Part shown: one piece after another, positions 1 through 64,000 of the stretch | Position numbering within the stretch: the stretch's first letter is position 1 | Layout of the letters: each line of letters begins with the position of its first letter | Program-made: the position numbers and the translations under genes | Source of the DNA: Octopus vulgaris | Taxonomy: Eukaryota | DNA: 64,000 nucleotides | NCBI GenBank assembly: GCA_951406725.2 | Contig: OX597814.1 | Location: 149,978,001 to 150,042,000, forward strand | Direction of reading: 5' to 3' | Notes under the pieces: model-generated | The model's database searches: none | What the model was told of the DNA's origin: nothing | Seen by the model: only the letters and a program-made list of their open reading frames with translations

Positions 1-660
1 ATCAGTTCCAGATATACAAATTACCTTCAAAAATTATTAAGAGAATCTTGACATCCCTTCATCAGGCTACATTTTAATCTTAAACACATCTAATGGCTCT
101 AGTTTGAAACATAAATTCCACTGAAAACACACTATGAAGAATAACCACGTTATTATTTTAGTAACAGAAGTCTCTTACGTTAAAGTAGCTTCATCCTCTA
201 GCAGTAAACCTATCTGACATCCGCCACCTTAAATCTTGCAATGCTATCAAGGGTAAGTTATATTTATAGACATGTTAACATTCCTTGTTTCTGAATTTCT
301 ATTTAAGAAAGCAAATCTTTGAAACTATTTTATCCTTAAGAATCAAAACCACTGAGGGATTAAATTAAGTGACTAGAAAAGTTACAACAAATTTATTGTC
401 TCCGTACCGAAATCAAAGAAAAATAGGGAAAAATTAAGAAGTGCATGCGCTCGTGAAGTAAAATCAAAGATAGCACAAGAAGAGCCCGCCAATATTATTT
501 ACTTTCACTATTTATTAGACGAAATATAATAATTCAGCACTGAAGAGAGAACTGTCACTATATAATGCTTTGAATGATGATCATGCCTCAAGGAAATTAT
601 CCTCAGTAGCCTACGACATTATTTGGGAACTCTTTCAAAATTTTCTTAAACAATAGACGT

Positions 661-1047
661 AGGAGTGGCTGTGTGGTAAGTAGCTTGCTTAGTAACTACA
701 TGGTTCCGGATTCAGTCCCACTGCGTGGCACCTTGGGTAAGTGTCTTCTACTATAGCCTCGGGCCGACCAAAGCCTTGTGAGTGGATATGGTTGACGGAA
801 ACTGAAAGAGAACGTCGTATACGTATATATGTAAGTGTGTGTGTGTATATGTTTGTGTGTCTGTGTTTGCCCCCCTCCCCACATCGCTTGACAACCGAAG
901 CTGGTGTGTTTACGTCCCTGTAACTTAGCAAAAGAGACCGATAGAATAAGTACTAGGCTTACAAAGAATAAGTCCTGGGGTCGATTTGTTCGACTAAAAG
1001 AAGTGCTCCAGCATGGCCACAGTCAAATGACTGAAACAAGTAAAAGA
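661..1047 (+). mobile_element. tRNA-derived SINE, family A (also ~9735-10030 -, 58328-58738 -, 58891-59262 +)
   Basis: A/B-box-like head GTGGCTGTGTGGTAAG...GGATTCAGTCC, central (TG)n, tail ATGACTGAAACAAGTAAAAGA. Confidence 0.85.
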
Positions 1048-1049
1048 GG

Positions 1050-1091
<42 letters not shown>

Positions 1092-2265
1092 AGTAAATTC
1101 GAAAATAATTTAATTTCAATGTTGTCTGGATAAATGGTAGCGAGCTGGCAGAATCGTTAGCACGGCGAACGAAGTACTTGGCAGCATTTCGTCTGTTTTT
1201 ACGCTCTGAGTTCAAATTCCGCCGAGGTCGACTTTGCCCATCATCTTTTCTGGGTCTATAAAATAAGTACCAGTTGAGAACTGGGGTCGATGTAATCGAC
1301 TTACCGCTCACCTTGTGCCCCAAAATTGAATGTAATATTGTCTGGATAAATTTTTATGCCCTTCAGTCAAATTCTCCCCCACTTTCTCCTCCTCCGAGAA
1401 TTTCTTTTCACCCTCAGCTGAAAAAATTCAGGTCTAGAAAAATCTCCAACAACGAATATTGCTTGATATTTTGTTAAAACGCAGACGTTTAACATAATGA
1501 TGAAATACGATCATTTTTAAACGTAAGTGTATATGTGTATGTGAGTGTATGTGTGTAACAAACTTTGGTTGTAGGACAAACAACAAATTTAAGGTCATCC
1601 ACTTAACATATCACATCTCGAACATTTAATCACGTATAAAGAAACAAATTGCTTTTTCTTATACATAGAATTCGGATTCACAAAATCACAGAAGATGAAG
1701 TGTGTGTGTGTGTGTGTGTGTGTGCGCGTGTGTATGTGTGTAGCAGTGTTGTATGGTGTCGTCAGGGAGGAATCGGAATATGAGAAAAGTTGCCGATTTG
1801 GCCGAGATCACCCAGGAAATCAGAGAGGTATTAAGTGTGGTGCAGAAAACAGATATTGGGCTGTTGTAAGGCATGAAACCCATAGCTATTTTGCAAGAAC
1901 AACAAAGACATATGAGATATTATGATCACACCAATTTGTTATGTTGAAGGAAATAGCTGCAACTAAAGGCTTAAGAAGTCAATAGCATAGGCAATATGAC
2001 GGGTAATCGTGCATTTAAGGCACCACCACAACTTCCATTTATTTGCTCTTTCTTCTTATTGATAACGTTGACACAGCCTTGTCATTTTTGTGGTTGACAA
2101 CGTCATGACAACACAACGAACTTCACACGGAGATGACAACTTCCTTTCCCTTACTGTCCGATGTCCCTATGTTTATATCTTTCACATACATATTTAAGAT
2201 TTGTAAAGTACATGACCTCTATCACTTGCACTGTCTGTCTGTTTCTCTCTCTCTCTCTCTAACAT

Positions 2266-2312
<47 letters not shown>

Positions 2313-2439
2313 TTCCAACATGCCCACATATCCTCCTTCTCCGAAAGAGAGAGAGAGAGAGTTTTGAAGAGTAAAAGAGCGTGAGGGAATTAAGAGAGGA
2401 TGAGTTGCAAACAGTAAAAAAAAGGGATAGATAAGTGGT

Positions 2440-2553
<114 letters not shown>

Positions 2554-2996
2554 GCTAACTAGCTAACTATGTAAACTAACTAAGAGGAAAGATTAAAGAG
2601 AAACTGAAAAAGGAAGAAAGCAGGATTTGTCGTCACGCAAATTTAAGTGCGCCGTGATAAAGTATTTTAAAATGATTTTCGACTTCCCACTAAAATTCCA
2701 AATCAACTTTGCGTTTTGCCTTTCTTCTACTACGGCTCCTTTTCAACTTACTATTTTCCTCTAACTTTCTACTTGACAGAGAGCAGGATGAGAGTTGGTT
2801 GAGATTTGGCTGCTATTCCTCGAAGTAAATGTTATACAAACTTTCTTGTGAGATGGTGAATGATAATGGATTTAAAATTTGGGGCACAAGGCCGGCAATT
2901 TCGTGAAGGGGCTAAGTCGATTACGTCGACCCCCAGTTCTGAGAGGGTACTTATTTTATCGACTCCGTCTGTTTGTAGTCTCTAAATGATAACTCA

Positions 2997-3041
<45 letters not shown>

Positions 3042-3685
3042 ACGTGGCGGGAAGGGTTGAGGAAAGAGTCTGCTTTAACGTTGCGTTTTTACGTGTTCGT
3101 CTTGTGCACATGTTTAATCCTTGCTGTTACTTTCGCACCATGTTTTCACACTGGTGTTCGGATATTTTCCAATAAAGAAAAGTACAGAAATAAAGTAGGG
3201 GCTTTCGGTAAATTTACTCAGAGGGGGGTAGCAAAATACAATATGGCAGGACGCTGCATGATGTGTAACATCATAAGAAAGAATGTGAAGTTCAGAATAT
3301 CTACATCTGAATATTTCTTCATCAAAAGTATGCAGTGCTTCAATATATTAATATTTTCCGTTAAGCATAAGTTGTAGGGGTTTGACCGCTAAAGAATAGG
3401 GTGATTCCTTCCAGAATAGAACGTGCCGTCAGTTAACTCGCTTTTAGCTTTCCTCGGCAGAACAACATTTGGACAGATATGGTATATTTCTTGTGATGCT
3501 TTTTTGCAAGCTCCCTATGTTAGTTTAGTTTGCTTTTGCTAGATCGGTAGGTGAAACAGTACTGCCGTTTTATTTCTCGGTGGTAGCAGCCTGAGAGGCA
3601 ATACCGTCACTCATGTAGTGATGCTTCAGAGAGCAATTCAGTGTAGAGGTTACCACCTATTTGATTAAATGTGGTGGTGTGTTTC

Positions 3686-3742
<57 letters not shown>

Positions 3743-6739
3743 CCAAAAGAATTAGAGGTTGTGAATCCAACCAACTAAGGGATAATATCTATCCGATCTA
3801 CTGCTGGTAGAATACCCAATTATTAATACACAAGTGTTTTTTCATTGCATGGCAATCACACTATTGAATATAATAAACAGATGAGGGTAAAACCTGTTTT
3901 ACTCTTAATTTATACGGCAATACGAAACCCAGAGGCACAGCCAAGTACCTTAAACTTATCTACCTAATAGTTCAGTTCACTGAAGGGATGGGAGTAAAGT
4001 GGGGTACTATGACCTCTTGGCTGAAACAGCTGTAAGAAACTATTCTACTTTCTATGTTCTAGGTTATATATTTTAATAATTACTGGTGTTTTTATATATG
4101 TAAAGCATATGTTATACATGTATGTATATTGTTATAATTTTTTTTAAATATATAAATAGACATAATATAATGTCTAGAAGTTGATGAATACCACCTCTTG
4201 ATCTCCTCCATTTTCTTATTGCTGTATATATATGTGTGTGTGTGTGTGTGTTTGTGTGTGTGTGGAGAGAGAAGTACTCCAGCGAATTTATCAAAAGCAT
4301 TCGCTATTAGAATAGAGAGCAGCAGTTGGGCAATGGTATGTGCCCTTGGTGGTCGAGGAGATCCTAGATTGCGAAGTTCCTTGATTGGTCCTAAATAGAC
4401 GGTCTCCTGTATTAGGACTGCATCACCCATATATACATATATATATATATAAATACTTTGATAGGTTTCGGCCATTATTGGCCCAGGCCATGTCTAACTT
4501 AATAGCACCAATATATATATATACTTATATACTATGTATGCATTATATCTCGTTTCTCTTCTTCCTCATTCTTTTATATAACCCCCCCACACACACAAAT
4601 TGTAAACTGTCTCATTTGTTCGCCTAAAAGTAATTATTCTTCTACTTCTCATTATTATTAGTGGTAGTTTTGGTTTTAAATTATGGTACAAGGCCAGCAA
4701 ATTCTTGGAAGAGTAAATCGATTACATTGGCATCAATGCCCGACTGGTACTTATTTTATCGTCCCCGAAAGGATGAAATGCAAAGTCGACCTCGGCAGAA
4801 ATTGAACTCAGAACATAAAGTTGGATGAAATGCAGTTAAGCATTTTGCTCAGCGTGCTAACGATTGTACCACCTCGCCACCTTATTAGTAATAGTATAAA
4901 GACGGCGAACTGGTAGAATCGTTAAGAAGGCTGTGCAAAATGCCTGAGAGAATTTCCTTTGGCTTTACGTTTTGAATTCATGTGCCACCACTGCCAATTT
5001 TGCATTTCATTGTTTCTGAGTCGAAAAATAAGTACCAATTGAGCACCGGCGTTGATGTAATGAACTTACGTCCTCTCTTAAAAAGAAAACAAAATGCTTA
5101 TCCTGTGCCAATATTTGGAACAATAAATATTATTTTGCCTTTCATCCTTTTGGGGTCGATAAACAAAGTACTGGTATTGCACTGGATCGATGTAATCGAC
5201 TAACCCCCTCATCCCACCAAAACTGCTGGCCTTGTGACAAAATTTGAAACAATTATTATTATTATTATTATTATTATTAACGAACTGGACGAGTTGCTCA
5301 GCGATATTTCGCCCGTCGCTACGTTCTGAGTTCAAATTCCGTCGAGGTCGACTTTGCCTTTCATCCTTTCGGGGTCGATAACTTAAATAACAGTTGTGTA
5401 CGGAGGTCCATATAATCGACTATCCCCTTTCTCCCCAAATTTCAGGCCTTGTGCCTTTAGTGGAAAGGATTATTATTTCGCTCGCCTTTACAGTCTAAGT
5501 TAAAATGCTTCAGAGGCTGACTTTGCCTTTCATCCTTTTGTGGGCTATTAAATAAAGACCAGTTGAGCACTGGGATCGATGAAAACGACTTACTCCCTCT
5601 CCCGAAATTGCTGGCCTTGTGCCAAATTTTGAAATCATTATTATTGTTCGTATTGGGTAAGATGTTTGCTATTGTTCACCAAAACAGTGGCTACTCATGC
5701 ATTTGCTTTATCACCGTGAGTTTCCGTTGGATGGTTGGATTATAAGCTCAGGAGATTATTGTTTCTACAAGCTGAAACTTCTGAAGGTGTCTGTAGTTTC
5801 CTAAACCCGTCAGCTCTACCACTGCTCCAGCACCAACACCATTTCGTTTCTTAATATTTTGTGTGTGGGTGAGAAGAACAGTCAAACATATCGATCCCGG
5901 CACTGTTTTATCGACCCTGTAAGATGGAAGGAGTTGGTAACTTTCGTGGAATTCGAACTTAGAACTTAAATACAAAGGATTCTTGTCCGATGTTCAACCA
6001 TTAAGAATAATATCATCTCAACAATTTGGTTCCGAAACTTTGTAGTAACAATGTTACCAGGAGCGGAGTAGATGAAGCCAAAAACTTTTACCAATACTAA
6101 CATGTTCTTCTGGCTGAAGCTTACAACGAAGGGGTGTAGCACACTTTTTAAATGCAAGAGAGATAGCTTATTTGACTTGTTTTTCGCTCCTAAACTCAGA
6201 AAGTGTTTCCATAGAGCATATTGCCGTTCGTCGGTAAAACCAAGAATCTGAGCACAGATTTCAATATTTGTCTTATTGTTTTGATTTTCTCACCCACCAC
6301 TCGGCATCTGTATCAGTCAAGACCATTTCCGTATATACAGCAACCTTTGTGATAATCCTCTCCCTCAGCTCTTCCCATACAAATCAACATTTACACTCAC
6401 GGGACCAGTTACCACGTTCAATGCATGTCATATTCGGTCTATCTTTCGGAATTAGAGAAATATTTGCCAACGGAGCTCACAGCTCCCATCACATTTTTTA
6501 CTCCTTTACATTACTCTAGCGACTACTCTCATTACAACCACAGCCAACATTGTCGTCCAAGCATCAGAAACTAAACCACATTGGGTGAGTCGGTTGAGCA
6601 TAGTATGTGTACCTCGTGACATGGGTGCATCGACTGCTATTTCTAACGTCAGAAGTGCGGGATCTCTGAAAATTCTTTTGATGATCACCATATTTTTATT
6701 TATCTTGTTTGATTCTCATCTACATCTACCGTTTTTACA

Positions 6740-7128
6740 TCTTTATATATAAAAGTAAGGTTGTGTGCTGTCTGTCTCCTACGATTTAGATTCCTAACTA
6801 CTCCCACATTTTGCGGTGCAGTTTAACCAAAACCGGGTATCTTATCGTCGTGATTCATATCGAGCCCTTCTGGGTATTAGCGCGCGTCTACGATGAGTCT
6901 ACGATTTAAAAAAAAATTTACCATCAATTTTCCCCATTTTTAATGCATTTTTGGCATATATAAGGGAACTAAAAATTTATTATTAAATCTCAGAACGTAA
7001 AAAGCTACAGTAACCCCCCCACCTTTGTGGTTAGCCATATTGAGATGGCTATTATACTTTACATCTCTAAAAATGCTTATATAGTTATTTCCCTTACAAA
7101 CCCGAGCAATGCCGGGTGATACTGCTAG
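6740..7128 (+). mobile_element. Non-autonomous Helitron
   Basis: 5' TC, 3' CTAG, subterminal CCCG..CGGG hairpin, inserted between A (6739) and T (7129). Confidence 0.8.
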
Positions 7129-7199
7129 TTCTTAATTAAAAAAAAAACCTAAATATCACTTCCAAAGTGATATATTGGGTTTCATTAACCGTTATTAAA

Positions 7200-8450
7200 T
7201 AGCATTTATATCTTTACTATGTCATTCTTCAAAACTCTGGACCATTCTTGAAGGTTTGGAAAATGTCTGAAGCTTCAAAAAATTCTGCAGTAAGAAAGAA
7301 TCACATTATCAGTATCCAAGTCCAACTATTCCAAATCCCCGACGTTATCGATTCAATCAGTACGTGAACAGTTGTTGCATGGATAGGACTTCAGCTTGTG
7401 CATCACACTTTGCTGGCTTTGTACATGGTCTGAACGAATCTCCACCTTGCCTCCTCACAACCCATCAAATCACAAAACGCAGGATTTGTACAAAAAGCTC
7501 CATCTGATCGACGATTTCAGCATTGACTCTAATGAACTTCGAGACACTGTGACTAAAATTAGTTTATCCTCACAAGCCCCAACATTATAAAGGTGTCGCA
7601 GATACTTTCAGAAGTTCGTCCCTTAATCTTGTTTTTACTTACCCTCACATTGAATTTATAGTAGTTCATAACCCCCTTCCAGATTAAACTGATAAGTAGG
7701 TAGGTGTTGCGAACACCTTCATAATTAGTTTAACACGACTGGAACTAACATCAAGTTAGCTACTATGCATAGGTTTTATCATTAACATTTCCTGTTCAAC
7801 AAGCTATCATACAGCCACTCACTTTTCAGCCATAATGTCATTCTGGTTAATATTGTAAAGCTGTGTTCAAATATCACCACAATACAGAATTAACTAACAA
7901 TTTCTTTCTTGGATAGATAAACCACATGACAATCGCTGATAAAGTTACCCGCACACTCCTTTCTGTTATCAGCCCTATCCCACTACTATATTATTTACTG
8001 CATTGCTGGGAAGCATCTCTACACAAAAGTGGAGTAATTAAAAAAAATTTTTAATGGTATAATCTAACGCTAAGTTTTACGGAACAGATGGATCTCTTTG
8101 ATACATTTCCAGCATTCATCGTTGGATCAGCTTATTCTTCAATCTAAAATCAAAACCAATCTATGGTTTTATCTTCAGGGTTAAAACGAGGTATATTTTA
8201 CTCGTTCAGCTATGACCAGTCAATTGATGTTTACATTGCTAAATGCGAAAATCGTGATCCTTTTTATTGCTCCTGCCTTAGAGACGCCTATACACACCGG
8301 CTGACATGCTAATTTCCTAAGTATCTAAAGCATAAAGTCTCTTACATCTAACCTTACCTGTTCAACTGCTAATGCTGTTTGTGCAGTTAACACATGCTAC
8401 ATTGGCTCTGTCATTTAGCTTACATTATTCATTTACATACAGTTTCTGGT
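7200..8450 (-). mobile_element. Highly degenerate Penelope-like RT/GIY-YIG remnant (may extend to ~5750)
   Basis: Frameshifted QSVMHKL..PCNNC-like remnant near 7365-7420; no intact ORF. Confidence 0.35.
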
Positions 8451-8905
8451 TATCACTACTCCATTTTGAGCATGAATGAGAAACCTGCAAAATGCAAGAC
8501 CTTTCTGGAAGAGGACTGGATTTTGCCTAATACATTTGCCAGATAAGACCGGAGCCTGGTGCAGCCTTCTGGCTTCCCAGATCCCCGGTCGAACCGTCCA
8601 ACCCATGCTAGCATGGAGAACGGACGTTAAATGATGATGATGATGATTTATGTATTAAATTCTTCCATGTTCGTTAACACGATTTAAATTTATATTTCTA
8701 AGTTGAGTGATAATGATAATACATACATGTTCACAATAAAAACTATTACATTTTTCTATATCTAATTAAATATAAAAACGTTCCCCATCTTTGGCCTATT
8801 ACATACACCTGCACCAGAGTTCTCACTAACCCCTAGGTTTTAGGCAAGAACCAAATTATAATACATCTGCTCAAATATAAATTGCCATGATAAATGATTA
8901 ATCTA

Positions 8906-9240
8906 CATTACATTCAACGGATATTTGTCCATATCTTGTTTGTTAACACAATGTTTCAGTTGATATACCCTCCAGCCTTCTTGAGGTGTCCACGAGCATA
9001 TGGCGTAGTTGGTTAAGAGCACTGGCTACTAACCCCAAGATTCTGAGTTTGATTCCAAGCAGTGACCTAAATAATAATAATATCGAAAAATACCTTACGT
9101 TCGAAATTTCCCCAAGATACCTGAAGAAGGCTGGAAGGTATATCAGCCAAAACGGTGTTATAACAACAAACAAGATGAGGATAAATATCCGTTGAATGTA
9201 AATAATGTACATAATTCCTCATCTCCTACATATAGAACTG
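8906..9240 (+). mobile_element. Short Penelope-type element with inverted pseudo-LTRs, tRNA-like segment and degenerate hammerhead
   Basis: 15-bp TSD TAAATGATTAATCTA (8891-8905, 9241-9255); ends are inverted copies; shares sequence with 59265-60050. Confidence 0.75.
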
Positions 9241-10116
9241 TAAATGATTAATCTATAAAAAAAAAAAAATTTTCTTTTTTAATTTTTAAAATGGAGGACG
9301 TCTGAGATCCCATCACAGTCTATACTAGGTAACCACTTTTGAGGAGCCAGTTGCATGATATGACTCATCAGGAGGGTCACACGACCAAGACCATTGAAAA
9401 TAATTTGTTAGTAATGTCATTTGCAAAGTTTGCCCATAACTAATTTATACTGTATTTGAAAGTAAATTTTAAGGCAACTATTTTGACATTTTCTTCTGTT
9501 GTTAGCCAAGCCCTCAGTGTTGCATCTCGAATTTATGCATCAAACTATTGCTAGAATAATTCATACATCAGACATTACTTTCAGCTTTACAGGCCTTGTG
9601 TCTATAACAGAAAGTACTTTCATGATATCTGGAAAGCTAAGCCAAAAAAAAAAAAAAAAAAATGCAGGAATAAACTTAAGCCATTTGCTCCAGTACTTGA
9701 ATGTATATCAATACTACACTCTTTCATATCTTATCTGTTACTGTTTCAGTCATTTGACTGAGGCCATGCTGGGGCACTGCATTGAAGAATTCTAGTCAAA
9801 TTAATCAACATCCATCTCTTTTGCTGACTTGCTACGTCACGAGGATGTAAACACACTAACCCTGGTTGTCAAGCAGTGGTGTAGGACAAACACGGATACA
9901 CATGACAGGGTTCTTTCAGTTTCCACCTACCAAATCTACTCAAGACTTTGATCAGCCCAAGGATATAGCAGAAGGGACTGAACCCAGAATCATATGGTTG
10001 GGGAGCAAACTTCTTACCACATAGCCACACCTATATATCTCAATTCATTTCTTCCAACCCCAGCCAAACCTTCACATTTAAAAAAAGACATAACAAATTA
10101 CTTTGATAATATACAA

Positions 10117-10122
10117 TTTATT
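10117..10122 (-). terminator. Candidate distal HSP60 poly(A) signal (other candidates at 11457-11462 and 11709-11714)
   Basis: AATAAA on the minus strand followed by a GT/T-rich tract, at the edge of a SINE-free 3-kb block after the stop. Confidence 0.45.
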
Positions 10123-13100
10123 TTTTATACAAAAGAATTAAATGATTGATGATATGCATTTTCAATACTTGACTTCATTGTTAGAGATGCGGCAAAATGA
10201 ATTTAAAAATAATGAAAGTTAATCATTATTAAATTACCAAAAAAAAAAAAAAAAAAAAATCATAGATATCTTAGCTCAGCCTAAACTGGTATGATTAGAA
10301 CAAGATTTTGATGTTGAAGAAATATGTATATATGATTATAATAGAATTTATTGAAAAGCCTTTTAAATTGAACAAGCTATTTTTAAAAGGATAGAAGCAA
10401 CTGGGAGATAGGAGCCGATATAAAATCTATATGTTAGACATATATAACGACTAATACTTTGATGCAAAAAACTTTGGAACAAGTTCATAAAAGGCCATAA
10501 TGTAACCAGTTTGTAATACTTGTCTAATTACAAGGCAATATGGATAAACAGCAGATCAGTAAACAAAGACTGGTTCTTGCCAGCAGCAACAACTTTTATG
10601 AAGGAATAATTATCATCACAAATAGCCTGACAAAAAAATTGAAAATAGGAAGATTCCCTATCTTAATATTGCCAACATTACTTGGGGATAAGTGAAACTA
10701 TGTCAGATACATCCTGGGTATGAAGAAAGGCAGGAAGACCATTAATGATAATAGACTCTTAAGGAGAGAGAGAAAGAAAAAAGGTCATTCATTGGTTCAG
10801 CAGAAGATACAAATAATGCTCTCTTCAGACATAACCATATACACCACACTAACAAGAAACTTAGGTGGGGTAGTATACTATTTATCATTAGTAAAACGGC
10901 AACTGACAAGAATGGAACCACTGGTAGATGAACATTTTATTATCAAAAGTAGGAAAACTAGCCTCATCAAGAGTGCCACTGCTCAAATCTTAAAACTCCT
11001 TCAAAGGTTGCAATAAGATTTGAAGAAAAAAAAATGACAGTTTCAAAGAAGTGAACAACACAGATGCATAAACTTCAACAGCTTATTCCAACACACAACT
11101 GAGCAAGAGGAAAGTAATTTCATTGAAGTCTGAACAGTAAATGATGCAAAAGTAGGCAGTCATACAGCATTGGATGAGCCTCTGACAACAAACTGTTTCA
11201 CCTTACGTTCTCAAAACTGTACTCGGGTACTTCAACAGGAGTAAGAGAAAGCAAGGCTTAACACCAACCAGTAATCCTTTAACCATAGTGATTTGTTTCA
11301 AATACATTTACAGCAAACAGCCCAGCAGAGTTGTGGAAGCAGATAAAATATTATATTTGGAGGGACGTAAATTACTTTGGACATCATGCAGCATTTGAAA
11401 CATCACAGTTTTTGTTACATTACACCAACAATGAATTAATGTAATTATATCACTGTTTTATTTCTTTGATCAAAGGATCACCAGTAAACAATCTATCAGC
11501 CCCACAATTGTAATTTGGACAATCCCTTCTTAACATCCAATAAATACTGAATAGTCATAATTCAAGGCAGTAATATAGATATTTTCAACAATGCTGTAAA
11601 ATAACCAATCAGTTAAATGCTTATTTTTCGTATTAAGTAAGCAATCAAATTCTATATCTCTCAGTCTGGCTGAACTATGATAAAGACAGTTAAAACATTC
11701 ATTTAATATTTATTGATCACAAATCAACTAAAACAATATTTAGAAATTCAAACCGAAAAAAAAAATATTGTTTACAAAATAGAACTAAAGAGCAGCTCCC
11801 TAAGAAGTCAAGTATGAATTCAATGTTGGAGAGATGTGTGCCATTACAGAAAAAAAAAAAGACTAACTTCTAAATTTAAATCAAACATTTTGCTTTCCCC
11901 CATCGAGACCAGGAAAAGGAAGTTATTCCTCTAACAAACTGAAGAGTGAAGTAAATGTCACAAACATAATGGAAAAGAACAGTTAAGAAAAAAAACAAAA
12001 AAAAACCATTTAAGCCCAAGATATTTCTGGTTACCCACAAAACTAGTTTGGTTTCTTAACACATTAGCAACAAACAGTCCTGTAAAAATACCACCACTAA
12101 CTTTTGGAATTTAGAACAGTACATAAAACATGCATGTATACAATCTATGTATATGGTCATTCATAATGGATATGTGAGCAGTACAGAATATGAAAACCAG
12201 GACCGTTTCTCATGTAAGCACAAAACCAGCAGTTTCTGTGAGGTGGTGGTTAGTCAATGCTATTGATCCCAGTATATGCCTTCAAGAACATTATTTTATC
12301 AACTTACAAAAAAGGAAAGACAAAGTTGACCTAAGAATGTCAAAATATAGTGAGTTATTGATTAAGATGGTATTGACTAAGACTTTCACTTCTCAAAGCT
12401 GGATATGTGCTCAAATTAATAAAATATCTGAACAAGAACTTTAGCACCATGAAATAGTTCATTAACACCACCAAAACTATATCCTTTCAATTGCATCAAA
12501 TAATTAAAATTTATGTGCCCAGCAGAATTAAGCTTAAAATGAGCAACCTTTAATATTCAGGACTACAAGCATCTCTACCTTAGCTATGACAACAGCATGG
12601 ACTCTATCCCAAATACACAAGTCACTGTCAACCGAAGTAATGGTCAGTTATGACCACATTTGATAAGATGGTCATTGCTGAACAATATTTGCTCAAGCCA
12701 AACTGATTTCACTTTGAACAATAATCTGTTTTTTTTTGTATTCAACACTAAATGCTACAGGGGCCAGTGTCTCTTGGGCAATGATGGGTTTCTTCAATGG
12801 AATTCCATGATTTAATTATGACATATTGCATATATACAACTTGTTTATGACCACCCATCCTAACAGCTATCCTATCTCAACAGAAGCAATAAACTGAGAG
12901 TTGTTAGAGAACTCAGTAGATTATTAACTTGAAAGCGTTTCAAAGAATTGTGAATAAATAAATATACAAACAACTTAAGAGAAACAATCAGTTAAACAGT
13001 TGCTACCATTAGATCTATGTATAGAAAGATATCTTGTACTTACTGACAGCATAACTATGAACAGTTGGGAACGATTGTATGGGGGAGAGAAAAAAAAAAA

Positions 13101-13179
13101 AAAAATCACACCCGACAAATGTTTTATACATCATGAATCAAATTATGTGAATCAATGAAATGTCTAAGTAACTGCATTA

Positions 13180-23094
<9,915 letters not shown>

Positions 23095-23848
23095 TAAATG
23101 AAAATCAGAATGTGATTAGTTGAACGTTTATTATCACCCAGCTCTGTAATTTAACAAATAGAAGTGTTTAGATTCACACATACGTCATCATCATCGTTTA
23201 ACGTCCGCTTTCCATGCTAGCATGGGTTGGACGATTTTGACTGAGGGTTGGCGAACCAGATGGCTGCACCAAGCTCCAATCTTGATCTGGCAGAGTTTCT
23301 ACAGCTAGATGCCCTTCTTAATGCCAACCACTCCGAGAGTGTAGTGGGTGCCTTTTACGTGCCACCGGCACGGAAGCCAGTATCTATTTATAAGTAAATA
23401 TAAGAAACACATGTTTTACTTCATTTCACAGCCACTAAAATTTTCAGTGTAAAAATTCAGTGAGTTAACTTGGTATGAAGAAGAGAAAGACAAGTCTTTA
23501 TTTCTTCAAAGAAAATGTGTGTGTGTGTGTATACATATATATACACACACACACACTCACTCACATGCAGTCAGGTCAGTCACAAGTGCTACTGGCAACA
23601 GTCTGGTACAACCTACTTATTGCATGATCAGGTTGTCAACAAAGAAAGACCGGTCTGGTGAGGAGAATTGCAAGAAATTCAATAGCTGGAAAGCAATATC
23701 TATTAAAAAAAAGAAACTGATGTACCCAGTGCAGGGTAATATGACCATCAATAACACAGTTACTTCAAACTTCCAGTTTGGAATCTGCCATGGCGAAAGA
23801 ACACCAAGAGTCGAGCAGCCCTTGGCTTTCATTAAAGAAAGCTTTTAA

Positions 23849-24054
23849 CCCTTTAGCATGTAAACCAACCACATCTGGACCAAATAGTCAACCACTTTTA
23901 TGCTCAGACTGGCCAGATATTCCCTCTCACACATACCCAACATTGTTTTTCTAAACATAAACAGTCACATCATTGAAATCTGAAAGCTGAGTAATTCAAA
24001 CTAAAATGAATATATAAGGATTATAGTTAACAGAATAATCTGAATGCTAAAGGG
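23849..24054. mobile_element. piggyBac-type MITE (relatives at 40123-40337, ~22330-22550, ~43190-43630, ~50475-50670)
   Basis: TTAA target duplication, CCCTTTAGCA...TGCTAAAGGG termini. Confidence 0.8.
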
Positions 24055-24367
24055 TTAAGAAGGCACCACTGTTTTACCAGCTACACTAGCAGTATAACTG
24101 GGCAAGAAGGTGATCTGGGCTCAGTAGCCTTGGAAGGCAGCCAGACTAGAAGATCAACTCTTGAACATAAGCATTCTCTGCTTGTGTCTGCAAAGAGGAG
24201 TCAATACAGACAGTAAATCAGGAGAACTTTGCACCTCCATCAACACCACCAGACCCTATCCACCCCAAAGACAGTTTGAAAGTGGGCAAGAAATGGATTT
24301 TCAGCCATGATAAGGAGAACATCTACCTACTTATATATCCACACACACATTTTCTGAAATCACAAAA

Positions 24368-24496
24368 ACATGTCACAAAATTTATGCCTTCACTGTTACA
24401 AAGAAACAATGAAGGAAAGTGATAGTGTATTTATGTAGCAACAAACAATTATTCCAGAGAGAAAAACTCAAGAAATATACATAAAAATTGTTGCAA
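24368..24496 (-). ncRNA. Unassigned H/ACA snoRNA, copy B
   Basis: 3' half nearly identical to copy A; H box ACAUAA differs only at an N position; identity stops just after ACA. Confidence 0.68.
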
Positions 24497-26672
24497 TAAG
24501 TGGATGGAGGGTAAAAAATTACTAGCTGAATACATTAAGACCTGCTTAGATTCACATATAAACACAATATACAAGACCCATCTTTTCACATCACATTCAC
24601 TAAAATTTTCAAACTAAACAAATATACATAACAAAATTTGCCTCTTTCTGCTGTAGTCCACGCTCAATTAAACAGGTGAAGTGTACCATAACTTCACAAG
24701 TGCTGGTACCACAAAAAGAAAAGAAGCCATTATTCTACAAAGTGACTGGTTTATGAAATAGAGTAGAAGTTATGCCAAAAGACATGGGGGGGGGGGCATG
24801 ATGCAGTCCCTCCTGCCTGATGCCATCAAACCATGCCAGGTTGCTTACAAGTACTACTGTTACATGAAAGTCAATGACTATCAGTAGCACAAGAACATAG
24901 ATCTTTTCAATTGGGATCCAACAGGCTGTGTAAGATCACTGAAGTGAAGCAACCCATATCACTTGTCAAAGAAGGTCTCTAAAAGGAGACACTACTTTGT
25001 ACAACCGAACTGATATAGCTGTTAGTTTAACTGGGCTTGGCAGCCCAGAAAGACAAAATTGAGCTTCAGAAATGCAACCACACATGGATTGTTGGTGATT
25101 TTTCCTTCTTCTTTGGACTTTCCTCTTTCCAACAAAGAGCTATGCTTGAAATGTTAACAACTCTCTCCTTTTACTAAGTGTCAAATTAATATACTGCTCC
25201 TGCACATCCTCACATTTGCTTTTCTTTTGCTTTTTAATTACTCATTCATTGAATTGACTAAGAGAAGGCCAACTAGTACAAGCCCTCACTGCCTGTTAGT
25301 GCCTGTCAAGAGATAGAAAAGTAAGGGAGCCAATCCCTTAGGGTAAATTGAGTCAGAAGAGAAATACCCACACCAACCTTGCTCTGACTCCATCTTCAGG
25401 CTCTATTCATGCCAAAGAGAACTGGAAGAGTCAATGAATGGGTTGTGCCAGAGTACCCTAACCCTGCGCCATGACAATGGGAATATTCATTTACTTTTTA
25501 AAAGGCAAGTAAAAGGAGTTAGTACCAGGATGCGCATTCAGCTGTAAGCTACCTAAAACTATCCCGTTTAACCAGTGCCAGCATGAAGATGAAAATGTTG
25601 ACTTTGTGACTTATAGAAGTGGCAATACAAGCAAAGGAAGGGGCAGGAGATCCCTTAACTGCAACTCAGGTCTACTCAACACAAATCAGTACTTTGCATT
25701 GTACAAGACCCAATCACTTTACTGAAATGCAGGATAATTAGTATGCATCAGCATATCTAAATGAATACAATTAACACAAGAAAACCAACAGAAAAATTTT
25801 GAAGTGAAGGCACATTATTCACATCACAAACTTATGAGGAAAAGGTTGAATGCCACAGGTTGTTTCATTTATTCCTACTATAAATCAACTATGGGAAATG
25901 GTTGAGATCAAAGTGAACCTTTCTGAAACATCTAGCTCAATAATAAAGAAATTAAGTTCTTTCTAAACACAGTTAATAAAATACCATTATTATAGAAACC
26001 ATGTTATTTGTGTCGGAGCTTTGTTCTGTTTGCAAAATGAGTACACTAAGGGAAGTCCTTATAAAAGGAAGACGCAAACACAAGCCTGTTTTTGGAGGGA
26101 GCAGGGGACATTAACAAGTAAATGACATAGGCAGGTCACAGACATTGTTACAAGTTACTATATACTATGCAACAAAAAAACATCACTCATTTCATTCCAA
26201 GAAATTAGTGTTACCACAGATTGGACACAAAAGAAGAACCAGTGCAACAGGCCTAAGGGAGGCCCATCACCAGAGATCGAAGAGAATTCAGATACACGTG
26301 GCTCTATTAGCTTTCTAAACATCACCGTCAGTAAATAAAGCAATTAACATAGACGATTCATGCCATTTATTTGTTCAAGTATCTTTTTCCGTTCATAAAA
26401 GAATGCTTAGGGTAAAAAAACAGCAGCAAAAGTAAAGAATACGTACAACCTGATGGGTTTTTGTTACGCCGAAAACGGGTGGTGTATGTATTCTTTACCT
26501 CAACCGAAACAGCTTCCAACTGATAACAAAGCCCCTGCGGTTTAAGAGAAAGGGGTGAAGCGATCACTCGCCTTTAGTTTTCCAAGAACATTAGTACCAT
26601 GTCAAAATAAGGGACATCAACCTCTCAGGGGTTACCACCTACTACAATACAAAACGCACGATGATCGACAAA

Positions 26673-26807
26673 TATTGTCACAACAAAACGAGTAAGTTTT
26701 TTTTTTAACATAGCAACACAATATATTCCAAACGTTCTGTTGTATTTAATGTTTCCCATGCGTACAACTATTCTATTATAGAAACAAAATAGCAAATAAA
26801 TGGGAGG
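26673..26807 (-). ncRNA. SNORA20: H/ACA snoRNA SNORA20-like, copy 1
   Basis: UCCCAU/AUGGGA stem, pocket UUAUUU / UGUACGC, H box ACAUUA, 12-bp 3' stem, ACA+3. Confidence 0.8.
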
Positions 26808-26863
26808 GAAAGCATCAACTGAAGATGCTAATCCTCAAATAAAAGAGATTCATTGTCTCTTAC

Positions 26864-26921
26864 CAGATTAATCACCTTCAATCATCTTTCCAGACCACAA
26901 CTAATACTACCAGTCCTCAAA
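26864..26921 (-). other. Predicted 58-nt non-coding cassette exon (further copies at 28872-28929, 30861-30918, 32868-32925)
   Basis: Branch point CTAAC (26946-26942), acceptor gatttcAG, donor CTG|GTAAG about 55 nt upstream of SNORA20. Confidence 0.55.
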
Positions 26922-27879
26922 CTGAAATCATAATTCAATATGTTAGACACGGTTTTAAAACCATACTGCCATTAGGCTGCAAAAATACATGTATTTATAA
27001 GCTTAAGATTGCAGAACTGAAGTGAGGACATCTTTCAAGGTAGTAGAACAGTACAGATCAATGGTTCTCAACTAGGATCCAGATAAGATTTTGCTGTCAA
27101 AATTTACGGGCAATAAATTGGTTATATTTCTACAATATACAAATTAAACATTTTTTATAGAACTCCTATCGGAACCAAAGGGGTCCACAGGCAAAAAATA
27201 GTTGAGAAACACTGATATAGATAAAGATCTAGCAATGCATAACTTTTATGAAGTCCTGAGAGTTGATCAATACATCTCAGTAATTTAGTACAGCTCGTTT
27301 TTGAGCGTGGCCGTTGCCAGTACCGCCTGACTGGCCCTCTCTCGAGGTTGTTGGTGTTAGGAAGGGCATCCAACTGTAGAAACTCTGCCAGATCAAATTG
27401 GAGTCTGGTGTAGCCATCTGGTTCGCTAGACCTCAGTCAAATCGTCCAACCCATGCTAGCATGGAAAGCGGATGTTAAACGATGAGGTTTTTCAGCTGTA
27501 ACAAGGAATACTATTCCAAGGAAACATGATCCTTTATTTTGAATATTGCCTACCTAATATAATGAAAATGGAAGTTTATAATTGTTAAATATATTCGAAT
27601 TATTACTCAACAACTTCCCGTTAGTTTGCTTCAGATTCTCACCATAGGAAAATACTAGATCCATTCTTAATTGGCAATAAAATTAAGGCAATATTTTAAA
27701 AACAGCTAGATCCAACATTTTTAAGATAAGGGGAAACTGGAGTTTTTCCAAATTTTACTTCTAAAGAGGAACCTTTGGGCCACCTTTGACTTTGAACGAA
27801 TCCCTTCGTTTTTTATGACCTTGCTGTTCCCAAGGTCAACTCCCTTTACCCCCAAAACATTTTTATCCTACATAAAAAA

Positions 27880-28275
27880 CCCAATGCCATAAACGTAGAA
27901 GATATACAACGAAGGGCCCAGCACTTAAGAGAACTTTTAAATAAAACAACTAAGCTTTACATGTCCCTGCCTACAGAAGACCAAAAGGGAAATATTAAAG
28001 GCTTTGAAGATCATAAGCGGAATCTACGACAAAGTTATTTGAAAATATAAGGGAACACGATAAGAAACATGACAGCAACAAGTGAGAATGAACGTAAGGA
28101 AACACTACGAGAGAGTAGTGAATATTTAGAAGAGAGCCCTTCCATAAGGTGATGCAATCTGAAAAGATTTATCCACACCTGGAATAATATAGAAACAACG
28201 AAGACGATAATACATAATCGCTGTGACCACTACCAAAAAAAGAACTAGTGAAACAGGCCTAAGGGAGGCCCATCA
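27880..28275 (+). mobile_element. Degenerate CR1-clade LINE 3' end, repeated in each array unit (also ~29900, ~31880, ~33890)
   Basis: VEDIQRRA...KIISGIYDKV and downstream RVVNI-like remnant resemble the CR1 ORF2 C-terminus; GGCCT-n5-AGGCC tail hairpin. Confidence 0.6.
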
Positions 28276-28681
28276 CAAGAGATCAAAGAGAATTCAGATA
28301 CACATGGCTCTAATAAAGAATAAAGTTTCTTTTCTTTCTAAACATCACCGTCAGTAAATAAAGCAATTAGAATAGACGATGCATGCCATTTATTTGTTCA
28401 CGTATCTTTTTCAGTTCATAAAAGAATGCTTAGGGTAAAAAAAAAACAGCGGCAAAAGAATACGTACAACCTGATGTGTTTTTGTTACGCCAAAAATGGG
28501 TGGTGTATGTATTCTTTACCTCAACCGAAACGGCTTCCAACTGATAACAAAGCCCCTGCAGTTCCAGAGAAAGGGGCAAAACAATCACTCGCCTTTACTT
28601 TTCCAAGAACATTAGTACCATGTCAAAAAACGGGACATCAACCTCTCAGGGGTTACCACCTACTACACAATGATCAACAAA

Positions 28682-28815
28682 AATTGTCACAACAAAACGA
28701 GTAAGTTTTTTTTTAACATAGCAACACAATATATTCCAAACGTTCTGTTGTATTTAATGTTTCCCATGCGTATAACTATTCTATTATAGAAATAAAATAG
28801 CAAACAAATGGGAAG
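28682..28815 (-). ncRNA. SNORA20: H/ACA snoRNA SNORA20-like, copy 2
   Basis: CUUCCCAUUUGUUUGCU...AGUUAUACGCAUGGGA, H box ACAUUA, ACAAUU end. Confidence 0.82.
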
Positions 28816-30670
28816 GAAAGCATCAACAGAAGATGCTAAACCTCAAATAAAAGAGATCCATTGTCTCTTACCAGATTAATCACCTTCAATCATCTTTCCA
28901 GACCACAACTAATACTGCCAGTCCTCAAACTGAAATCTTAATTCAATATGTTAGACATGGTTTTAAAACCATACTGCCATTAGGCTGCAAAAATACATGT
29001 ATTTATAAGCTTAAGACTGCAGAACTGAAGTGAGGACATCTTTCAAGTTAGTAGAACAGTACAGATCAATGGTTCTCAACTAGGATCCAGATAAGATTTT
29101 GCTGTCAAATTTTACAGGCAATAAATTGGTTATATTTCTACAATATACAAATTTAACATTTTTTATAGAACTCCTATAGGAACCAAAGGGGTCCACGGGA
29201 AAATAGTTGAAAAACACTGATATAAAGATCTAGCAATGCGTAACTTTTATGAAGTCCTGAGAGTTGATCAATACATCTCAGTAATTTAGTACAGCTCGTT
29301 TTTGAGCGTGGCCGTTGCCAGTACCGCCTGACTGGCCCTCTCTCGGGGTTGTTGGCGTTAGGAAGGGCATCCAACTGTAGAAACTCTGCCAGATCAAATT
29401 GGAGTCTGGTGTAGCCATCTGGTTCGCCAGACCTCAGTCAAATCATCCAACCCACGCTAGCATGGAAAGCGAACGTTAAACGATGATGATGTTTTTCGGC
29501 TGTAACAAGGAATCCTATTCCAAGGAAACATGATCCTTTATTTTGAATATTGCCTACCTAATGTAATGAAAATGGAAGTTTATAATTGTTAAATATACTC
29601 GAATTATTACTCAACAACTTCCCGTTAGTTTGCTTCAGATTCTCACCATAGGAAAATACTAGATCCATTCTTAATTGGCAATAAAATTAAGGCAATATTT
29701 TAAAAACAGCTAGATCCAACATTTTTAAGATAAGGGGAAATTGGAGTTTTTCCAAATTTTACTTCTAAAGAGGAACCTTTGGGCCACCTTCGACTTTGAA
29801 CGAATCCCTTCGTTTTTTATGACCTTGCTGTTCCCAAGGTCAACTCCCTTTACCCCCAAAACATTTTTATCCTACATAAAAAACCCTATGCCATAAACGT
29901 AGAAGATATACAACGAAGGGCCCAGCACTTAAGAGAACTTTTAAATAAAACAACTTTAAGCTTTACATGTCCCTGCCTACAGAAGACCAAGAGGGAAATA
30001 TTAAAGGTTTTGAAGATCATAAGCGGAATCTACGACAAAGTTATTTGAAAATATAAGGGAACACAATAAGAAACATGACAGCAACAAGTGAGAATGAACG
30101 AGAGAGTAGTGACTATTTAGAAGAAAGCCCTTCTATAAGATGATGCAATCTGAAAAGATTTATCCACACCAGGAATAATATAGAAACAACGAAGACGAAA
30201 ATACGTAATCGCCGTGACCACTACCAAAAGAAGAACTAGTGAAACAGGCCTAAGGGAGGCCCATCACAAGAGATCAAAGAGAATTCAGATACACATGGCT
30301 CTAATAAAGAATAAAGTTTCTTTTCTTTCTAAACATCACCGTCAGTAAATAAAGCAATTAGAATAGACGATGCATGCCATTTATTTGTTCACGTATCTTT
30401 TTCAGTTCATAAAAGAATGCTTAGGGTAAAAAAAAACAGCGGCAAAAGAATACGTACAACCTGATGTGTTTTTGTTACGCCAAAAATGGGTGGTGTATGT
30501 ATTCTTTACCTCAACCGAAACGGCTTCCAACTGATAACAAAGCCCCTGCAGTTCCAGAGAAAGGGGCAAAACAATCACTCGCCTTTACTTTTCCAAGAAC
30601 ATTAGTACCATGTCAAAAAACGGGACATCAACCTCTCAGGGTTACCACCTACTACACAATGATCAACAAA

Positions 30671-30804
30671 AATTGTCACAACAAAACGAGTAAGTTTTTT
30701 TTTAACATAGCAACACAATATATTCCAAACGTTCTGTTGTATTTAATGTTTCCCATGCGTATAACTATTCTATTATAGAAATAAAATAGCAAACAAATGG
30801 GAAG
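30671..30804 (-). ncRNA. SNORA20: H/ACA snoRNA SNORA20-like, copy 3
   Basis: Same sequence and fold as copy 2. Confidence 0.82.
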
Positions 30805-32676
30805 GAAAGCATCAACAGAAGATGCTAAACCTCAAATAAAAGAGATCCATTGTCTCTTACCAGATTAATCACCTTCAATCATCTTTCCAGACCACAACTA
30901 ATACTGCCAGTCCTCAAACTGAAATCTTAATTCAATATGTTAGACATGGTTTTAAAACCATACTGCCATTAGGCTGCAAAAATACATGTATTTATAAGCT
31001 TAAGACTGCAGAACTGAAGTGAGGACATCTTTCAAGTTAGTAGAACAGTACAGATCAATGGTTCTCAACTAGGATCCAGATAAGATTTTGCTGTCAAATT
31101 TTACAGGCAATAAATTGGTTATATTTCTACAATATACAAATTTAACATTTTTTATAGAACTCCTATAGGAACCAAAGGGGTCCACGGGAAAATAGTTGAA
31201 AAACACTGATATAAAGATCTAGCAATGCGTAACTTTTATGAAGTCCTGAGAGTTGATCAATACATCTCAGTAATTTAGTACAGCTCGTTTTTGAGCGTGG
31301 CCGTTGCCAGTACCGCCTGACTGGCCCTCTCTCGGGGTTGTTGGCGTTAGGAAGGGCATCCAACTGTAGAAACTCTGCCAGATCAAATTGGAGTCTGGTG
31401 TAGCCATCTGGTTCGCTAGACCTCAGTCAAATCATCCAACCCACGCTAGCATGGAAAGCGAACGTTAAACGATGATGATGTTTTTCGGCTGTAACAAGGA
31501 ATCCTATTCCAAGGACACATGATCCTTTATTTTGAATATTGCCTACCTAATGTAATGAAAATGGAAGTTTATAATTGTTAAATATACTCGAATTATTACT
31601 CAACAACTTCCCGTTAGTTTGCTTCAGATTCTCACCATAGGAAAATACTAGATCCATTCTTAATTGGCAATAAAATTAAGGCAATATTTTAAAAACAGCT
31701 AGATCCAACATTTTTAAGATAAGGGGAAATTGGAGTTTTTCCAAATTTTACTTCTAAAGAGGAACCTTTGGGCCACCTTCGACTTTGAACGAATCCCTTC
31801 GTTTTTATGACCTTGCTGTTCCCAAGGTCAACTCCCTTTACCCCCAAAACATTTTTATCCTACATAAAAAACCCTATGCCATAAACGTAGAAGATATACA
31901 ACGAAGGGCCCAGCACTTAAGAGAACTTTTAAATAAAACAACTTTAAGCTTTACATGTCCCTGCCTACAGAAGACCAAGAGGGAAATATTAAAGGTTTTG
32001 AAGATCATAAGCGGAATCTACGACAAAGTTATTTGAAAATATAAGGGAACACAATAAGAAACATGACAGCAACAAGTGAGAATGAACGAGAGAGTAGTGA
32101 CTATTTAGAAGAAAGCCCTTCTATAAGATGATGCAATCTGAAAAGATTTATCCACACCAGGAATAATATAGAAACAACGAAGACGAAAATACGTAATCGC
32201 CGTGACCACTACCAAAAGAAGAACTAGTGCAACAGGCCTAAGGGAGGCCCATCACCAGGGATCGAAGAGAATTCAGATACACATGGCTCTAATAAAGAAT
32301 AAAGTTTCTTTGCTTTTTAAACATCACTGTCAGTAAATAAAGCAATTAACAGACGGTTCATGCCATTTATTTGCTCACGTATCTTTTTCCGTTCATAAAA
32401 AAATGCCTAGGGTAAAAAAAAAACAGCGGCAAAAGTAAAGAATACGTACAACCTGATGGGTTTTTGTTACGCCGAAAACGGGTGGTGTATGTATTCTTTA
32501 CTTCAACCGAAACGGCTTCCAACTGATAACAAAGCCCCTGCAGTTCAAGAGAAAGGGGCGAAACAATCAGTCGCCTTTACTTTTCCAAGAACATTAGTAC
32601 CATGTCAAAAAACGAGACATCGACCTCTCAAGGGTTACCACCTACGACAATACAAAACGGACGATGATCATAAAAA

Positions 32677-32811
32677 AATTGTCACAACAAAACGAGTAAG
32701 TTTTTTTTTTAACATAGCAACACAATATATTCCAAACGTTCTGTTGTATTTAATGTTTCCCATGCGTATAACTATTTTATTATAGAAATAAAATAGCAAA
32801 TAAATGGGAAG
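32677..32811 (-). ncRNA. SNORA20: H/ACA snoRNA SNORA20-like, copy 4
   Basis: CUUCCCAUUUAUUUGCU...AGUUAUACGCAUGGGA matches the recalled human SNORA20 5' hairpin ends; H and ACA boxes present. Confidence 0.85.
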
Positions 32812-34682
32812 GAAAGCATCAACAGAAGATGCTAAACCTCAAATAAAAGAGATTCATTGTCTCTTACCAGATTAATCACCTTCAATCATCTTTCCAGACC
32901 ACAACTAATACTGCCAGTCCTCAAACTGAAATCTTAATTCAATATGTTAGACATGGTTTTAAAACCATACTGCCATTAGGCTGCAAAAATACATGTATTT
33001 ATAAACTTAAGATTGCAGAACTGAAGTGAGGACATCTTTCAAGTTAGTAGAACAGTACAGATCAATGGTTCTCAACTAGGATCCAGATAAGATTTTGCTG
33101 TCAAAATTTATGGGCAATAAATTGGTTATATTTCTACAATATACAAATTAAAAATTTTTTATAGAACTCCTATAGGAACCAAAGGGGTCCACAGGCAAAA
33201 AATAGTTGAGAAACACTGATATAGATAAAGATCTAGTAATGCATAACTTTTATGAAGTCCTGAGAGTTGATCAATACATCTCAGTAATTTAGTACAGCTC
33301 GTTTTTGAGCGTGGCCGTTGCCAGTACAGCCTGACTGGCCCTCTCTCGGGGTTGTTGGCGTTAGGAAGGGCATCCAACTGTAGAAACTCTGCCAGATCAA
33401 ATTGGAGTCTGGTGTAGCCATCTGGTTCGCCAGACCTCAGTCAAATCGTCCAACCCACGCTAGCATGGAAAGCGAACGTTAAACGATGATGATGTTTTTC
33501 AGCTGTAACAAGGAATACTATTCCAAGGAAACATGATCCTTTATTTTGAATATTGCCTACCTAATGTAATGAAAATGGAAGTTTATAATTGTTAAATATA
33601 CTCGAATTATTACTCAACAACTTCCCGTTAGTTTGCTTCAGATTCTCACCATAGGAAAATACTAGATCCATTCTTAATTGGCAATAAAAATAAGGCAATA
33701 TTTTAAAAACAGCTAGATCCAACATTTTTAAGATAAGGGGAAATTGGAGTTTTTCCAAATTTTACTTCTAAAGAGGAACCTTTGAGCCACCTTCGACTTC
33801 GGACGAATCCCTTCGGTTTTTATGACCTTGCTGTTCCCAAGGTCAACTCCCTTTACCCCCAAAACATTTTTATCCTACATAAAAGACCCAATGCCATAAA
33901 CGTAGAAGATATACAACGAAGGGCCCAGCACTTAAGAGAACTTTTAAATAAAACAACTTTAAGCTTTACATGTCCATGCCTACAGAAGACCAAAAGGGAA
34001 ATATTAAAGGTTTTGAAGATCATAAGCGGAATCTACGACAAAGTTATTTGAAAATATAAGGGAACACGATAAGAAACAGGACAGCAACAAGTGCAAATGA
34101 ACGTAAGGAAACACTACGAGAGAGTAGTGAATATTTAGAAGAGAGCCCTTCCATAAGATGATGCAATCTGAAAAGATTTATCCACACCAGAAACAACGAA
34201 GACGAAAATACATAATCGCCGTGACCACTACCAAAAGAAGAACTAGTGCAACAGGCCTAAAGGAGGCCCATCACCAGAGATCGAAGAGAATTCAGATACA
34301 CATGGCTCTAATAAAGAATAAAGTTTCTTTTCTTTCTAAACATCACTGTCAGTAAATAAAGCAATTAACATAGACGGTTCATGCCATTTATTTGCTCACG
34401 TATCTTTTTCCGTTCATAAAAAAATGCCTAGAGTAAAAAAACAGCGGCAAAAGTAAAGAATACGTACAACCTGATGGGTTTTTGTTACGCCGAAAACGGG
34501 TGGTGTATGTATTCTTTACCTCAACTGAAACGGCTTCCAACTGATAACAAAGCCCCTGCAGTTCAAGAGAAAGGGGCGAAACAATCAGTCGCCTTTACTT
34601 TTCCAAGAACATTAGTACCATGTCAAAAAAACGGGACATCGACCTCTCAGGGGTTACCACCTACTACACGATGATCAACAAA

Positions 34683-34812
34683 AATTGTCACAACAAAACG
34701 AATAAGTTTTTAACATAGCAACACAATATATTCCAAACGTTCTGTTGTATTTAATGTTTCCCATGCGTATAACTATTCTATTAAAAAAATAAAATAGCAA
34801 ATAAATGGGAGT
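34683..34812 (-). ncRNA. SNORA20: H/ACA snoRNA SNORA20-like, copy 5 (its 5' end coincides with the array edge)
   Basis: Hairpin-H-hairpin-ACA; pocket strand UAUACGC is complementary to 18S GCGUAUA and lies 14 nt from the H box. Confidence 0.85.
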
Positions 34813-36323
34813 AAACGAGGTAGCAATAATGTCAAATTGAGAAAAAATTTTTAACGATTCAAAAGAAAAAAAAAAATCAGGCAACAATTCGCAAATCAGA
34901 CCGTTAAAGCCGACTAGAATGTTCGTTCTAGTTATTAACACCACTGATTTATATAAGATGTATGGTGTTGTCATTTCAAGGGCATTGTGAAAGGAGTCAA
35001 ATTCTGTAGAAAATACCTTAAATATAGAAACCTCCTTAAAATAAAACCTTCGAGGTTAAACGGAAAATGATCAAACGGATATGATGAACTTGAGTCGGGG
35101 GAAAATGAAAAGGAATGTATGACCTTTTTTTAAGGTCAAAGGTTCGTTTCATAGAGTGAAAAGGGAAAGCAGAAGTTCAATGTCCTTTAAATGTTTCAAT
35201 ATTAAGCCTCACAGACTTACAAATAAATTACAATCACGAGCACCAAATTAAAATCTGTAAATGGAAGAGGTGGTTAAGGGTTTCGAGACCGGAGTCTACG
35301 ACCAAGAGACGTTTTCGTTACTTTTAATTGATGTGCACACACACACACAAACAAATATATATTATATTATATATATATATACATATATAATGCACACAAT
35401 AATCTGAACAGAGAGCCTGCAGAACGTGATATTTGATGGTTCTCCGAGACCAATGAGAATAAAACGATTTATACATTCTGTCCAAAGCTAAGTGGACGGC
35501 TACAGGAAAATTGTGAAGGGAGGGATTCCTGGGTGGCGATTTGTGGGAAGGACAGGGCGTAACTTTATATCAGACATGATAACTGAATTACGCTGGATAT
35601 CACTAGAAAAGAAACAAAGAACCTATTTAAAACAAAATTTATTCACAATAATTACCAGCAACAGTTAGCCACCAAAAGATTTCACTTTGTAATGCATGAA
35701 CACGTGGATGTAAATAACCACGTGGGTTTATATAAGGAACATTACATTGTTCATTGAAGCTAAAATTCTAAAAATATTTAAATGTCTTTAGAGATTGCTG
35801 TTATAAATCAGCAGCTGACAATTATTTTCCTTTGAAAAAAAAAAATTTTTAATGAATGAAATTGGCGGAATACGTTATATTGATTAAGGCAATAAAAAAA
35901 AATCGGGATATATCAATTGCAGTAATGTATTACTATTTTTATTAATTATCAATTTTCATTTTCTGTAATATTTAAAACAAGAAAATCAAAAACTTTTCCA
36001 TCTCAATTATTATTATGAGATTGCATGTATCTATGTTGAAAGAAATGGGTTAAAGAGACCTCCCCTCTTTTCGTTAGCTTCAACACCGGCTTGCCGGCAT
36101 GGGCTGGAACAGGTGCACGATTAATTAACGCCAGGCGGGCTTCATTGAATTATGTTTGACATCCAATTGGTGTTCGTTATATTATAAGTAATAAGACAAA
36201 TTGAAAAATATTTAAAACTAACTCAAATGAGCGGCATTATAAAATAAATCATAGACTGAACAAAAACACTTAAGGAGGAGGGCACGTTTAAAGGATAAAG
36301 CAGCTCATGATATTTTAACTTAC

Positions 36324-36450
36324 CAAATTATTCAGCAGACTGCTGTCTGAGTCGTTTCTCACGGCGAATAACTGATTTTAAGGCCTACACCACTACGCTC
36401 CTCCACCGTTAATCAGCTGAACTATTGAATATCCGGTGACACGCAGAAAG
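36324..36450 (-). other. HSPD1: Probable non-coding first exon of HSP60 (upstream edge approximate)
   Basis: Strong donor TTG|GTAAGT at 36323 next to the HSE-containing, CpG-richer promoter. The ATG exon has an acceptor only 5 nt before the ATG, so an upstream exon is required. Confidence 0.65.
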
Positions 36451-36660
36451 TCTGCGGCCCGGGACTCGGCATATTAAAACGAAATAGCTTTATTATAAGA
36501 ATTATTTTCAACTCATTTGTGTACTTCAAAATGAATTTCTGCAAGAAATATCGATTAAATGAAACTTTTTGTATGCAAATTAAGCATATTGCGAAATCAT
36601 TTAAATTTAAGACTAAATCTTCTGTTTGGAAATTACATTATACAGGGTTAGGTTTTATGT

Positions 36661-36675
36661 TGAACTTTCTAGAAA
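36661..36675. promoter_or_regulatory. Heat-shock element 1 in the HSP60/HSP10 bidirectional promoter
   Basis: tGAActTTCtaGAAa, three perfect alternating nGAAn units. Confidence 0.85.
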
Positions 36676-36797
36676 TACTGCTCGACTTTTTGGAGTTCAA
36701 TATTTTAAACCACTTTTACGAAGTGTTACGTTTATTAAACAAAATTGTAAATCAAAATAATAACAGTAAGTCATTTTAAAGTTAATTACACTAAGCA

Positions 36798-36812
36798 TTT
36801 CTAGAAGCTTCT
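36798..36812. promoter_or_regulatory. Heat-shock element 2 in the bidirectional promoter
   Basis: tTTCtaGAAgcTTCt, three perfect alternating nGAAn units. Confidence 0.85.
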
Positions 36813-37000
36813 AAGAATGAATACGGATAATTTGGAGTTACCGACAGGTCATTGCGACTGCGCATTGATACATAAGCCGCGCATGGGAAAGGCCGGTCAT
36901 TGATCCTTCTAGTTATTTACTAGTAAATCACGTCCGAACATTCTTGTCGTCCTGAAGTTTTGTCTGCTTTAAACCAAACCTTGAATTTAGAAAAACAACA

Positions 37001-37003
37001 ATG
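37001..37003 (+). CDS. HSPE1: HSP10 exon 1 coding part (ATG only)
   Basis: aaacaacaATG|GTATGT; an ATG-only first exon is also the vertebrate HSPE1 layout. Confidence 0.85.
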
Positions 37004-40000
37004 GTATGTGTGTTTCATCAATGCATATAAACATCTGATATGTCTATTGATGTGTTTATGTTTCAGCGACCGCTAAATGAATGAGTTATGTAAAAGAACG
37101 TTTCCTGCCCACCTTGTGATAATTTCCACGTGTTCTCTGTTCTTTGTAGATAGATTCTCTTTAAAATTATGGTAACCGGTGTTGGGGTAATTGTTCTTTT
37201 GCTATTATTACCCTAGCTAGGTCCGCTTTTTCAATGGGAAGTTTCGAAGTTAAAATAATAAACAAATTTGTAATCCAACATGAAATAATTTACGCTAATG
37301 TAAATTATTACTCTGTTTTAATTCATTTTTATCTATTCTCCTATATTTATGTAACTCAATCTGTTGCTTTTCTATTCGTCTCATTAAAAAGAAAATGTTC
37401 GATTGGATTTAATAATTAAAAGTTAATTCTTCAAATATATATAAATCTTGAAATATATGCCTCTGTGTAAATAGTGACTTTTTTGTAAGACCTGTGCTTT
37501 TAATTATTTGATATAAAGACAACTATCTCTGAAGTGTTTCATAATATTCTGTAATCATTTTACACGTTTGTTTTCTAAATTTTTAATTACATATTAAAAT
37601 ACTCCCTTAATCCTTTGTTGACCTTTAGGGTACCTTCGCTTGGTGCACACCTTTTTTCGCTATGCATTGCCTTCATGTATGACATTGAATTTTTGACCTT
37701 GTCGAAACTAAGTTAGGGTCTGAAGATCTTTCTTCGTAAGGACGCCCTAAATTAACGCGAACGGTCTACTGAAGCTATTCGTGCATGTAACACTATACAG
37801 CCGTTGAGGTATTAAAGAGGGCTACAACATTTAGGAATACCCTTCCCGTTCGTTATCTTATATAAATATACATTTTTTTTTTCTTAGATTACGTGTTTCT
37901 GTTTCGCCCACGTGAAACGAACTCCGAAACTATCCATTTACACTCATCATGCCCTTGAAAAATTATTTTAATAATAAATGAGACTGTTTCTTTATGCTAA
38001 TTTTATTGGCTTTGTTTTAAAAACATTCCTCGTTTGTGCGATCGAATTCTGTTCCACTGTAATATTAAATTATAAATTAAAGGCGGCGAGCTGGCAGAAA
38101 CGTTAGCACGCCGGGCGAAATGCTTACCGGCATTTCATCTGTCTTTACGTTCTCAATTCAAATTCCGCTGAGGTCAACTTAGAGCCCCACCCCCACCCAG
38201 TTCTCCCAAATGTGTTTAATAAAAAAAAAAATTTTTTTAAATTGCCGAAGACCCCGTTTTCGTATACGGAGGTTCCGGAAAATTGCCAAAAATCAGTATT
38301 GTTAAATTTCGCCCCCTAAATTATTCTTGCCATTCATCCTTTCGGAATCGATAAATTAAGTACCAGTTGCGTACTGGAGTCATCTTATCGACTGGTCCCC
38401 TCCCCCAAAATGTTGGGCCTTGTGCCTGGAGTACAAAAGAATATTAAAATTATAAATTGAAGTTGTCAGCAAGCACATTAGAATTAATCAGTTTTTCCAA
38501 CTTTTACTGGATAATCAACAGAAAAACCTAATAGATCAAATGAAATTAACCTTCAACGACTCGCGTTTTCATATTAAAAAACGAATTTCGGTGTCGAGTT
38601 CTGTAAAGCTAACTTTAAATCACAACCCTTTAAAAAAATAGTGTCCGATAATGAAATTTTAGTGAAGTTGATTTTATTAAAAGTATTATGATAACGTTTT
38701 CTTTTCTTTTTGATACGGGCTAACTGTTTAACTTTCCCACTCACCCCCCTTTATTTATTACGATTTGTGTTATGTTACTGTGACCTTTTTTCTTTTAATA
38801 TCTAATAATGGATCTGCGAACTATATTTTTTTATCTACGGACGTTTTTTTGGGTTAGGTAAAACAATTTTAAGTCTTTTTATAATGAAGCATTACTTGTG
38901 ATAAGGATTTGATCCCCTAAATGATTTTATCACTCGTTAATTCAGGTTTATACAATTTTATCTCATAAGGGTAGTTTAAAGGTCAACTTATCTTAGTTAA
39001 AAATTCTCCGCTCCCGAAAACTAGGTTATGACTTAGATTTACTTAATTTCAGACATTGGACCGCGGCTGTTCTAGGGCACCGTCTTTCAAGGACTTACTC
39101 GGTTCATACCTGAATCGCACCTCTCTTGAAAAAAAAAAAACTTTTTTTTTTATATTCCCGATTCCTATGTTTTAGATATCGGAGATTACGAATATGCAAG
39201 AAAACACGTTTTCAAAATTTTAAATTCAATAAGCATAGATATGTGTATAAAGAAATAGATAGATATGAATGCCTTCCTGGGGATCTAAAAACAAAAGTAA
39301 CTATATAAACTCATGGTCGTTATTAATCTATTTAAAATGAGACAAGTAATTCACTGTATAGACCAGATGTGAAGAAAACTGAGGCCAATTTACTTATTGA
39401 TTAGTTCGTAGGAATTCAGTGTTTGCTGCTAGATTTTAGGACCAGTGGTGGTAGATCAGTGCTTTTTCATTATGATCCATTGCACATGTCGCAGTTCACT
39501 TGGCCACCCGAATATATGAAACAGCAGAGTGCAAATGTTACAATCTTATAGGTAACTGAACATTGTTGCTTATATTGCAAACAGAATGGTGTTAGGTTGC
39601 CAAAACATGCAGAGCTCAGTAGCACCTTGATTGCAGTGACAGCACAGGCTAGGTGGGTTTTTTTCAGATTAAGGATTAAGCAGATGTCTCTGGTTTAATG
39701 TATACTTGACCCAAGTTTTGTTGCTTTGCATGCCAAACTAAGATGAACTAGAAAACTTTAATCCAGCTGATCATGTTTCCGCCAACTGTGTTGAGAACTT
39801 GAAGTTAAGGAGCCTCAGGTTTGGAGATAGATGGTCAGGTCCTGTTTATGTAATGACTTTTCAATGTGAATAAAGAAATTACATCACTTGTCAGTTATTA
39901 GCAAATATATCTACGTGTGAGAACCAATGTAAAAAAAAAAAAAACCATTCTTATCTTAAATACTGTGACTATTAAACAAAATTGTAATTAAGCAATATAG

Positions 40001-43000
40001 TATCAGTGCAGATAGACTCTCTGTTAAATGAATATGCATGTGTGTTAGCACACCAGGCGAAGTGCTGAGTATTTCATCTGCTGTTAAATTCTGAGTTAAA
40101 ATTCCGCCACGGTCGACTTTAACCCTTTAGTGTTTAAACAGACCATATCCAGCACAAATATTCCGTCCTGCTTTATGTTGAAACCTGCCAGATATGACCT
40201 ACAACTACCTTAGAATGTCATTCTAAAAATAAGCAATCACATCATCAAAATCTCAAAGCTATGAGGTAATATTTGATTAATTCAAAGCAATGTGAATAAA
40301 CATTACATTTTGACAAATTAATCTGAATGCTAAAGGGTTAAGCCTGTTTATTAGGGAGTACTTTTCAATGATGCTCTGAAATATATAGGTTTTTGGTGGT
40401 TTTTGATTATCTCTTATCGGCTCTGCTTTAAAGTGGCAGCCAGGTCACATAATCGCTCTAATACACACTTTTCCATGCTTGCATGTGTTGGGCAAAGCTT
40501 AGTCTGATTTTTCTATGGTTGAGTGTCCTTGTTGCCAACTCTCACTTGATTCTGCACAAGGTAATATTTCCCTATGGCCAGATATGTTCTCACAGAATAC
40601 TAGAAATGAGTGACTCGTGTGACTAATGCTCATAGATGACTATCACGCAATGTCAATTCAAGGAGATACACGATGGGCTTCTTTCAGTGTCTGTCTACCA
40701 AATCCTCTCAAAAAGCTTTAGTCAGCCCAGTGTTATAGCAGAAGACATTTGCCCATGGTGCCACACCATTGGGATTGAACCCAGAACCATTTGTTGGGGA
40801 AGCAAACTTTTTACCACACTGTCATGTCTGCACCTAATTATCCGATTTGTTGCACATAAAAAATGAAATAATTAGCAAGGCATTATTCTATTTTCATCAC
40901 TTACTGGGGTGCATGCTCCAGCAAGGCATATAAACCCACATTTGAATTGAAAGTAGATACACCTAATTATAGGCAAAATGCTATTATTACTTAAGCCATC
41001 TTGTTGCTTGCTGTGTTCATCTGATGCTCCCACTAATCTCAGTCCTACTACTACAGATCATCTGCCTTTCTATTTGTTTTTCCTGCAATCTTTTAACTTC
41101 ATAATAATACTCAAATTGAACATCAGCCTATTAATTTCACATAGTCTCAGCAGGCCTTCAAGGGTCATAGATAACGACTTTCTTTGTGATGAGATTTTTT
41201 TTTTTTATTTGGACCTGTTGCAATAAATGCATAGTAATATATATTTTTTTACATTATTAGAAATGTCAAGTCACTGAGTTTACTTGTAAGCAAGCTGTTT
41301 TAAATTAAGATTGTCTTCAAAGTGGAAAGACTAAAAGGTGTTCCTTGGAATTTGGCCACTACAGTGATCTAGTTATGTTGAAACCTGTTGATGATTATGT
41401 ATTACAGTTGTAATTTTCTAAAATATAATTTGCTAATCTGCCATTTGTAATAAATTTATGAATCAAACATAAGACTTTTTATTATTATTATTATAGGCTC
41501 GTGCTTTTAACAAATTTTTACCATTATTGGACCGTGTCCTTGTGGAGCGATTTCTGCCTGAACTAAAAACTAAAAGTGGTCTCATGATCCCAGAGAAGTC
41601 TCAAGGCAAGGTTGTCCAGGCAACAGTGGTGGCATGTGGTCCAGGAGGCAGAGCTAAAGTATGTATTTTCTATTTTTGCATTTTTACTCCCCAGCATCAT
41701 CTGCATGCAGATGATGGGCAGATTGTATGCTGCTTGTATGGGAAGTTCAATACTGCTTAGTGGTGCGGTGTGGGCTCTGAATGTAGCTGTTGTTTGGCAA
41801 ATTGAGTTGAATGAAGCATGAATGTTTTGATGTCAGTGTTAATGAACAATGCAAATGAGCTGAAAGAAATGCTGAGCATAAGGAGAATCAGATGTAGTGT
41901 GCAACAGGGAAGACTGTGTTGTCATGGGTGTGTGATATGTATAGAAGGTGTCAGCTGTATAAAGAAGCATGGGGCCCTCAAAGCAGATGAAATTTATTGA
42001 GTAGGGACTCAAGATGAAGTGTTGAATGCAATCAGAATGTTGAACCCCATGGAGATGACAGGACTTAGATAATTAGTGACACAGTGTCAAATAAAAAATC
42101 ATTGTCTTGTACAAGTATAGTGAAATCAATGCTAAATTTGTTAATTGCATAGACTGGACAGTATGTGTATTTGCACAAACACATGCACACATTCTTTTGC
42201 ATCTCTGATCCAATATACCTCTCCCCTGTCTTTGGTACCCACTTGCTTCCCTATATTCATTCATTTGTTGCGTGACTGATGAAGGCATGGCATCCATCAC
42301 TATTTATTCATCTGTGCTTCTATTACTCTATCTTTTTATTAGCTCTTTCCAGTGACTGTTTCTTTGTACACATGCACACTTATCCACTTCTGTCATCTCT
42401 TCTTACACTAATCTCAAGTATGTTACCTTGAATGGATACAGAATGATGAGTGTTCTTAAAGAATACAAAGCAACTGGTGCCAGGATAAAATGTACTAAGT
42501 ACACTCTGTAAAGTGTTTTTAGTGAATGAATTGAGAAAGTGTAATTAGAAGTCTTTGTCTTGCTGAGAATATTACAACCTCAATAAAATGCTCCCCAATA
42601 CAAAAAGTGGTTGGTTGATAGGAAGGGCATCTACTTGTAGAAAGTAGGTCAGATTTGCAATGTTTAAGTGGTCTGTCAACCCACTTAAGATAGTAACTTT
42701 GAAAAGGAACCAGCTCTCCAACCCATGGAAAGACATGGTCTATTTGAGTTGCAAAGTTAGTTGATAAAATGTTACAAATAAGTTTAGTAAATTGCTGGAA
42801 ATTAAAAGCATTTACTGTGAGATAATCATTGTTGATGGGGACATGTACTTTATATGGATTATGTATGCTCAATAAAAAGATGGCATAAGACTGAAAATGT
42901 TGCCACTGATATTCTAAGCGTTTATTAATTACAGAGTTGAGAAACAAGATAATTTTATCAGTTCTATTTGGATTATTGAAGATTACATGCAAAATATAGT

Positions 43001-45112
43001 ATGAATAATTTACATTTCGAACAATACTGTATTTAGCTGCTATTTTATGCATTTATTTTTGCAATTGTTTTACAGGATGGCAGTACTGTTCCACTTACTG
43101 TCAAGTTTGGTGATGTTGTCCTATTGCCAGAATATGGTGGCACAAAAGTAGAATTAGACAAAAAGGTGAGATGTGTTTTAACTGTTAACCCTTTAGCATT
43201 TAAACCGGCCAAAATATTCTATCCATTTTATTCAAACTGGCCATATCCAACCTATCACACCTATCCTATAATGCCTGATTAACTAAAAACAATGTGAATA
43301 AATAAGCTATACCTCAAGAATTCCCAACCCTTTTTTATCTATGGACCCCTTTGATTGCTATTTTATTCTGGTGGACACCCATAGCAATTTGGTGTTTAAA
43401 ACTAGTTTTACAAGAAACGTTTTCTAAAATTGCTTCATTTTTAACACATTAACTTGAGTAAGCTGAACTATGTAAAATGTTAAAGAAACCTAACTGCTTC
43501 TTGCAATATATATATATCTAAAGCAAATTTTTTTTCGGGGGTCCTTAAAATAAGATTCCAATTTACTTTGTTGCACGGACCCTGGTTGAGAACGGCTGCT
43601 ATATATTAAGAGTAATCTGAATGCTAATGGAAAAAAACTTTTTAAAAACCCGTGTAGCTCCAGTATCTCAAAACTCTATTTTACAGCTTCTAGTTTTGAA
43701 ATATCAGTGATATATTCAAAGTAAAGTTGGGAAAAGTTACTAGGGAAAACTTCTGCTAAAGTTTCTATGGCTGTTTATAAGTTTTCTCTATCATGACATA
43801 TGCTATGGAGAGCAGAATGTTTAACATTTCAGATTCTTTGTCTTCAATGTGAAGTACAGAAAAATAGTGTCATTGGCCTTTTAGCTTTCTCTTCTCTTTT
43901 TAAAGGCCAAGATCCAAAGTTTAGATTTCTCACTCCATAACGGTAGTTAGCCTATGAATTCTCCAACGTAGCTATTTGGAAGGATAAATGCCTAGGTGTT
44001 TGATTAAACGGCGAAGATGGTAGGAATTATCTGTTCCAGTTAATGTCATTGAAAGAGTTACTTCCCTTGTTCTGGAAGTTGAAACTCGAGTTTTCTTATT
44101 GATATTAGCTTTCCTTGTCATGAAAATATCTAGTTGGTGTACTGAGTAGCTGTTGGGATTCACCTCTCTTTGTTTTGTTTTTACCTTTTGGTGGTTAAAT
44201 ACTTAGCTCTGAGAACCTGTGACTATTAAAATAGCAGACAAAAGTAAAATTACAATATTTATTTTAAAAGGGACTCATGAGAAAATGTAGTCCTGAACTG
44301 ATCAGAGGATCATAGCTGAAACGTTTTTGCCTTTGGGTCTTTAAACAATCGCCATCTTCCTGTGACGATCTGTTTTCCACGCTGGCATGGGTTGGACGGT
44401 TTTGATCAAAGCTAGTCAGCCAGAGTTACACCAGGTTCTAGTCTTGTTTGGTTTCTATGACTGCATGTTCTTCCTAATGCCAGCCACTTTACAGTGTGTA
44501 CTAGGTGCTTTGGATCTTTTCGGTTTGACCGGCAGTTTTTTAAAATAATTTCCACGTAACTAAACACTTTTAAACTTCGTATTCTGGTAGAATGTGTTTA
44601 TAAAACATCTTTTTCTCTTGGCTTTATTGAGAAAATTCTATAGTTTGTAAGATATTTGTTGTTTTTTCTTCAATTTCTGAAATTTCAACCAATCAATGAC
44701 GTCTATTGAGGTGAAAACATTCTGTGCCTTATGAACATGTCCCTCGTTTGAGAAACAGATTGGGTTTATTTACATTTCTGAAGAAAAAAAAGATACCCTT
44801 CCCCCCACCCATAACCCTAAAACAGATTGAAATGCAATAGATCGATACTAGGGTCATAATTATGGGTGACAATTTCATATGACACTGCTAGAAAAAACTG
44901 CCTTTCAAACCGAAAAGATCCGGTACTTTTAATGTTCCACCAGCAGGACTGATTTATGGGCTTTTAAACGTTTTTACTCATTTCATTTCTTATTTGCTGA
45001 TTATTTTTGCTTACTATGTTATTAATAAATCCTTGTTAACTGTTTTTATTTTCTTTTGCAGGAATACTTCCTATTCAGAGATTCTGATATACTTGGAAAA
45101 TTTGAATCCTAA
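37001..45112 (+). CDS. HSPE1: Mitochondrial co-chaperonin HSP10 (GroES family), join(37001..37003,41497..41658,43076..43165,45062..45112), 306 nt, 101 aa
   Basis: Translation MARAFNKFLPLLDRVLVERFLPELKTKSGLMIPEKSQGKVVQATVVACGPGGRAKDGSTVPLTVKFGDVVLLPEYGGTKVELDKKEYFLFRDSDILGKFES*; all junctions GT-AG. Confidence 0.96.
40123..40337. mobile_element. piggyBac-type MITE adjoining a SINE fragment
   Basis: TTAA|CCCTTTAG...CTAAAGGG|TTAA. Confidence 0.8.
41497..41658 (+). CDS. HSPE1: HSP10 exon 2 (162 nt)
   Basis: PLLDRVLV and mobile loop KTKSGLMIP; acceptor ttatag, donor AAA|GTATGT. Confidence 0.95.
43076..43165 (+). CDS. HSPE1: HSP10 exon 3 (90 nt)
   Basis: VKFGDVVLLPEYGGTKV; acceptor ttacag, donor AAG|GTGAG. 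Confidence 0.95.
44512..44921. mobile_element. MITE with ~30-bp TIRs and imperfect 8-bp TSD (Merlin- or hAT-like); partial relative at ~55307-55500
   Basis: GGATCTTTTCGGTTTGA...TCAAACCGAAAAGATCC; flanks GGTGCTTT / GGTACTTT. Confidence 0.75.
45062..45112 (+). CDS. HSPE1: HSP10 exon 4 (51 nt including stop)
   Basis: EYFLFRDSDILGKFES*; acceptor ttgcag. Confidence 0.95.
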   Translation, partial: EYFLFRDSDILGKFES

Positions 45113-45725
45113 TGTTGTTTGTTAGTCTAAGGCAGATTCTGGCATACTATTATGTATAAATTAGAACTTGAGAGGAAGAATGACGCTGTTAATTTTATGA
45201 GCTTGCAGACCAGTGACACATGAAGACTTAAGCAAAGCTACATGTTCAAAAGTACTGACATCACCATAACTCGTGTTCAAAATTAACTTATTGGGAGTCT
45301 ACTGGAAGCGATTTGGGAGTGTATTTTTGTGTTTTGCTTGTTATTGAATTTAGAAGTTTACTTTTAAGCTAGGTTTCTCTAATTTTTATTTCCATTGCTT
45401 TGTCTGCTGGGTTTTTTTTTACGTATAAATCTGTTTAGGGAAAAATCATGGGTGCTACCTAAAAGTTAACTTCTACACTTTAATACATTATGTTCATTTA
45501 AGCAAAAACTCTTGAGGCTTCTCACTGTCAGTGCTTGGTCTCTTCCTCTTCATCATGTGCCACAAATCATTGAAATCATTTCTACCTGAAAACAAAATGT
45601 TCTATATTTTATCACTGATTTATAGCCCATTCTAGCATGTGAAAGAACTGTAGAGTTTTTTTTCTTACACGTTGTCAGAAACTCCCAAATATTCTGTACA
45701 TATGATCATTTTGAAGATTGTGATA

Positions 45726-45731
45726 AATAAA
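45726..45731 (+). terminator. HSP10 polyadenylation signal
   Basis: AATAAA about 610 nt after the stop, followed by a GT/T-rich tract from about 45750. Confidence 0.7.
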
Positions 45732-46049
45732 TATCTCAAAATACACTATTGTTTCGCTATTTCTAAATTTCTAAGTTTTTGTGATTTGCCTTTTTTGTTT
45801 TACTTTTCCCTGTGAAAATGGTTTTGTCTATCTATTTACTACTGAAACTTTGCTTGCTGGCTTGTCTGTCATTTAATACAGCCAAACTGGCACATAATGG
45901 AAAATAATCTTAAAAGTAATATACCCCTGAAATGTGAATACAAACAGAATAAAACAGTTTCATGTAAATCTGACTACAGGTTTCTGAGATACAGACTTTC
46001 GTGACTTTCCACAAATTTAAGCAGTAAAGCTTGGAGTTTTTGCCCTTCA

Positions 46050-47230
46050 CTCAACAAATACCATTTAGATGCTGTGGTTTCAGAGATTTATGAGAAAGAA
46101 TTCTGAGTGAGTGGGGGGGAGTTTTGGAAAATTTACATGAGCCAATTTTTTTCCCGCATAACTTTCAGGAAAATGGATTTCTTTTAGTGAAATTTTATAC
46201 AAATACCTTTCCAACGGCATGGATTACGATCCTAAAAAAATTTATGGGGAAACTTTTTATGAGGAGTATTGGATTTGGAAGACGAAATAAGTTGAAACTA
46301 CTGTTTTCACAGATTTTTCTCACTCGTTTTCATCACAGACTTCGAAATGTCTTTATATGAAAAAAAGTTTGGAAAATTTTTTAAATTCTTCACCATCCCA
46401 CTTTGGACTGATTTTGGCCAAGGGAGGAGCCTTTATGGTTAAAAAAAAAAATTGTAAATACTTTCAGAGGAAAAATAGTACAATTCAAGGGAGATTTGGC
46501 TGTTGTTTCTAGCACATCCCAAACCACACTCCGTTTTCACTCTCACATGTATTACTGTTTTCTCTATTTTTCTCCCATTAAACACATTTTGTGGAACAAT
46601 GCTGACGTAACACATGTGGTCCATTAGTGTAATATAAGCAAAAAAAAAATTGTAATTTCAATTTTTATCCTTACCTCAATCAGTCAGTGTGCGTGTAAGG
46701 GAAAGCATTTTCTAACAGAAAAGTATGCTATTAAAATGAATTGTCATTTACATATCACTGGATAAATGCCAGCAATGACCTCAGGCTCTCCAATATTTTA
46801 ATTCATAAACAGAAGTAATTGGGGGCAGGCAGTGAGGTTGCCAAAAAATTTTTTTTTTTTTTATACCATATACATGTATTTATGGGGAGGAAAATATTGA
46901 AAAACATCAATACATTCAAGAGTGAAAAGAAATGGGGGTTACCTTGGGATGTGCTAGAAACAACTGCCAAATCTCCCTTAAATCACTTTTTCTTCTGAAT
47001 ATATTTCTTCCTGATCCAAAACTCCAGTTTTTCGAAACTCATTTTCCCCATATATTTCTTTATCATAATCTATACCATTTGAAAGGTATTTGTATAAAAT
47101 TTCTTTGAGGGGAGAAAGAATTTGGATCATGTGAATTTTCCGGAACTCCTCTCTCTACCACCTCAAAAAACTTTTTCCTATAAATCCCTATTTACTCTGA
47201 ATCTACAACATCTAAGTGGTATTTGTTGAA
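46050..47230. repeat. Degenerate long inverted repeat (arms ~46050-46525 and ~46944-47230) between ~110-bp direct repeats (45871-45980, 47335-47445)
   Basis: AAGGGAGATTTGGCTGTTGTTTCTAGCACATCCCAA / TTGGGATGTGCTAGAAACAACTGCCAAATCTCCCTT; TTTTATACAAATACCTTT / AAAGGTATTTGTATAAAA. Confidence 0.8.
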
Positions 47231-47914
47231 AATTTCATTAAAAAGTAACCATTTTTCTGGAAGTTATGAGGCAATAATGTTGGTGGGGTACACATCTGTA
47301 AGTATGCCAGTTTTGTTTGCATACATGTCTGTAATTTAATGCAGCCAAACCAGGCACATAATGGGAAAATACTCTAAAAGTAAGGTACTCCTAAAATGTG
47401 AATATAAATGGAATAAAACGAGTTTTGTGTAAATTGGACCACAGATTTGTGGGGATTTTTTTTTTTTTTAGGAGTACCTTCATAATTAACCATGCATAAT
47501 GGGGAAAATACTCCGAAAGTAACATAACCCTTAAATGGGAAAATTGATTCCATTAATTTTATGTTTACATTATATAACAATTCCTTTTGCATTTTTCTAG
47601 AAGTGTGTACATATGCCATAAATAAATACTGTTTCTGGAAGTTCAAGTTTATCCACAGAAATTCTATGTCTATTAGATGCTGCAAATAATCAATAAAACC
47701 TTTTACATGAGCTTGTAAACCAGACCCATGATGACATGAATGAACTGGAATATTTAACTGAATCATCATAAAATTAACTCATTTCAATGCAATGCTGAAA
47801 CCAGCTTCAATGTTTTATAACCTGAATCGTCAGTCACCCAACGGGTCTCGGGTAATCTAGTATTCTCTTAAACCTAACAAATTCTTTAAATTCTCAAATA
47901 CTACTATTGGTATG

Positions 47915-48800
47915 ACTATGCATGAAGCCAGCTTGCTCTGATGGATGTGTAATGTCAGTGTGCATACTCGACAGAGTGTTAGTGCCTTGAGAGAGAGGTT
48001 GGACCAAAGAAGCATCAGATGTGGTGTGCAAGAGAGACGACTGCACTGGTATGGCCATGTGGCGAGGATGGATGTGGATAGCTGTGTGAAAAAGTGCCGC
48101 ACCCTAGCAGTTGACGGAACTTGTGGAAGCGGAAGACCTGGGATGAGGTGGTGAAGTATTACCTTCAAAATCTGGGCCTCACCGAGGCATTGACTAGTGA
48201 CCGGAATCTCTGGAAATATGCTGTGCTTGAGAAGACTCAGCAAGCACAAGTGAAACCATAATCTTGTGGCCTATGCCAGGGGTGTAACCATTCCACTTCC
48301 TTCAATGGACACTAAACTCTGCTTGCGAAGACTTGTTGAGGCTAGTGAAATCGAAATCAAATTCAATGACTGGCATCCACGCTAAGAGTACCATACGAGT
48401 GAGATCGGGGCCAGAGCAACAAGCTGGCCTCCGAGCCGATGGCACGTTAAAAGCACCAATCAAGCGTGATCGTTACCTTCATCGCCTTACTAGCACTTTA
48501 GCTGGTGGCACGTGAAAAAACATTTGAGCAAGGTCGTTGCCAGTGCCACTGGACTGGCTCCTGTGCAGGTGGCACATAAAAAGCACCATTTAAGTGTGGC
48601 CATTGCCAGTACCGCCTGACTGACCCTCATGCTGGTGGCATGTAGAAGTATCCACTACACTCTCGGAGTGGTTGGCGTTAGGAAGGGCATCCGGCTGTAG
48701 AAACTCTGCCAGATCAGATTGTAGTGTGGTGCAGCCATCTGGTTCGCCAGACCTCAGTCAAATCGTCGAACCCATGCTAGCATGGAAAGCGGACATTAAA
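47915..48800 (+). mobile_element. RTE-clade LINE 3' end with its 3' UTR/tail (more degenerate relative at ~41730-42090)
   Basis: ERRLHWYGHVARM...GRPGMRW peptide; tail CCATGCTAGCATGGAAAGCGGAC shared with many short copies. Confidence 0.8.
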
Positions 48801-51800
48801 TGATATGCATAATATTTATAAACACTAGGTTTTGGGGGGTTTTTCTACACTATAATTAAACCCCCTTTTCTTTAATAGTATTTCTGTGTCACAAAAAAAG
48901 ACTGGAAGTTTAATATTTACTAATTGCTTATTCCTGGAAATAATGCCCATTGATTCTTTGTAAGAATATTTTTCTGTGGGTGATATTACAGTGAATGGTT
49001 TGTGTATCTGTTGCAAAAGGTTTTACCATGTCCTACAATGATTTCATACAAATGTTTTTTGCTCAATGCTTCTCTGTTAACATCAGTTATTTAATTCTTC
49101 CTTGCGTAACCTCTACATACATCTGCAAACATTCTGTTTTGTCAAGAATAATTTTGTTCTTACCCGGCTGTTAGAGATGGATTTGGTTTTCATATCTGAC
49201 GAAGTGTAACAACAAAGAAAATATCGTACAATCCAATGGCGTCATTCACCACTGACAAACTTCTTTTTTTTTTTTTTTCAAGTATAAGTGAAGAAATTTC
49301 TCCCAAGACTATCTCTGCAGTGGAAAAGTGTTATAACATCCAAATATACTTAAACAAGCTAACATGGCTTTAATGGCCATTACATTGTTCAATTAGACAT
49401 TTCCAATTCAGTGAGTGTGGACTTAGCCCATCAAATGAAGGGTTGACAGCTCATGATATATGCAGTGTTGCTTTTAGAGATTTTGTCTTAAATGTAAATA
49501 GATATGATTTGCAGTGAACACCAGGAGCATTGTACAATGAATATACTATTAGTTGGCAACACTGAATACCAATTTTACCATGATAGGAAGGGAATTGATG
49601 TGAATGAGATGCTATTTAGGTTTCTCTCAGGACAAGGTACAAATGGGGTTTTTTTTTTTCTCTTTTTGAAGTTTGTAATGACGAGCAAGCCTCTTTATCT
49701 AGCTTTCATTGATTCAAAGAAGGCCTTTAAAAAAGATTCTGATCTGAAGGAAATTATACAGATGAATGACTTGTAAGACCTGTATTAGCCATGTGCATGA
49801 GTGCTGTTAGTAAGGACAGGCAAGCAAGAACGGTTCAAGGCTAGTTGTTCATGGGAATTCCTGAATGTTGACGGCCTAATTATTGTAACCAAACAAATGG
49901 AAAAGTTCTTGAGGTGGCAGATTTTAGAATCACTCTTAAAGTAAATATAGCAAAGACAAAATTTTAGTTGGCTCTAGAATTTTGTATTCTTATTTGATAT
50001 GTAATATGCAGAAATATAGCCATTCCTTATATTGTGCCCAATGTAAACTTCAAATGCATAAGAGATTCAGCAGATTACAGGCAACTGCACTTAAATCTCA
50101 TGGCTGTTTTATGACAGCTTGTTTGGTGTTAGGCAGGGCATTCAGCTGTAGAAACCATGCCAAATCAGATTGGAACCTGGTGTAGCCTTACAGCTTACCA
50201 GTTTTAATCAAACCTGTTTCTTTACTACCCACAAGGAGTTAAACACAGAGAGGACAGACAAACGGATTAAGTTGATTACATCGACCCCAGTGCGTAACTG
50301 GTACTTATTTAATCGACCCCGAAAGGATGAAAGGCAAAGTCGACCTCGGCGTAATATGAACTCAGTATGTAGCGGCAGACGAAATACCGCTAAGCATTTC
50401 GCCTGGTGTGCTAACGATTCTGCCAGCTCGCCAGCATGAAAAGCAGATGCTAAATGATTATATTGTAAATCTAACCCTTTAGCATTTAATTCCAACTTCA
50501 AATTTCTACCTGTTTTATTTTAAAACAACCACTCAAACCTGCCTATACCATTCTAAAAATAAACAAATGCACCATTGAAATCTTGAAGCTACAAGATAGT
50601 GCGTGATTAATCCAAGACAATGTGAATAAAAAAGCATTACATGTGACAAAGAAATCTAAATGCTTAAAGGGTTACAGTGATTATAAGCCATTTACATAAC
50701 CATTCAAATGGACCTTTAAGCAATCTATTGCTCAACAATAATATTTTGTTAGAAAATCAAGAATTTATGAGCTTTTTTTTTAAAATCCAATTTCATGCTT
50801 AAAAATGCTAACCAAAACATAATAAACAGTCACATAAGAATGAAGAAAAATGTTTATTTTGAATATTTCAGGTGTTTTATGACACAGTATTTACTCATGG
50901 TTGTTTTGCTGAAGCAATGTAAATAGCAGATTTCAGCACTCATTGGCGTGGAACATTCTGTAGCAACATCCACTGGTAATGTCTGCTGCAAACTGCTACT
51001 GACTTTCTACAAAGTGAGCTGATGAGTTTCACACTTGCTTCCAAGTTATAAATCATATCATAGACTGTGGCTTTGCTGGGGCACTGCCTTGAATTATTTT
51101 TAACTAATTGACTACAGTATTTATTTTTCTTTTAATTTATGGTACTTATTCTCTCAGTGTTTTTTGCCAAACTGTTAAGTTACAGGGATGCAAACCAACA
51201 TTGGCTGTCAAGTGGCAGTGGATATTGTAGAAGATACTTGGCTAAGGTGCCACACAGTAGGATTGAACCTGGAACTATGTGGTTTAGAAGCAAACTTCTA
51301 ACCATGCTTGCACCTCTAACTTTCTGGTACTTAATTTATCGGCCCCAAAAGGATGAAAGGCAAAGCTGACCTCAGCGGAATTTGAACTCAGAACGTAAAG
51401 ACAGACGAAATACTGCTTAGCATTTTGCCCGGCGTGCCAACATTTCTGCTATTTCCCCACCTTAGTACTATAATAATATTGCTGTTATTAATAGTCTTGT
51501 ATTTCTGTCTGTCATATAGGTACATGTGTTTATGCATTATGTATATAAGATATAAGGCAACAAGCTGGCAGAGTCGTTAGCACACCGGGCAAAATGCTTG
51601 GTATTTCGGCTGCTGAGGTTGACTTTGCCTTTCATCCTTTCGGGGATGATTAAATAAGTACCAGTTATGCACTGGGGTCCATGTAATCAACTTACTCCTT
51701 CCCTGCAAATTTCAGGTCGTGTACCTTTAAGAGAATGGATTACGTATATAAGACGTATGATGGTTTCAAATTTTGTTGCAAGGCAAGGAAGGCTGTGGAA

Positions 51801-51988
51801 AGGGCTAAGTCAATTACATCGACTCCTGTGTATGACTAGTACTTCTTTTACTGACTCGAAAAGGATGAATGGCAAAGTGGACCTCTCTGAAATTTGAACT
51901 CATAACAAAGTGCTAGGAGAAAGATCACTAAGCATTTTGTTTACCTTACTAACGGTTGTGCCAACTCACTGCCTTATATAAGTATATA

Positions 51989-53203
51989 TTGGGTCATCCC
52001 ATAAATAATGCTGTTTTTTTATAGTTCTTTTATTTTTCAAAATTATGATAAATTTAAAATATACTCTCCTTCATTTTCTACAATGCTTTTCCATTTATCT
52101 GGTGGTAGACTTGCAAGGCTCCTCATCCAAAATTCACTTGTCTGTGATGAAAAATACTCTTCTAGTACTGTTATGACCTCATCTACAGAATTCTTATATT
52201 TTCTGTCCAAATGATTTTGAAGACTGCGGAATAAATGAGAATCAGATGGGTCAATGTCCAGCGAATATGGTGGATGGGGCATTGTTTACCATTCAAACTG
52301 CTTCAGCCTTTGGAATGTCATCCTCACTGTATGTGGCTGAGCATTATACTGATGGAAGAACATCTTTCGTCTTGAAACCAAAGATAGGCGTTTTACTTCT
52401 AGCGCTGACTTAAGCTGCTCGCAGTAGATCTTTGGTATCATTTGGTTTGGGTCTAAAAGTTTAAAGTGGACTAAACCTTACATATCCCACCAAACAGATA
52501 ACAACAAGTTACGTGGATGAAGACCTTCTTTAGCCTGGGATACCAGTGTTTCCCCCTTCCCTACCCACTGTCTTCGGCACTTGACAGTTTTATAGAAAAC
52601 CCAGTCCTTGTCACCAGTCACTATTCGGTCCTAAAAAAGTTCATACGTGAGACGTGACAGTAAAGAAGAGCAGACGTTCACTTTCTATGCACAGTTAGAC
52701 TCGGAAAGTTGTGAGGAACCCATTGACCCAATTTGCTGTCTTTCCCAATGGCACGCAAGTATCGATGAATGGTTGATCCACTTATTGTCTGATCCCCATA
52801 CACTGCATCAATATTCCTTGCCGTTTCCGTTGCGTTGTTGCCTTTATTGAAGTCATTGAGCAAAATATGCCAAATATGCTCCTTTATCACTTCCATTTTA
52901 GCTTTGAAAAAATAACTGTTAGAATCGAAATGCACTCTGCAAAACTTGCACTAAGAATAAGGCGATTTTTTATTGCCTTCAAGGAACCAACATAGTACAA
53001 CAGTATCTAAACAGTACAACAATATTTAAACCACAATACAACAGCAATACAAATCAAATACTTCAAAACTTGCACTAAGAATAAGGATAAGGTAAAATTA
53101 CTACCTGCTTTTATAGCAAGTTGATGCAGATAGCTTATTCCGCCCCTTTCTGACTATTAGTGTATGCAACTGAATAAACTGCATTATTTATGGGATGACC
53201 CAA
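51989..53203 (-). mobile_element. Mariner DNA transposon, near full length, transposase disrupted
   Basis: TIR TTGGGTCATCCCATAAATAATGC at both ends, TA target duplications, WVPH and HPPYSLDIDPSD motifs in broken minus-strand ORFs. Confidence 0.92.
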
Positions 53204-54250
53204 TATGAGGTCACTTTATTTTATTTATTTATTTGGATTGAAGCTTTCGTTCAGCTACACAGTAGTAAATCCAGTACTGGAAAGAATCTGTCATCTCGTC
53301 GTCTATCTATCTACATAGATGTAGGTCTGACCTGAGGGGGATCTGATATCTTGATGAGCTGCTTCTGTCTGAAACCCCTATGTTCCCTTTCTTTTCCTTC
53401 GAGTTTGTAATGGCTCATTTGTACTCTCCTAGATTTACCTGTATGGCCAGAATCGTAATTGCTATACGTTTTTTTTTTGTTTCGTTTTTTTTTTTTAATC
53501 ACAAACACATCTCAGAACTGTTTCACAATCCACTCTAGTGTTATGTTAAATTCTCATCTAAATTTTAATGAGTGGAACTTATATCAAGTTTGCATGCTGG
53601 TTTCGAACCTTAATTGTTACCATTACTTTCCCCATTCCTCTTGTGTTTACTTAAAATCGTAACCATTAAGAAAATTGAGGATATACTTGGGGATATTAAA
53701 TGACGAGGCACCATAGATATTTTCTAAATACCGGATTTACAATGATGCCGCTAAACCAAGTCCCCACAAAATGGAAGCCCATAAGATACAAATAAAACGA
53801 CACCGTCAATACATGCATAATGCACTCGCACTCAAGCAGACATATATATATTCTCCTAGTAAGGAGGCCATTATAAATGGACTCTCCCTCTCGCCTATAC
53901 CTTCGTTTCCATAGAACTTGCTAAGTTTTGAAGATACCGCGTACTTGCAGTATAACTGAGTTAAAACTAGGATCATCCGCCTTAGTTTGGCAACCAGCCT
54001 AAGAGAAAGATAACTCTGACTCCGAAACCGAACAGAGAGAGACTACTATCTTTGCCAGGTTATCCATCTAGGAAAGGGAAACTGGACGTAGCACCGGCAA
54101 CTTGAGGACCATACTAATTTGTGCTTCACTGCACATACATACATGCATACATACAGCATTGACGGGAAGATTAACCCGTCCTGGACATATGATAGATACA
54201 TTACAACCCACCTAGATAGATATACCTTCGCTATACAGGAAGAGGGCGAA

Positions 54251-54786
54251 GGCGCGTGGCTTAGTGGTTAGGGTGTCAGCACCATGATCGTAAGATTGTG
54301 CTTTCGATTCCTGGACCGGGCGATGCGTTGTGTTCTTGAGTAAAACACTCAATTTCACATTTCTCCAGTCCACTCACCTGGTACAAATGAGTAACGCTGC
54401 GATGGACTGATGACCCATCCAGCTGGGGAGCACATACGCCATGGAAACCGGGAAACCGGGCCCATGAGCCTGGCTAGGCTTTAAAAGGGCGCAATGGCCC
54501 AGTGGTTAGGGCAGCGGACTCGCGGTCGGAGGATCGCGATTTCGATTCCCAGACCGGGCGTTGGGTGTGTTTATTGATCGAAAACACCTAAAAGTTCCAC
54601 GATGCTCCGGCAGGGGGTGGTGGCGACCCCTGTTGTACTCTTTCGCCACAATTTTCTCTCATTCTCTCTTCCTGTTTCTTGAATAACGCTGCGAAGGACT
54701 GGTGTCCCGTCCAACTGGGGGGAACACATACGTCACAGAAACCAGTAAACCGGGCCCATGAGCTTGGCTAGGCTTGAAAAGGGCGA
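54251..54786 (+). mobile_element. Two adjacent tRNA-headed SINEs, family C (related copy ~63432-63770)
   Basis: AGTGGTTAGGG A box, TTCGATTCC B box, shared tail AAACCGGGCCCATGAGC. Confidence 0.75.
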
Positions 54787-54829
54787 CGTTTATCGTTTTT
54801 TTTTTTTAATATATGAGGAAGAGGAGATA

Positions 54830-55690
54830 GCTATTAAATACCTGATAAACAAGAAGGACAAAAATACCATCAAACCTCCACGTTATGATAGAATATGCCG
54901 GCTCAGTTAAACCAGTGTGGGAGATATCACCCACATCATCAGCAGCTATCCAAAATGTCAACAAAATACTATCTGCCTCTGAGGCATGATATAGTTGCAA
55001 AGACTAATTACAATACAATCCACAGGAAGGATTGCCCTGAAGTATAAAACAAAGGTATGTCAGAATTAGTATTTATCCACCATTTGAAAACAAGAATACT
55101 GGTGGAACACCCAATAAAAACATCAATTCGGTACAAACCTAACAGGCCTGATATTGTTCTATGGGACAGAGAACAAATAGCATGCACGGCTATAGCGATC
55201 AGCTGCCCAGCGGATGTGAATGTACAATCAAATGTCTAAGTGAGAGAGTAAAAAAATAACATTTATGGTGAATTAATGCAGAACCCTGACTATAAATTCT
55301 ATTTTGGGATCTTTTCACTTTGACCGGAAGATTTTTAAAATAATTTCTTTGTAACTAAACACTTTTAAACTTCGTATACTGGTAGAATGTGTCACATAAA
55401 ACATCTTTTTCTCTTGGCGTTCTTGAGAAAATTCTGTAGTTTATAAGCTATTTCTTGTTTAATTTTGGTATTTCGGCAATTTCTACCAATCAGTGACGTC
55501 TATTTTGTACCTGTCATTATACATAGGTGCATTAGGCTATGTACCTATAAGTTTACACAAAAACATAGAAATACTAGGTTTTTTGAAGATAAACAAAAGC
55601 AACCGACGCGGATTCCTTGAAAACCAATCTGTTAGTGGCACAGTGAAGATTTGTATGACATTCCAAAGATTCTCCATCTGAGACTCTTTA
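54830..55690 (+). mobile_element. Remnant of a restriction-like-endonuclease non-LTR retrotransposon (R4/NeSL-like)
   Basis: NRPDIVLWD...AISCP and IGALGYVP peptides; interrupted by a MITE fragment. Confidence 0.65.
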
Positions 55691-56136
55691 GGTGAATAGA
55701 TGCCCACGCTTCGGTGTGTGCATGGACAGCTCAACTAACACAAACTTAACAATACATTTACAAACACCGGGAAGTCTCTTAACTAATAAAGTCTTGTCGC
55801 ATTGTTTGCGACCGGTTTGAATTCTCTTAAGAAAGTAAATAAAACACAAACATACACACGCAAGCACACGCACTCACATACACACGTAGGTATGCACCTG
55901 TATACGTGCTCAGGAGAAAGTACGAGACGATGATAAAATTGGACAAAAAATTCCAGAAAGTAAAATGTATTAAAATAGCAGGTTTTTCCCCCTTTAGAGT
56001 AACCTCCCTTGTTAACGTATTAAATAACTCCCTGAAGGTGTCGCAATCGATTTGTTCCTAATCATGTCGCCGAGCTATAATGAAGTTGGCAACGTAAACA
56101 AAACTTTGTTTTGACAGTTTCATTACTAACTGCATC

Positions 56137-56202
56137 ATGGTTGACAATCAATTTGTCGAGGCAGTCACTGCCTCTCTCATTCGGGAATATCTTAGTCGGA
56201 AG
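56137..56202 (+). CDS. MINDY4: First coding exon of a MINDY4/FAM188B-like deubiquitinase (MVDNQFVEAVTASLIREYLSRK); later exons not found in this window
   Basis: Peptide matches the recalled MINDY4 N-terminus ([21 protein letters not shown]) and ends at a perfect donor AAG|GTAAGT. Confidence 0.8.
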
Positions 56203-56569
56203 GTAAGTTAAATTCTAATTGTGTTGGTTTTTTATTTCTTCATATTCTGATTTTCTTTTCGCTATTATCATTTGGTTAGCAACACTCAGAAATTATTATC
56301 AAGGAAAGATTATTAATTAAAAAACAAAACAAAAAAATGATTGTTATTATTGTTTCCTTTTTCGATAGAAATTTCAATCTTCTTAATGCCAATATATATA
56401 TGGAATAACTCATCGGCAAGTTTTATAGATGCGTGATTCCATTCTAAGCAGTTATACATGTGGATATAAGCACACGCTTCTACCTTCTTTCTCTCTCCCT
56501 CCATCTCTCTCTCTTTTTTTCTCACAGCGTACATATATCCATGCAGACATTAATGTCAATGCGTGGGTA

Positions 56570-56624
<55 letters not shown>

Positions 56625-56865
56625 ATGTGTGTAGGGATTACATTACACATATACACGTACATTCGTATACACATATTCATACATACACGCATTTATATAT
56701 ATGTATATACATACATACATTCATTATACATATATTTCGTTTCTCGTTGTGTTCTACGTTTATTTGTGGTGTCCTGTACTCATATATGCATGTATATATA
56801 CATATAGATGTAGGTATGTACATATATGTATGTATGTATGCATATGTTTTATTTATTAAATTGTT

Positions 56866-56909
<44 letters not shown>

Positions 56910-57192
56910 TTAGAAAGTGACAATGTACTCTAACAATATTTTTTTTGTTATTTCGGATCAACAATAACAAAAGGAAAAGTAAGCGAGCAAGCAAGCAACA
57001 AGGCGACTGCTAAAAATACACATTGCAATATGTATACATAAAAATATTTGAAGTGAAATACGTTTAGGAATAAGCGATAAGGGTACGTCCTTATCACAAA
57101 TGATGCTGACTACTGTGCGAAGGTTGGTGGTGGTGATGGAATGAGAGTCACAGGAAAGTTTAGGGACACTGTTTTCTGTCTTATAGTTCATT

Positions 57193-57210
57193 ATCATCAT
57201 CTTCATCACC

Positions 57211-57256
<46 letters not shown>

Positions 57257-57260
57257 ACAT
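57193..57260. repeat. (CAT)n microsatellite
   Basis: Direct reading; explains the spurious poly-Met ORF. Confidence 0.95.
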
Positions 57261-57669
57261 CTACTTAAGAGTTGAAGAACTTTTCCAAAATTATTTGGTG
57301 TTTATGGCGCATCATTAGGAACTGAGTTTGTTATAAACTCCTTTTGGCATTTTTATGCTACGTTCACGATTAGGCTTGTTATCAACAAAAAACCTGCAGA
57401 CTTCCCTCTCTATAAGTGCTAACCCTTTAGCAACATTCTTTTTCTGTCAATACAAGAAGTGTTAGCGGTAATTCCATATTTTCAGCTTGCTCTTCTTCTA
57501 ACTCACTGTTTCTCAACCGGGCTCCTAATGGCTCTTGAGGGGTTCATATAAGATTTCGTTGTTAAAGTTCATGTACAATAAATCACTTGTACTTCTACAA
57601 TTCATAAAATATTTTTAAATAAATTTTCTAATACAATTCCTTATAATATTTAATAATAAAACTATAATA

Positions 57670-57963
57670 ATTGCAGCGTGGAAGGTGTTTATAAGCCATT
57701 TAAGAAAAAGTGATCGATAAAATAAGTCCAGGCTTAAAGAGAAAATAAGTACTGGAGTCGATTAGTTCGACTAAAATTCCTCAAGGCGGTGCCCCAGCAT
57801 GGCCGCAGTCTAATGACTGAAACAAGTAGAAGAGTACATTATTTACATTCGACGGATATTTGTGTGTTTCTTAAATGGCTTATAAACACCTTCCACGCTG
57901 CAATTGTTTTGGTTCCAGCGCACGATCTCAGATCAGGTCACTTGCTATGCAAGTACATCTCCG
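57670..57963. mobile_element. Insertion with 39-bp inverted ends (Penelope-like) nested in a hAT-type MITE (57505-58078)
   Basis: TSD TAAAACTATAATA (57657-57669, 57964-57976); inverted repeat 57669-57707 / 57867-57905. Confidence 0.65.
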
Positions 57964-58327
57964 TAAAACTATAATAGGATTGTTTTTTTTTAAAAACAGC
58001 GAATGGCTATGGTCGGGGTCCCGTAGAGTAAAATTCTAACCAAAGGAATTCTTGGGTAAAAATGATTGAGAAACACTGTTTGAACAGCTGTAGCTCTTCG
58101 TTAGATAAACTTACCTTATAGAATACTAGCCACTTAGTCACACCATCCTATATGATTTCTCAGGCTCTAAATCATTTGCAAGTGTCACAATATTTTTCTG
58201 AATTTGATGTAGATGTTCTGCTTGCTGTCACGGATAGAATGTGGCCATGTATTTTTGCAATCACCTTTCAAAGTTGAGGGTTTCATTTCATCTTTTGATT
58301 TGGCTATGTTATTCACAGAATCCATTA

Positions 58328-58738
58328 CTCTTTTACTCCTTTACTTGTTTCAGTCATTTGACTGCGGCCATGCTGGAGTACCGCCTTTAGTCGAGCAAAT
58401 CGACTCCGGGACTAATTCTTTGTAAGCCCAGTACTTATTCTATCGGTCTCTTTTGCCGAACCGCTAAGTGACGGGGACGTAAACACACCAGCATCGGTTG
58501 TCAAGCAATGCTAGGGGGACAAACACAGACACACAACCCCCCACACACACACTCACATATATACATATACATATATACGACAGGCTTCTTTCAGTTTCCG
58601 TCTACCAAATCCACTCACAAGGCATTGGTCGGCCCGGGGCTATAGCAGAAGACACTTGCCCAAGATGCCACGCATTAGTTACTGAACCCGGAACCATGTG
58701 ATTGGTTAGCAAGCTACTTACCGCATAGCCACTCCTGC
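58328..58738 (-). mobile_element. SINE family A, full length, reverse orientation
   Basis: Reverse-complement similarity to 661-1047. Confidence 0.85.
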
Positions 58739-59264
58739 GAATTTTCCCCAAAAGTTTTTAACTATAGGTTTTATCCTTTTTAGTTGTTTTCGTAAGTTGT
58801 TTGGAAGTTCTTCTCAGATAATAATGCCTTAGAGTCAACTAATTTTGATTCAGTGTCTGGAGTAAAAAAAAGCATTCTTGTGTATAGACTCAGGTGTGGC
58901 TGTGTGGTAAGAAGTTTGCTTCCCAACCTCATTCCCCTGGGTTCAGTTCCACTACATGATACCTTGGGTGAGTGTCTTCTGCTATAGCGTCGGGCTGACC
59001 AAAGCATTGCGAGTGGATTTGGTAAACGGAAATTAAAAGAAGCTCGTTGAGTGTGTGTGTGTGTGTGTGTGTGCCCACCTCTACTTGACGACCGATGTTG
59101 GTGTACTTACGTCTCTGTAATTTAGCGGTTCGTCTAAAAGTGATCGATAAAATAAGTCCAGGCTTAAAGATAAAATAAGTACTGGTGTCGATTAGTTCGA
59201 CTAAAATCCCTCACGGTGGTGCCCCAGCATGGCCGCAGTCTAATGACTGAAACAAGTAGAAGAA

Positions 59265-60050
59265 TGCATTATTTACATTATCTACATTATTTACATTTGA
59301 CGGATATTTGTCCTCATCTTGTCTGTTGTTAACACAACGTTTCGGCTGATATACTCTCTAGCGTTCATCAGGTGTCTTGGGAAATTTCGAACCTGGGTTC
59401 TCATTCCTAAGGTATTTTTCGATGTTGTTGTTGTTGTTGTATTCAAGAGTAATACAACACTTTGCAAATATCACCAATCGAAAAGAATATGATCAAAAAC
59501 TGTGTGTACTCCATCCTGTGCAGCTGTGGTAGGTTATATAAAGGCGAAACATGCCGCCCCCTCAAAATAAGGGTAGAGGAACATTGCAAAACTGTGACAC
59601 GGGGTGATATTGATAAATCGGGTATATCTGATCATGTATGGAAAAAAGGAAACCACCTTCCCCTGTAGGATGAAGTTAAAATAATAGACAGAGAACACCA
59701 CTGGAAAATACGAAAAATAAAAGCAGCACATATGCTAGGTCGCAACAACCTCCTAAGTAGACCGAGTGTAGATATGAATAGCATATGGGAACCGGTATCA
59801 AGGAAGGATAGGATAATTTATAAGCCCTAAAATTCAATCCATAATTGCCCACGGGCATATGCCGTAGTGGTTAAGAGTGCGGGCTACTAACCCCAAGACT
59901 CCGAGTTCGATTCCAACAACTACAGCAATGAATGAGAACCCAGGTTCGAAAGTTCCCCACCTGATGAAGGCTGGAGGGTATGTCAGCTGAAACGTCGAAT
60001 GTAAATGATGTAAATAATGTACATAATTCCTCATCTCTTAAATATAGAAC
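59265..60050 (+). mobile_element. Truncated Penelope-like retroelement with GIY-YIG endonuclease fragment and inverted pseudo-LTRs
   Basis: NCVYSILCSCGRLYKGETCRPLKIRVEEH at 59462-59668; 59270-59410 is an inverted copy of 59930-60025. Confidence 0.85.
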
Positions 60051-60417
60051 AAATAGAAGAGATCTGAAAACTTAAGTTCATTGGGTGGATTGGTGAATTA
60101 TCTAAAAGAACAATGCTTCGTTTGAAATATCATATCTGTCCCAACCCACTCTATGAAAAACCTTCTCATTCGAACGCCAAATCAAAAGCAAATTAAACTT
60201 TGCATAAGCCTTAAAAGCCCCTGGATTTTTGGAGTGATACATGAGTAAAAACATATCCCAGATGAAGCACGGGACAAAGTTTTGGATGCTTTAAATCTTG
60301 GTGTTGATTTTTCTTCTCGAGAAATGTAAGTTCTAGCAAGTATGTGCTTCTAGAAGTATGTGTTTCATCAACAGTGTACACTTATGTAGCTCTTTCCGAC
60401 TATCATTTTGTTTTCAG

Positions 60418-60420
<3 letters not shown>

Positions 60421-60478
<58 letters not shown>

Positions 60479-60479
60479 G

Positions 60480-60536
<57 letters not shown>

Positions 60537-60817
60537 GTATATGTGTATATATATATGTATGTATGTATATATATACATATATGTGTGTATATATATGTAT
60601 ATATATAAATATATATATGTATATATATATAAATATATATATGTATATCACGTGACCGACCAGACCATCAGATGTTGTTACACATCGCTGGTCACAATGC
60701 ATTCGCATTGTTTTAGCCTTCGAATGACACCACCCCGCTGGCTAAGCGAGCAGGCCAATATATGTATATATATGTATATATAGTAGAGATTTGTTACAAA
60801 AAGAAAATATAAAATAT

Positions 60818-60866
<49 letters not shown>

Positions 60867-60867
60867 T

Positions 60868-60900
<33 letters not shown>
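60421..60900. repeat. Compound (TA)n/(TATG)n/poly-T low-complexity block
   Basis: Direct reading; similar blocks at ~56577-56905, ~3704-3738 and ~63368-63429. Confidence 0.95.
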
Positions 60901-60903
<3 letters not shown>

Positions 60904-61149
60904 AAAATTTTTTTAAAAATGCAGAATGCTCAAATGAAAGAAAATTTTAATAAAATGAGAAATTGATAATATATATTTATTCAACCGGTTTTCGTCATTG
61001 TATGACTTGTCAAGAATATTTATGTTTTAAAAAGTTTTTTTAAAAATTAGAAAGGGGAAAAAAGAAAATTGCATTGTTTTTTGTAAAAGAATAATGATAA
61101 AAATGTACAAAAATTAAAAAGTAAGTTCTCCGATACATTGTGAGTTCGT

Positions 61150-61480
61150 TGTGTATCTTGATACACGGTTGGTTAGGCAGTAAACGATGACCGATGCAAT
61201 AAACACATTGGCCACCTTCGCCCTCACTTTCAAGGATAATCTCCACCATGACCAGGTCTTGACTGACTATGTTGGTCACCTTGCCCGATACCTCGGACCA
61301 GTTCTTTTCTCTCTGGAGATCTGGGCCAAACCAGATTCCTAGCAACTTAACCAGGCCCTCCGGCTAACGTCCCACGACGCTATTCGAAGGCATCAACTTG
61401 CCCCTCCAGGTGCTGAGTTGCAAGCCGACCGATTTTTCCCGGTTAATCTTTGCTCTTGCCACCGTCTCGTAAACCTGAAT
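61150..61480 (-). mobile_element. L1/Tx1-like reverse transcriptase fragment
   Basis: LGIWFGPDLQREKNW peptide in a GC-richer patch. Confidence 0.55.
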
Positions 61481-64000
61481 GGCAACGGTGAAAAAAATAT
61501 CAGTGTTAATTTATTGATGCATGTGGGCAAGTCTATGCCTGTATTATCAGAGAATTACAAAAAAATGTTTAAAAAGAATTCAAAACTCTGCATAAACCCG
61601 GTACAAATTCTTCATGGTTCAAAACGTTGCTTACTTCTTTTTACTCAACCTGATATATATATATAGTCAATTTGAAGATATAATGTCCTCCTTAGGGATT
61701 ATAAAATCCAGTGATCAACTGGTGTCATCAATGATATATTGGGAGAATTCTCTCAATATATAACGGATAAACAGTCTAATATACATTTATTACTATAAGA
61801 AAACGGAGGAGACATATTGTGGATACTTATTTTATTTGTATCAATAAGAACATAGCAAATAGTTTAATACAAATAAAATTTAAATGAACATAAATTAACG
61901 TAAAATGAGAATAAAAAGTGCCTACACTTGTTTCAGTCTGGTCACTATGTTAGCAGTGCTTCGGATCCACAGGGTTCGGATCATGTTAAGAGTTTTAGAT
62001 GTAAAAAAAAAATAATACAATGTGACCAGATATCTTCAGGGCAGCCTCGTGCAAAAGGCTAATGCTTACACATTTTTTTCACAGGAATTCAAGTTGGGGG
62101 GGGGGGGTAAAAAAAACTTACTAAATAAGATTGATGAGGACCACATATTCATATGTTAAGTATCTACGTAATGTAAACATTAAGTTAGAAAAGTAAGAGA
62201 GTACGTCGAAGGAGTATTAGGGGAAGGTTTAAGCTAATCAAAACTTTCTAAAAAGTTATTAGGGATTTGAAAAAAAAAAAAAGACGGGTACGTGTTTTGA
62301 GGGGCATTTTGTAATCATTTGCGAAAATATATAGGCGGTTAGGGGTTGTGAGGGACATTATGTAATTAGGGTAAGATACTGTGAAGACGTTAAGCAAATA
62401 GATTTAATTAAAGGGAAGAAAATGGAGCGATAAGAAAAAATAGAAAAATAAGAATATAGAGGGAAATAGATTTGCTGTGGGGAAGAATAACGAAATGAAA
62501 ATTTTAGTTCATTGAAAGAAGCGAGAAAAAGCCCTAAGTGATTAGGGATATACAATGTAAAGTATATGTGTAGATTTTAATATTTTAAGGTTATACCTAA
62601 GAAGGATTAGACTATATTGTATACTTAGGTAATTCTAAAGTAGGAATTTAATTGAGGTTCACTGGTAAAGAGGCTTGTATCTTCACAGGTTAAGATCAAT
62701 TAATAGCGGAGGGTATATATGTAAAATAAAATTTAAAGATACAGCTCTTTCGTTAGATTATAAAGAAAAATTTTCGTTACTTATTATTGTTATTAGTATT
62801 ATGTAGCATTTCAATGCACTATCAGATACATTCAATTATACGGAAAAACTATTTGATAAAAAAAAAATTATGCGCTTTTTATGTCAGACACACTCGAGCG
62901 TCACTTGGCACATCTCTACTACATTGCGCAGCAGAGTCAAAAGTATTTACTCACAATCAACTTTTATTTCGTCTTACAAGTGTCCAATGTGGCCACCACT
63001 GGCAACATATATGCGATAAGAGAATTCCTCCCAGACGCGTATCAGCATATCACGATCCACTGAGTATCCAATGAGTACTTCTTTGGCTGTCTGGGTGAAT
63101 GATTTACCGAAGTTTTTCTATTTCCCTTCTATGTCAATATCTTCTGGAATATCATCAAGCAAAGCAAATTTATTCTTTAGTTCTATGATGAACTTGCTTT
63201 TGATATGCTGATACGCGTCTGGGAGGGATTCTCTTATCGCATTGATGTTGCCCGTTGCTGCAGGTTGGGCCACATTGAACTCTTGTAAACTGGAGTTTTC
63301 TGTTACTTTTCCTTATTAAAATATTGCGTAATGAAATCGGTTCATTCTTTTTGAATAACCCAGTGTGTGTATGTATGTATGTATGTATGTATGTATGTAT
63401 GTATGTATGTATGTTTGTATGTATGTATGAAAGCACGTAATTCAGTGGTTAGAGTGTCGGGCTCACAATCCTGAAGTAGTGAGTTCGATTCCTGGATCGG
63501 GCTGTGTGTTGTGTTCTTGAGCAAGACACTTTATTTCACGTTGCTCCAATTCACTCAGCTGGAGAAATGAGTTGTGACGTCACTGGTGCCAAGTTGTATT
63601 GGCCTTTGTCTTTCCTTTGGATAACATCGGTGGCGTGGAGAGGAGAGGCTGGTATGCATGAGCGACTGCTGATCTTCCATAAACAACCTTGACCAGACTT
63701 GTGCCTCGGAGGGAAACTTTCCAGGTGTAATCCCATGGTCATTCATGACCGAAGGGGGTTTTTACCCTTATATATTTAGTGGAAACATTTCTGTCAGCTT
63801 TGTCAGTTTCACTAATCATTTTTAAGTTGTATAAATTCAAGTACTTCTTAAACTTTTCGAATCAGCCTTTACTAGCGAGTACATGCGTCGCTAAGGGGTC
63901 GCACTGGACGGCACTGCCTCCTCACTATTCATTAGTGCAACCTCGGATGTACAGAAATACACTTATTTTGAAGTTTCAGTTTAGTATTATTTCAAATTAG

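Follow-up and report, generated by a model that had tools for sequence, protein, structure and literature searches.

The intronic clusters that H/ACA snoRNA genes form in Drosophila are compact. Several such genes, near-identical copies included, can occupy one intron of a protein-coding host, as described in the excerpt of PMC3089462 used here. Animals mostly keep one snoRNA per intron, according to the available portion of PMC11028025, which counts against the cluster reading that we favour below; the same portion gives two hairpins, a hinge of the form ANANNA and an ACA 3 nt from the 3' end as the defining features of H/ACA snoRNAs. A 2024 review, in the section at hand, ties cis-recombination mainly to C/D genes and retrotransposition to H/ACA genes. 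In chicken, ACA20 is listed as acting on 18S-612 through a 3+7 pocket geometry in its 5' hairpin (PMC2653536).

We analysed a window of 64,000 nucleotides of Octopus vulgaris contig OX597814.1, in which a first-pass annotation made from the letters alone had placed a 2-kb tandem array (26230..34812) of five SNORA20-type snoRNA copies in intron 1 of HSP60. The 5'-UTR intron of this gene is probably a Drosophila-style H/ACA cluster, with five SNORA20-type and two older second-type copies as predicted rRNA guides (Table 1). The host is mitochondrial HSP60: the exon after exon 2 matches the human mitochondrial protein (E 1e-55). In run X17 one contig connects 36324 directly with 22858, so intron 1 runs from 36323 to 22859, which confirms the location proposed earlier, and the exon 1–exon 2 junction, present in one of two RNA-like runs, spans all seven snoRNA genes. 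An intronic cluster is counted from at least two snoRNA genes per spliced intron and seven were found here; genes of this type are well known, but it is uncommon for so many to share one intron. The promoter, shared with HSP10, contains two perfect copies (at 36661 and 36798; probability of a chance pair in that stretch about 5e-5) of what we take to be the heat-shock element consensus, in line with the heat-shock-driven promoter first proposed. In a scan for H/ACA genes, sense matches at 20973, 16096 and 14798 were set aside, their free folds being without two hairpins; the same scan on the antisense strand, run as a control, also produced 4 rows, from 3 places. The Rfam search returned no snoRNA between 12800 and 20000, and matches of the mir-2483 and mir-297 types were repeat or microsatellite hairpins far under the cut-off.

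Table 1. Features of HSP60 intron 1, its tandem array and the adjoining promoter (positions in the window).
Feature	Positions	Strand	Remarks
HSP60 exon 2, with start codon	22686..22858	-	
HSP60 intron 1 (5'-UTR intron of 13,465 nt)	22859..36323	-	X17 contig: loose end at 36324 is the exon 2 start
H/ACA snoRNA gene B2	22966..23093	-	30.0 bits; 117/130 columns identical to B1
H/ACA snoRNA gene B1	24368..24495	-	weak Rfam SNORA1 match, 30.1 bits, E 0.04
Decayed S-block-tail relic, directly downstream of array	25904..26038	-	local score 65.5; maximum 42 in 200 shuffles
Tandem array, S blocks and spacers	26228..34812	-	self-BLAST; head-to-tail joint 34810->32813 in runs X9, X2, X4
Five S blocks	26228-26807, 28234-28815, 30225-30804, 32213-32811, 34232-34812		
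SNORA20-like copy 1	26673..26807	-	38.4 bits; guide duplex with one G-U pair
SNORA20-like copy 2	28682..28815	-	43.1 bits; identical to copy 3
SNORA20-like copy 3	30671..30804	-	43.1 bits; A11G, predicted partial pocket closure
SNORA20-like copy 4	32677..32811	-	46.4 bits; fold z -4.1
SNORA20-like H/ACA copy 5	34683..34812	-	Rfam 42.8 bits; fold z -3.9; 7+3 pairing with own 18S U852
MITE-like repeat, 18-nt inverted ends, one per spacer	33061..33220	.	high depth in DNA runs
Fragment of very high-copy SINE-like repeat, one per spacer	33343..33494	.	SINE label inferred
Dispersed 77-nt hairpin repeat, within every S block	34446..34522	.	of 820 candidates, 40 were scored; 35 of these are dispersed matches
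HSP60 non-coding exon 1	36324..36401	-	X17 coverage and loose ends; 5' end lies at 36401 or further upstream
Perfect three-unit heat-shock element, shared HSP60/HSP10 promoter	36661..36675	.	
Second perfect heat-shock element, same promoter	36798..36812	.	
HSP10 exon 1, head-to-head with HSP60	36863..37003	+	spliced to exon 2 near 41497; X9 and X17 contigs

Every repeated block opens with an H/ACA snoRNA, and the hairpin-H-hairpin-ACA module of 130–135 nt, sense to HSP60, that had been described is present in all five copies. Each has the two-hairpin fold (z -3.2 to -4.3; equalled by 0 of 200 shuffles), a hinge of the ANANNA type (the H box ACAUUA, separated from the pocket by 14 nt) and an ACA 3 nt before the end. 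At the gathering threshold the whole window has no match to Rfam; in E-value mode the five SNORA20 hits expected were obtained (38.4–46.4 bits, E 3e-5 to 2e-3), located precisely at the five copies. Because these scores fall under the 60-bit threshold of RF00401, we call the copies SNORA20-like and not formal members of that family. The alignments take in the 5' hairpin and hinge alone, with 56 model positions unaligned in all five, and Rfam alignment found no 3' hairpin homology to SNORA20 in any copy. The likeness to RF00401 lies in the 5' hairpin and in the target, at the human 18S U651 context. In the organism's own 18S, GCGUAUA-UU-AAA at position 852, the human Psi651 context, is the best pocket site across 18S and ITS-28S, with a 7+3 pairing equalled by 1 of 500 shuffles. 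The framing of this motif by the pocket had thus been read correctly, and the copies are predicted to guide pseudouridylation at the 18S equivalent of human U651, which supports the guide type first assigned. For the 3' pocket, no structure-consistent target was found in 18S, 5.8S or 28S, and this counts against the cluster reading; the A-run of this pocket differs in length among the copies. A free-boundary target scan of the 3' pocket produced spurious scores of up to 10.5.

The pair-preserving differences named earlier for copies 1 and 4 are correct. Copies 2 and 3, in addition, carry A>G at position 11, on the 5' strand of the pocket and at a site where A is conserved in the Rfam consensus; opening the pocket has a predicted cost of 2.8 kcal/mol, against 0.5–0.6, so that partial closure of the pocket is predicted for this change. 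The 7 variable snoRNA columns all spare the boxes and leave every stem and guide pair intact (P about 0.06 under a rough transition model). Since neither a DNA search nor a strict pattern search of the genome found another SNORA20-like gene, the HSP60 locus is probably the organism's source of this guide. An RF00401 family search of the genome had no match among 53 scored of about 588,774 candidates, too small a share to be informative, and a pattern scan of metagenome contigs for relatives had none. A loose pattern gave 2 extra genome matches, by our estimate about the number expected by chance; neither has a snoRNA match at its site, one lies inside a long palindrome, and both were dropped.

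The first inventory of the intron, correct for the five array copies, missed an older-duplicated H/ACA pair, B1 and B2, the only copies of their family found in a genome search. The pair has the boxes, two hairpins, an rRNA-complementary pocket and conservation confined to the RNA: 117 of 130 snoRNA columns are identical (90%), and the flanks have decayed to 60/108 and 49/107 (46–56%). It shows what may be read as a later stage of the duplication process seen in the array. We do not file the pair as SNORA1 because its score of 30 bits is below the 70-bit gathering threshold of RF00408. The 3' pocket, 13 nt from the ACA, makes a 3+7 pairing at the organism's own 28S U3307, in the human Psi3694 context, and is predicted to guide this equivalent of human U3694. 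Points against the family are the weak Rfam match (E 0.04) and the pocket–ACA spacing of 13 rather than 14 nt. A tentative match of the 5' pocket to 18S U1751 (human Psi1244 context) contradicts the predicted fold.

Self-BLAST bounds the array at 26228–34812, with a period of about 2.0 kb (offsets of about 2.0, 4.0, 6.0 and 8.0 kb) and 89–95% identity among repeat units, and resolves it into five S blocks, each of about 580 nt, with four spacers of about 1.4 kb between them. Extent and layout agree with the earlier description, as does the right edge, which coincides with a snoRNA 5' end; no homology links the flank upstream of it to the end of the spacer (local score 29.5; shuffle maximum 38.5). 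The relic directly downstream appears to be the mark of an older local duplication. A sliding fold scan of one unit reached z < -2.5 at the snoRNA and the 77-nt repeat only, with no strong hairpin evident in the spacer, and the spacers are rich in repeats, with constraint not evident. A C/D-like motif in the S-block tail (34280–34360) was dropped for want of a stable fold (z +1.5). We also rejected a TRIM/LTR-type array or a snoRNA retrocopy, whose marks we take to be TG..CA ends, target-site duplication, poly(A) and dispersed copies: the junctions are without such ends, target-site duplication or poly(A) tail, and in the genome the spacer occurs 4 times and the snoRNA 5 times, every one inside the array, which argues against a TRIM or retroposition.

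Two neighbouring 2-kb stretches share 99.7% identity (they differ by 3 substitutions and 3 gap columns over 1991), as would be seen if the array, or its most similar unit, were an assembly artefact. We consider this extremely improbable because the head-to-tail junction is present in three of four public runs, from different samples and studies and under two organism labels; moreover, older S blocks differ by 3–7%, and both DNA runs have greater depth on contigs of the unit than on those of the flank (about 51–57 vs 15.5 in X2, about 48–93 vs 48 in X4), a depth that is not a copy number. The S-block divergence exceeds that of the flank in organism B, where about 1700 nt contained 28 differences and where the junction is likewise present. 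The array had been called recent; this holds for the last step and not for the older blocks. The differences are mosaic, in that spacers 2 and 3 form a nearly identical pair, as do blocks 2 and 3, a pattern that fits repeated unequal exchange and supports the origin first suggested, in that the array likely grew by unequal crossing-over between two earlier copies. The make-up of alleles varies by sample, copy-2/3 alleles being present in the main S-block contig of X2 and absent from that of X4. The annotation went further and read the array as a selected dosage amplification, in which extra guides under a heat-shock promoter could raise 18S pseudouridylation in heat or mitochondrial stress. 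The two perfect heat-shock elements, the boxes and stems kept in all five copies, the junction retained under two organism labels and the precedent of stress-chaperone hosts (three U14 copies in hsc70 introns; PMC7277114) are in its favour; even so, we regard it as improbable and the claim as unsupported. Conservation of the snoRNA does not significantly exceed that of the remainder of the unit (7/126 vs 47/425 variable columns, P=0.09) or of the whole unit (P=0.83), the newest duplicated copy type bears the predicted pocket-closing change, and array make-up varies between samples. Chaperone genes are also ordinary snoRNA hosts (TCP1, CCT6A, HSPA8 and HSPA9 in chicken; PMC2653536), and human 18S Psi651 is already 93–98% modified, as given in the part of PMC6182160 available to us. 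Heat would passively raise the HSP60 precursor; it is unlikely to alter modification at U852 because the site is probably near saturation.

In the intronic cluster that we favour, the snoRNAs would be made from HSP60 pre-mRNA, exonucleases would trim the spliced and debranched intron down to the outer snoRNPs, and cuts in the spacers would, by analogy, free the inner copies; copy number would shift through ongoing and mostly neutral unequal exchange. In the assembled contigs no mature RNA of 130 nt was seen, which counts against this reading. Alternatively, the intron may stay uncut between snoRNAs, trimming would halt at the outer snoRNPs, and long H/ACA-ended RNAs would remain, much as in human sno-lncRNAs and SLERT; they would span as much as about 11.8 kb, from copy 5 to B2, or come in shorter 2-kb steps. 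Mammalian introns with two snoRNAs can yield sno-lncRNAs (PMC11028025, in the portion available), and here seven snoRNAs share one intron, the sole spliced exon-1 junction seen (X17) skips them all, and the spacers are kilobases long, with no strong hairpin in the one-unit scan. This outcome is nonetheless unlikely, given that the old B pair is conserved over the mature snoRNA only, that the repeat-rich spacers have no evident constraint, and that H/ACA loci of Drosophila generally form clusters within introns (excerpt of PMC3089462), so that some invertebrates evidently free single guides from shared introns. It is distinctly unlikely that the HSP60 intron gives rise to heat-inducible multi-kb RNAs with an H/ACA snoRNP at both ends and up to seven snoRNPs, their length and count varying by individual with the copy number of the array; in such RNAs an invertebrate would have its own counterpart of SLERT, one that varies in copy number. 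The further prospect of a hidden small non-coding exon per unit (candidate 32984–32869 and equivalents), through which minor isoforms would give each snoRNA its own intron, is raised by an AG acceptor and a GTAAG donor that copies 1–4 have about 60 nt upstream. We think this quite improbable: among the junctions listed, exon 1 goes directly to exon 2, an X9 contig crosses the candidate exon and enters the snoRNA without being spliced, the acceptor is without a long pyrimidine tract and was not selected by a motif scan, and copy 1, B1 and B2 would stay unseparated. Run X9 covers most of the intron and not 36388–36816; the coverage of X17 excludes the snoRNA and the candidate exon. We give these gaps no weight.

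The HSP60 intron adds two predicted rRNA-modification guides that escape Rfam annotation when thresholds are applied, and combines an old, flank-decayed snoRNA duplicate with a young array still turning over. Its copy-specific alleles make it a practical locus for asking how animals free several snoRNAs from a shared intron. No adaptive coupling to stress is shown by it at present. Compared with vertebrate SNORA20/ACA20 (RF00401), the array copies are alike in 5' hairpin sequence, pocket, 3+7 pairing and 18S context, whereas they score under the gathering threshold and have an unalignable 3' hairpin. Both are intronic in a chaperonin gene, and the host differs, being TCP1 in vertebrates and mitochondrial HSP60 here; chicken lists one copy of ACA20, while the octopus has five, all in one intron. 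The array resembles snoRNA cis-duplication, that is, same-gene tandem duplication with conserved structure (PMC2653536), yet vertebrate paralogues usually reach separate introns and the octopus copies share one. Unlike the Drosophila clusters, the mollusc repeat unit is 2 kb long, includes transposon fragments and is still turning over. Human sno-lncRNAs and SLERT (SNORA5A/5C-ended), as far as their available descriptions go, likewise involve more than one snoRNA per excised intron, but two rather than seven, and the octopus arrangement, known here from genes and contigs, is constitutive and not a matter of exon skipping. U14 (SNORD14) in hsc70/HSPA8 is also a multi-copy snoRNA in a heat-shock-family host (PMC7277114); it belongs, however, to the C/D class, and in chicken has one copy per intron (introns 5, 6 and 8; PMC2653536).

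HSP60 intron 1 carries a minus-strand tandem array with a period of ~2.0 kb, in which self-comparison of the window resolves five S blocks of ~580 nt, each beginning with an H/ACA snoRNA, and four spacers of ~1.4 kb, as the first-pass annotation had described. A search of the genome assembly (2.8 Gb, 227 contigs) gave five matches to the snoRNA and four to the unique portion of the spacer, every one inside the array. The units also contain a MITE-like element, a 77-nt dispersed hairpin and part of a repeat with very high copy number. This repeat piece, present in every spacer, has the opposite orientation to a copy lying between B1 and B2, two further H/ACA genes of this intron, with ~90% identity over 150 nt. 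Because of this inversion, the intron could fold into double-stranded RNA, which might then be cleaved or undergo A-to-I editing. Elsewhere in the assembly, a loose pattern matched a long near-perfect, MITE-like palindrome at L030:1390-1720.

Features of the HSP60 locus (window coordinates)
Feature	Position	Strand	Remark
Tandem array	26228-34812	-	S blocks and spacers
B1, H/ACA snoRNA gene	24495-24368	-	same HSP60 intron as array
B2, H/ACA snoRNA gene	23093-22966	-	same HSP60 intron as array
Decayed S-block-tail copy	26038-25904	-	
Weak H/ACA-like match	20855-20973	-	another HSP60 intron
Spacer pieces of high-copy repeat	27339-27485, 29340-29491, 31329-31480, 33343-33494		
Inverted repeat copy	23186-23339		between B1 and B2
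HSP60/HSP10 promoter	36401-36863		short, bidirectional

Four of 24 public runs, all consisting of assembled contigs whose RNA status is a guess, were compared over 32813-37100 (one unit, exon 1 and promoter). The head-to-tail joint (34810 to 32813) is present in three of them, two from organism A (X9 and X2) and one from organism B (X4), so the array is real and an assembly artefact is not borne out. The X4 flank contig shows 28 differences in ~1700 nt, less than the 3-7% separating the older S blocks, and the earliest duplications therefore likely predate the split between the two organisms, as judged from sequence divergence. Copies 2 and 3 are the products of the most recent duplication; comparison of 32212-30225 with 30224-28234 gives three substitutions and three gap columns in 1991. 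The main S-block contig of X2 has the copy-2/3 alleles at five positions at which they are not seen in X4, which suggests that array make-up varies between samples. Depth is greater for unit than for flank contigs (~51-57 versus 15.5 in X2, ~48-93 versus 48 in X4), although such depth does not give copy number here.

The array snoRNA has no Rfam match at the gathering level. In E-value mode, all five copies match SNORA20, as had been anticipated, but at 38.4-46.4 bits against a gathering threshold of 60 and only over the 5′ hairpin and hinge. Every copy folds into two hairpins; a distance of 14 nt separates ACAUUA from the pocket, and ACA stands three nt before the end. The proposed 18S target held up: 7+3 pairs can form around U852 of the genome's own 18S (all three 18S loci read), equalled in 1 of 500 rRNA shuffles. 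Human SNORA20 guides 18S U651, which the entry for chicken ACA20 supports. That entry gives 18S-612 as the target, with 3+7 nt of the 5′ hairpin, and TCP1 intron 9 as the host (PMC2653536); TCP1 is also named as host of human SNORA20 (PMC4824147). In the human counterpart, UA-Psi-A-Psi-UAAAG (647-656), Psi651 is reported to reach 93% in one cell line and 98% in another (PMC6182160). The array genes are predicted to act like SNORA20, though under the Rfam threshold. For the 3′ pocket, with its variable A-run, no convincing rRNA target was found. Matches to 18S in the assembly are ~2640 nt long, the 18S model having only 1831 positions; two full-length ones, C1:148617900-148620537 (locus L008) and C1:149685106-149687744, share the window's contig, at distances from the window of no more than 1.4 Mb and 0.3 Mb.

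B1 and B2 have boxes and hairpins and share 117 of 130 columns, against 60/108 and 49/107 in the 100-nt flanks. They match Rfam SNORA1 weakly (30 bits, E 0.04), and no further copies were found elsewhere in the assembly. Their identical 3′ pocket, 13 nt from the ACA, would form 3+7 pairs with the genome's own 28S U3307 (1 of 500 shuffles as good). This is the context of human Psi3694, reported as 100% modified (PMC6182160), and both genes are predicted guides of the equivalent site; the 5′ pocket has a tentative match in the context of Psi1244. A generic H/ACA scan over HSP60 returned 10 sense-strand matches and four rows in the antisense control; seven of the 10 (five array copies, B1 and B2) have independent support. 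The weak match in another intron has a free fold lacking two hairpins.

The minus-strand exons are those of mitochondrial HSP60, as shown by similarity to the human protein (E 1e-55) and by Pfam, and the gene stands head to head with HSP10. One contig of run X17 departs from the compared region at 36324 and picks up again with the initial 30 letters of the exon that carries the ATG, at 22858, which places the array inside a 13,465-nt 5′-UTR intron and bears out its assignment to intron 1. This junction was seen in one of two RNA-like runs, and the HSP10 exon 1-2 junction in both. The HSP10 ATG forms the end of its exon 1. The promoter holds two of the only three perfect three-unit heat-shock elements in the window, scored against the heat-shock-element consensus (chance of two within 463 nt ~5e-5). 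Passive co-induction of the snoRNA precursor is therefore plausible, and the heat-shock elements that had been suggested are present.

The further suggestion, of a selected dosage amplification coupling stress to pseudouridylation, finds no support, given the outcome of the conservation test, the presence of A11G in two copies, a human site that is already almost fully modified and an array make-up that varies. Variable columns number 7/126 in the snoRNA versus 47/425 across the remainder of the S block (P=0.09), and 5/126 versus 87/1836 over four units (P=0.83). All seven lie outside the boxes and leave stems and guide pairs intact (P ~0.06, rough transition model), and the pairing-preserving changes first noted in copies 1 and 4 are correct; together these data point only weakly to constraint. 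A11G, at a conserved consensus position in copies 2 and 3, is predicted by folding to pair across the pocket (opening cost 2.8 versus 0.5-0.6 kcal/mol); pocket closing is a prediction only, since protein binding may undo the pairing.

The first event would have yielded an S-spacer-S arrangement whose left edge coincides with the 5′ end of the snoRNA. Retroposition is the less likely origin: junctions lack a tail and target-site duplication, which favours recombination begun in snoRNA homology. Later units were probably added through unequal crossing-over, as originally envisaged, giving the observed mosaic of copy differences. The decayed S-block tail (72% over its best 72 columns) indicates an earlier duplication.

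The snoRNAs would be transcribed within HSP60 pre-mRNA. A hidden small exon in each unit was considered and finds no support among the contig joints and loose ends listed. Animal introns are described as mostly holding one snoRNA, freed by exonucleolytic trimming, and those with two can yield sno-lncRNAs such as SLERT (PMC11028025). Such long products are the main rival reading here. By analogy, fly-like release with cuts in the spacers appears most likely.

Among the papers listed on SNORA20 with TCP1 or 18S position 651 and on HSPD1-hosted or cephalopod snoRNAs, none describes this locus in its title or abstract opening; supplementary annotation tables of cephalopod genome papers may list its genes. 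The HSP60 intron genes belong to a known kind, and their layout is uncommon. Snornas are often hosted by chaperone genes, including TCP1, CCT6A, HSPA8 and HSPA9 as listed in one source (PMC2653536) and hsc70 in another (PMC7277114). H/ACA loci of Drosophila are described as generally clustered in introns (PMC3089462), as they are in the HSP60 intron here.

Follow-up and report, generated by a model that had tools for sequence, protein, structure and literature searches.

SNORA20-like repeats in the first intron of an octopus HSP60 gene and a likely 266-nt exon within the repeat unit

Does a tandemly amplified snoRNA bring its own exon with it, so that every copy comes to lie in a separate intron? 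The question is raised by a stretch of 64,000 nt of Octopus vulgaris DNA (contig OX597814.1, positions 149,978,001 to 150,042,000; hereafter the window), for which a sequence-only reading had proposed a 58-nt cassette exon ahead of each snoRNA in an array within the HSP60 5' UTR. The naming of the host gene agrees with Pfam, which places Cpn60_TCP1 on two later coding exons; the coding part comprises 11 coding exons, runs down to 13180 and encodes 577 aa. The end of exon 1 (36324) and the start of the ATG exon (22858) were both borne out by sequence and RNA contigs, and the first intron measures 13.5 kb.

36324..36415, minus strand: HSP60 non-coding exon 1, donor TTG/GTAAGT, 5' end from an X9 contig
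22686..22858, minus strand: HSP60 ATG exon, ATG at 22853, from RNA contigs and the gene model
26228..34810, no strand assigned: tandem array, head to tail, ~4.3 units of 1989-2008 nt each

That the unit holds an H/ACA-type snoRNA is a point on which Rfam matches and predicted folds agree. Five SNORA20-like copies were found, together with a pair of candidates of a second type closer to the ATG exon.

34683..34812, minus strand: SNORA20-like H/ACA copy 0, Rfam 42.8 bits, fold z −3.9
32677..32811, minus strand: SNORA20-like copy 1, 46.4 bits, z −4.1, 3' end inferred from alignment
30671..30804, minus strand: SNORA20-like copy 2, 43.1 bits, z −4.0, 3' end inferred
28682..28815, minus strand: SNORA20-like copy 3, 43.1 bits, 3' end inferred, outside the folding set
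26673..26807, minus strand: SNORA20-like copy 4, 38.4 bits, z −3.0, both pocket strands changed
24368..24496, minus strand: second H/ACA-type candidate, copy a, weak SNORA1 match (30.1 bits, E 0.2), z −3.8
22966..23094, minus strand: second H/ACA-type candidate, copy b, 90% identical to copy a

The Rfam gathering cut-off for SNORA20 (RF00401) is 60 bits, and all five copies fall short of it at 38.4-46.4 bits, the match being confined to the 5' hairpin. In the four of five copies folded (z −3.0 to −4.1), the hairpin-ANANNA-hairpin-ACA layout is present, and 14 nt separate the H box from the 5' pocket. The likeness to SNORA20/ACA20 (RF00401) lies in a 5' hairpin and pocket that align well and in the presence of both boxes, whereas the score (38-46 bits, <60), a 3' hairpin that does not align and a variable A run set these copies apart. 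Human SNORA20 is hosted by TCP1 and targets U651 of 18S rRNA, according to the available part of PMC3766210; HSP60, the host here, likewise encodes a chaperonin. The hairpin pair 26514-26369 (z −2.7), considered as a further snoRNA in each unit, was rejected, its ACA being lost in copy 0, and Rfam matches to mir-297, mir-2483 and SCARNA7 were discarded as far under the cut-off. The SNORA20 pattern gave no match in metagenome contigs, blastn against 80 HSP60-related loci gave none to the snoRNAs, exons or intron, and an Rfam scan of 15 of these 80 loci also returned none.

The 58-nt stretches themselves are as described: on the minus strand, 32868-32925, 30861-30918, 28872-28929 and 26864-26921 are bounded by tttcag and CTG/GTAAGA, with an AG acceptor and a GT donor exactly at their edges. 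A CTAAC branch point (branch A at −22) was confirmed, as was the donor upstream of the snoRNA, which lies 56 nt from the 5' end of the SNORA20-like copy that follows, and the extra AG in the acceptor tract is present in copies 1-3 and absent from copy 4. The occurrence of these motifs in all four copies speaks for the exon. Nevertheless, the four sites amount to one duplicated observation because the units are copies, differing at only 31-71 of ~1980 positions. The rarity of CTAAC is a further point in favour of the 58-nt exon (4 of 353 background YAG sites have it within −15..−45), and the same motif is found at none of 11 real HSP60 acceptors. So is the near-identity of the copies, of which just one column in 58 varies.

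Splice matrices were built from the 14 acceptors and 14 donors of the window, with leave-one-out ranges. The repeated donor is ordinary-good, scoring 7.7 against 4.9-12.3 for real donors. In this first model, the 58-nt acceptor scored 1.8 in copies 1-3 and 6.0 in copy 4 (real acceptors, 2.8-15.8). Equally good site pairs occur seven times in 12,825 nt of other HSP60 intron and in 692 of 1000 resampled 2-kb units. The 58-nt site pair is therefore within chance and no stronger than intron background, as expected if the sites were splicing noise (see below).

The exon that left a trace in RNA is of another length. The comparison covered four of 24 runs (X1, X5, X9 and X15) over the region 21300-28225, exon 1, the predicted 34-nt exon and array copies 1-3 lying outside it, and minor forms may be missed in contigs, which lose rare variants; a further 1002 loose ends and 22,832 pieces lie beyond the listing. 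None of the 24 runs is annotated as RNA, which speaks neither for nor against it; X15 is RNA because its record 9 joins 22685 to 21721. Record 14 of this run is 326 nt long, and its letters 31-296 align exactly to 26864-27129, flanked on either side by 30 letters that do not align, and with 8 other letters; it may come from any array copy. Its edges coincide exactly with the GT (26863) and with an AG (27130-27131), for which the chance with two arbitrary ends is 0.004, and sequence of the same run running unspliced beyond the donor (record 13) matches the window. Record 14 is thus likely a spliced exon of 266 nt, which uses the predicted donor together with an acceptor lying 208 nt farther upstream. 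The repeated donor looks used in this one of the four runs, at a depth of 8.91 against 733 for the main contig (~1%).

32868..33133, minus strand: 266-nt exon candidate copy 1, best acceptor (10.5), paralogous to the record 14 stretch, holds 32868-32925
30861..31126, minus strand: 266-nt exon candidate copy 2, holds 30861-30918
28872..29137, minus strand: 266-nt exon candidate copy 3, identical to copy 2, holds 28872-28929
26864..27129, minus strand: 266-nt exon candidate copy 4, tattgtag/AAA ... CTG/GTAAGA, six uORFs, matched by X15 record 14, holds 26864-26921
35221..35254, minus strand: predicted 34-nt non-coding exon, ttacag ... TTT/GTAAGT, 408 nt before the first snoRNA, from sequence and simulation
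27059..27214, no strand assigned: MITE-like element, one per unit, holds the acceptor at 27129

The element last listed is bounded by 16-nt terminal inverted repeats that agree at 14 positions, and its flanking 8-mers agree at 6 of their 8. It may resemble hAT/Charlie elements.

The length of 58 nt is not supported by this comparison, since the sole RNA contig with these edges among those listed starts at the acceptor 27129 and continues unbroken through 26921; a 58-nt ladder is therefore not expected. X1 record 7 likewise crosses 26921, running unspliced through both acceptors and the donor, and use of the 58-nt acceptor was found in none of the contigs listed, which drop rare forms and could thereby hide a minor one. 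In a pooled-tract model, the 266-nt acceptor scores 6.2-10.5, inside the real range of 5.8-17.8, and the 58-nt acceptor 1.8-3.6, below all 14 real acceptors and matched or beaten by 100 of 353 background YAG sites; this model, which favours the 266-nt acceptor, was built after the reads were seen. The first matrix model does not favour it (5.2, 1.8, 1.8 and 4.7 for the 266-nt acceptor in copies 1-4 against 1.8, 1.8, 1.8 and 6.0).

The geometry of record 14 was compared with a k=31 graph simulation of an isoform joining an upstream exon, the 266-nt exon and the ATG exon, together with the skipping form, in seven scenarios. Two of the seven reproduced 326 nt, 30/30 overhangs, alignment from 27129 to 26864 and the main contig start at 22858. 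Both need an upstream exon that does not end in G, and with the 34-nt exon record 14 was reproduced exactly. When exon 1 ends as it does in the window, the simulated contig has 324 nt and 29/28 overhangs, which differs from the observed geometry, so that a further assumption has to be made. If a 58-nt path co-existed, record 14 would be broken at 26922, and a simple two-copy simulation fails to give this contig. No copy-to-copy junction was found among the 15 of 78 joints listed, with a single array unit in the region covered. From this absence and the two-copy misfit it follows that a transcript including a single exon would keep only part of the snoRNA copies apart. Extra depth in the ATG-exon bin was 483 depth x nt in X15 (267 expected from the overhang) and 8, −11 and 3 in X1, X5 and X9, respectively. 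In these three runs, no listed contig has 58- or 266-nt edges, as may happen when contigs drop rare forms. The run contigs fit the mismatch and gap counts of different array copies.

The main mRNA takes another path. In X9 (depth 804), exon 1 is joined straight to the ATG exon: record 24 carries 91 loose letters beyond 22859, and the 30 compared match the window from 36325. This direct junction leaves the five SNORA20-like and two SNORA1-like copies in a single intron. The main mRNA therefore contradicts the claim that every snoRNA copy has its own intron; for a minor isoform the claim is plausible. Likewise, the amplified unit probably contains both exon and snoRNA as proposed, with the exon seen in RNA being the 266-nt one; four exon copies were correctly counted, but the snoRNAs number five, the first (34812) having no such exon before it.

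Taken together, the reading we favour, tentatively and with rather less than firm confidence, is that each repeat combines a SNORA20-like RNA with a likely 266-nt exon, which is skipped by the main mRNA and included in a minor isoform that frees snoRNAs and is itself likely destroyed. The acceptor would be supplied by the predicted small transposon within each 2-kb repeat, and record 14 would be spliced on both sides, to an upstream partner ending in a non-G base, for which the 34-nt exon at 35254-35221 is a fitting candidate. Inclusion would place guide RNAs in separate introns, whose shorter lariats may be debranched and trimmed to mature snoRNAs. Exon 1 has no upstream ATG, and six were found in each of the two 266-nt copies scanned (1 and 4); the six uORFs place premature stops upstream of ten coding-exon junctions. 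Inclusion is therefore likely to lead to decay, presumably nonsense-mediated, and in that case steady-state levels would understate it. An arrangement of two snoRNAs with one spacer may have been enlarged by unequal crossing-over.

The most serious alternative, possible though less probable, is that the exon reflects splicing noise. Duplication of the unit would have multiplied an acceptor of transposon origin and a donor arisen by chance, and ~1% of transcripts would use them to no purpose; the snoRNAs would be processed as a cluster out of the one 13.5-kb intron, or most of the additional copies would be passengers. Besides the frequency of equally good site pairs, it draws on the skipping of the whole array by the X9 main mRNA, the position of the acceptor in the MITE-like element and the variation between copies. 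The latter amounts to 9 of 266 exon columns and 39 of 1024 linker columns, so that no constraint on the 266-nt exon is visible in the copy alignment. The rule of one snoRNA per intron, on which the 58-nt proposal leaned, is predominant, not strict (available part of PMC11028025): Drosophila has intronic H/ACA clusters, which speaks for the noise reading, whereas silkworm and vertebrates keep one snoRNA per intron, which counts against it (available part of PMC3089462). Also against noise, a GTAAG donor lies upstream of all but one of the seven snoRNA candidates, with a single donor in each gap, though these six represent three independent events, at about the chance rate.

Two further readings are unlikely. 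The first is the 58-nt exon as originally proposed, used in every unit and spliced copy to copy into a ladder, with each snoRNA in its own intron; to its weak acceptor and the two contigs running through it is added its skipping in the X9 main mRNA. The second, which is as improbable and can coexist with the 266-nt reading, is that the skipped intron chiefly yields a long RNA with snoRNA ends (~11.8 kb, 34812 to 22966) like SLERT, protected by its outermost H/ACA particles, the rare exon shifting the balance to single snoRNAs. The direct junction does put seven H/ACA candidates in one lariat, SLERT arises by exon skipping between two snoRNA introns (available parts of PMC11028025 and PMC4234469), and X1 contigs have a depth of 8-20 over most of 24030-28094 compared with 5.9 in an intron 2 contig. 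However, contig depth cannot rank gene parts and may reflect nascent RNA or DNA, contigs show no RNA ends, and the known examples are mammalian. Recursive splicing at an AG/GT in each unit (33560, 31546, 29557 and 27553) would reconcile the direct junction with one-snoRNA lariats, leave no exon in the mRNA and use a site present in all four linkers, and it is nonetheless highly improbable, as its acceptor score of 7.4-11.7 in the first matrix model leans on the exon-side GT, its intron-only scores (4.0-5.7 for the acceptor, 4.4 for the donor) are below the real ranges, and read support was absent among the contigs listed.

To our knowledge, exon-plus-snoRNA tandem arrays are so far C/D-type, mammalian and in non-coding hosts. 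SNORD115/SNORD116 (SNHG14) and rat Bsr/RBII-36 consist of tandem units of a non-coding exon and a snoRNA-bearing intron (available parts of PMC3413130 and PMC11028025), with orphan C/D snoRNAs, imprinted lncRNA hosts and up to hundreds of copies. The octopus array shares head-to-tail units each bearing a snoRNA; in contrast, its five copies are of H/ACA type and resemble an rRNA guide, its host is not non-coding and encodes HSP60, with the array in a 5' UTR intron, and its exons are skipped in the main mRNA. Such repeated arrays are already known, and an H/ACA version in a protein gene is a modest variant. Closer in logic are human multi-snoRNA hosts such as C17orf76-AS1, which use alternative splicing and NMD: the skipping isoform dominates at steady state, inclusion releases single snoRNAs, and NMD hides the including forms (PMC4233243). 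What was demonstrated experimentally there is a prediction here, where the exon has been multiplied in tandem and has its acceptor inside a MITE-like element. SLERT and other sno-lncRNAs also gather several H/ACA snoRNAs in one intron by exon skipping (available part of PMC11028025), two compared with seven candidates here, and the long octopus RNA is hypothetical. The Drosophila clusters likewise place multiple H/ACA copies within a single intron of the main transcript (available part of PMC3089462), whereas here each unit has a candidate separator exon. No paper on this locus was found among those listed from mostly open-access literature.

If the 266-nt reading is true, a young H/ACA array in an essential gene's 5' UTR, with a separator exon whose acceptor seems to be transposon-derived, would show the one-snoRNA-per-intron layout rebuilt after duplication with the protein message undamaged. 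The locus would serve as a small and inexpensive test of whether an invertebrate needs separate introns or can process snoRNAs clustered in one. Should the exon be noise, the tandem snoRNA amplification remains, but the proposed finding is ordinary. A bolder version, which we consider unlikely, is that a decay exon supplied by a transposon was amplified together with an rRNA-guide H/ACA snoRNA in the HSP60 5' UTR, such that skipping would yield chaperone mRNA and an 11.8-kb H/ACA-ended RNA, and inclusion free snoRNAs and a destroyed messenger. Ribosome modification would then be coupled to the mitochondrial chaperone stress response (heat-inducible HSP60) in an invertebrate.

Elsewhere in the intron, candidate exons at 25302 and 24187 had no support among the contigs listed, and a break at 24832 in X1 and X15, considered as a splice, reads instead as a 34-nt indel between CATG repeats. 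X5 and X9 show small residual depth in the 26844-27074 bin, which could be a short exon or a MITE end.

The coding part of the HSP60 gene, on the minus strand, begins at 22858 and ends at 13180; its 11 exons give a 577-aa frame, and Pfam Cpn60_TCP1 matched both of the HSP60 exons scanned (79.7 bits, and 33.1 bits, just below the cut-off). HSP10 lies head to head with it on the plus strand at a spacing of ~600 nt (36324-37003), and its first exon terminates with its own ATG; inverted nGAAn repeats near 36800 and 36670 resemble heat-shock elements. HSP60 exon 1 is non-coding and ends at 36324, and the first intron of 13.5 kb holds an array (26228-34810) of ~4.3 head-to-tail units of 1989-2008 nt. 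An assembly artefact is an unlikely source of this array, because contigs from the sequencing runs fit the mismatch/gap counts of different copies: X15 record 13 gave 24/1 against 25/1 expected for one copy, while X15 record 15 (8/17) and X5 record 23 (22/20) fit two others exactly. The Rfam scan gave no hit at gathering level; below it, five SNORA20 matches were obtained (38.4-46.4 bits, cut-off 60, 5' hairpin only), and all four SNORA20-like copies that were folded show a hairpin-H-hairpin-ACA structure (z -3.0 to -4.1). Human SNORA20 is listed with TCP1 and 18S U651 in an excerpt of PMC3766210. Two more candidates in the same intron, 90% identical with H and ACA boxes intact, would form a second, older duplicated pair:

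24368-24496, minus strand, H/ACA-type snoRNA candidate with a weak SNORA1 match, downstream of the array
22966-23094, minus strand, H/ACA-type snoRNA candidate with a weak SNORA1 match, downstream of the array

A GTAAGC donor stands at 24849, ahead of the former.

The sequence-only reading had placed a 58-nt cassette exon in every unit. Its motifs are real: all four copies carry the 58-nt stretch, the tttcag acceptor and the CTG|GTAAGA donor, with CTAAC at -22, the extra AG in the acceptor tract of copies 1-3, and 56 nt (~55 claimed) between donor and snoRNA. Being duplicates, the four count as one observation. Matrices built from the window's own 14 acceptors and 14 donors rated the repeated donor ordinary-good and the acceptor weak; equally good site pairs occurred 7 times over 12,825 nt of intron elsewhere in HSP60, and 692 of 1000 resampled units held one. 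With a pooled-tract model the acceptor scored 1.8-3.6 versus 5.8-17.8 for real sites, a score reached by 100 of 353 background YAG sites, and CTAAC lay near 4 of those 353 and 0 of 11 real HSP60 acceptors. With site pairs at chance level and a weak acceptor, the exon is thus not demonstrated by sequence alone.

Four of 24 runs (X1, X5, X9 and X15), throughout as contigs, were compared with 21300-28225, which spans the ATG exon and one unit. The main X9 contig (depth 804.5) covers exons 2 and 3. Past 22859 it carries on into letters of which the 30 compared all agree with exon 1; therefore the main HSP60 mRNA splices past the whole array, which contradicts, for this mRNA, the proposal that each snoRNA copy has its own intron. 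X1 and X5 contigs also reach 22859, consistent with this junction. Record 14 of X15 (326 nt, depth 8.91, against 732.8 for the main contig of that run) places its letters 31-296 ungapped on 26864-27129. One edge is at the predicted donor and the other comes directly after an AG, 208 nt further upstream than the 58-nt acceptor. Its donor-side overhang is not genomic, because the unspliced sequence of record 13 matches the window past the donor. X1 record 7 is unspliced across both acceptors and the donor. Skipping and, probably, unit-exon inclusion were thus seen in contigs, from different runs; among the 15 of 78 joints listed for the four runs over 21300-28225, none connects copy to copy. Separately, 34 nt between CATG repeats (24798-24831) appear to be missing from the X1 contig and probably from X15, likely an indel polymorphism.

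There is good reason to believe that a spliced 266-nt exon is present in the X15 run. Two arbitrary ends would fall on AG and GT with a chance of 0.004. In a k=31 graph simulation of seven isoform sets, two recovered all features of the X15 contigs: a length of 326 nt with 30/30 overhangs, an alignment from 27129 to 26864, and a main contig that begins at 22858. Both of these sets have an upstream exon whose last base is other than G. The window's own exon 1 as partner misfits record 14 (324 nt, 29/28 overhangs), and the 58-nt exon yielded a 115-nt contig or a record 14 broken at 26922. A candidate upstream partner is:

35254-35221, minus strand, predicted exon of 34 nt (donor GTAAGT) that precedes the first snoRNA

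The only other GTAAGT in the region is the exon 1 donor. The 34-nt exon would account for the X15 main contig starting exactly at 22858, and its use in X15 would mean that organisms A and D differ in their 5' UTR; a variant exon 1 end in X15's organism would do equally well for record 14. The ATG-exon bin of X15 holds 483 depth x nt unexplained, of which the record 14 overhang would supply 267; the excess in X1, X5 and X9 is essentially none. Record 14 differs from copy 4 at 8 positions, the other copies at 6-7, and it may stem from any of the copies. The claim of a cassette exon within an exon-plus-snoRNA module therefore survives in part: record 14 indicates that the repeated donor is probably used, while the acceptor and length were probably wrong and no copy-to-copy joint was listed.

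The acceptor of the 266-nt exon lies within a mobile-element-like sequence:

27059-27214, MITE-like element of 156 nt, terminal inverted repeats 14/16, flanks 6/8, holding the 266-nt acceptor

The pooled-tract model, constructed after the reads were seen, scored this acceptor 10.5, 6.2, 6.2 and 7.9 in the copies; the first scoring model rated it no better than the 58-nt site. Stop codons of uORFs ahead of exon junctions favour decay under established NMD rules. Exon 1 by itself brings no upstream ATG, whereas a 58-nt exon would bring a single uORF of 5 codons and the 266-nt exon brings six uORFs. Ten coding-exon junctions follow, so that NMD of transcripts containing the 266-nt exon is a reasonable inference.

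In the scheme we tentatively lean towards, most transcripts would join exon 1 directly with the ATG exon to yield HSP60, and a minority would take in a unit exon; this would split the intron and allow trimming to release those snoRNAs that lie at the ends of the lariats, and the spliced RNA would be broken down. Release, decay and regulation are what we infer beyond the contigs, and separating all snoRNA copies would require copy-to-copy splicing. In its working the locus would resemble SNORD115/116, Bsr and NMD-regulated hosts. Rat Bsr consists of repeated exons with snoRNA introns. SNORD115/116 arrays are so described in part of PMC3413130; the HSP60 host codes for protein and its snoRNAs are H/ACA, which puts it outside that class. 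According to passages of PMC4233243, multi-snoRNA hosts employ alternative splicing together with NMD, and a skipping isoform makes up ~70% of steady-state RNA. Excerpts of PMC11028025 give one snoRNA per intron as the predominant rule and expect further tandem arrays in understudied genomes. Among the papers listed by literature searches, none concerned this HSP60 snoRNA-array locus.

Splicing noise, with the snoRNAs processed as a cluster or the copies as passengers, is a lesser but real contender. Drosophila has intronic H/ACA clusters versus one per intron in silkworm (part of PMC3089462), and variable columns between copies (9/266 in the exon vs 39/1024) reveal no extra constraint, though young copies give this comparison little power. 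The ladder of 58-nt exons is improbable, given the simulated contigs, and equally so a long RNA of the SLERT type as main product, although SLERT arises through exon skipping (excerpt of PMC11028025; PMC4234469). Recursive splicing is the least credible: an AG|GT in each linker (33560, 31546, 29557 and 27553, minus strand) resembles a recursive splice site but is weak in intron-only scoring.

The units carry other repeats. A long hairpin in each (26369-26514 and paralogues, z ~-2.7) has a bin depth of 33-538 in the four runs, with neighbouring bins near zero in X5 and X9, and this unevenness suggests a genome-wide repeat. At 26505-26560 an X1 contig with upstream-copy alleles has a depth of 39.5 versus 11.3-11.6 in the adjoining unique sequence, which hints, if weakly, at several copies in the X1 sample. 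A SINE-like element, one per unit (27339-27485 and paralogues), has relatives at 23186-23339, 48660-48804 and elsewhere, and dominates the run-contig matches.
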